In this document: positions 1-64,000 of the stretch, piece after piece
Layout: the number at the start of each line of letters is the position of its first letter
How positions within the stretch are numbered: the stretch's first letter is position 1
Assembly: GCA_951406725.2 (NCBI GenBank)
Contig: OX597833.1
Coordinates: 2,604,001 to 2,668,000 of the forward strand
Source of the DNA: Octopus vulgaris
Lineage: Eukaryota
DNA length: 64,000 nt
Reading direction: 5' to 3'
Notes under the pieces: model-generated
Databases searched by the model: none
Seen by the model: the letters and a program-made list of their open reading frames with translations, nothing else
What the model was told of the DNA's origin: nothing
Position numbers and translations under genes: made by a program

Positions 1-160
1 GTGAAACAAGGTGGGAAAATAATACTCGAATATCGGTGGTAGAGTAATATGATTTATTAATAAAGCTGTAGATATCACAAAAACTGAACCAAAACTGTCC
101 GACGAACGGAAACCTGAATCTCTGAGTAACAGTTTTTGAGATGTCTTTGCAGCTTTATTA
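1..160 (+). mobile_element. Short hairpin element (Penelope-like, non-autonomous) with degenerate hammerhead motif; truncated by window start
   Basis: Same family as 43663-43852 and 49837-50032. Motif actgt-CCGACGA-acggaaacct-GAAT-ctctgag-TA-acagt at 94-133; followed by (AAT)n and (TA)n. Confidence 0.6.
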
Positions 161-181
161 ATAATAATAATAATAAAGTAA

Positions 182-241
<60 letters not shown>

Positions 242-407
242 TAAAATAAAACGCGGGGTCTAGTCGGGCAAAATAAAGATAACGAATTAAACTTTTGGTT
301 AACCATGTATAAGAACCTGTTTGAAGCTTAAGGGGAAAATTATACCTATAGCTCTCATCAACAACGATATTCCATAGTATAAATTGACTAGTATCTACAC
401 ATCTACC

Positions 408-1484
408 TTAAGCTTGAAACAGGATCTTGTACACGGTAAACCATTCGAATGCTTCAATTACCTCTTCTCTATTTAAGAATGCTTTATTGCGTATAGCAAG
501 CTCGAAGTGTTTAAATATGTGATAATCAGTAGGAGAAATGTCAGGAGAATAAAGAGGATGCGCCAAAATTTCATAATTCAGGCATTGCAACTTGTGAAAG
601 TGTGAGGCCTTGCATTATCCTGAAGCAAAATCGGGCCATCTCTATTCATTAATCTGGATTGCTTCGTTTTTAATTTTTCATGCTTACAATCAATTTCCTG
701 ACAATAGGATGTTTCTGTTACAGTTTTTCCTTGTTGCAAAAATTAATAATGAAAAACCCCGCTTTGTTGACCACCATACGGTGACCATCAACCACTTAGG
801 GTGCAGTGGTGGTTTTGAGTAGTGTTTTAGTGTCTCTCCTGCATGTAACCATTGTCCTGTCCGCCTGCTGTTATCATAGAGTATCCATTTCTGATCACAC
901 GTAATGAGTCGATATAAAAGTGGTTTTCTTTCCAACCGAGAAACCAACACATTGTAAGGCACCTGTTGTTTTGAATCTCATTAAGTTGATAGGTAACAAA
1001 CCTATCCATCTTTTTGACTTTTCCAATTTTCTTCAAGTGTCGAGAAGCAGTTGCGGGAAATGTCTGGAGCTCTGATCCAATTTTTCGGACCGTTGTTCTC
1101 GGATTTCGTTTAACCAAAGCATTCAATTCATCATGCGAATAACTGATTTTGGTCTCCCCCTTGGTCCATTTCTAAGGTTTTCATTTCCTGAACGAACAGT
1201 TCTAATGTCAACAGAATCGTTACCAAAAACCCGCTTGATGTTTCGTAGAACTTTCGTGGCAGAGTGACCCAACTTGTATTCGTACGAGAAAACCACTCGG
1301 TATTGTTCAATTGTCAACATTGTCATGAGAGCTGTGGGTAGCAATTTTGATTAATAGTATTGTCTTGAAAGAAAAAGAGTCAAGAGCAAACACAAGCACA
1401 TACATAGAAACTCATTAAAAGTCCATTTATAAATGACTCACAAGAAACCCATTTAAAATACGTTTCATGTATGGCAACCTAATA
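408..1484 (-). pseudogene. Mariner (DD34D) transposase remnant, frameshifted, in the sGC intron
   Basis: Overlapping ORFs give the HTH (YEYKLGHSATK...GPRGRPK), a decayed WVPHEL (FVTYQL), ITCDQKWILYDN and HPLYSPDISPTDYHIF. TIR-like TATTAGGTTGCC on the minus strand at ~1472-1484; the other TIR was not found. Confidence 0.9.
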
Positions 1485-1912
1485 TTTACATAGTCATGTA
1501 CCGCGTTTAGTTCTCTTCTAATTAATATCTCTCGAAACTCCTTTCCTATGTAACGTAACGCGTGGTTCATTTAGCTTTTATTCATCCAAATAACTTGCGA
1601 AAATATTTTAAAAGAAATGTGATTCAAAAGTTTTGACAAAAATACTCAAACAACATTCACTTGTATTTTTGATTCATTCTGCTATCTTTCACCACACGGC
1701 GTCAGTGTTTGTTTTTAAGATACCAAAGAAGTTTCGAAAGCAATGTAGCAATCGATCGAACAAGCAAATAAAAGCGAAAAAATCTAGCATAGAACAAATT
1801 TGTCGCAATTGTTATGTTGAGTGAGTTAAGAAATTGATGGTTGCAGTGCAGAGTGATCGCAAATGGAAAATTCTAACCATCAGTGTTTGTTCTACTCTTT
1901 TTTCTTTTTTAG

Positions 1913-2056
1913 ATCGAAACCATTGGAGATGCTTATTGTGTAGCAGCAGGGTTACATAGATCCAGTCCTTACCATGCGCAACAGATTGCCTGGATGGCTC
2001 TTAAGATGATGGATACGGCCACGTCTCAGAAATCTCATGATGGCAAAGCAATTGAG
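1913..2056 (+). CDS. GUCY1A1: Soluble guanylate cyclase alpha subunit, internal coding exon (catalytic domain)
   Basis: Polypyrimidine tract plus AG (1911-1912) and donor GAG|gtaggt. 144 nt, phase 0/0, translating IETIGDAYCVAAGLHRSSPYHAQQIAWMALKMMDTATSQKSHDGKAIE, which matches the VETIGDAYCV...HA.QIA.MALKMM block of sGC alpha. Probably a co-ortholog of vertebrate GUCY1A1/A2. Confidence 0.95.
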
Positions 2057-2202
2057 GTAGGTGGTGATGGCCTTCCGGTTCTTGGGGTTTGTTTACTTGT
2101 GTGACCGGAAGCAAGACCTGAACGTAGGCGGCTTAAAATGTATGCGTCAGTATGTTTATGACTATTTTTGTTTGGTTCGTAAGCATGCACATATTTGTGT
2201 TT

Positions 2203-2781
2203 ATGTATGTGTGTATGTATGTATGTATGTATGTGTGTATGAATGTATGTATCTATGCACGTACGGACACACACACATACATATGCATACATGCATGCAT
2301 GCGTGTATACATATATACAGACAAACACACATACAAGCATACACACACATATACATACATGCATACATGCATGCTTGCATGTATATATACAGACACACAT
2401 ACATATATACATGCACATACATACAGAGTCATATATGCAGACATATACATACATACATACATACAGAGTCATATATGCAGACATATACATACATACATAC
2501 AAACATACATACATACATACATACATACATACATACATACACACATACATACGCACATACATACATACACACATACATACATACATACATACACACATAC
2601 ACACATACACACATATACATACATACATACATACATACATACATACATACATACATACGTACATACATACATACATAGATACATACATACACACACATAC
2701 ATACATACATACATACATACATACATACATACATACATACATACATACATACATACATACATACATACATACGTACATACA
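2203..2781. repeat. (TACA)n/(CA)n compound microsatellite
   Basis: Direct reading; produces the spurious MYVC/HTYI ORFs. Confidence 0.95.
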
Positions 2782-3050
2782 AAGCATAAGAGAAACAATC
2801 TCTCTGACGAGTTCGCAGCGTCACCTGCTTGGTGTCTGTGATCTAAGAGGAGACAATTAATCCGAAACGCTGGCGTCTCACAGTCTTTGCAGGTGGCGCT
2901 GCGAACTGATCTAGGGGATCCCTGAGTTCGAACGAGCCTCAAGAATATTTGAACTGATAATAGCATTTATACCTATCACTGCTTAACGCTCCCACTCCGC
3001 AGTGCATATATATGCTTATGTATATATGCATGTGTGTGTGTGTGTGTAAA

Positions 3051-3175
3051 AGGTGCGTGGATAAGTGGTTAGGTTATTGCATACACGATCGAAGCATCGA
3101 GGTTTCGATTCCTGGACCGACGGTGCGTCGTACACTTGAGCAAAACAATTCACCTTATATTGCCCTGCACCTTAT
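3051..3175 (+). mobile_element. Degenerate tRNA-derived SINE head
   Basis: A-box-like gtggataagtggtt, B-box-like ggtttcgattcc, then cttgagcaaaaca (CORE-like). Confidence 0.55.
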
Positions 3176-3185
3176 ATTGAGTGAG

Positions 3186-3745
3186 AGAGCAGTGCATGCC
3201 ATCAAAGTGACACTGGGGTAAAATATACGAAGCCCTGTATACCCATCATGACTACCCGTCTGATAAGGGGACACTAGGCACATGCATCACAACCATATGT
3301 GCGCGACAATGTGATCCCATATCAAGATAAACAGCACATGACCTTGCAGGTGGGGCCCAGTTAGAATTTTCTTCAGGTCGAGTAGCCCATCCCGCTCAAG
3401 ATGTCCCTGAATAAGGGTTGTTTAACGATGTTGAACGAAACACCCATATTTCCAGATGTGAATTATTGAAACCCCAAAGAATCCCTCTCAACACATGGCT
3501 ATGATGCTCCCCCACTACTTTTGCTCGTGATCAGAGATGCACATATCGTCAGCCACTAAGGGACATGCTCAACTGGTTAAGGTCAAACAACTGACAAGCA
3601 AATCTGTGGTATTGAGCAGAATATTTGCTGTAGCACATCTTTTATACCAAGACAAAACAATGTACATGATAACACTTCCAATCAGTTAAGATCAGAATCC
3701 ACGAGAGCCACTGCCTGGTACTGCATCAGGGCATTTATTATTATT
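3186..3745 (+). mobile_element. Unclassified interspersed repeat ending in (ATT)n, probably a non-LTR 3' end
   Basis: Its 3' part recurs in reverse orientation at ~23040-23140 next to an (AAT)n tract. Confidence 0.55.
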
Positions 3746-3884
3746 AATTTTATCATTATTATCATTATTATTGTTGTTGTTGTTGTTATTTCTTAATGTA
3801 AACTATTTGTGCCGAATAAAGAAGTCCTCCTCCTCCTCCTCCTCCTCCTCCTCCTCATCATCATCATCATCATCACCAGCATCC

Positions 3885-3994
<110 letters not shown>

Positions 3995-4029
3995 TATCGT
4001 TACTGCTATACGTAATTGTCGCTTTGCAG

Positions 4030-4184
4030 ATGCGGATTGGTATACACAGTGGTTCAGTCCTAGCTGGAGTAGTTGGAACGAAGATGCCACGCTATTGTCT
4101 GTTTGGTAACAACGTCACATTGGCGAACAAGTTCGAATCCGGAAGTATAGCCAAACACATAAATGTCAGCCCGACATCGTACGA
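4030..4184 (+). CDS. GUCY1A1: Soluble guanylate cyclase alpha subunit, penultimate coding exon
   Basis: tttgcag acceptor and GA|gtaagt donor. 155 nt, phase 0/2, translating [51 protein letters not shown](E). [12 protein letters not shown] is the alpha-subunit signature. Confidence 0.97.
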
Positions 4185-4437
4185 GTAAGTAGTCTCCCTT
4201 GACGATCACGAGGTCGCTGGTACCGCTGGCAGCGGCGGCGGCGGTGGTGGTGGCGGTGGTGGTGGTGGTGGTGGCGGTGTTAATGTTCGTTTTTGTTCCT
4301 GGAGTTGATGATGATGATCACGCCTTTGTTAATGATGATGGTGTGACAGTGGTGGTAGTGGTCGTTGTAGTTGTGGTAGTCGTACTGTTGGTGGTGGTTG
4401 TTGATGTTGTTGTTGTAGTGTTGGTGATGGTGATGAC

Positions 4438-4476
<39 letters not shown>

Positions 4477-4904
4477 ATGTGGTGGTGGTATGTGGTGGTA
4501 GTAGTTATGGTGGTATGTGGTGATGATGGTGGTGGTGGAGTTGGGGTGGTGGTCGTCGTCGTGTGATAGTGATGGTGGTGGTGTTGGTTTTGGTGATGGT
4601 GGTGATAGTGTCGGTGATAATGGTGGTGGTTATGGTTGGTGTTTGTGGTGACGGTGGTGGTGGTAGTGGTGCTGGTGGTGCTGGTGGAGACGCGGAGGAC
4701 TAGTGACAGTAGAAGAAAGATAGTAGCGGCAAAGTTAGTAGTGTGGGCCGTAGTATAAGTGGAACAAGTGAAGATGTTACTATAGTAGCGGTTGTGGTTA
4801 AGGTGGTAGCGTTATATGCGTGGGCGACGGTGGTAGTGATGGAATACTAAAATCCTCTTCAATGGTAGAAACTAGCACCCACTCCCCTCGTCACACTCAC
4901 CTTC

Positions 4905-7870
<2,966 letters not shown>

Positions 7871-7983
7871 GGTGAAAGTGGTAGCGGCGATGCTACTGCT
7901 GGTAAGGAAGCGGAGGAGGAGGATTGCCATCAGAAGCAAAAGCAGCTACAGTAGGGGTAGTAGTAGCAACAGCAGCAACGATT

Positions 7984-8170
7984 GGAGGCGCAATGGCCCA
8001 GTGGTTAGGGAAGCGGACTCGCGGTCGTAAGAACGCGATTTCGATTCCCAGACCTGGCATTGTGAGTGTTTATTGAGCAAAAACACCTAAACTCCACGAG
8101 GCTCCGGCGAGGAAGGGGGTGAGCCCCGCTGTACTGTTTCACCACAACTTTCTCTCACTCTTTCTTCCTA
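7984..8170 (+). mobile_element. SINE family B, 3'-truncated copy
   Basis: Head ggaggcgcaatggcccagtggttaggg...tttcgattcccagacc, nearly identical to 36913-37294. Confidence 0.85.
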
Positions 8171-9309
8171 CTTCCGCCACAAAGCAGAAGAACCATGGTG
8201 TAACCCACTATGGTGTGGTAAACTTTCAGACCCTAGTCTAGCTTCCGAATCTTCTGTACCCCAGGATGGTTCAGCTCTCCACCAGTTAAAAGCCACCGTT
8301 TACGGAATGAGGATAACAACGTAGCTTTCGCGCCCGTGCAACAGCCAGTCTACATATTGCGATTTATATTCAACGTTTTTTGGATTACCGAAGAATAGCG
8401 GTACAGTGCTTCTGATGAGGGACAGTTGTTATGAAGCCGTTGTGCAGGAAGGCACCCCATTATTCTTCTGTTTAACAAAATTATAGGATGCTTCCATATA
8501 TCGATTTTCACAGTTAGGAATTCAAATAAATATCTATGGAGTTATATCTGGTATACATCTTCCAGATGTCTTGATTCGGTATACAGCGTGATTCGGTATA
8601 CATCCGTAAGTACATGCATACTACGTGTGTGAATGTGTGTGTGTGTATATATGTATGTATATATATATATATTAAAAATATAAATATATGATGCGTTTTT
8701 ACTGATGTGAATTTGCTACCCATGTACCGGTTAATTCGAATTATCCTTAATAAGATAATTCATTCAACTACTCAAATATATATATATATATATATATAAT
8801 TTACTACATGATTGATTGAAGCACTACATGCAAATCAGGGGCTTATTAATGTTACGCCCTAATAAGCTGCTGCTTCATATAGCGATTTAGAATTGAAGGT
8901 TTCAGTGTGGCCAAAGAATAACGATACATCTCTGAGGAGGCACAATTATTCTGAAACAGATGTATCAGATATCGCGAAACAGCTGTATGGCATCTCTATA
9001 AAGATTCACAACTATTTTTTCTGTTTACTTAACAAATTCATAAAATGATTTTACTTCATATGAATCTCCGCAGTTAAGTCTTTCGAATAAATGGATTGTT
9101 TCTAAAAACTTCTGTGATTTTGGAAAAATTGCATAACAAAGTGTTCGAAAAACTAGCGTCGAGCAGCAGTCACTGCTCTCCTGCTCATCACCAGCGCCGA
9201 TCAATAAACATTTGGCTACGTATCAATGCAAGAAGAAATCAATATCATCATTCCATGGTTTAACAAAATCGATAGGTTCTGCAAATCCTGGCCGATATTT
9301 ACAGTCTAA

Positions 9310-10702
9310 GATTAAATTCAAGCGCGGTAAACGTTGTCTTTCATTCTTCCGAGGTCATGGGTTGGGGTAAATTTTATCGCCCCATCATTCCCTCGAAATC
9401 TGTGGCCTTGTGTAACGTCGCACAAATGCCACGTAAAATTTCTTCCGGATCATTATGCTCTGAGTTCAAATTCCACCGAAGCCTCTTTTGCTCATCATAC
9501 TTCCGGAGACGATAAAATAAAGTACCGCAAAGTACAGGAGGCCGATGTAATCGACAATCCCTTACCCCTAAATTTGCTGTCCTAGTGCCAAAATTTTAAA
9601 GAATTCTTGTTATTATTTTTGCCGATTTCGTTGTTATTGTTGCTGTAATTGTTTTTGTTTTTTTCCTCTATACTTTATAGATTGCTGAAAGAAACGCCCG
9701 GATTTGAATTTTCGCCCCGATCCAGAGAAGACCTGCCACGTGGATTCCCGGAACACATTTCCGGAATTCCCTATTTTCTCCTGGATTACAAACATCCGAC
9801 ACTAACGGACAGTAACGATCCATCAGTGGATCATATAGCAGCGGCCATAGTTAATTTCCATATTAGATCCCCTTAAAATAATCCTTCTCTCTTTCTTTCT
9901 TTATTTTTCTTCTTTCTTATTTTTTCTCATCGTCGTCATCGCCGTCGTTAGTAGAATTTTTTTGTTGTTATTACCGTTTTTATTTGTTTTTTGTTGTTGT
10001 TGTTGTTGTTGTGGTTGTTATCGTTATTGTAATACTTATTGTTGTTGTTGTTGTAGCAGCTGTTATAGTTGATGCCTACTCCGCTCTGCCTTGCCCTGCT
10101 CTGCAAAAATCAATATTGCCTTTCACTGTTCCAAAGATCAATAAATAAAGTACAACTGAAAAGATCGATTAAAGTACACCAGACCCCTTACCTGCAGCAC
10201 ACTTGTACACCCCTTCCCAAGCATAATTTTACGTATTGACAGAATCGTTAAAGCAGAGTAAAAAAAAATACTTAGAGTTATTTCTTCCCACTCTTCACGT
10301 TCTGATTTCGAATTCCAACGGAGTCAGTTTCACCTTTCACCCTTTCAGGGGCCGATGTAATACAACGCCAGTCAAATTGCGGGTTCGATTTACTCTACAG
10401 ACCCCTCCTAACTAGTCTGGACTTGTATCTCTGTTAGAAACTCAAAAGCAATGAATTGACAGAACCGTTGGTGAGACAGATAAAACTACTTCACGGGATT
10501 TCTTCCGGCTGTATACGTTCTGAGTTCAAATTCCGCCAAGGTCGACTTTGCCATTCATCCTTTCACAGTCGATGAAATAAATACCGGTCGAGCACAGGGG
10601 ACAATTTAATCAAGTACCCCTCTTCCCTTAAAATTCCAGGTCATGTGCCTGTAGCTGAAAGCATCATCATCATCATCATTCCTCTTCTTCTTCTTCTTCT
10701 TC

Positions 10703-10800
<98 letters not shown>

Positions 10801-11016
10801 TAAGGCAGAGAGGTAATAGAATCTTTAGCACGCCGGGGAAAATACTTAGCAGCATTTCGTCCGTCTTTACGTTCTGAGTTCAAATCCCGCCGAAGTCGAC
10901 TTTGCCTTTCATCATTTCGAGGGTCGATAAATTAAGTATCAGTTGAGTACCGGGGTCGATGTAATCGACTAATCCCATCCCCCAGAATTTCAGGCCTTGT
11001 GCCTATAATACAAAGG

Positions 11017-11090
<74 letters not shown>

Positions 11091-11720
11091 CTCTGTTAGA
11101 AACACAAATCTTTTAGGATTGATAAAATAAGTAGCAGTCGAACGCTGGTGTTGATGTAGTCAATTTACCCCCACCCACCCACCCACCTACTCACACGAAA
11201 TTGCTGGCTCTGTGCCAAAATTAGAAACGATCAACAACAGGATCATCATCATCATCAACATCATCATCATTGTGTTAGATTGTGAGAACCATTAGAACGT
11301 GGATTGTCGGAGAGAAAACGCATTGTGGCGTATGCTCTGGCTCTTTAAGTTCTGAGTTCGAATCCCGCTGAGGTCAAATTTACCCTTCATCCCTCCTGGC
11401 GGAGGGTGGAAGAAATGCTGTTACATAAATACCGGTCAAATACTTGCTTAACGATTTCCCATCCGAATGTGTGGCCTTGTGCTTCTCTTTAGATATCCTT
11501 ACTTTTATTATTAGAACAACGCGTTGCAGAAATCGCAGAGAGTTTGGACGAAACTGCCTTGAGGGTGTTCTTTGTTATCTCCCTTTACGTTCCGAGTTCA
11601 AACCCCGCCGACGTCAACTTGGCCTTTTATTGTTTCCTTGGGGTGGGGGTCTCTAATAATAATTTATTACCAATTACTGATTATGAGCTAAATGACTATA
11701 CCCCCCTCCCTCCTAAACCC
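9310..11720 (+). mobile_element. Cluster of degenerate SINE family C copies on both sides of the sGC terminal exon
   Basis: Repeated core ttctgagttcaaattccgcc.aggtcgactttgcctttcatcctttc..ggtcgataaa.taagtaccag at ~9460, 10300, 10520, 10870, 11350 and 11590, all in the same orientation. Confidence 0.8.
9681..9876 (+). CDS. GUCY1A1: Soluble guanylate cyclase alpha subunit, terminal coding exon
   Basis: tactttatag acceptor; the phase-2 join completes GA|A. Translates LLKETPGFEFSPRSREDLPRGFPEHISGIPYFLLDYKHPTLTDSNDPSVDHIAAAIVNFHIRSP*, matching the PRSREELP..FP.EIPGI motif of the sGC alpha C-terminus. Confidence 0.94.
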
Positions 11721-11753
11721 CACCAAATAAGCACATTTTTGTCTATATTAGGA

Positions 11754-11805
<52 letters not shown>

Positions 11806-12184
11806 GTAATATCATTATTGTCGATTTCTGTTTGCTTATTATTACTGCATAATGCCATCGTTGTTGTTCGTTGTGTTGTTATTGTTGTGGCTGTTGTTAA
11901 TTTTTTTTTCTTGGTCTAATTATTGTTGTCGTTGTTGTTGTTGTTATAAATCATTAACGTTGTTGTAGAAACCAATTACGAACTAGTTTTCTTTATTGTA
12001 TTTTTTCTTAAATAAATAAATTAATTCAATTAAATCTTACGGTGTTAAAAACCGAGTTGTATTTTCTTATTGTTATGGCTGTTATTGCCTTCCGTAACAG
12101 CCTTCTTTGTTTTGTTTTGGGGTTTTTTCCAGTATTTTGTCATCTATGACTTCATGTTTTTTTTTTGTTTGTTTTATATACATA

Positions 12185-12598
12185 GGCGTAGGAGTGGCTG
12201 TGTGGTAAGTAGCTTGCTAACCAACCACATGGTTCCGGGTTCAGTTCCACTGCGTGGCACCTTGGCCAAGTGTCTTCTACTATAGCCCCGGACCGACCAA
12301 TGCCTTGTGAGTGGATTTGGTAGACGGAAACTGAAAGAAGCCTGTCGTATATATGTATGTGTATATATATGTGTGTGTATGTGTGTTTGTGTGTCTGTAT
12401 TTGTTCCCCTAGCATTGCTTGACAACCGATGCTGGTGTGTTTACGTCCCCGTCACCTAGCGGTTCGGCAAAAGAGACCGATATAATAAGTACTGGGCTTA
12501 CAAAGAATAAGTCCCGGGGTCGATTTGCTCGACTAAAGGCGGTGCTCCAGCATGGCCACAGTCAAATGACTGAAACAAGTAAAAGAGTAAAAGAGTAA
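12185..12598 (+). mobile_element. SINE family A, full length
   Basis: tRNA-like head (ggagtggctgtgtggtaag...gggttcagttcc), internal (TA/TG)n, tail ggcggtgctccagcatggcc...(gtaaaaga)n; more than eight copies in the window. Confidence 0.9.
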
Positions 12599-13214
12599 GG
12601 GTTGGCCAAAAGTCACCTGACAGTAAATCAAAATTCCATAAATACTTCTTATTCAATTTTATTTATTCATTCTAATTATGAATGTTTAATAATTGAATGC
12701 TGTGAGTTAAAATCACCGTTTTTTTTTTTTTTTCAACATTTGTCAGGAAGCTCCATACCAATTTAACTTAATGCAGCATTCGTTATTAGTTTATGTGCAC
12801 GCTATGTGGGAAGATAGAATAACGGGGCTTTTGTTAGCTTTTCTCTCCGAAAAAAATAGCCCCCTCTGCCGTTGAAAAAAATAAACTCGCAGAGGGGAAG
12901 TTTCAATATTTTCCTTCAATTTCCTCAGACCATTTATGTGGCTGTTTCTGACAAGAAGTTTAGCTTTCATCTAAAACAACTATATTTTGTAGTCATTATC
13001 CGTAATCTACTCCCAAAACACTTCAGTAGCTCTACTTTACATGGCATGCAAACTTATATGTTCTATAATCATTAAAAGTTCAACGACCTCCACAACAACC
13101 AGCCTTCAGTTTGATTTTCCATTCCTAGGCTAATCGGAAAAAGATTGCCGTGCTACTCATAAACCTTCTCGGTAGTTCAGTTATTCAGTGAAAAAAATAC
13201 CACGAAAACAACTT

Positions 13215-13244
13215 AAACCGTCCAAAGGACGGGTGCGTTTGCTA

Positions 13245-13245
<1 letters not shown>
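13215..13245 (+). mobile_element. Helitron-type 3' terminus
   Basis: Hairpin ccgtcc-aaa-ggacgg followed ~10 nt later by CTAG|T; 5' end not identified. Confidence 0.6.
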
Positions 13246-13340
<95 letters not shown>

Positions 13341-13347
13341 ATATATA

Positions 13348-13404
<57 letters not shown>

Positions 13405-13415
13405 GTATATATGTA

Positions 13416-13461
<46 letters not shown>

Positions 13462-13768
13462 CATATATATATATATATATGTATATGTATATGTATATAT
13501 ATATAATTTCAATAATACTAAAAGGGTAAAATTAATTCATTAATTAACCAATAAATTAAGTAATGAGTAATAATTTTGCCAAGTAGTCGGTACGTTAAAA
13601 TAACCATTTTAGGTAAAATTATTCAGATATTCTACAATTATAATCAGGGATCAGCTAATTGCTGTCCAGGAGTTCTTTATGGTAGTAGAAAAGGCATTTA
13701 ACTCGTATTTCTAACTCGGTGCATGGCGAAGCAATTAGCTGGCCCCTGATTATAATCATGTTTATAAT

Positions 13769-13803
<35 letters not shown>

Positions 13804-14218
13804 AAGTAAAGTTTGTTGAATTGTAAGCATGGCTTTGGTGTTAACGATTATACAAGCGATTGATGTAGGGAAGTAGCGTGACAATATACAACCAAAGATA
13901 TGCAGTCGTTCATCGAAATGTTGATGTCAACAGTGCATCGGTATTTTATTAATCGCGAAAAAGAACGTAGGTAATGCGTCAGACGCTGACTTATTCAGCA
14001 GCCAAATGCAGAAGACGTGATATTTCCCTTTATTTTTGTATGAACATATATTGTATATTCTATGGATATTTCTGAACAAATTCGCTAATTTCGTACTCGT
14101 ACTCAAATTTTCAAAGAGTCTGTCATAAAGTGCCTTACCTCTCCGAGAAACAGAGGGCACCCTTTCTCGAAACAATTGATTTTATAAAAGATAATATTAT
14201 CATTCTTTAAACTACAAT

Positions 14219-15100
14219 TATGGGGTACCCAAAAGTAACCGGAAACATTTTCTGTTAGACAAGCCCGTTGTAGGTTAGGCTTCTGCTGCTTGAAGTCACT
14301 TAGTGCAACCCTCACGCATCAGTCTGCCGACCGGCGGCGTCGTGGGGAATCGAACTCCCACGTGGTGTATCTTTGTTTTTCAGTGCTTCTCTCCTGTTTT
14401 TTCGCGATGGCTGAAACGAACGAATAGTGTATTTCCGTGAAATTTTGTTTTCTGCGGGAAAAGCCGCTGAAAGCGTTATCGTGCTTCAAACAGTTTACAA
14501 GGTCGCTGCCACGTGCAAGACACAAGTTTAGGAGTGGTTTCCACGATTTAGGAATGGTTACTTGTCGCTTGAAGACAAACCTCGTTCGGGACGACCGTCG
14601 ACCTTCTGAACCTAATAAAAACATCATGAAATTACATTAACTGATCTTGGAGGACCGTTTCCGAACAATTGATGGATTTATTGATATGATTGGTGTGTCC
14701 TGGAGCTCCTGTCAACGAATTTTGAGTGAGAAATTGCAAATGAAAAGAGTTGCAACAAAATTTGGACCTCGTTTGTTCACGGATGATCAAAAGCAGTTAC
14801 GACCGAGTACGTGTCAAGGACTGAAAGAACAGTTAGAAGTTGATCCGGACCTTTTCCGAAGGTCTTCACCGGTGATGAAAGCTGGTGCTACAGAATTTGC
14901 AGCTGTGGAAAAGGTGAAGAAAAAAAACGACGGAGGCATCAAAAGGCACCACATCGCGAATGTTCCATCCAGTATTGCTTCGGACAGTGGAAAACGCGCC
15001 TGGGCCGATGCATTGCTTTAAATGGAGAATATTTTGAAGGTAATAAAAGCGCAGACATGTAAAACTAAGTGAATAAAATAACATTAAAAAATTCTCGTAT
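14219..15100 (+). pseudogene. Mariner transposase remnant, internally deleted
   Basis: VKFCF...RSGRPST, ILSEKLQMKRVATKFGPRLFTDDQKQ, TGDESWCY, then a jump to the C-terminal ...NGEYFEG. Left TIR-like tatggggtacccaaaagtaaccgg. Confidence 0.88.
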
Positions 15101-15633
15101 AAAAAGTGAGGTGTTACAACAACAGTAATTTTATCATTTCAATATTCTGTCAGTTAATAACTATGTCCTTCCTCATAAAAACTTTTATGATTCGATAGTT
15201 TTATTACAGAGTGATACACATAGTAAAATTACAAGAATTATACACGCTTGGAAATCTCTGCTAATTTACAATTTTTTTCCAGGTTAATTGTAATGGACAT
15301 AAAATTTGAGACAAAGCCATTGGATTGTACGATTTGAATGATATTTAAGAATTAATAGAACTGCATGTCTTTGGTTTACTTCCGAAGACATTCTGCTCAG
15401 CAGAAATTGACCTTTAGCTTGATGGTAATGTTTCTCAATTTATGAGGGCTAAATTGCAAGAAAATGGATGCTATATGGAAGGCGTTAATCATTATATTCA
15501 CAGAGTTTAATTTAAAGGCCACAAAATACTCATATATTTAATTGATTAATATCTTTGACATAAGATATAAATCCTGCTCATTATGTACATTATTTACATT
15601 TGACGAATATTTGTCTCCATCTTGTTCGTTGTT

Positions 15634-15679
15634 AACACAACGTTTCGGCTGATATACCCTCCAGCCTTCATCAGGTGTC
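15634..15679 (-). ncRNA. Minimal type-I hammerhead ribozyme motif
   Basis: gacac-CUGAUGA-A-ggcugg/ucagcc-GAAA-CG-UU-guguu: stems I and II pair, and stem III is the palindrome AACGUU. Confidence 0.7.
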
Positions 15680-15726
15680 TTGGGGAAATTTCCAGCCTGG
15701 GTTCTCATTCCTAAGGTAATTTTCGA

Positions 15727-15795
<69 letters not shown>

Positions 15796-15914
15796 CATTA
15801 TTATTATTCAGGTCACTTTTGGAATCGAACTCGGAATCTTGGGTTTATGGCGTAGTGGTTAAGAGCGCTAGCTACTAACCCCAAGATTCCGAGTTCGATT
15901 CCAAGCAGTGACCA

Positions 15915-16024
<110 letters not shown>

Positions 16025-16086
16025 GTAATAATAATAACATCGAAAAATACCTTAGGAATGAGAACCCAGGTTCCAAATTTCCCCAA

Positions 16087-16132
16087 GATACCTGATGAAG
16101 GCTGGAGGGTATACCAGTCGAAACGTTGTTTT
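16087..16132 (+). ncRNA. Minimal type-I hammerhead ribozyme motif (one stem-I mismatch)
   Basis: gauac-CUGAUGA-A-ggcugg/ccaguc-GAAA-CG-UU-guuuu. Confidence 0.6.
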
Positions 16133-16285
16133 AACAACAAACAAGATGAGGACAAATATCCGTCAAAAATGTAAATAATGTAAATAATGTAAATAATTCT
16201 TCATCTCTTAAATACAGAACTGTACAAATACTGCTTATAATAGATTTAACAATGACTTGCAACGAGAGGCTGTACACCTTGGATA

Positions 16286-16697
16286 GATGCAAGAGTGGTG
16301 GTGTGGTAAGTAGCTTGCTTACCAACCACATGGTTCCGGGTTCAGTCCCACTGCGTGGTACCTTGCGTAAGTGTTTTCTACTATAGCCTTGGATCGATCA
16401 AAGCCTTGTGAGTGGATTTGGTAGACGGAAACTGAAAGAAGCTTGTCGCATATATGTATATGTATGTGTATATGTTTGTGTGTCTGTGTTTGTCCCACCA
16501 ACATCGCTTGACAACCGATGCTGGTGTGTTTACGTCCCCGTAACTTAGCGGTTCGGCAAAAGAGACCGATAGAATAAGTACTGGGCTTACAAAGAATAAG
16601 TCCTGGGGTCGATTTGCTCGACTAAAGGCGGTGCTCCAGAATGGCCGCAGTCAAATGACTGAAAGAAGTAAAAGAGTAAAAGGAGTAAAGAGAGAGT
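16286..16697 (+). mobile_element. SINE family A, full length
   Basis: Colinear with 12185-12598. Confidence 0.9.
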
Positions 16698-16920
16698 AAG
16701 TATGAAACGTCCTTCAACCGTATTGCTCTTTATTACAACGAAGCTTTCAAAGGAAGTAGGTTCAAAACTAGAACGCTTCACACATATTGAGCAACAACTT
16801 AAAATACTAATGAAATGCTATATTTTTATAAGTTATAAGCTTCTCTGTGGTTTAAATGTGTGTTGTAATGTTGCCAAGACATCCTAAACATTATAAACAC
16901 ATAGACTATAAATATAATTA

Positions 16921-17381
16921 GGTGGTACGTAAAACGCACCAACCGATCGTGGTCATTGCCAGCCTCCTCTGGCCCCTGTGCCGGTGGAACGTAAAAAGCA
17001 CCAAACGATCGTGGCCGTTACCAGCCTCCTCTGGCCCCTGTGCCGGTGGCACGTAAAAAGCACCAACCGATCGTGGCCGTTACCAGACTCCTCTGGCCCC
17101 TATGCCGGTGGCACGTAAAAAGCACCAACCGATCGTGGCCTTTACCAGACTCCTCTGGCCCCTATGCCAGTGGCGCGTAAAAAGCACCCACTACACTCTC
17201 GGAGTGGTTGGCGTTAGGAAGGGCATCCAGCTGTAGAAACTCTGCCAGATCAAGACTGGAGCCTGGTGCAGCTTCCTGGCTTCCCAGACCCCCAGTCGAA
17301 CCGTCCAGCCCATGCTAGCATGGAAAACGGACGTTAAACGATGATGATGATGATGACGACGACGACGATGATGATGATGAT
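16921..17381 (+). mobile_element. Retroposon 3' end with ~4.3 x 62-bp internal tandem repeat and (GAT)n tail
   Basis: Units start at 16921, 16983, 17045, 17107 and 17169; ends cccatgctagcatggaaaacggacgttaaacg(atg)n, an RTE-like tail. Confidence 0.75.
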
Positions 17382-17592
17382 AAATGATCTTAAGGGGATC
17401 TGCAGTTATGGTGAAGTAAATTAAAGACTCCGCTGTTTCTAGTACGATCACACAAGACAAGACTATTCTCTTGCATGTAATTCAAACCACCCTAATATTT
17501 ACCCTCACAACGTTATATCACATTCTGAAACGTTTCCCTCTCTCTCTCTCTCTGTCTCTCTGTCTCTCTGTCTCTCTCTGTCTCTCTCTCTG

Positions 17593-17676
<84 letters not shown>

Positions 17677-18699
17677 GCATCTTACTGCAAAACAAAATGC
17701 CACAGAGAGCTTACTTGAATCCCTTCAGAGAAAGCTTCTTGCAGCATATGTTTAGATTCATACACTCGAAAGGGCCGCTTATTACATTCGCTATCCAAAT
17801 ATAACTGGCATTTAAATAGGACAATAATATGTTATAAAATAGATTCGTCAATGGATTATACAAGTTTTCCTCTTCGTTTATAATTCCAGGTATATTATTC
17901 GTCAAACATCAAAAGATCTTTTATTACAATCTTTTGTATGTATAATCAAAAGCGATGGATTTGCGAATCGTTTCCAAACTGCTAACTATCCAAAGTAGAT
18001 CCTAATAAGATTGTTGCCATAAACTGACATGGAGGTTATATAATGAAAAGGATTATTCTATTGTCCGTTAATGTTGATGTTTCATTCACAATGACTGCTT
18101 TACTTTCTTTTGTGTGATTTACGCTCATGATACTAAAGATATGAAAACATTACGTTCACTTTTACACGTGAATAACAATACATATCATGTGTTCTATGTG
18201 TTACATTTGAATAAATATAGGTTGCATTTTATAACAAGATGGGGAAGCGGCCAATTAAAGGTCGATGTACCGTTTATATAATCATATTCACTGCTTTTGC
18301 TTATGTGTTTGTTTCTATATTGCCATGCAACTCCACATCTTTCGTTGCTTGAATTATCGATATTGCAAAGGTCAGAGTTGCAATTCAGTAAACAGTTGAA
18401 TTTAATAAGCCCTTATTTTATAGACCAAGTAGATTTGTTCTCAATCATCAACACAAATCTTCATTGATTCAAATATATGAGCGTCTCTATAGCGTCTCTG
18501 AGTTCAAATTCCGCCTAAGTCGACTTTGCTTTTTATCCTTTCAGGGTCGATTAAATAAGTACCACTTACGCAATGGGGTCGATGTAATCGACTTAATCCC
18601 TTTGTTTGTCCCCTCTGTGTTTAGCCCCCTGTGGGCAATAAAGAAATAAATAATCAACTTTTGCTTCTATGATCCAAACTTCCTGTCTTAAAGTGGCCT

Positions 18700-19265
18700 A
18701 AATTAAAACACCATCAATCAAAATTTCTTATTAATTTACGTTCCAAACATAAACTGAATAATGACAAAGTGGTTTTAGTAAATTCTTCAAAATTTTCAAG
18801 AATATCTGAAACGAAAGCCGTGTACTTCAACAGGAATATGGCAACATATGGGGTCAATGAGATCCAAATGAAAATTTTGATGTTAATTTTTATTCCAAAC
18901 GCCAGATTTAAAATGTCAATGGTCTTTTACAAAATCTGTGTCTTTCAACAAAAACATGGCGACAAAGTGGTTAAGAGGATTTAAACTAAAGAATCTTTTA
19001 TCAAACTTTCATGTAAATTTATGTTCAAAACACCAGTTTAATAATGACAAAATTATTTCTCGATATATTTCATTATTTTCAAAATTAAATGAAGCGGAAG
19101 CAACGTCTTTTGACAGAAATATGGAGACAAAACTGTTAAGGTGATCGAAATTATAACCATCTTATATCGCAATTCCATTTTGGTTTATGTTCCAAAAGTC
19201 ATCTAAATAATGACAATGCTATTTTTACTAAATTCGTCAACATTTTCGAAATTATTAAAAACAAA
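18700..19265 (+). repeat. Degenerate tandem array of about four 130-170-bp AT-rich units
   Basis: Recurring atttatgttccaaac...taatgacaaag...ttcaacag.aatatggc.aca.a.gggttaa; the unit end resembles a piggyBac-type GGG-TTAA terminus. Confidence 0.6.
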
Positions 19266-19964
19266 GGTGGTGGTGGTGATGGTGGTGGTGCAGATGTTGA
19301 CTGGTGGTGGTGGTGGTGGTGATGGTGGTGGTGGGGGTGGTGCTGATGCTGAGGCTGGTGGTGGTCGTCGTTGTTGTCATCGTTGTTGAGGAGCTGGAGG
19401 AGGAGGAGGAGGAGGAGGAGGAGGAAGAAGAGAAACAAGAAGAAAAAAAGAAGAAGAAGAAGAAGAAGAAGAAGAAGACGAAGAAGGATGAGGGGGAGGG
19501 GAGAAGAAGGAGAAGAAGAAGAAGAAGAAGAAGAAGAAGAAGAAGACGAAGAAGGATGAGGGGGAGGGGAGAAGAAGGAGAAGAAGAAGAAGAAGAAGAA
19601 GAAGAAAGGGAGAACGAGGAGGAAATCGGGAGGAGAAAGGGGATGAGGAGGAGGGGAAAATGAAGGGGATATGACGGATGAAGAGGAAGAGGAAGAGGAC
19701 GTGGAGGAAGGGGGAGGAGTAGAAGGAGCAGGGGAAAAAAGAAGATTGGAGGAAAGGGATGAGTAGGAGGAGGAAGAGGAGGAGGGAGAAGGGGGAGGTG
19801 TAGAATGCAGATGAAAAACATGACTAAAAGACGTCCCTTGAATTCTGAGTGTATGAGAATTTGAAACATGAAACCTGTAAAGATTTGTGTCTGTAATGCT
19901 TGGTGCTTAAAGGAACGGTGAGGAATGACAGAGAAAAATGGTAGAAGGAGATTGGAACGGAATG

Positions 19965-21000
19965 TCTTGTAGAGCTTCTACCAGAGGGCGCACACTCTCC
20001 TACACTAATGTAATCTCCAGGGATACAGGCATCCAGCAACAGGACCTCCGTAATGCTATGATGGACCGTGAAGTCTGGCGTAGCATGGTAAATTCCATTG
20101 TCTCGACCAGAAGAGTCCAGTTTGCTGGACATTGTTGTAGAGCTGAAAATGAGGCGATTTCTACTCTTCTCCTCTGGAAGCCATCTACTCGCAATACCAG
20201 AGGGCACACACTCTCCTACCCTGATGTAATCTCCAGGGATACAGGCATCCAGCAACAGGACCTCCGTAATGCCATGATGGACCGTGAAGTCTGGCGTAGC
20301 ATGGTAAATTCCATTGTCTCGACCAGAAGAGTCCAGTTTGCTGGACATTGTTGTAGAGCTGAAAATGAGGCGATTTCTACTCTTCTCCTCTGGAAGCCAT
20401 CTACTCGCAATACCAGAGGGCACACACTCTCCTACCCTGATGTAATCTCCAGGGATACAGGCATCCAGCAACAGGACCTCCGTAATGCCATGATGGACCG
20501 TGAAGTCTGGCGTAGCATGGTAAATTCCATTGTCTCGACCAGAAGAGTCCAGTTTGCTGGACATTGTTGTACAGCTGAAAAAGAGGCAATTTCTACTCTT
20601 CTCCTCTGGAAGCCATCTACTCGCAATAACAGAGGGTGCACACTCTCCTACCCTGATGTAATCTCCAAGGATACAGGCATCCAGCAACAGGACCTCCGTA
20701 ATGCCATGATGGACCGTGAAGTCTGGCGTAGCATGGTAAATTCCATTGTCTCAACCAGAAGAGTCCAGTTTGCTGGACATTGTTGTAGAGCTGAAAATGA
20801 GGCGATTTCTACTCTTCTCCTCTGGAAGCCATCTACTCGCAATACCAGAGGGCACACACTCTCCTACCCTGATGTAATCTCCAGGGATACAGGCATCCAG
20901 CAACAGGACCTCCGTAATGCCATGATGGACCGTGAAGTCTGGCGTAGCGTGACAAATTCCATTGTCTCTACCACGGTCGAACAATGATGATGATGATGAA
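19965..21000 (+). mobile_element. Tandem array (~4.7 x 216 bp) of an RTE-clade LINE ORF2 C-terminus ending in (TGA)n
   Basis: 72-aa unit RRVQFAGHCCRAENEAISTLLLWKPSTRNTRGHTLSYPDVISRDTGIQQQDLRNAMMDREVWRSMVNSIVST; the FAGH...LLW...DR..WR pattern is typical of RTE C-termini. Confidence 0.85.
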
Positions 21001-21002
21001 GG

Positions 21003-22484
21003 TTTGCCAACAAAAATTCAACCATTTGTTATTCATGGATGACCTCAAATTTTATGGTGAAGATGAAGCGCAATGGAGTTCGGACTGAGAAAGTGTGGTG
21101 TGTTAGTCTTAAAGAGAGGCAAAATCAAATGTATGGACGGGCTAACGATAGCGTCGGGGGAGGTTATGAAGCAAATAGAAGAGACGGGCTATAAGTACTT
21201 GGGGAGTTTGGAAATAGATAAATTGATGTAGAAAGAAATGACAAATAATTTAAGGTGGAGTACTTGGGCAGACTGAGACTGATCCTTAAGTCGAAATTAA
21301 ACGGACGGAAGAAGATTGAAGCTATCAACACCTGGGCGGTTTCACTCCTTAGATATGGAGCAGGGGTAATCGCATGGACAGTGGACGAACTAAACAGCTG
21401 AGACAGAAAGACAAGGAAGTTGCTGACTAGATATGGGATACTCCACCCAAAAAGTGACATAGACAGACTATGTACCAAGAAAAAGAGGGCGAACAGGACT
21501 TATTGGATGCGAACACAGCGTTAGAAGAAAACAGTACATAGCGTAGTATGTAAAAAATGCCACAGAATAGCTATTATTAGAGGTAAGAAGGTCAGGCTTG
21601 GGTAGGATGAAAGATTGCAAAGATAAAGCACTGTACAAGCAATTGAAAACGAATGAAACTGAAAATAGGTGGGTAAAGAAAAGAATGCATGGTCAATTTC
21701 ATAGAGGTATTGAAGATAAGACAGACAGAGAAAAAAGATGTCTGTGGATGACTAAAAGTAATTTAAAACCGGAAGAGCAAGCATTACGAACTAATTATAT
21801 CAAATACAGAATAGACAATACATCAGAAAGTGATAAGTGCAGAATCTGTAGACAAAACGGTGAAACCGTATGGCATATTACTAGCCAATGTACGCCACTA
21901 GCCCAGAAGGAATACAAGAGACGCCACGACAATATAGCCAGGCTTGTCCACTGGACACTTTGCAACAAGTATGGACTTGACAGAGCGAAAAATTGGTAAG
22001 ACCACAAACCTGAAGGCATCGTCTAAAATAGAAATGCAAAGATCCTATGGGATTTTATGAATTAGTGCGACCATGAGATAGAGAATAGGAAGCCAGACAT
22101 AGTTTGAATTGAGAAAGAACGCAAACTATGCTGGATCATAGACATAACATGCACAGCTGACAACAAGGTATGCGATAAGGAAGAAAGAAAAGTCGATAGG
22201 TACGACAGGTTAGCTTGGGAGGTTAAGCAGTTGTGGTCGATGACAAATGTTGTAGTCATACTAATAATTATCGGAGCCCTGGGAACAGTGAGTAAAAATC
22301 TCGAGAAGTATATGGAATGAATAGGGGCTGCAATAAGGGTGGAGCACTTGCAGAAAACAGCACTGCTTGGAACCGCTCGAATACTCCGGAAGGTGCTCGA
22401 AAAATAAGGGGTGTTACCTTAGTTCACTGGTAGTGAACAGCTGACACCGTAGTACATCTCCAGCGTTAGAAGCTGTGCGAAGGC

Positions 22485-22556
<72 letters not shown>

Positions 22557-22557
22557 T
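21003..22557 (+). mobile_element. R4/Dong-clade non-LTR retrotransposon, 5'-truncated and decayed, with (AAT)n tail
   Basis: NHLLFMDDLK (RT), CCHC knuckle CRICRQNGETVWHITSQC, KRRHD, REL endonuclease RKPDIV...IID, C-terminal LQKTALLGTARILRKVL; multiple stops. Confidence 0.9.
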
Positions 22558-22558
22558 G

Positions 22559-22938
22559 GGAAGCACTCCGCCGGTTACGACGACGAGGGTTCCGGTTGAT
22601 CCGATCAACGGAACAGCCTGCTCGTGAAATTAACGTGTAAGTGGCTGAGCACTGCACAGACACGTGCACCCTTAACGTAGTTCTCGGGGATATTCAGCGT
22701 GACACAGAGAGTGACAAGGCCGGCCCTTTGAAATACAGGTACAACAGAAACAGGAAGAAAGAGTGAGAGAAAGTTGTGGTGAAAGAGTACAGCAGGGATC
22801 ATCACCATCCCCTGCCGGAGCCTCGTGGAGCTTTAGGTGTTTTCGCTCAATAAACACTCACAACGCCCGATCTGGGAATCGAAACCGCGATCCTACGACC
22901 GCGAGTCCGCTGCTCTAACCACTGGGCCATTGCGCCTC
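22559..22938 (-). mobile_element. SINE family B, full length, inserted in (AAT)n
   Basis: Near identical to 34538-34915, 36913-37294 and 38856-39237. Confidence 0.92.
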
Positions 22939-22950
22939 AATAATAATAAC

Positions 22951-23037
<87 letters not shown>

Positions 23038-23364
23038 TTTCCTTTATGCGTGGGTTTTGATCATAACTGATTGGAAGTGTTATCATGTATATGTTTTGTC
23101 TTTGTATAAAAAGATGGGCTACAGTAAATATTCTGCTCAAGTCGTTTTTGACAGAGGATCCTCCATATAATAGATAAATAATAATAACAAAAAAAAATTC
23201 TCCAGAGTGCGATGGTCCAGTACCAAATAACCCATGGCCCAGAACTGGCCCGCAGCTCCGTAGTTACTGACCCCTAGTGAGTAGGATGCCAAAGGAAACA
23301 AGAAAGAAAGGAAGAAGAGGGGAAATGCAAAATAGAACCAAATAACAAGTTAACCAGCCAATTC

Positions 23365-23766
23365 TTTTTTACTTTAGGCACAAGGCCTGAAATTTTGGGG
23401 TGGGGCAATCGATTAGATCGACCCCAATACGCAACTGGTACTTAATCTATCGGCCGCGAAAAGGATGAAAGGCAAAGCTGACCTCGACAGAATTTGAACT
23501 CAGAACATAAAGACAGACGAAATACCTATTTCTATTTCTTTACTACCCACAAGGGGCTAAACACAGGGCGGCCAAACAAGGACAGACAAACGGATTAAGT
23601 CGATTATATCGACCCCAGTGCATAACTGGTACTTAATTTATCGACCCTGAAAGGATGAAAGGCAAAGTCGACCTCGGCGGAATTTGAGCTCAGAACGTAA
23701 CGGCAGACGAAATATGGCTACACATTTCGCCCGGCGCGCTAAAGATTCTGCCAGATCGCCGCCTTA
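23365..23766 (-). mobile_element. SINE family C with duplicated core
   Basis: Two copies of aaaggatgaaaggcaaagtcgacctcggcggaatttgaactcagaacg, then the head reverse complement ...gattctgccagatcgccgcc. Confidence 0.8.
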
Positions 23767-24091
23767 GTTAACCGACCAATTATGACCACCCAAAAACGAC
23801 CAATAAAGTCGAAGAATCTCTGGAGACAATATATGCTGACCAACAGTTGTGCAACACACCAGACGCAGCGGAACGGCGTCAGTGACCAGGTCGCTAACAG
23901 TGCGAGGAAAATAATGACTCCAAGTAATAAATGTTTATGCGAAGTTAACAGTCTTTTTGCTTCAGAATGGCCAATTTATGTCTTCCAGACTGTATTTATG
24001 TCGATTAAATCGTATACGAATACGCATGCACACATACATACTCAAACACACGTATACACATACAAAGACACAAGCACATACACACACACAT

Positions 24092-24142
<51 letters not shown>

Positions 24143-25018
24143 ATGTATATGTATATATATATATATGTATGTATGTATGTATGTATGCATGGATGTATGT
24201 ATGTATATATATATATTATATACGGTATATGCTGTAGCAAACTCGCTGCCATCTCTAAATTGATATTTTGAATAATATATACGTGTATTCACATATATAT
24301 TACAAATATATACATACATATATACACATATATATATATATATATATATATAATGACGCATGCACCCAACCATTCACACACACACACATATAATATATGT
24401 ATATGCATGCATGTATGTATATAGTATGTGTATATATGCGCGTGCGTATGTGTCATGGGGGAAAACGACAAAAGGAAAATATCAGCTAGTTTACAACTTT
24501 TATTTCCGCCATATTAGACCTCGTTAAAAAAAGGTAAGGCAAAATATAAATTTATTATTAAGATACCTTGAAAAGCATAAAGCAATGATGATGACGACGA
24601 CAACGATGATTATGATGATGATGATGATGATAATGACAATGACGATGATGATGATGTCGATAACGATGATAACGATGATGGCGATGATGATAATAATGAT
24701 GACCTGTATAGAAGAAAAAAATGGAAGCAATCGCAATGTCTGACACGAGAAATTAGAGTCTTTATAATATTTAGGTGAAGTGATTTTTTTTACTGATTTT
24801 TCCATTGTATTTTGCGGTTGTTGCTTTCTTTCCTTGTGTATTTTATTTTGTTCAATAACCGTTTAATAATAGTCATGTTTTAGATTTCCATTTATAAAAC
24901 CGTCTGTAATATTTTTTTTATGTTCCAGAGTATAAGAAGTTAATACAGAAAGCGAATATGTGAAATAAAAGCGGTATCAAAACTAAAGCGGTCTGTGTGT
25001 ATATATGTGTGTACATAT

Positions 25019-25072
<54 letters not shown>

Positions 25073-25099
25073 TTACATATATATACATACATATATATG

Positions 25100-25149
<50 letters not shown>

Positions 25150-25456
25150 TGCAGGAGTGGTTGTGCGTTAAGTAGTTGCTTGCTTACCAACCACATGGTT
25201 CCGGGTTAGATATATATAAGGATCCCTTCCGGGGGCTCTATTATCGATATTTTCCAACAAGCTGAGTATGCCACGTGGTTTCTCGACCTGAGTTCTACTC
25301 ACGTGTCAAGTTTCATCAAAATCGATAAAATGATGTAGGAGGAGGGCTATGGAATGGTGAAACTATTTTTTCGTTTTTCTGAAATTGCAACGTTTCGGAC
25401 TCATGACACTTTTGCATAATAGCAACGATATACATATATATGTATGTATGTATATA

Positions 25457-25540
<84 letters not shown>

Positions 25541-25816
25541 GGGGACATCTGGCCCCAGCTGGTAAGATGGGCTGGATACCTGACACTGAAGAAGCGCAGT
25601 ACGCTAAAATCACATGCTCAGGCAGTTCCGGCGCCCACACCAGACAATTTCGTTAGCTACGATATATGTCTGTACTCTTAACTCCCCACGGCTATGTGAG
25701 ATAATCTCTCAATATTCGGCCTCTTATAGGAAAAGCGATTGCCTAGCTAAAACTTCGAAGTCACTGTGTTTAATATTCGTTTTTGAAGAATAATATATTG
25801 CAATAAATACTAAATT

Positions 25817-25856
<40 letters not shown>

Positions 25857-26405
25857 CTATCTATCTCTATCTCTCTGTATATCTTCAATTGTCTCTCTCT
25901 CTTTTTCTCTCTCTCTCTCTTCCTTGCTTTTCTTCTCCTCCTCTCTTTATCATTCTCTCTCTCCTTCTCATTCTTTCTCTCCCCATGTCTCTGTCTCTCT
26001 TGCTATTTACCTCTCTCTTTCTCTCTATCTCTCTTACTACATGTCTCTTTCTGTTCTTATCTCTCTCTCCCATCCCTCTCTCTCCTTCTCTCTCCCATCC
26101 CTCTCTCTCCCCTCCCTCTCCCTAAAAGATAAAGCGATTTGAATAGAGAGAAGGAATGGGTTTACAGTTGATTTAATTAACCAAATTGAGAGAGTGATAA
26201 TTGCTTTATCGGCAGCATTCCCAGAGAATGAAAGATTTTAAAAATTTATATAAAAAAATTAAGTTAAAATGAAGTGTGAAGTTGAAGAGATCTAATTAAA
26301 TGTCGCCAGGCAATTAGTCCGTCAAATAATTATTTCTAACCCCTGCAAGTCGATTAGTCCGGCAATTAATAAGGGTTTCTAACAGTATGTTCGTATGTAT
26401 GAAAA

Positions 26406-27185
26406 TGTAGTGATTGAAGGAAGCCATATTTTGTTATCGCGGATTAGCACAGTTGTGCTTTGGCAACTGTTGCTAATCGGAGCCGGCCGCGTAGCTATAA
26501 AGAGAAAAAAGAATTTGGTACCAGTCGCTCAGCCAGCAGTCAGAGGAAGGACGCGAGGCGACCGACAGAAGCTTCTTCGTCGCGAACGGCTCTTACTTTC
26601 TCACTTCAACTTAACCTCACGGACACCTTTTACATTCCTGTTCCTTCAACGCTATTGATACCGTGAATAATTTTTTCTCAGCTAGCACAGACCAACTCGC
26701 CGCTGCTAGGTTATCACTGCTTACGACTTCGCATTCATGACTACGTAAGTGATTTCAGCTTCCGTGACTCACATACATTCACATAAATACAGACATACCC
26801 TACATACACATACAGGTTTTCACTCTCATTATTTGTCAGCAGTTGGATACTTATCATTGCTACTCTTCCGGTGCCTTAACCAATTTAAAGTGCGGATTAA
26901 CCCTGCTAAATGTGTTTTTGGCATACCCTCCCTTGTGTTACTTGGCCACAACATTGACAAAGAGGGTATTATGCCTCTTCCAGAGAAAGTGCGGGTTGTT
27001 GAGGACCTTTCTTCTCCTACTTCCCTTCGCCAGTTGCGCCAATTCCTTGGCTTGCTGAACTTTTATCGCCGCTTCATTCCTCGTTGTTCTGAATTTCTGT
27101 CGCCATTGGCCGAGCTCTTAAAGAATCGTATTGCGTTGACTCCGGCCCAAATGGAAACTACGATAAAACTTTTCTACCAGATTCC
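26406..27185 (+). mobile_element. Gypsy/Ty3 LTR retrotransposon remnant: putative LTR, decayed PBS and RT C-terminal fragment
   Basis: INPAKCVFG...LGHNIDKEGIMPLPEKV...LRQFLGLLNFYRRFIP. Upstream TG..CA segment 26406-26828 is followed by tgtcagcagttggat, which resembles a tRNA-Leu PBS (weaker evidence). Confidence 0.8.
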
Positions 27186-27711
27186 TGTCCTGTTGAAAGG
27201 ACCCAGTACATTCGTATCTCTTGCTACTCTTGAGCTGATAGTCTTAGCCTTGTTTTCCTTTTTCCTTTTTCCTTTTTCCTTTTCTCCTATTGAATAATCA
27301 ATTAACAATTTTGGATTTCCCAAATGATGTGGTAGTCAAGCCTACTAAGTAGATGGTTCACTTTACTTCAAAGATGGCAATCATTTGAGATTACTTCTTC
27401 TTCGTCTTTGCCTTTACGTAAACGTACAGACCTCCATTCCCAATCCTTGTCTGCACTCGGACACTTATCCTTGTTACCAGTGGCCAGCACACATTGAATT
27501 AGATACAGTTTAAAGTTTTGTTATAAATGAACTGGCTTCTGACACTGCTTTCTACACGTTTGTTACATCCTAAAATTATAACAAATCTAAGCATCCAGGT
27601 GTATACATCTTTGTGTGTCTATGCATAAGCAAGTATGAAAGCGTACCGTGTGTGTACCATTGGCAATTTTTTTCCTCCGTCTTCCCTTCTCTGGATCTTT
27701 CCTTTTCCTAT

Positions 27712-27746
27712 GTTTCTGACGAAGAGCTCCGCTCGAAACGTTAAAC
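27712..27746 (+). ncRNA. Minimal type-I hammerhead ribozyme motif in a short element (~27650-27850) abutting (TA)n
   Basis: guuu-CUGACGA-A-gagc-ucc-gcuc-GAAA-CG-UU-aaac; all stems pair and stem III is the palindrome AACGUU. Confidence 0.72.
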
Positions 27747-27851
27747 CCTCCTTCTTCCCTTCCTTTCCTGAGCGTCCAATAATACTATACTTGTTCTACG
27801 TCCACGCGTTGTTGTGTTTTCTCTTTGTGTTTTCATGTTTGGAGTAACTGT

Positions 27852-27927
<76 letters not shown>

Positions 27928-28625
27928 CATACATATAAGAGGAATGACTACTAAGTGGATTCTTAATATGCTAAATGTAGACCACCGGTAACGATACTAG
28001 AACAATCACCACAACCACGTGCATCGTTACTAATTATTATCAACACAACAACCTCAACCAATTACAACACTAACTGTAGTGACACAACCACAACAAACAC
28101 TACAGCCACCACCACCACCACCACTAACACCACCATCATCCTCATCATCATCATCTTCAGTACCAGTCCTCTGAGCATCCTTACCACCACCACCACCACC
28201 ATCAGTACTTCCTATACCACTGTCACCTATACTACAACCGTCACTAGCACATACACCATTACCACCGACAATCAACGCAAACTCCACTACCAACTACAAC
28301 ACAAACACAAGCTACACAAAGCCATCATCATCATCATCATCATTATCTCCAGTACAGCATTATCGCCACAACCACCACTACCACCATCACCACAACCACC
28401 ACCACATATCCCTACTAACTACAGCACAAACCATCCACAAAATCTCAACTTGATACGCAACCACCTTAACCGTCAAGGCTATAACGCATCTGCCCATACC
28501 ATTACTCATACCACTGAGTCGCCCTACCCACTCGCCCATCTTCCATCGAAAGCGCCGCCGTCACTGACACCCTCACCAAGATCGCCACCGCCACCACCAC
28601 TAAATCTATTACTACCGTCAGTAAT

Positions 28626-28985
28626 TGAGACCCCCTTCGGTCACGACACTGACCATGGGATTGGACCTAGAAAGTTACCCTCCCAGGCAAGGTTGTTCTT
28701 ATGGAAGACCAGCAGTCGCCTATGCATACCGGCCTCCCCTCTCCGTGCCACCAGTGTTATCCAAGGGAAAGGCAAAGGGGTCGATACAGCTTGACACCAG
28801 TGATGTCGCTACTCATTTCTACAGCTGAGTGAAATGGAGCAACGTGAAATAAAGTGTATTGCTCAAGAACACAACACGTGGCCCAGTCCGGGAATCGAAC
28901 TCACAACCTCACGATCGTAAGCTCGACGCTCTAACCACTGAGCCATACGCCTTCACACACATACATACACACACACACACACATA

Positions 28986-29026
<41 letters not shown>

Positions 29027-29366
29027 GACCCCCCTTCGGTCACGACACTAACCATGGGATTGCACCTAGAAAGTTACCCTCCAAGACACTAATCTGGGCA
29101 AGGTTGTTTATGGAAGACCAGCAGTCGCCCATGCATACCAGCCTCTCCTCTCCACACCACCAGTGTTATCCAAGGGAAAGGCAAAGGGGCCGATACAGCT
29201 TGGCACCGGTGACGTCGCAACTCATTTCTACAGCTGAGTGAACTGGAGCAACGTGAAATAAAGTGTCTTGCTCAAGAACACAACATGCAGCCTGGTCCGA
29301 GAATCGAAATCGCAACCTCAAGATCGTAAGCTCGATGACACTAACCACTGAGCCATGCGCCTTCAC
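28626..29366 (-). mobile_element. Two head-to-tail SINE family D (CORE-like) copies inside one 12-bp TSD
   Basis: Copies at ~28626-28955 and ~29024-29366; accgtcagtaat at 28614-28625 and 29367-29378. Confidence 0.85.
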
Positions 29367-29619
29367 ACCGTCAGTAATAGCAGCGCAATTACCATCATCG
29401 TCACCACCACCAGCACAACCACTACCATCATCATCATCATCATCATCATCGGCAGCAGCAACAGCGTCACCGCCATCACCTTCATCACTACTACCACCAC
29501 TACCACCATCACCATCATCATTATCAACATCATCATCGTCATCGGCAGCAGCAGCGGCACCACCATCCGCACCACGGCCAGCACTACTAGCGCCACCACC
29601 ACCGACACCACCACCATTA

Positions 29620-31297
<1,678 letters not shown>

Positions 31298-31403
31298 AAG
31301 TGGGAGGGGGTACAATTTGCATGGGTTTGCATGAAATTGCTTTCTGTTCTGAAGAAGGATCACAAACTATGTACTGATTCATCGTACAAAAAGGGGTAAT
31401 ACG

Positions 31404-32018
31404 ATTTCGCCAAGAAATCACGTTTTCAAAATTTAGTTTCCCCCCGTCCCCATCGCAATTTGGTAATTTGTAACTTTTTTATCCACGTAGAAAAATACTT
31501 AGATTACGAATCTGGGAAATATATATTTTTTAGAGCTTAATTTTTCTTAAAGAAACACTCAGTGCCCCATTCTCTCACCTCACCCACCCATCACCTACAC
31601 GCTTTCAAAAAGCTAAAAACATCCAATGTTTCATTTTTGTCTGATGTTTCACGCATGCGCAGAATTGTACTGAAATAGCAGACGTAAAAAATGTTAGACC
31701 ACCATCACAAAACCCGACATGCTAGAAGCAACAGGTAAACGATATTATTTCTGAAGAAACTTCTCCGCTTTCCAAAAAGCTAAAAGTGAAACATTAGGAG
31801 TTTTTAGTTTTTTAGAAGTGGTGAGGTGATGGGTAGATGTTTCGGATGAAGATTTTAGCGTTTCTTTAAGAAAAAAGAAGAAAATTCTTAAAGTACTCAC
31901 TGTTTTTTTTCTCCGCAGCATACCAAGAAAATATTCGAAAAACAATAAAAAAAAATAAATAAATTGGGATGGTGAGGGAGGAAATTAAAATATTGGAAAC
32001 GTGCTTTGGGGGCGAAAT
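31404..32018. mobile_element. Old foldback/MITE-like element with ~230-bp imperfect inverted arms
   Basis: atttcgccaagaaatcacgttttcaaaatttagtttcc pairs with ggaaattaaaatattggaaacgtgctttgggggcgaaat; cccatcacct...aatgtttca pairs with tgaaacatt...aggtgatggg. Confidence 0.65.
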
Positions 32019-32303
32019 CCTAATGTCTTGTGTTAAATCATAGGAATCGGCAAAAAAATAGGAAAAAATCAGTGAGTGGGGTTATTTATAGCCTGTCGCC
32101 TAGAACATGCTATAAATAACAGATAAAGGACAGGTTTTTCGGGACAACTTCCTTATAAATTTATATCGACGATCGAGTTTTTTTATACACTCATCACAAA
32201 CATGAATTGCAGAATAGAAAAAAGTAATTTTAATTGGATTTGAACTGTAATTTTGCGCGTGCACATAGCAAGAAATAGTATAATTTATACAGAAGTCTTA
32301 CCT

Positions 32304-32394
<91 letters not shown>

Positions 32395-32644
32395 GCTTCT
32401 GTGAGAGAGAGGGAAAGAGAAGGAGAGAAAGAGAGTGAGTTAGCGAAGGTGTGTGTTGTCGTGTGTATTTTTTTTTTGCATGTATGTGTAAATGGCATTC
32501 ACTGACTTTCTCTCACACACACACTCACACGTTATCTTTCATATACACGTATATAAATACATACGCATACATCTTTTTTGTATATATATATATATGTGTG
32601 TGCGTGTGCATGTGAGAGAGAAAGTGAGTGACTGCATTTTCTCA

Positions 32645-33030
32645 TCTCTCTCTATATAAACGGCAGTTTGTCTGTGCGTGTTTCTGTGTGTCTGTTTGCT
32701 TGTACCCTCACCCTGACCATGGCTTTCAACCGATTCTGATGAAACTTGACACACACATAGCCCAATGTCATAATTCAAAACTAACGCAGAGAAAATTTTG
32801 AAAAGTTCCCCCAGTTCTGAAAAAAATCGATAAATTCGACATGGGGTCGAGAATCAGAAACATGAACCACAAACTGTCTAGGGGATGCAACTCCACCATT
32901 TTTAAATCTCAAAAAAAAATTTACCATCATTTTTTTCCATTTTTTTTGCTATTTTTTGGCTATAACTCTCTGAAAATGCTTTATAGTTATTTCCCTTACA
33001 AACCTGAGCAACGCCGGGCGATACTGCTAG
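32645..33030 (+). mobile_element. Non-autonomous Helitron
   Basis: A|TC start, 3' hairpin cctgagcaacgccgggc then CTAG|T; shares its 3' ~120 bp with 36214-36513. Confidence 0.8.
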
Positions 33031-34071
33031 TACCATATAAAGAAATGGATGTCTTTTAAGGTACACACTCATATGCAAAATGTGACATCGCCGTCGTCGT
33101 TGTATAAAATGTCGTTCAGGCTAGTTGAATTATAGAAAGGTTATAATGCTAAATATTTGTAATGTACATATGCAAATGAAAATAAAGTTTACTTGTGAGA
33201 CGAAAGATTACTGAATCTTTTGATAATCCATACGTCAAAATGGACAACTCACTTTTCGAATATATTCGTTAATTTCCGTAAATTTTTTTTATTTCTTTAT
33301 GGTTTGATGAGAGCAGAAATTGAATGAGAAGAGAAAGTGAAACGGTGACATTTGCTTTGAAGTGAGAGCAGAAAGCAAAAGAGAGGAGAAAGTAAAAGAT
33401 GTATGTTTGTGTATATGAAATGGACGTAGGTGTGTGTGCGTGTGTGTGTATGTGCGTGAGAGAGAATGAATGAGTGAAGGTGTGTGCTGTCATGTATATA
33501 TATTTTTTGCATGTATGTGTAAGTGGCACTCACTCGGTCTCTCTCTGTTTCACACACACATATATTTCATATAAACGTACATAAATACATATGCATACAT
33601 TTTTTGTATATATGTGTGCGTGTGCATGTGAGAGAGAGTGAGTAACGGTATTTCGTCATAGAGGAATTGATGTGAGTTTTTATGTATATGTATGTGAGCA
33701 TGCGTGTGTGTATTCACACATTCATATATACATATATGCATATATATTCACATATACGTAACATGTTAACATACATATGCATGTATGTATGTATGTATGT
33801 ATGTATGTATGTATGCATGTATGTATGTATGTATGTATGTATGTATGTATGTATGTATGTATGTATATATATATAATTTGAGGGAATATTATTCCTAACT
33901 TACAGGGAAAAATTCAATTTAGAAATACTAAATCAAATTTCATAAAATATAATTTACGTATATGAAAATTAGAAAAAAACCCACCTTTTATCCATTCAAA
34001 ATGAACAATTAAATTACACCATCTAGAAAATTACATATAATAGAAATATTAAAGATATATATATATATATA

Positions 34072-34408
34072 TGAGATCCCCTTCGGTCAAGACACAGACC
34101 ATGGGATTGCACCTAGAAAGTTACCCTCCCCGGCACAAGTCCGGCCGAGGTTGTTTATGGAAGGCCAGCAGTCGCCCATGCATACCAGCCTCCCCTCTCC
34201 ACGCCACCAGTGTTATCCAAGGGAAAGGCAAAGGGGCCGATACAGCTTGGCACCAGTGACATCGCAGCTCACTTCTACAGCTGAGTGAACTGGAGCAACG
34301 CGAAATAAAGTGTCTTGCTCAAGAACACAACACGCAGCCCGGTCCGGGATTCGAGCTCACAACCTCACGATCGTAAGCTCGATGCTCTAAACATTGAACC
34401 ATGCGCCA
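34072..34408 (-). mobile_element. SINE family D
   Basis: Colinear with 29024-29366. Confidence 0.88.
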
Positions 34409-34537
34409 TATACATATATATATATTGATAATAATAATATGACAACAAAAGAATGAATGAGCCCTCGATATTATGCAGAGGAATTTATCTATAAATATAA
34501 TATGTGACAACAAATTAATTGTCACATATATATATAT

Positions 34538-34914
34538 GGAAGCACTCCGTCGGTTACGACGATGAGGGTTCCGGTTGATCCGAATCAACGGAACAGCCTG
34601 TTCGTGGAATTAACGTGTAAGTGGCTGACCACTCCACAGACACGTGTACCCTTAACGTAGTTCTCGGGGATATTCAGCGTGACACAGAGAGTGACAAGGC
34701 CGGCCCTTTGAAATACAGGTACAACAGAAACAGGAAGTAAGAGTGAAAGTTGTGGTGAAAGAGTACAGCAGGGATCACCACCATCCCCTGCCGGAGCCTC
34801 GTGGAGCTTTAGGTGTTTTCGCTCAATAAACACTCAAAACTCCCGGTCTGGGAATCGAAACCGCGATCCTATGACCGCTTGTCCGCTGCCCTAACCACTG
34901 GGCCATTGCGCCTC

Positions 34915-34915
<1 letters not shown>
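34538..34915 (-). mobile_element. SINE family B
   Basis: Colinear with the other B copies. Confidence 0.92.
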
Positions 34916-34979
<64 letters not shown>

Positions 34980-35550
34980 CACACACATACAAACATACAC
35001 ATAAATTTATGACTGAGTGTGTGTGTGTGTGTGACTGCGTGTATGTTTGTGTGCGTGTCACTTTACGCACGAGAGTCGTGTAATTTCAGCTGGTTGTGTA
35101 GAGAAAATTATAAATGTGAAGTGACAAAAAAAAACAAAGAAGTATTTAAGTAAAAATCCAATATGCTTTAATAAGAGAACTAACAGAACCGACAAGAGGT
35201 CGCTATGAATTAATGGAGTGTCGTTGTTCCATTAAAGTTACCTAGAAGGGATTGTTGAGATGTCCAGACAAGTTTATAAAAAATATAGACATTTCGACAA
35301 ATACCTTCTGGCCAATTTAAATTGAAGGATAGCGCTTTATTAATATATACTGCTGTGTAGCTGGTTTAGTCTCTAGTCTCACAACAAAGAAGGTTATTTT
35401 TGTTTCTAATTAATATATTAAATTCTATACTTTTCCGATCAACCTGAAAATAATGGCCTAGTAGTTAGGGTGTTGCGCTCAGAATCGCGACATCGTGGTA
35501 TCAAATCCTAGACTCTCTGCTAGTTATGCATTGATTATAAAACTAAGAGT

Positions 35551-35868
35551 GAGGGCGCGTGGCTTAGTGGTTAGGGCATTCGGCTCATGATCGTAAGGTT
35601 GTGAGTTCGATTCCCGGCGACGCGTTGTGTCCTTGAGCAAGACACTTTATTTCACGTTGCTCCAACCACTCAGCTGGCAAAAATGAGTTGTACTTGTATT
35701 TCAAAGGGTCAGCCTTGTCACTCTCTGTGTCACACTGATTATCCCCGAGAACTACGTTAAGGGTACACGTGTCTGTGGAATGCTCAGCCATTTGCACGTT
35801 AATTTCACGAGCAAGCTGTTCCGTTGATCGTATCAGCTGGGACCCTCGTCGTCGTAACCGGCGGAGTC
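35551..35868 (+). mobile_element. Chimeric SINE: family-D-type head and CORE joined to a family-B tail
   Basis: ccttgagcaagacactttatttcacgttgctcca (D) followed by tgtatttcaaaggg.cagccttgtcactctctgtgtcac...gtaaccg.cggagt (B). Confidence 0.8.
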
Positions 35869-36213
35869 TTTAATAAAACTAAGAGGTGTATTATAAGATT
35901 TAAAAACTCGAGATCAATAAAATGTTACTTTCTAAAACATTTGAAGGTACGGGTAGTTCTATGTACACATGATACCCTAAGGTCTAATCGATTTACACTT
36001 TTACACTTTTACTTGTTTCAGTCATTTGACTGCAGCCCTGCTGGAGCACCACCTTTAGTCGAGCAAATCGACCCCGGGACTTATTCTTTGTAAGCCTAGT
36101 ACTTATTCTATCGGTCTCTTTTACCGAACCGCTAAGTGATTATTTATCAGGTTTACATTATGTTTAAAAGTTTCATAAATTTTAATGGAAAGATATATAT
36201 ATATATATATATA

Positions 36214-36512
36214 TCTTTATATATAAAAGTGAAGATGTGTGTCTGTCTCCTACGATTTAGATTCCTAACTACTCCCACATTTTGCGGTGCAGTTTAACCA
36301 AAACCGGGTATCTTATAGTCGTGATTCATATCGAGCCCTTCTGGGTATTAGCGCGCGTCTACGATGAGTCTACGATTTAAAAAAAAATTTACCATAATTT
36401 TTTTCCATTTTTAATGCATTTTTTTTGCTATTACATAAGGGAAGTAACTCTCTAAAAATGCTTATATAGTTATTTTCCTTACAAACCCGAGCAACACCGG
36501 GCGATACTGCTA

Positions 36513-36513
<1 letters not shown>
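36214..36513 (+). mobile_element. Non-autonomous Helitron inserted in (TA)n
   Basis: A|TCTTTATATATAAAAG start; cccgagcaacaccggg hairpin, then CTAG|T at 36510-36514. Confidence 0.82.
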
Positions 36514-36567
<54 letters not shown>

Positions 36568-36912
36568 TCTTCTTTCAGTTTCTGCCTGCCAAATCCACTC
36601 ACAATAAATTTGGAAGGTCGAGCATATTGTAGAAGACACTTGCCCAGGATGCCAAGTAGTAAGATTGAACCCGGAACCACATGGTTCGGGAACAAGCTTC
36701 TTATCACACAGCCATACTTGCACCTATATCTTAAATTGTTTTGTTTTGGGTTGGTTTTTGTTTTTTTTTTCGTTTTAGAAAATTTCTCATCCACGGTTTT
36801 GCCAAATAAAAATGGCCCTTTCAACTACTTTGGTGGTTTCAAACACAATACCAAGTCTTAAAGAATATCTTTTGCTCATCGACCCCCCCCTTCCTACTAC
36901 TTGATATCGTGT

Positions 36913-37294
36913 GGAGGCGCAATGGCCCAGTGGTTAGGGCAGCGGACTCGCAGTCATAGGATCGCGGTTTCGATTCCCAGACCGGGCGTTGTGAGTGTTT
37001 ATTGAGCGAAAACACCTAAAGCTCCACGAGGCTCCGGCAGGGGATGGTGGTGATCCCTGCTGTACTCTTTCACCACAACTTTCTCTCGCTCTTACTTCCT
37101 GTTTCTGTTGTACCTGTATTTCAAGGGGCCGGCCTTGTCACTCTCTGTGTCACACTGAATATCCCCGAGAACTACGTTAAGGGTACACGTGTCTGTGGAG
37201 TACTCAGCCACTTACACGTTAATTTCACGAGCAGACTGTTCCGTTGATTCGGATCAACCGGAACCCTCGTCGTCGTAACCGACCGAGTGCTTCC
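36913..37294 (+). mobile_element. SINE family B, full length
   Basis: tRNA-like A and B boxes (tggcccagtgg; ggtttcgattcc). Confidence 0.92.
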
Positions 37295-37640
37295 TTAACT
37301 ACTTGATAACTGATTTCTTTCAACGACAAAAGCAAGATAAAAAGCAAAGTCGACTTCAATGGAATTTGAACTCAGAACGTCAGGTATCGGAAAAAAACGT
37401 TTGCAAGTTATTTCATCTGATACTTTAAAGATTCTCACCAAGCTACAGCTTTCTGCTGCTTCCCGGAAATAATGAAAATGTGTATATGTGTACGCGCATA
37501 GACCGGCATACGCACACACAATTATTACATAAATACATACACATGTACATATAAAAATGTGTGTGCATACATGTATGTATGTATGTATATATGTATGTAT
37601 GCTAGCATGTAGGTATGTATGTATATATATGTATGTGCAT

Positions 37641-37740
<100 letters not shown>

Positions 37741-38067
37741 CATATAAACACATATACAAGCATATATATGTACATGCGTTTGTATCCATTGATCTATTTA
37801 TATCTACACACATAAACATGTGCATATACATATACATGTTCATATGTACATGTATTTATAAATACATACATACATGCATATATGTGTATACACATTTATA
37901 TACATAGATATATATATACATATAGTTACGTACACGCATATACATATATATGTATGTATGTATATATATATATATGCATATGCATATATATGTATATATG
38001 TATACATCGGTACATTTATACGTGTGTGTATATGTGTATGTGTTTGGGTATGAATGTATGTATATAT

Positions 38068-38098
<31 letters not shown>

Positions 38099-38855
38099 CC
38101 TACACATACTTATCTGCATATAAGTGTCTGTGTATCTGGATAAATGGATATATGCTAGCATGTGTGTGCACAGAAAACATATTGATATGCACTGATACGC
38201 ATATTTTTCATACTGACATAAATGCGCCTGTACGCATGCGCATTACTCTATGATCATCAAGCTGAGGTCCTCTCCTCTGACAAAATGACAAATATTGCGA
38301 TGTTTTAATTTCCTGTGTTTGCGAAGAAGATCTCGCAAAGAGAGGAGAGGTCCCGTGGCGAGGTTTGTCAAGAGATGGCGTGTATCGTACTATGGTGTGG
38401 AATGCTGCAATGTGCTATGGTATGCCGTGTTGTTGAATGATGTTTGGATTCGGTTTCGTGTGGATTGGAGTGGTGTAGTGTCATATGTCATTATGTGATG
38501 TGTACAATACTTAGTTACTTGTAATTTATCTCTACCGATTTTCTATAGAATTTGCAGCCAGCACAGAAAGTCACGATGTTTCGTATACGAATGCGTCTAT
38601 GCAAACAATGCCATCGAAGATATGAAAATAGGTGAGGGGTGTATATGCATATTTCAGGACTTATTGCTGTTTTTTCAGTACCACACCTAACACCCATTAA
38701 CTATCCATAAATACATTGCTTAGATTGTCACTAAGGTTAGCGGTGTAACACTATTGGGTAGACCAATTTTACGTAATAAATACATTCCTGGCAAATGGTG
38801 CGTAGATATTAAGTGTTGGCAGGGTTCAAATACGAATACGTGCTATGGTGTGGAT

Positions 38856-39237
38856 GGAAGCACTCCGTCGGTTACGACGACGAGGGTTCCGGTTGATCCG
38901 AATCAACAGAACAGCCTGCTCGTGAAATTAACGTGTAAGTGGCTGAGCACTCCACAGACACGTATACCCTTAACGTAGTTCTCGGGGATATTCAGCGTGA
39001 CACAGAGAGTGACAAGGCCGGCCCTTTGAAATACAGGTACAACAGAAACAGGAAGTAAGAGTGAGAGAAAGTTGTGGTGAAAGAGTACAGCAGGGATCAC
39101 CACCATCCCCTGCCGGAGCCTCGTGGAGCTTTAGGTGTTTTCGCTCAATAAACACTCACAACGCCCGGTCTGGGAATCGAAACCGCGATCCTACGACCGC
39201 GAGTCCGCTGCCCTAACCACTGGGCCATTGCGCCTCC
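38856..39237 (-). mobile_element. SINE family B with 15-bp TSD
   Basis: tacgtgctatggtgt at 38837-38851 and 39238-39252. Confidence 0.92.
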
Positions 39238-39457
39238 TACGTGCTATGGTGTACCGTGTTGTTGAATGGTCTGTGCATCCGGTTTTGTGTGGATTGGAGT
39301 GGCGCAGTTTTATGCGTCGTTGTGTGATTTGTACAATAGTTTGTTGTGATCAAAGACAGAATATTAGGTAATTGGTGTATATACGTATTTCAAGTGTTAT
39401 TGTTGTTTCTTCAACACCATATCCAACCCGGTAACCATCAAATAACACATTGCTTAA

Positions 39458-40074
39458 CACTTCGTGGGCTGGCGTGGTTGGAATTACATAAAAGGCGATT
39501 GGGGACCTAAGGGACCTCCGTTTTTGCTCATTTCCGCAAAATCCATAAAGTAATATTTGTTTAATCTTCTATATATGTGGGAATGCACGATACAGAACAA
39601 GAATTTTAGCATTTTAAAGGTATATATTTGTGATTATTAGCGTTTAATGGAGGGGAATCAAAATATAATTTATTGACTGAAGAAAACCTTTATTGAAAGA
39701 AATCAACATTTTTATAGTTTTAATAACTATACATATAGCACTAAATATAAAATAAAACAAAGTTATTTAGTATATCGATTCATTCCAGAACAAAAACGTA
39801 GAAAATTGACTTATAGTTCATCAGAATATCTGAAAAAAGAACAGAAGAAAATAGTAAACAGAAGGCCGGATGTGGTCCAGTTGGACCCTAAGGGCCTTAT
39901 TTTATGCTATAACTTCCATATGACAGGAAATTTTAAACTCAAAATTTGTGTGCTTACATAAACAATTGACAATAAAAGTCATAAGATATAAAATCATTTA
40001 AATAAAAAATGTAAAAGTTGCATAACTTTCAAAATTTGCTGGAGCCCCAGGTGACCCCAGCGGTCCACGAAGGA
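39458..40074. mobile_element. Non-autonomous piggyBac-like DNA transposon
   Basis: TTAA at 39454-39457 and 40075-40078; terminal inverted repeat cacttcgtgggc / gtccacgaagga; empty site present in the paralogous sequence at ~38713-38738. Confidence 0.8.
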
Positions 40075-40400
40075 TTAAATAGTCACTAAGCTAAGCAGTG
40101 TAAGACTATTAGATAGACCAAGTTTACATAATAAACACTTTCCTGGCAACTAGTACGTAAATGTTAATCATTAGTAAAGACACAATATTTCGTTTTGTAG
40201 ATGTTTATAAGTCAATACTGTGTCCTACCTTTTGTGTTAGCAGTGCGTTATTTTTATTTTTAAGTTTATTTCTTTAGATTTTCTATCGAATTTAAGAGCC
40301 AGTGCTGTAATTTACGTTGTTTCGTATACGAATACATATATGTAAACAATGCGATCGAAGTTAGAAAAATACGTAATGAGTATATATTTTCTCCTCTCAC

Positions 40401-40479
40401 CATTCCTTGTCTTAATACTACCCCAACGCAGTCGAATTTTCTGTTTGGTATTCGTAGATAATTCCTCGTCAGTCAGCAT
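40401..40479 (-). other. Candidate first exon of an unidentified minus-strand transcript
   Basis: ATG-initiated MLTDEELSTNTKQKIRLRWGSIKTRN ending at donor G|gtgaga, downstream of a locally CpG-rich non-repeat patch (40500-40700); no recognisable homology. Confidence 0.3.
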
Positions 40480-42046
40480 TCAAACGATCCTTGCAATTTC
40501 GCGCCTTTAATGTTGATATTGTTCACTTTTGGCGGCGCCGGTGTTAGGGAAAAGCCACTGGGAACAGCTAACGAACGTACAGGACAATGATAAAAATAAA
40601 CACGACAAAATAAAATATGCATATACACAAAAAGAGCCTTGCAGCCGCGAGACTCGGTTGTGGTGACGCAAAGGAAGATGAAAATGACCTGTTGGACCGG
40701 AGACTAGAGAAGGACAGATAGAAAGTCAGAACGAAGGAAAAAGTAAAGAATTAGGGGGAAAAGAGAGAGAAAGAAAGGGGGAAGAAGGCAAAAGATATTT
40801 TTGGATTTATTGCTCGCATGCGAAGCGTCGTAACTTTCAGTATTGACTATAAATTCTTTAGAAAATCTTTTGCGATAACTTAAAATTGATTGAATCGCAC
40901 TGCTAACACAAAAAGGACGACACGGTATTGATTCGTGAAGCTTTGATATACTTGGCAATATATTATGGTTGCAAAACGAAACTTGGTGTCCCTACGTTAG
41001 TTGTGGTGTGTATACACCTCGCCACTGGTCCTCTTCTCTCTCGGCGAAATCTTCTTCGCAAACACAGGAAATATTTATCTGTATGTCAGAGGAGAGGACC
41101 ACAGCTTGATGATTATAGAGCAATGTGCATACGTACGAGTGTGTTTAAATCAATATGAGAAATATGCATAACAGAGCATACTACCACGTTTTATATACAC
41201 AGTTTCTATTGCCGAAGAGTTTCATTTAAACTCTTATTGCGTACAGTGTCTGATGTGGATTTGATCTTAACACATTTCAAAAGGGTGAATTTAACCACTA
41301 TGGTGTAAAGTAATCAGGAACGAAAGCCAACAAAAGTATTATCATGTAAAAAATTAATGCTTATGTTACCGTGAGTATTGAAACGTACCTTCGAAGTGAT
41401 CACGACAAATATGCGACGGAATATATTTCTTTGCAGCCTGATACATAACACCTAAACTAATTTACTATTCTCTGATAATTCATCTTGAATTTTATCCCCC
41501 GAAGATTACATTAATATCCATCTTACATCATCCGACATGATACATCTAAATAATACATTAGATAACCAACACAGTGTTATATTATATTATGAAAGAATAA
41601 GCAAACGTGAGTTATCCGTTCCTCTGTGTATCTCTTGTTTAATGTTAACCACAAAACACCGATCAACAAAAAGAAAATATAGAATCTATTAGCAATTGTA
41701 TTAACAACCAGCTCGGATATATTAGATATTGATAAAAATACAGATTATTTTGATAATTACAATTCTAGTCTCCTTCGCTTTTATGCATTATAATTCATTT
41801 CCCACAACAATTATCTCTTTATGAAATAAAACATGGCGCATATCATAACAATGTATTTGTATTTAAAGACCAAAAAAATTCATTGAAATAAATTTCCATT
41901 CTATAACAGGTTCATCGTCTTAGTAAATCTCTTTTCTATTGATTATTGTTGTTGATGTCGTTGTCGTCGTCATCATCATCATCTTCTATTGAACGTTTGT
42001 AATATATACACACTATTCTGTTCCATCATTTCGCTGAAAATTATAT

Positions 42047-42441
42047 GCTCTTTTACTTGTTTCAGTCATTTGGCTGTGGCCATGCTGGAGCACCGCCTTT
42101 AGTCGCGCAAATCGACCCGAGGACTTTTTCTTTGTAAGCCTAATGCTTATTCTATAGGTCGCTTTTGCCGAACCGCTAAGTTACGGGGGCGTAAATACAC
42201 CAGCATCGGTTGTCAAGCAATGTTGGGGGGACAAACACAGACACACAAACATATACACACATATATATATATATATATATATGCACATATATATGGGCTT
42301 CTTTCAGTTTCCGTCTGCCAAATCCACTCAAGGCTTTAGTCGGCCCGAGGTTATAGTAGAAGACACTTGCCCAAGGTGCCACGCAGTGGAACTGAACCCG
42401 GAACCATGTGGTTGGTAAGCAAACTACAGCCACTCCTGCGC
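42047..42441 (-). mobile_element. SINE family A
   Basis: Reverse complement of 12185-12598. Confidence 0.9.
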
Positions 42442-42514
<73 letters not shown>

Positions 42515-42714
42515 AGCATAGAAGTGAAGTAAGGAAATTTGCGTCACAACCGAGTGGTTTTAAGTTCGATCCAACTCTGCGACAACATTGGCGGATGTCC
42601 ACTGTTACCGCGGGCCGACAAATGTCTTGTCAGTGAATTTGATCTGTGGAAACCTGTCGGGAGACTCAGCAAACGAGTTTTTTGGGGGGTTTTTTTTTCA
42701 GAATAAGAACCTCA

Positions 42715-43145
42715 GAGCAAGTGTTAAGGCCTGCATCCTTCATCTTCTCTGGGTTGGCCATGTGAATTGGATACCGGGTAACCGGCTCGCAAACGTCGTC
42801 CTCTGCAGAGTGATCGATCCTGAGGGTTGGCCTCATGGACGTCCAAAATTTCGTTTTTCATGTCCTTCTCATTTTATGCTGTGTCTTCCCAATCAGTTAG
42901 AGACACTGGATGTCAATCAGAAGGCATGGAAGTTCGTATGTTACGTTGAAGTAAAGCGCTTTGGAACCGAACGCAGGAGACTGCATTCATCAATCCCTAC
43001 GGTTGTTGTTCGGGGTACCTTTCAGTGCTCCCCAGCATCTTCCCATTTCGTACTGGTCTTGTCAACTACAACCCATCCCACGAGAAACAACGTGCTGGAG
43101 GCGGAAGAGGATGGATGTTTGGATCGATGCTACCATCATTGATGG
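42715..43145 (+). pseudogene. Decayed RTE-clade LINE 3' fragment
   Basis: LLWVGHVNWIPGNRLANVVL...HGRPKFRF...ETLDVNQKAWK, a degenerate RW.GHV.RM...RLP...GRPKLR. Confidence 0.6.
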
Positions 43146-43172
43146 GCTGCCACAAGTAAGCAGTTAGCACAC

Positions 43173-43222
<50 letters not shown>

Positions 43223-43223
<1 letters not shown>

Positions 43224-43598
43224 TCTTTTATTCTTTTACTCTTTTACTTGTTTCAGTCATTTGACTGCGGCCATGCTGGAGCACCGCCTTTAATCGAGCC
43301 ACTCGACCCCGGGACTTATTCTTTTGTAAGAATATCGGTCTCTTTTGCCGAACCGCTAAGTAACGGGGACATAAACACACCAGCACCGGATAAACACAGA
43401 CACACAAACACACATATGCATATATATATATATACATATATACGACGGGCTTCTTTTCAGTTTCCGTCTACAAAATCCACTCACAAGGCTTTAGTCGGCC
43501 CGAGGCTATAGTAGAAGACACTTGCCCAAGGTACCACGCAGTGGGACTGAACCCAGAACCATGTGGTTGGTAAACAAGCTACTTACCACACAGCCACT

Positions 43599-43600
<2 letters not shown>
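43223..43600 (-). mobile_element. SINE family A, internally deleted
   Basis: Head and tail match family A. Confidence 0.88.
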
Positions 43601-43662
<62 letters not shown>

Positions 43663-43666
<4 letters not shown>

Positions 43667-43851
43667 GAGTAAATACATAAATGTGAAAGAAGGTGGAAAA
43701 AAGAGTACTCAAATACCATTGGTAGAGTAATATGCTTTATTTAAAGCAGCAGAAAATTCAACAAAACCTGTTTTTGCTAAACTGTCCGACGAACGGCAAC
43801 GTGAAACTCAGAGTAACAGGTTTTGTTGAATTTTCTGCTGCTTTAAATAAA

Positions 43852-43852
<1 letters not shown>
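43663..43852 (+). mobile_element. Short hairpin element in (TA)n carrying a hammerhead motif (43781-43820)
   Basis: aaagcagcagaaaattcaacaaaac...gttttgttgaattttctgctgcttt inverted arms around acugu-CCGACGA-acg-gcaa-cgu-GAAA-cuc-a-gag-UA-acagg. Confidence 0.75.
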
Positions 43853-43908
<56 letters not shown>

Positions 43909-44232
43909 ACGTATATGTGTTTGGGTGCGCGTGTGTGTATAAACGTACATAAATGAATATGTACGTACGTACGTATGTACACATAAATATACGTATATAC
44001 ATTTCAGAAAAGGCAGCAATGCACGTCAGCATCAATTCATCCTGAAGATGTGACTACGAAGACCGAGAAACTTTTTTTTTTGGTAGAGCTAGCACTTTTC
44101 TTCAGTTCTAAACAACCAGCGTAGGACACCATACGAAAATAATGAATGAATGAAATGATAAGAGGAAGATAAAACGACTTGTTTACAATACAACGTCCAA
44201 AAGGAAAACTGTTCATAATACAAATTTATATA

Positions 44233-44319
<87 letters not shown>

Positions 44320-44795
44320 GCATATATTTAGATATACATATATATATATGCATATAGATATAGATGTGTATATATATATACACATATGTACACATATATA
44401 GATATGGGTGTATATATATATATATGTTCATACATACATATACATACATACACACACATATATATATATATATGTACATACGTATATAGATTCATATATA
44501 TATATATTATATACATGTTCATATACATACATATACGTACACATATATACATATATATATAAATACATGTATATATTTGTATGTATATATATATACACAC
44601 ACACATATATATATGCATATATAAATGTATTTTCACATATACCTGTATATGTGTGTGTGTGTGATTATATGTATCTATATATATATAGAATATATATATA
44701 TATATACATATATATGTACACACGTTGACATATGTACACTGTTTCTCTTTCTCTCTTCCTTCTTTCTCCTCTATATCTATCTATCCATCTCTCTC

Positions 44796-44826
<31 letters not shown>

Positions 44827-45066
44827 TCTTCTTCTTCTTCTTCTTCTTTATCTTTCCTGTTTACATTCTGTTCTCTGCTATATTTAGATGTAATCAACAA
44901 TTGCTTGATTAAAAAAAGACCTAATATGAAACGGCGAAAGCATGAAAGCCTAATTAAAAATGATAATATTTCCTAACGAAATCTTTACTGGCGACATTTT
45001 CGAGTGGGAAGACAATGGCTGAGTATCTCGACCTTTCGACTGTCACACGTACCTCAACGACGGATC

Positions 45067-46050
45067 AACCAAATCTCCCTTAGTGTCTTTCTCGACCTCA
45101 CTATTCCCGCGGAGACCTCTACGAGAGATTAGTCTGCTAGAAATAGCAACCAAATCTCCCTTAGTGTCTTTCTCGACCTCACTTTTCCCGTGGAGACCTC
45201 AACGAGAGATTAGTCTGCTAGAAACAGCAACCAAATCTCCCTTAGTGTCTATCTCGACCTCACTTTTCCCGCGGAGACCTCTACGAGAGATTAGTCTGCT
45301 AGAAACAGCAACCAAATCTCCCTCAGTGTCTATCTCGACCTCACTATTCCCGTGGAGACCTCAACGAGAGATTAGTCTGCTAGAAACAGCAACCAAATCT
45401 CCCTTAGTGTCTTTCTCGACCTCACTATTCCCGTGGAGACCTCAACGAGAGATTAGTCTGCTAGAAACAGCAACCAAATCTCCCTTAGTGTCTTTCTCGA
45501 CCTCACTATTCCCGTGGAGACCTCTACGAGAGATTAGTCTGCTAGAAACAGCAACCAAATCTCCCTTAGTGTCTATCTCGACCTCACTTTTCCCGCGGAG
45601 ACCTCTACGAGGCATTTGTCTGCTAGAAATAGCAACCAAATCTCCCTTAGTGTCTTTCTCGACCTCACTTTTCCCGCGGAGACCTCTACGAGAGATTAGT
45701 CTGCTAGAAACAGCAACCAAATCTCCCTTAGTGTCTATCTCGACCTCACTATTCCTGCGGAGACCTCTACGAGAGATTAGTCTGCTAGAAACAGCAACCA
45801 AATCTCCCTTAGTGTCTATCTCGACCTGACTTTTCCCGCGGATACCTCTACGAGGCATTTGTCTGCTAGAAATAGCAACCAAATCTTCGTCGGTGAGTAT
45901 CTCGACATCTCTGTTGTCTCGGAGACCTCCACGTAGGAGCAAATCCCGCTAGAAATAGCAACCAAATCTTCCTCAGTGAGTATCCCGACCTCTTTATCAC
46001 CACCGATACCTCTTGGTGAGTATTTAAGCGGTTAAAAATTGCAACCAAAT
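45067..46050. repeat. 81-bp minisatellite, about 10 conserved units plus degenerate ends
   Basis: Unit caaccaaatctcccttagtgtctttctcgacctcactattcccgcggagacctctacgagagattagtctgctagaaatag; 27-aa periodicity in the ORF track. Confidence 0.92.
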
Positions 46051-46585
46051 CTCATCAGATTCCATTTTATTGTCCTTAAAAAGAGGATCGATTAGACTAT
46101 ATAGTCCATATAGATGGTCGCGGTCGGAACGGCTTTAACCAATATGTCGTCTGTTCGACATGCCATTAAGGAAATGGCAATCAGATTGACTGGAAACAAG
46201 AGCAGGTGTTAATATGCATTCCTCCCTTAATAGACGTCATCAGCACAGTTGTTATCCTGCCTGGTCTGTAATACAAGAAACGCTTAGACATATACGAAGA
46301 ATAGGTGTTGAATTCATTTATGGCTCTGACTAGTTTGTCTAATTTAAATGAAAATTAGCTCAGAAAAGCGCTGAGGGGAATCAGGGACAGGCGTCTAAAC
46401 AAAGAAGACGAATAATGATATGGGAAGTGACAAGCAACATCAATTGTTGATTTTAAAATCTATTTCCGCTTCCTGAGAAGACAATTAATCACCAGGTGGC
46501 AACAATGACAAACAGGCACATATATGACACTACGTATGTATGTATGTATGTATATGCATGTACGTATGGTTGTATGTATGTATGT

Positions 46586-47754
46586 ATGATTGATTGATTG
46601 ATTGATTGATTCTAGTTTTAGCTTATGAGCTGTGGCCATGCTGGGGCACCGCCATTTGGTGTTGCTACTTGGTTTCACTTCATGGAGGCTTTCTAGCAAC
46701 TGCTATTTGGTGCATGAGAGAGTTCGATGCAGCTGCCCTCATCTGCCCCTCCTGCCGTGAAGTTGGTTCATCTGGGACACCTGACAGGAAGAGATCAGCT
46801 TCATTTTAAAGACATCTGTATCCACCCCATGCAGGTCTCTCAGGTTCTTCGGGAGGATATTGAAGAGCTGTGGGCCTCGGAAGCCCAGGCTATCACAGTA
46901 TCTTGTCCTACATCTTGATGGCAGGTTTGGAGTCCTAGGCACCACGCAGTGGCGCCCAGTTCTGGCATTTGCGTAACTCTCGATGCCAAAGTTCAGGACA
47001 CTTCCTCCAGGATCTTCCAGATGTATATTATGGCATATCTTTCCCGCCTACGCTCCAGGGAATATAATTTTAATCTCTTGAGTCTTTCCCAGTAGCTTAC
47101 ATTCTGCATAGAGGCTATCTTCTTTGTGTAGCTTCGTTGGATCGCCTCAAGTTCTGTGATCAACTTGACACTGGATGGTGACCATAGCTGAGAGCAATAG
47201 TCAGAGTGGCTTAGGACAAGTGTCTTCCAGAGGACCATCATGGTTTCTTGTTCTCTTGTTCTAAAGGTTCTAAGAATCCATCCAGCCAGCCGTCTACATT
47301 TCATTGTCAGTTTAGCAACATGTACATGAAAGGTCGCGTCATCACTCATGTGAATACCCAGGTCACGCACTGATTGTGCCTCTGGGATTGCAATCCCTCC
47401 GGGTCCAGTGTATTCATTGGGTATTGCATTCAGTTTTGCATGCTGATAGTATAAAGCTTGAAACTTTCCAGCATTGAACTGCATGCTATTCTTTTCAGCC
47501 CACTTGTATATTTCGTCCAGCTCACATTGCAGGTGTTTAGTGTCCTCAGGGTTCTGTATTGCCTGTGAAACTTTTGTATCATCTGCATAACTTGTGATCG
47601 TGGCTCTCTGCGTGGCTGAGGGCATGTCTGAGAGGGCCATTATGAACAGTAGTGGTCCCAGAACAGTGCCCTGCGGAACACCGCTCACTATTTGTGTGTT
47701 AATGGAGGTGGCCCCATTGGCTACTACCACCTGACTTCTATCCTTCAGAAAGTC

Positions 47755-47756
<2 letters not shown>
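46586..47756 (-). mobile_element. CR1-clade LINE, 5'-truncated, RT C-terminal half plus 3' end and (AATC)n tail
   Basis: SGVPQGTVLGPLLF, YADDTK, VRDLG, YCSQLWSP, YWERLKRLKLYSLERRRERY; frameshift near 46993. Confidence 0.93.
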
Positions 47757-47795
<39 letters not shown>

Positions 47796-47876
47796 TAGAT
47801 AGATAGATAGATATCTACATACGTACATATACTTATATATATGCATATATATACATACAGATATATATACATATAT

Positions 47877-47907
<31 letters not shown>

Positions 47908-47981
47908 CATATATATATACGTTTATATATTTGTTGTGCAAGATTTTTTTATGTGAAGTCGTGTGTTGAAACAGATATTAT

Positions 47982-48459
47982 TATATTTCGGAATGATCAT
48001 ATTGCCAGTTTAGTCAATAAAAACACATGCACTATATATTTGGTGTTACTTTGCTTCAGTGTTATTTATTTGTAAACACATGAACAAAATAAGAATAAAC
48101 AAAAACAACAACAACAAAAACAAATTACATGAACGTATATAAACAGAAGATACAAATATTACAGGCATCCCCCCACACATACACAGTAAATAAACATAGA
48201 CGCACATAGAGATATAAGCATGCGCAAATGAAGACATACAATAGAAATACAAAATGGCTGACGGTTAGTAAAGAGAGACACAAATAAGAAAGAATAAAAC
48301 AAAGGACCACTGATACGGTCACAGGAGTGTGACGAAAGAACTCTGACCGAAATAAGATTAAGATTAATGTAAAAAATAAATAACACTGAAGCAAAACAAC
48401 ACCAAATATATAGTGCGTGTGTTTTTATTGGCTAAACTGGCAAATGATCATTCCGAAAT

Positions 48460-48462
<3 letters not shown>
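47982..48462. mobile_element. Element with ~85-bp inverted arms between (TA)n/(CA)n tracts
   Basis: tatttcggaatgatcat...gcttcagtgttattt versus aaataacactgaagc...atgatcattccgaaata. Confidence 0.7.
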
Positions 48463-48544
<82 letters not shown>

Positions 48545-48548
<4 letters not shown>

Positions 48549-48688
48549 TTATCTGTAAATGTAATATGAGACAATTATTCGGTAGCCATGATAAACCTCT
48601 GAATTTCGGATAGCGAGGTGGAAATCCACTCGGAGTTTTATCATGGCTACCGAATAATTATCACATATTACATTTACAGATAAATTCC
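48545..48688. repeat. Near-perfect ~55-bp-arm hairpin element in (TA)n
   Basis: aatttatctgtaaatgtaatatg...ggtagccatgataaa / tttatcatggctacc...catattacatttacagataaatt. Confidence 0.75.
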
Positions 48689-49031
48689 TCTATTTACATA
48701 ATATCGAAGTCTCTTTCTTTCTTTTGTTGTCTTACTGTTTTTATCAATATATATATATACACACAAATAATATGTGTGATATTATTTGTCAAGAGAGACA
48801 GAGAACGGCAGAAACAAGGAAAATGCCACTTATATTTGAACACTATACAAATATTCCTTTAAAAAAACTTTTCTTTTAATTTTTCTAAATTTAATTATTT
48901 AATCGTTACAGTTGAAAAGGTCTCAAATGACTGAAACCGGTACTGAAATGTTCTTTATAAAATTCTTTTAGCATTTTCTATCTTGACTGGTTTTTTCATA
49001 CATATCAACTCGTGTGTTCCTTTTCATCCTT

Positions 49032-49097
<66 letters not shown>

Positions 49098-49142
49098 AAT
49101 GAAAGAATGGAGTCGAACGACGATTTAACAAAAAGAATTTAT

Positions 49143-49223
49143 TCTCGACATATGTTTCGAAGACTGCATATTCTTAATTCCGAAGGAATAAAGGGTGCAT
49201 TATGCCGCCTTCTCATCAGGAAA
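49143..49223 (-). ncRNA. Type-I hammerhead ribozyme motif with long stem II, in a ~140-bp insert in (TA)n
   Basis: uuuc-CUGAUGA-gaaggcggcaua...uaugcagucuuc-GAAA-cauaug-UC-gaga; canonical core, GUC triplet, palindromic stem III (ACAUAUGU). Confidence 0.75.
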
Positions 49224-49234
49224 GACAAGGAACT

Positions 49235-49289
<55 letters not shown>

Positions 49290-49292
<3 letters not shown>

Positions 49293-49622
49293 TGTACAAT
49301 AGGTGCAATGACGCATCATTTCATATGCTCGTTACCCAGATGGCAGTAAAGTGCAGACAACTGGCAGGATGGGTACTGAGGTCCTTCAAAACAAGAGACC
49401 CAAAAACTATGCTGATCCAGTGGAGAATCTTTGTTCTCAGCCGCCTGGATTACTGCTACCAGTTATGGTCACCACATAGTGCCAATCTAACAGCGGAGCC
49501 TGAAGCAGTCCAACGCCACTACACAAAAAAGATTGAAACAGTGCAACGGAGGAACAGGTTTAGGCTGGGAAAACTGCAACTTTACTCCCTGGAGCGAAGG
49601 CATGAGAGATATGCAATAATGT
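49290..49622 (+). pseudogene. CR1-clade LINE fragment
   Basis: KCRQLAGWVLRSFKTRD...LDYCYQLWSP...LYSLERRHERYAI, homologous to 46993-47350. Confidence 0.88.
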
Positions 49623-49788
49623 ACGCGCAGGAGTGGCTGTGTGGTAAGTAGCTTGTTTACCAACCACATGGTTCCGGGTTCAGTCCCACTGTGTGGCATC
49701 TTGGGCAAGTGTCTTCTGCTATAGCCCCGGGCCGACCAATGCCTTGTGAGTGGATTTGGTAGACGGAAACTAAAAGAAGCCTGTCGTA

Positions 49789-49837
<49 letters not shown>

Positions 49838-50030
49838 TTTATTTTAAGCAGCAGAAAATTCAACAAAATCTGTTACTCTGAGTTTCTCGTTGCCGTTCAT
49901 CAGACAGTTTTTGCTAGAATCATAACAATTTTGTTGAATTTTCTGCTGCTTAAAATAAAGCATATTACTCTACCACTGGTATTTGAGTACTCTTTTTCCA
50001 CCTTGTTTCACATTTATGTGTTTACTCCGG

Positions 50031-50071
<41 letters not shown>

Positions 50072-50300
50072 TGTGTGTGTGTTTGTGTGTCTGTGTTTGT
50101 CCCCCTAGCATTGCTTGACAACCGATGCTGGTGTGTTTACGTCCCCGTAACTTAGCGGTTCGGCAAAAGAGACCGATAGAATAAGTACTGGGCTTACAAA
50201 GAATAAGTCCCGGGGTCGAGTTGCTCGACTAAAGGCGGTGCTCCAGCATGGCCGCAGTCAAATGACTGAAACAAGTAAAAGAGTAAAAGAGTAAAAGAGT
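49623..50300 (+). mobile_element. SINE family A with a nested hammerhead-bearing hairpin element (49837-50032, minus strand)
   Basis: The SINE halves flank an insert in the SINE's internal (TA)n. Confidence 0.88.
49870..49908 (-). ncRNA. Type-I hammerhead ribozyme motif
   Basis: acugu-CUGAUGA-acg-gcaa-cga-GAAA-cuc-a-gag-UA-acag; canonical core, one stem-II mismatch. Confidence 0.68.
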
Positions 50301-50735
50301 ATATGGAAAACTTTCTTTGTCTTGGTCAATGCGAGGATCGCACGCTACACACCTACCGTCCAAGTGCTGCTATAAACAGTAGAAGTAACATAGAACAATA
50401 AAATTTAATGCGCATGCACAACAAAGTTCAAGGTCAATCTGTGCCAAGCGGCTCCACTCTCTGGGCTTTAGCTTCGTTACTATGTCAACAGTTCGGATAC
50501 TTATTGATGATATATGATAGATCGTTAGCTCCTACACGCATTTTTTCTCTCCTTTTATTCTCTCCTTTTTTCTCTCCTTGTTTCTCTCCTTGTTTTTTTT
50601 TCTGTGTATCTTTCTGTCGAAGATCGTAGGCTCGAACCGTAAAAGACTTTTTCTATTCCTGAGCGCTATACTAATACATTTGTTTGTTTGTACTCCACCT
50701 GCCATTCGTCTTTTGTTTATTTTCGTAAACTTTCC

Positions 50736-50783
<48 letters not shown>

Positions 50784-51262
50784 TGAGATAGCGTAGCAGC
50801 ATAGCAGACTCGTATACACCAATGAAACACGTGTAAAAACCGATTTAGTAATGAAATAATGCTATCAGATATCCAGTATTATTCTCAAGCAAACACATAC
50901 TTCACATACATAAATACTCTCAAACACACACACACTTACACACACACATACACACATACATACAAACATATAGAGGATCATATATAGATACATACTTTTC
51001 ACATGAATGTGGGGGCTGTCAGAGTGTTAGTAATTTAAAATGAGACAATATCGTTATTTTTTAACGATTCTCGTGACAATCTCTCATCATTTCTTCGGTA
51101 ATTTAATATATTTAGCGAGTTGCAAATTAGGATCCATACTTTGTGTTAATGGACATGATGTAAATAGTGACTGATTGGATGATTAACAGTGTGTTGATGG
51201 TATTGGGGTGAAGTGACTGCATATGTATATAGTCAGGCAGGCAGATAGAGACAGACAGACAA

Positions 51263-51325
<63 letters not shown>

Positions 51326-51483
51326 TGTTTCTTTATTAGCCACACAGGGCTGCACACAGACAGGACAGATTATAAAGTAGAGCTTTTCTTTTTGGGGAGA
51401 AGAAAAAAAGTGCGGTAGGTTTTCGATCAAAAGGGATCGTAAAAGGGAAAAATCAAAAAAAAGATAGAGATAGAGATAGATAA

Positions 51484-51584
<101 letters not shown>

Positions 51585-51779
51585 TAGATAGATAAAGGAA
51601 TGGGAAGTTTGTCTTACTGCAAGCGTGACTGAATTTAGAAATTTGCTTTGCAGTCATGTGGTTTCAGGTTCAATTCCATGAAGTAGCACCTTGTGTAAGA
51701 CTCGGACGGACCGATGTCTTTTGTAGGAATCTTTTTGATTGAAACTGTACGGAAGCCCGTCGTATGAACATAAACATAG

Positions 51780-51855
51780 GTGAGTGCGTGCGTGTGTGTA
51801 TGCGTGTGTGTGTGTGTGTGTGTGTCTGTGTGTATGCGTGTGTGTGTGTGTCTGT

Positions 51856-51925
<70 letters not shown>

Positions 51926-52570
51926 GCCCACGCACGTGCCTTTGTGTTTGGCTGCCTTCCACCTACTTCACAGTTGGTAGGGTAGGTGAGAGAGAGGCCA
52001 GACCTTTCTATTTTGAGTGTAGAACATCTTGGATATTTGGACCCTGATTTGGGACCGGTTTGATCGCTAAACGGTTATGGTTCTGTGGCGATGAAGGAGT
52101 TGTGATGTGTAGAGACTTATCCATTCGGGGGTGGGGTCCGATCAAGGATCGCTTTTGGATCACATAGACTTATCGGCTATGATCGGGATGAAAAATAACC
52201 TGAGACAGCAGATATCAGTCAAGATGAGCGACTGCGTCTTGACATGAAGAAACTCTCCCTGTATTCATTATTACTCCAGGAAACGTGTTTGTGTGTGTGT
52301 GTGTGTATGTGTGTGTTATGTGTGTGTGTGTATGTGTGTATGTGTGTGTATGTGTTTGTATGTGTGTGTATGTGTGCATGTATGTGTGTATGTGTGCATG
52401 TATGTGTGTGTATGTGTGTGTGTATGTGTGTGTGTATGTGTGTGTATGTATGTGTGTGCGTGTGTGTGTGCATGTCTGTGTGTGTATGTGTGTGTATGTG
52501 TGTGTATGTGTGTACGTGTGTATGTGTGTGTATGTGTGCGTATGTGTGTTTGTGTGTGTCTATGTAGGCG

Positions 52571-52601
<31 letters not shown>

Positions 52602-52754
52602 ACTAGCCCGCACATGTGTGTGTGTGCCTATGTATGTGTGTGTGAGCACTTTTGTATTTTTCTGCGCACGTGTGTGTGTGTATGTGTGCGTGTGTCTGTG
52701 TGCGTTTGTATATGTGTCAGTGCATGAATGTGTTTGTGTGTGTCTATGTAGGCG

Positions 52755-52792
<38 letters not shown>

Positions 52793-53145
52793 AGCCCGCA
52801 CATGTGTGTGTGCGCCTACGTATGTGTGTGTGCGCACTTTTGTATTTTTGTGCACACGTGTGTGTGTGTGTGTGTGTCTTTCTGTTCTTGTGATACGTTT
52901 ATTTATGTATGCGTGTCTCTACATATACGCACGCATCCCCGTCTGTGTGTAAGCGTTTGTTGTCACATGTGTGTTTATATGTGTGTGCACGTGTCCGTGT
53001 TTGTGTGTGTATAGGCGTGTGTCTGTATATTTAGCTAGCAATGTAAATAAACACAGCTAGGATTCACACACACACATACATACATACACACATACATACA
53101 CACACACACACACACATACATACACACACACACACATACACACAC

Positions 53146-53234
<89 letters not shown>

Positions 53235-53286
53235 CACACACACATACATACACACATACATACACACACACATACATACATACACA

Positions 53287-53340
<54 letters not shown>

Positions 53341-53746
53341 TACACACACACATACACACACACATACATACACACACACACATACACACACACATACATA
53401 CACACACACATACACACACACATACATACATACACACACATACATACATACATACATACACACACACATACATACACACACATACACACATACATACACA
53501 CACATACACACACACATACACACACACACATACATACATACACACACATACACACACACATACATACACACATACATACATACACACACACACACATACA
53601 CACACACACATACACACACACATACACACACACACATATATGGAATACAATATATAAGTATGTAAGTATCTACGTGTGCACGCGTGTCTGTGTTCGTGTT
53701 TGCGCGTGTGTGTGCGTGTGTATTTGTGTGTGTGTATATGTGTGTG

Positions 53747-53777
<31 letters not shown>

Positions 53778-54251
53778 AAACGTGTCTTTGTGCGTGCGTG
53801 TGCGTATGCAGAGGCGAGCTCCACTATCTGCTCGTGTCACCACCATCCCGCGTGACACCGCTTCGCTTTCAGATATAATTGCGATACGCGTGTCAGCGTA
53901 TACGTGTTTCTGTCAGCCTATAGGCAACGTGTCACCGTCCGCGTGTGCCCGCGTGTAATTGTTCACGTGATTGTCCGGTATGTGTACGTACGTCGCTTTG
54001 TCATGTGTGAGCGTACCCTTTGTGTGTGTGTGTGTGTGTGTGCGTGTGCGCTTATCATTAAACACTTGTTTGAGGCACCGACGGTTCGCGTGTCACCAGA
54101 CCATTCCAAGCTTTAATTATAATGTAACTAATCATTATATTACTACTCTCAGACATTTCCAGAACGTTTTCATTTAGTTTTGTTTTCTGTCATGTCTACT
54201 GATTTACTGTTTTAGACAAATGATGGTCCAATGTGTGTGTGTGTGTCTCTA

Positions 54252-54289
<38 letters not shown>

Positions 54290-54900
54290 TATTTGTGTGT
54301 GTGAATAGGACTGTATATGCGTATGTGTAAAAGCACGTTTGTGCGTGAGATGTTTGTGATTTTCGCGAGTGTGAAAGATTTATGAATATACCTGTGTGTG
54401 TGTATATATATGTGCGTGTGTGTGTGTGTGTGTGTCTGTGTGTATGTCTGTGTGTGTGTGTGTGTCTGAGTGTGAACATGTGTATGTGGAAATACATGCT
54501 TGTGAGTATATGTGCGCGTGTGTATGTGTATGTGTGTGTGAATGTGAGTGTGTGAACATGTGTATGCGGAAATACATGCTTGTGAATATATGTGCGCGTG
54601 TGTATGTGTGTGTGTGTGGTGTGTACGGGATATATGTGGGGAAAGAACAGGGTTGTATGTGTGTGTGTGTGTGTGTGTGCATTAGCATGCGTGTATGAAT
54701 GTTTGTCAGTGTGTATGTCAGTGTGTGTGTGTCACTGTGTTTGTCAGTGTGCATGTGGATGTGTACGTGTGTGTTTGTGTATGAATGTGTGTTTTAGTGT
54801 GACGGGTGTGTATTCGTATGTGCATGCGTATGTGCTCGTGTGTGTGTGTGTGTTATTGTGTGTACGTAAACGTACATCTGTGTATGTGCATGTGTGCATG
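51780..54900. repeat. (TG)n/(CA)n/(TACA)n microsatellite-rich block
   Basis: Direct reading; short unique islands are interspersed. Confidence 0.9.
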
Positions 54901-55145
54901 CGTGAATCCGTGTTCTTCATGTGTGAGACGTTCGTGGATGCTGTGTACGAAAGTGCTCGATGTCCGGACTGAACTTGACGATGCTCATTTTTATGTCTCC
55001 TGTCAGGAACAGCTTGACGTAACGGTGAGCAGCCAACGGCGTTGGAGAGCATCAAGATAAAAACTATATACATATGCAGTCACTCCACCCCAACACCATC
55101 AACTGTTGCGAAAATGTTTGCTGATATGGAGTTCTGGAAACCATT

Positions 55146-55621
55146 TACTCTTTTACTCTTTTACTTGTTTCAGTCATTTGACTGCGGACATGCTGGAGCA
55201 ACGCCTTGAGTCGAGGAAATCGACCCAAGGACTTACTCTTTGTAAGCCTAGTACTTATTCTGTCGCTCTCTTTTGACGAACCGCTAAGTTACGGGAACGA
55301 AAACACAGCAGCATCGGTTGTCAAGTGATGTTCGGCGGGGGTACAAACAGACACACAAAGACGCACACATATATACATATACATATACACGACAGGCTTC
55401 TTTCAGTTTCCGTCTACCAAATCCACGTAAACACACCAGCATCGGTTGTCAAGCGATGTAAGGGGGGGGACAAACACAGACACACAAAGACGCACATATA
55501 TATATACATATACATATACACGACTGGCTTCTTTCAGTTTCCATCTACCACACAATGGGATTGAACCCGGAACCATGTGGTTGGTAAGCAAGCTACTTAC
55601 CACACAGCCACTCCGGCGCCT
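55146..55621 (-). mobile_element. SINE family A with internal duplication/rearrangement
   Basis: The segment aaacacaccagcatcggttgtcaag...ttctttcagtttcc occurs twice. Confidence 0.85.
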
Positions 55622-55644
55622 ATTTGAATTTTTTTTTTAAATCA

Positions 55645-56155
55645 GTTACGTGTATCGTGATGATTCGCGCTGGGTATCAAAATGCCGACCTCATTACTGC
55701 TACTCGGTGCCCCGTGAACACGGAAGGATGTAGGACACGAGATGGACGGCTGCAACGGAGACTACGAAACCGTGAGCAGCGGGAAGGAACGCAGCGGGCA
55801 GTCGAACGGCGTCCACGCATTCGAATTCATCTCTACAACATTGAACGGGCCTTGGGCTCAATTCAGATGGCTATGTGAAGCTGCTGGAGGTTGCGGTCAA
55901 TGCCCGACTGGAGAGGGATTGCTGCTGGAAGGCCATATGTGTGCAGTAGGATTCGGCTCGTTGTTATAATGTCGGAAAGAATCAGAAGCGGTTGTCGGAG
56001 AATTTCTACGACTTTATCAGTCCCCTTGTATCAGGCCTCCTTCTCCTGATTATTGCGAGTGGGGCTCGGTTGGGAAAGGTACCAACGATGCCGCCTACAT
56101 TACCAAGGCCGAGCTGGTGGCCAGGATCAAGAGGCTGTTCGAAGATCTTCGCATG
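55645..56155 (+). pseudogene. Tc1/mariner superfamily (maT/DD37D-like) transposase remnant
   Basis: Across frames: LGLNSDGYVKLL, AAGRPYV...DSA, LSENFYDFISP, PPSPD, KAELVARIKRLFEDL; internally deleted. Family assignment is by recall. Confidence 0.7.
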
Positions 56156-56234
56156 TTTGTGCATGAATATACTTATGATTACATGTGTGTGTGTGTGCAT
56201 CAATTTCTTAATTTTTGTATCCGTATATTATATA

Positions 56235-56860
56235 CGGGGTCGATAAATTAAGGACCAGTTACGCACTGGGGTCGATATAATCGACTTAATTCGTTTGTCT
56301 GACTTGTTTGTCCTCCCTGTGTTTAGCCCCTTGTGGGTAGTAAAGAAATAGGTATTTCGTCTGCCGCTGCGTTCTGAGTTCAGATTCCGCCGAGGTCAAC
56401 TTTACCTTTCATCCTTCCGGGGTCGATAAATTAAGTACCAGTGACGCACTGGGGTCGATCTAATCGACTTAATCCGTTTGTCTGTCCTTGTTTGTCCCCT
56501 CTGTGTTTAGCCCCTTGTGGGCAGTAAAGAAATAAGAATCAGTGGAGCATCGGAAAAAGAATGCTTTACAGAATTTACTCCTGCTCTTCACGTTGCAAGT
56601 TCAAATCCAGGCTCGATAAAGTAAGTCTTGATTAAGTACAAGGGTCAATGGAATCTATTGACCACTCCCCTTAAAACTGCAGGCCTTGAGCAAAAATTAG
56701 AGATAGTAATTGTTATTAATTTTGCAAAAGAAGGCACCGAGCTGGCAGAATCGTTGTCACGGCGGGCAAAATGCTAAGCGGCGTTCTGAGTTCAATTACC
56801 GCCGAGGTCGACTTTACCTTTCATCCTTTCGGGGTCGATGAAATTAGTACCATTTGAAAA
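56235..56860 (+). mobile_element. SINE family C fragments in tandem
   Basis: Repeated ggggtcgataaattaagtaccagt..cgcactggggtcgat core. Confidence 0.8.
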
Positions 56861-57097
56861 CTCATAGGGCCGGTTATCTGGCTCCCATGGCGTTTTAGTA
56901 ACCAAAATCGCGACATTCGCCGTGAATCAGACGCCAACCCCTCGGAGGGTTATTAATTTAGAGATGGGCAGATGGAGCGACATGAAATAAAGTGTTTTGT
57001 TTAAGAACACAGCGCATCGCCCGGTCCGGGATTCGAAAGCAAGATCTTGCGATCGTGAGTGCAACGCCCTCATCAATAGAAGAAGAAGAAGAAGAAG

Positions 57098-57128
<31 letters not shown>

Positions 57129-57656
57129 GAGAAGAAGAAGAAGTGAGAAGAAGAAGAAGAAGAAGAAGAAGAAGAAGAAGAAGAAGAAGAAGAATACCGA
57201 TCATGTGTTTAGTGTCTTGCGACTCCAATTTTTTTTAGTGTAGAATCAACCCCATCAATGGTTTTCTTTGATGTCCGTTCAGTCTTGGGTTGTCTCTGCA
57301 CAACTTTACAGACGTCAAGGAAAATATATAAAAGAAAAAAAACAAAGATAATGCATGTAATTACCATAAAGCAGTTTTTCTCATGAAAAGCAAGAATTGT
57401 GGATTGTGACGAACGGAAGAGAAAAGGGCGGGAAAATTACCAGGTTTGATAAACGAAAAAAATAAGATGTCTTCCAACTTTTATAACTTGTCCTAAATAA
57501 TGGTGAAAAAAGAATTATGCAGAGACAATGTCTAAACTCTTGTTTTGTCTTCTCGTTAATAAATAATAGGAAGGTAACGAAGTGGCACACGCGATAGAAC
57601 GTCCAAATATTTCTTTCGATCTACTATGTTCAGAGTTCTAATTGCGCCAAGATCGC

Positions 57657-58046
57657 GGGAGTGGCTGTGTGGTAAGTAGCTTGCTAACCAACCACATGGT
57701 TCCGGGTTCAGTTCCACTGCGTGGCATCTTGGGCAAGTGTCTTCTGCTATAGCTCCGGGCCGACCAATGCCTTGTGAGTGGATTTGGTAGACGGAAACTG
57801 AAAAGAAGCCTGTCGTATATATGTATATATATGTATGTATGCGTGTGTGTTTGTGTGTCTGTGTTTGTCCCCCTAGCATTGCTTGACAACCGATGCTGGT
57901 GTGTTTACGTCCCCGTTACTTAGCGGTTCGGCAAAAAGAGACCGATAGAATAAGTACTGGGCTTACAAAGAATAAGTCCCGGGGTCGATTTGCTCGACTA
58001 AAGGCGGTGCTCCAGCAAGGCCGCAGTCAAATGACTGAAACAAGTA
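57657..58046 (+). mobile_element. SINE family A
   Basis: Colinear with 12185-12598. Confidence 0.9.
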
Positions 58047-58104
58047 AAAGATAAAAGATAAAAAGATACCTTTTACACTTAGATATTCTATGCCTAATAT
58101 AACT

Positions 58105-58480
58105 TTCAAATTTCGGCACTAGGCCAGCAATATCGGGGGAGGGAGTAAGTCGATTACATCGACTCCAATGCTCAGTCGGAATATATTTCATCGACCTCGA
58201 AAGGATGAAAAGTAAAGTCAACCTCGGCAGAATTTGAACTCAGAACGTAAAGATAGATGAAATACCTATTTCTTTACTACCCACAAGGGGCTAAACACAG
58301 AGTGGACAAACAAAGACAGACAAACGGTGCGTAACTGGTTCTTAATTTATCGAATCGACCTCCAAAGGGATGAATGGCAAAGTCGGCCTTGTGGAATTTG
58401 AACTCAGAACGTATAGGGTGACGAAACGCCGACAAGTATTTTGCAAGGCGTGCTAACGATTCCGCCTGCTCGCTGCCTTA
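58105..58480 (-). mobile_element. SINE family C with duplicated core
   Basis: Same architecture as 23365-23766. Confidence 0.78.
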
Positions 58481-58489
58481 ATGGCATAA

Positions 58490-58808
58490 AAACGATAAAC
58501 GACGCCCTTTTCAAGCCTAGCCAGGTTCATGGGCCCGGTTTCCCGGTTTCTGAGGCGTATGTGTTTCCTCCAGCTGGACGGGACACCCGTCCATCGCAGC
58601 GTTTCTCAAGAAACAGGAGGAAAGAGCGAAGGAAAGTTGTGACGAAAGAGTTCAACAGGGGTCGCCACCACCCCCTGCCGGAGCCTCGTGGAGCTTTTTA
58701 GGTGTTTCCGCTCAATAAACACTCACACACAACGCCCGGTCTGGGAATCGAAACCGCAATCCTCCGACCGCGAGTCCGCTGCCCTAACCACTGGGCCATT
58801 GCGCCTCC
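58490..58808 (-). mobile_element. SINE with family-B head and an alternative 3' half
   Basis: 58610-58808 matches the B head; 58490-58610 does not match the B tail. Confidence 0.75.
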
Positions 58809-58954
58809 ACCTTTAATGGTATACCTAATATTATATTTTTTAAAAAAAGAGCAAATACTGACGTGACAACAGAATGCATTTGAACATGGATCTGCTGGAT
58901 CAGATTTGGGCTTAAACTACAACAACAACAACAGTAGTAGCAGTAGTAGTTGTT

Positions 58955-59003
<49 letters not shown>

Positions 59004-59977
59004 CCGCAGCAGCAACCAGTCAGTTTGTAATTGCAGTAGACTAAATAATTAATTGTTTCACATCCTGCACACGCTACGATGGATCTTCCATTAGTTTGCT
59101 TCAACGATTAGTGGCGGTGGTAGTGGTGGTGGTAGTGGTGGTGGTGGTGATGGTGGTGGTTGTGGTGGTGGTGGTGGTGCTGTAGATAGTGGTGATGATG
59201 GAAGTGGTGGTGGTGGTGGTGGCGGTGGTAAGAGCAGCAGCTTTGATGATGATGGTGGTGGTAGTGGTGGAGGTGATAGTAGAGGTGGTGGTGGTGGTGG
59301 TGGTGGTGGTGGTGGTGGTGGTGGTGGTGGTGGTGGTGGTGGTGGTGATGGTGGTAGTGGTGGAGGTGGAGGTGGAGGTGATGGTAGTGGTGATGGTATT
59401 AGTGGCGGTGGTGGCGGTGGTGGCGGTGGTGGTGGTGGTGGTGGTGGTGGTTGTGGTGGTGGTGGTGGCGGTGAGGTAATACAGATTTGATGGACAGAAG
59501 ATCGTGGTGATGTCGTGGTTAGATGATAATAGAGAGCTTGATGATCGTGATGATGATGCTGGTGATGATCGTGATGATGCTGCTGGTGATGCTGGTGGTG
59601 ATGGTGTTGTTGTTGGTGGTGGTGGTGGTGGTGGTGGTGGCGGTGGTGGTCAAGTTATAATGTGGTCAACGCGTTGAAGACGCTCTTGCACTTTGTATAT
59701 AGCCTAATCCACTTACTAATGCCTGATAAACACGATACGGTAGTTATGGCCGTATAATTTATCGCTGAACCAGTTTACCGGAAAAGCTGCCGTATAGACG
59801 ATGTCCGGTTTCTAGGCTGACCAACTGACTGACCGGAACTATATAATTTGAAGTAGTTAGTGTTGTAGGAAGTGAGAGTCGAGTCTGTTCAAAAGCTCAT
59901 CTCGCGATTGTAGAGGTTCTAGGATCGGATTTCTCTGAGTATTAGCGTGTTATAAGATATTTGATACCAGAGAGGGG

Positions 59978-60493
59978 CCGATGTTTTGGGTTGCCGATGT
60001 TTTGGGTTGCCGATGTTTTGGGTTGCCGATGTTTGGGGTTGCCGATGTTTTGGGTTGCCGATGTTTGGGGTTGCTGATGTTTTGGGTTGCCGATGTTTTG
60101 GGTTGCCGATGTTTTGGGTTGCCGATGTTTTGGGTTACCGATGTCCTGGGTTGCCGATGTTCTGGGTTGCCGATGTTTTGGGTTGCCGATGCTTTGAGTT
60201 GCCGATGTTTTGGGTTGCCGATGTTTTGGGTTGCCGATGTTTTGGGTTACCGATGTCCTGGGTTGCCGATGCTCTGGGTTGCCGATGTTTTGGGTTGCCG
60301 ATGCTTTGAGTTGCCGATGTTTTGGGTTGCCGATGTTTTGGGTTGCCGGTGTTTTGGGTTACCGATGTCCTGGGTTGCCGATGTTCTGGGTTGCCGATGT
60401 TTTGAGTTGCCGATGCTTTAAGTTGCCGATGTTTTGGGTTGCCGATGTTTTGGGTTGCCGGTGTCTTGGGTTGCCGATATCCTGGGTTGCCGA
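59978..60493. repeat. 16-bp minisatellite (ttgccgatgttttggg) with 112-bp higher-order repeat
   Basis: The variant ttaccgatgtcctggg recurs at 60135, 60247 and 60359. Confidence 0.92.
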
Positions 60494-61254
60494 CGTTGTT
60501 TAGCTCCACATAAGAGTAGATGGAGATTTGTGAGCAACCTACTAGCGATTATGGGGTCCAGGGTTCGGATTTCTCTCTGTGCATTACTGCATTTTGTCAA
60601 TATATTTTATAGAAGAAAGGGGCCAAAGTGTTTATAGTTGGTGATGTTTAACCAAGGTGAGATCTTCAGCCTGGGCCAAATTCTTCTATCATACGATTCG
60701 AGTCGACCAATGCCTTGCAAATGAAATTGGTAGAGAGAGCCCGATGCTATTAAAATTCCTCTTCTAAATAGTCGCACACATAGCTGTGTGGCAAGAAGCT
60801 TGCTTCCCGGAGGGAGGAGCCCATGCCCTGGACAGGGGACGAGGAGTGGCTTTCGCAGGTGACTACGAAGACTCAAAGGACATGTTTAGATACGCCTTGA
60901 GGGGCCCCGACCTAGAGCTGGCGCATTGCCTAAGGGAAGTGTAAGCCAGGTCTGGGAGGAGGGGCTTTGTGTATTGTATTTATATTTATTATACGTAATT
61001 ATTGAACTATGTTGTTGTTTGTAATGGACTGTTAAGTCCAAAAATTGAAAAGTTGTAAAAGTTGTAAGAGGTTTAATACCTCGTTTTGTGTTTGGTTTTA
61101 AAGAACAATGTTTTAGAGAAGCAGAAGTCGGCGGGCGCTTTTTGTCATCTCCCATCATCTTTCTTTCATTATCATTCATTTCATTAATGTCCTCGTCCAG
61201 ACCGCAAAGCTACTTTACTCTATGTACTGCCTTTATGGCAAATGTAATGAAATA

Positions 61255-62216
61255 AAGAAGCTTGCTTCCCAACCACGTGGTTCCGGGGTCAGTCCCACTG
61301 CGTGGCAACTTGGGCAAATGTATTCTACTATAGCCTCGGACTAACCAGAGCCTTGTGAGTGAATTTGGTAAATGGAAACAGAAAGAAGCCCGTCATATAC
61401 GTATACGAGTGTGTGTGAATGTGAATGTTTGCGAGTGTGTGTTTTTGTGTTTTTGTTCACCCTTCCCCTCCCCGCAATTGATAACCGGTGTTGTTGTGTT
61501 CCCATCCCCGTAAGCTAGCGGTTTAGCAAAAGAGACAGATAGAATATGTACCAGGTTTAAAAGAAAGAAGTAGTGAGATCGATTCATTCGACTACAAAAA
61601 CTTCTGAAATGCGGTGCCCCAGCATGGCCGCAGTCAAATAACTAAAAGAAGTAAAAGAAAAAAGAAGATAAATATCATACCTTCTAAAAGTCAGTTCACG
61701 GTTTCAAATACCATGGAAAATAAAAGAGGGCGGAAAAGAGAGAGCAAAAATAGAGATACAATGAGAGTAAACATAAAGGGTCCGTATGATGTGTATGCTA
61801 TGATTTGCTGAGAAATTTCACATTTTGAAATGAAATTTTGTAGAGATAGGCTTTCGATAGAATAGCTCATGATTATCTTTTATCTTTTATTTGCGGCCAT
61901 ACTGTGGCACTACCTTGAAGAATTGTTAGTTGAATGAATCGACTCTAGTACTTATTGCCTTTAAGCTCGGTGGCTATTTTATCGAATCAGTCACCTTTTA
62001 CCGAACTGCTAAGTTACATAGACGTAAACGCAACAACTTCGGTTCTCAAGTAGTGGTGGTGGTGGTGGTCGTCGTCGTCGTGGCGGTGGTGGTGGTGGTG
62101 GTGGTGGTGGTGGTGGTGGCGATGGTAGTAGCACACACAAATATATATATGTATGTGTGCCACGACACACAAATATATATATACACAAATATATATATAC
62201 ACAAATATATACCGAT

Positions 62217-62247
<31 letters not shown>

Positions 62248-62478
62248 CACATATATATATATATACACACACAAATATATACATACACACACACACACAC
62301 ACACGTATATATATGCGACAGGCTTCTTTCAGTTTCCGTTTACCGAGTCCACTAACAAGGCTTTGGTCGGCTCGAATCTATATTAGAAGACACTTGGCCA
62401 AGGTGCCACGCAGTTGGACTGAACACGGAACGACAAGATTGGGAAGCAAGCTTCTTACCACACAACTTCGTATGCGGT
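61255..62478. mobile_element. Two old SINE family A copies tail-to-tail (61255-61665 +, 61875-62478 -)
   Basis: Diverged but colinear with family A. Confidence 0.75.
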
Positions 62479-62819
62479 TGATAAAATTTATAAAAAAAAA
62501 ACAATAACGTACATTTATTGCAAATATGCAAATGAAAAGTTGCTTAATGTAATTTAAAGTTAATAAAAATTTCTGTGTTGCAAATGAATATTGATGTCGT
62601 CATTTTCTCTAAGCACCAAGAAATGAGTTGAAACGCAAAATATAATTATTTTAAGTCTGCCATATTTTTTGATATTCAGCATGATAGCAAGCTTACTTAT
62701 TACACAACTCACCCAGACACATGACGATTAAAACTAGTATATATATATATAGTCACCAAATCTAGTATATATATACAGTCACAAAAACTAGTATATATAA
62801 ATATAGTTACAAAAACAAG

Positions 62820-62876
<57 letters not shown>

Positions 62877-62924
62877 ACCAAAACTAATAATAAATAACGT
62901 CATATAACAGGTAATGAAAACTGT

Positions 62925-63468
62925 TACACACACATACATACACATATACATACATACATACATACATACATACACACACAAATACATACATACATACACA
63001 CATACATACATACATACATACATACACACATACATACACACATACATACACACATACGTACACACATACATACATACATACATACATTCATACATACATA
63101 CATACATACATACATGCATACACACATACATACATACATACACACATACATACATACATACACACATACATACATACATACACACATACATACATACATA
63201 CATACATACACACATACATACACACACACACATACATACATACATACATACATACACACATACACACATACATACATACACACACACACATACATACATA
63301 CACACATACATACATACACACATACACACATACATACATACACACATACATACATACATACATACATACATACATACATAATACATACATTCATACATAT
63401 ATACATACATACATAATACATACATACATACATACATACATACATACATACATACATACATACATACA
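62925..63468. repeat. (TACA)n/(CA)n microsatellite
   Basis: Direct reading. Confidence 0.95.
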
Positions 63469-64000
63469 TTGTTTTATTCACGAAAATTCTCGAGGATCTC
63501 CGCGAACTAAAGGAAACTGTTTTCCAGATTTGAGGCGAAAACCCTTTTCCCTGTGATCGGCTTGAAAATTTTTTTAAGACACTAGGATGTTTTCCTGCTT
63601 TTCTTAACATGAAACCAATGGTAGCCTTAACATGAAACCAATGGTAGCCACAAATAAAGAAATTATATCCACCAATGTGGCGTTGAGCACTCATTTTCAT
63701 CGTTCGACATTTACGTATGTATATGTGTATGTGTTTGTGTGAGTGTGTTAAATTAAAATTATTGCAATTAATCTATTATTCTTTTAACGGTTTTTAATAT
63801 TTGTAGGACTGTGGCCATGCTGGAGTACAGCCTTTATTTATTTTCTTTCACATCCTGATAATAACCAAGTTAGTGACAGAATATTTCCAAATCAACCCGT
63901 CATATGATGGTCAACACTCCAGTCGTTACATAACCTGGTGGAATAGTTCAAACAGCCATGATTTAATATCATATTCTTCAGGCCATGAAACGCAGCGAAA

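What the first reader, a model, noticed from the sequence alone, without database searches (positions are those of the whole stretch)
43663..50032. ~190-bp hairpin element family that homes into (TA)n and carries a hammerhead at the hairpin apex
Seen: three copies (1-160 +, 43663-43852 +, 49837-50032 -), each flanked by (TA)n and one nested in a SINE's internal (TA)n. About 25-bp inverted arms extend stem I of acugu-CYGAYGA-acg-gcaa-cgu-GAAA-cuc-a-gag-UA-acag. Two copies have CCGACGA (U4C) and one has canonical CUGAUGA. Inference: a non-coding, microsatellite-targeted retrozyme or solo PLE pLTR. The recurrent U4C suggests a subfamily that amplified with a variant core.
Basis: partly seen in the sequence, partly recalled or inferred. 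Interest (0 to 1): 0.7.

Follow-up and report, generated by a model that had tools for sequence, protein, structure and literature searches.

The report
Paired stubs of a Penelope retrotransposon
The three hairpins are short mirror-image insertions left by a young, protein-coding Penelope-type jumping gene that lands in TA repeats; each was likely made by copying the capped, uncut front end of its RNA twice, and two older branches of the family spread with a ribozyme core change that is predicted to weaken self-cutting.

Summary
The three copies, their (TA)n flanks, the SINE nesting and the two core variants are real. They are not a fixed 190-bp non-coding element. Each is two separately shortened copies of the end of a 3.36-kb Penelope-like element of the Hydra clade, joined head to head; the parent has an intact 711-aa RT plus endonuclease ORF. 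Arms end at one of two fixed sites 70 nt apart, usually one of each per insertion. In a 200-arm sample, 96 inner ends lie 22 nt upstream to 5 nt downstream of the ribozyme core, and only 2 lie at the cut site. Arms ending at an initiator-like A often carry an extra G. So the template was likely capped, uncut sense RNA, reverse-transcribed twice from internal starts. The hairpin is a by-product of insertion; the true stem I lies within one arm. The U4C core is inherited, not decay: 96 of 100 and 83 of 100 listed copies of two older subfamilies carry it (at least 2,647 exact hits), against 0 of 100 in the canonical one. U4C copies also reach into the ORF. Cleavage and the start site are untested.

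The parts
43664..43852 (+). Copy 2: head-to-head insertion unit, U4C subfamily B
43664..43734 (-). Copy 2: ~70-nt tail, the stretch between the two fixed end sites; in the parent it lies between the pLTR end and the 5' leader
43664..43778 (-). Copy 2: tail-bearing arm; reaches about -11 but lacks the ribozyme loop (internal skip between the two strands of stem I, inferred)
43779..43852 (+). Copy 2: tail-less arm, ends at the first fixed site and runs into (TA)n
43782..43819 (+). Copy 2: minimal type I hammerhead motif, core CCGACGA, 3-bp stem II with GCAA loop, palindromic stem III; predicted cut after 43815
   Evidence: layout as in Hydra-clade motifs
49837..50030 (-). Copy 3: head-to-head unit of the young canonical subfamily A, inside a SINE's internal (TA)n
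49837..49921 (-). Copy 3: tail-less arm reaching the initiator-like A (49920), preceded by a G (49921) that the parent lacks there
49870..49907 (-). Copy 3: hammerhead motif with canonical CTGATGA core
49923..50030 (+). Copy 3: tail-bearing arm, truncated near the predicted cut site
1..179 (+). Copy 1: unit of the old subfamily C; starts 17 nt before the window
95..132 (+). Copy 1: decayed hammerhead motif, core CCGACGA
49626..50294 (+). Host SINE (approximate limits) split by copy 3

Best explanation
The hairpins are short insertions of a protein-coding Hydra-clade Penelope-like retrotransposon, each made of two separately shortened copies of the element's end joined head to head in a TA repeat, and each was likely made by two reverse-transcription events on capped, uncut sense RNA. 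Inferred steps: Pol II starts about 16 nt upstream of the ribozyme core in the upstream pLTR of a tandem copy. The enzyme nicks both strands of (TA)n and starts copying at two internal sites, +69 and +139 from the core. Near the RNA's 5' end this yields run-off copies of about 85 and 155 nt, which are trimmed and joined through short matches. The same starts on a downstream unit of a read-through RNA yield long arms. Subfamilies B and C inherited a U4C core from their coding source copies; cutting is apparently not needed for these insertions.
For: Parent: L061 holds 3.36-kb tandem and inverted units with an intact 711-aa ORF. 28 of the 150 scored EN-domain hits (of 21,840 candidates) have the full open frame. 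The AlphaFold model (pLDDT 87.7) best matches telomerase RT. Hydra motifs are present. Arms end at +69 or +139. Of 64 head-to-head pairs, 58 have exactly one tail. In 43 short one-tail pairs the tail arm is longer in 12, the tail-less arm in 15, and they are equal in 16, which a single fold-back copy cannot give. Inner ends of 200 arms: 96 at -22..+5, 62 beyond -100 and spread to full length, 2 at the cut site. G precedes the -16 A in 11 of 17 arms ending there and in 165 of 2,357 genomic matches, where the parent has C or T. Two insertions have the G on both arms, and the palindrome expected without G was found 0 times. Both arms of L061, L062, L063, L065 and L067 group together in the ORF tree. 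Published parallels: two internal RT starts define the tail, and ribozyme mutants still insert (PMC11167929, parts 1-2 of 4 read); an extra G marks the cap in L1 (PMC11702581, passage).
Against: In 24 of 30 G-bearing arms the G could also be the partner arm's next base. Junction ends are blurred by a few bases because -16..-1 is nearly complementary to +31..+47; about six ends are visibly over-extended. The start site is inferred from DNA alone. U4C arms are short more often (32 of 37) than canonical arms (67 of 124; p=0.0004), which this model does not itself explain. No intact U4C-linked ORF was found among 20 long candidates. The endonuclease call rests on motifs; Pfam gave no match.
Confidence: 0.8

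Rival explanations
1. The short arms are self-propagating, SINE-like units: a tail-bearing arm carries an internal promoter and both RT start sites, is transcribed on its own and is mobilised in trans, especially in the U4C subfamilies.
For: U4C arms are mostly short. Arms with copy 2's exact motif type had 0 long of 22 in the loci then held, a set partly selected for short copies. Penelope has an internal promoter (PMC2377424, passages).
Against: Among 19 further B loci, two CCGACGA arms reach about -95 and one reaches -45; one also carries an inverted piece of upstream 3' UTR. Other U4C arms run into the ORF, and one has a tandem pLTR. In the anole element the template needs ORF sequence downstream of the tail (PMC11167929).
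Confidence: 0.12
2. The inverted structure forms by self-priming (fold-back) of one cDNA or of an antisense template, as proposed for rotifer PLEs.
For: Many junctions are perfect palindromes centred on CTAG (28 contexts). The model is discussed in PMC3846280 (passages).
Against: Either arm can be the longer one and only one carries the tail. The extra G marks a sense-strand 5' end.
Confidence: 0.05
3. One reading: a fixed non-coding ~190-bp retrozyme with a functional hammerhead at the hairpin apex.
For: Of 64 pairs, 46 are short hairpins. Outer ends are constant in the 30 loci.
Against: Junctions vary, arm lengths are continuous and a coding parent exists. The tandem period is 3.36 kb, not 170-400 nt. 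Many junctions delete part of the ribozyme.
Confidence: 0.02
4. DNA-transposon MITE with terminal inverted repeats.
For: Inverted arms and a TA target.
Against: The repeats are asymmetric (70-nt tail on one side), variable in length and continuous with an RT-coding element.
Confidence: 0.01

Closest known systems
Hydra clade of C-terminal EN+ Penelope-like elements (Craig et al. 2021, PMC8557442; passages, section 11 and supplement tables seen)
   Same: RWK, DKT, CxCx5C linker, CxxC/CxH, no CCHH, single ORF, (TA)n target, hammerhead near the 3' end (layout close to Hydra-2_Amil), tandem and inverted insertions with an optional tail.
   Different: 3.36 kb rather than <3 kb; 70-nt tail rather than 30-40; 2-3-bp stem II; U4C core in two subfamilies, whereas all Hydra-clade cores listed in their table have U4. 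It is not Hydra-1_Obim, which has another ribozyme and protein (compared by eye).
Anolis Poseidon element PAc (Frangieh et al. 2024, PMC11167929; parts 1-2 of 4 read)
   Same: Two internal RT start sites bounding the tail; AT-rich target, both strands nicked; uncut RNA is the substrate.
   Different: Other clade; its ribozyme overlaps the ORF start. The parts read report no cap footprint and no short hairpin class.
Rotifer Penelope insertions with head-to-head pLTRs (Arkhipova et al. 2013, PMC3846280; passages)
   Same: Inverted pLTR with optional tail and palindromic junctions.
   Different: That paper favours self-priming on an antisense template and leaves the question open; the data here favour two copies of sense RNA.
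Metazoan non-LTR retrozymes (PMC7229834, abstract; bioRxiv 10.64898/2026.07.22.740005, part 1 of 5)
   Same: Type I hammerhead, relation to PLE pLTRs.
   Different: Retrozymes are non-coding tandem 170-400-nt repeats expressed as circles; these units are inverted pairs from a coding parent.

Membership tests
Hydra-clade PLE | Single ORF with telomerase-like RT | tested here: met
   711-aa ORF with YRDD; top fold match TERT, E=3.6e-10
Hydra-clade PLE | C-terminal GIY-YIG endonuclease | tested here: inconclusive
   VYRA..YTG with conserved R, E, N across 17 homologues, read by eye; no Pfam hit; the domain was not folded and searched alone
Hydra-clade PLE | RWK and DKT motifs, CxCx5C linker, CxxC and CxH around E/N | tested here: met
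   LRWK, SDKT, CNCKNESSC, CRLC, CRH in the ORF against the definition
Hydra-clade PLE | Insertion into (TA)n | tested here: met
   175 of 200 arms run directly into TA or alternating repeats by a strict rule; 2 continue in tandem; most of the other 23 are TA-rich or were mis-parsed
Hydra-clade PLE | pLTRs from partial tandems, inverted truncated copy, optional tail | tested here: met
Hydra-clade PLE | Placement in the Hydra clade in an RT tree with named references | not testable with these tools
   Reference sequences were visible only as text in the supplement
Type I hammerhead ribozyme | Core CUGANGA...GAAA...UH with stems I-III | tested here: met
   Met in subfamily A (96 of 100 listed); in B and C position 4 is C; stem II has only 2-3 bp; no Rfam match
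Type I hammerhead ribozyme | Self-cleavage | not testable with these tools
   No assay; no pile-up of insertion ends at the cut site (2 of 200)
Non-LTR retrozyme | Tandem 170-400-nt units | tested here: not met
   Tandem period 3.36 kb; short units are inverted pairs
Non-LTR retrozyme | No coding capacity in the family | tested here: not met
Non-LTR retrozyme | Circular RNA expression | not testable with these tools
   Only assembled contigs were available
MITE | Fixed-length unit with symmetric terminal inverted repeats | tested here: not met

The most novel reading that the evidence does not exclude
The genome records the PLE insertion mechanism: twin reverse transcription of capped, uncut sense RNA from two fixed internal starts, with the cap copied as an extra G. 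This would settle the sense-versus-antisense question for head-to-head PLE inversions. In addition, coding lineages made thousands of insertions with a U4C core, and the currently active lineage may have regained the canonical core, which would give a natural experiment on whether PLE ribozyme cutting controls the yield of full-length copies.
Probability: 0.45. Interest if true: 0.65.

Novelty: new variant of a known kind. Interest (0 to 1): 0.45.

Why it matters
How Penelope-like elements build their inverted insertions, and what their hammerheads do, are stated open questions (PMC3846280, PMC8557442, PMC11167929). This family has many identical intact copies, a predicted start site, two fixed RT start sites and natural core variants, so both questions can be tested directly. 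It also warns that such hairpins are easily misfiled as MITEs, retrozymes or miRNA precursors. The element itself is a further member of a described clade, and other notes of this scan have reached the same cap model.

Tried and rejected
Rfam scans gave only hairpin and microsatellite matches: none for hammerheads among the 150 shown of 248 or the 39 for copy 2. Pfam and PDB sequence searches gave nothing for the ORF. One contig joined other sequence to the base before the ATG; the motif was in none of the loci then held and was not pursued. CpG decay as the source of the core difference was rejected: the canonical subfamily has 0 of 100 C4, and B and C are uniform. A cleavage footprint at insertion ends was looked for and not found; jumps across the ribozyme loop were rare (4 contexts against 214 read-through). 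Reversion from U4C to U4 could not be shown: C is sister to A+B, but a monophyletic B is not rejected (AU p=0.32), and the terminal tree has B as a clade with an unresolved root. Two short rows were left out of the tree, and rows under 330 nt out of the tree. Alignment A2 was selected on the core pattern and was not used as evidence of conservation. Folding of the monomer is no better than shuffles (z -1.1). A paper on PLE hammerhead dimers (Lünse et al. 2017, recalled) is not held and was not seen; it may already list U4C variants. bioRxiv supplements were not seen.
Full report
Observation. Copies 1 and 2 carry CCGACGA and copy 3 carries CTGATGA. The arms are 32-38 bp. Copy 3 splits a SINE at its internal (TA)n. 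The genome has 2.8 Gb in 227 contigs; that it is an octopus is my inference from recalled features and from the nearest published family, not from a call.

Not a fixed unit. A search with copy 2 gave 1,521 candidates, 40 scored and 30 fetched. All 30 share both outer ends, with TA repeats on the left in 30 and on the right in 29. The inner junction varies from copy to copy, and a few junctions recur. A 32-mer over the ribozyme has 2,357 exact matches and 0 in the control. Many come as minus/plus pairs from a few bases to over 5 kb apart, and some as tandems 3.36 kb apart.

The parent. L061 holds tandem and inverted 3.36-kb units with an intact 711-aa ORF. The tail is followed by a ~65-nt leader and the ATG. 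The protein has no Pfam or PDB sequence match but has 1,197 relatives at E<1e-30. Its model has pLDDT 87.7 and best matches telomerase RT. It carries the Hydra-clade motifs of PMC8557442 section 11. Its ribozyme resembles Hydra-2_Amil and differs from Hydra-1_Obim. Of 150 scored EN-domain hits, all 98-100% identical, 28 have the full open frame, so the family is young and probably active.

Anatomy of insertions. Counting from the base before the core's first C as 0, arms end at +69 or +139. To avoid selecting on the ribozyme, I took the first 100 exact hits of each of two 27-mers downstream of it (3,205 and 5,062 hits in all) and mapped all 200. 175 run directly into TA-type repeats. There are 64 head-to-head pairs, 58 with exactly one tail and 46 short; either arm can be the longer. 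62 arms extend beyond -100, spread up to full length. 96 end between -22 and +5 (3.4 per nt, against 0.23 at -99..-23 and 0.02 further up), and 2 end at the predicted cut site. About six of these ends are visibly over-extended by the aligner because the two strands of stem I resemble each other.

Likely cap footprint. The pile-up stops at an A at -16 in an initiator-like context (consensus recalled). G precedes it in 11 of 17 arms ending there (p=0.0006 against 0.25) and in 165 of 2,357 genomic matches, where the parent has C or T. In 24 of 30 such arms the partner could supply the G; in 6 it cannot, and two insertions have G on both arms. The perfect palindrome expected without G was seen 0 times, against 23 contexts with G; that count is inflated by the loci selected for G. 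An extra G marks cap copying in L1 (PMC11702581, passage). RNA starting at -16 is predicted to fold an extended stem I from its first base, so the real stem I lies within one arm.

Mechanism. Shown: the parent, fixed outer ends, one tail per pair, independent inner ends, the pile-up and the G excess. Inferred: Pol II start at -16, double nick in (TA)n, two internal RT starts as shown in vitro for the anole element (PMC11167929), run-off to the cap and end joining. This fits that paper's result that ribozyme mutants still insert. It disfavours the antisense self-priming model raised in PMC3846280.

The U4C core. With the core left open in the pattern, subfamily A (3,769 hits) has 96 of 100 CTGATGA and no C4. 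B (1,501 hits) has 96 of 100 C4: 70 CCGATGA, 23 CCGACGA, 3 CCAATGA. C (1,146 hits) has 73 CCGACGA and 83 C4. These counts are by hand from the listed first 100 of each. Copy 1 belongs to C, copy 2 to B and copy 3 to A. B and C copies reach into the ORF (B 88-92% and C about 68-70% nucleotide identity to A), though none of 20 long B-type candidates had an intact ORF. C is the oldest (81% within-class identity in 7 tail-bearing arms) and is sister to A+B. Whether A reverted to U4, or B gained U4C separately, is unresolved. U4C is reported to lower activity strongly in vitro while allowing viroid infectivity (PMC3088659, passage). U4C arms are short more often than canonical arms (32 of 37 against 67 of 124); this could reflect loss of cutting, age, or self-propagation of short units.

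Novelty. Inverted truncated PLE copies, tails, and paired opposite-strand hammerheads are in print (PMC8557442; PMC4209133, parts 1-2 of 4 read). I found no paper on U4C in PLE ribozymes or on cap footprints at PLE junctions in searches; one relevant recalled paper was not available. Four earlier notes of this scan propose the same cap model. I saw them after recording the idea, and they are not independent support.

Verdict. A real, young Hydra-clade PLE family. The hairpins are by-products of its insertion, informative about mechanism but not a new class of element. Interest 0.45.

Noticed in passing
window 15590-16200: A second head-to-head palindrome of an unrelated family: hammerhead cores at 15674(-) and 16092(+), (TAA)n runs and a central tRNA-like inverted segment (by eye; ARAGORN found no tRNA).
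   Followed up: partly
window 27716 (+): A single minimal hammerhead motif of another family (CTGACGA core, longer stem II), about 130 nt upstream of a (TA)n run; likely another truncated PLE end.
   Followed up: no
window 43300-43600 and at least nine other places: A ~470-bp SINE with an internal (TA)n recurs at 78-96% identity; copy 2 lies in the (TA)n next to the head of one copy.
   Followed up: partly
window 43764-43785; L004, L472, L481: Some arms skip the ribozyme loop, jumping between the two strands of stem I at or 3 nt beyond the predicted cut site; either RT slippage over a hairpin or rare copying of cut RNA.
   Followed up: partly
L226, L227, L228 (G000:C1 21.1-22.3 Mb): Three old copies share identical upstream flanks, so they spread inside a larger duplicated segment; L216 likewise shows a tandem duplication of one hairpin 1.3 kb apart.
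   Followed up: no
L061 7200-8220: The ~1-kb 3' UTR diverges much faster between subfamilies (70-80% identity) than the ORF (88-92%) or the last 150 nt (93-97%), which points to constraint on the ribozyme-tail region even with U4C.
   Followed up: partly
L188 and L005: More distant endonuclease-like ORF remnants (32-33% identity), probably other PLE families in this genome.
   Followed up: no
window 59849-60570: A 16-bp tandem array of more than 40 units.
   Followed up: no
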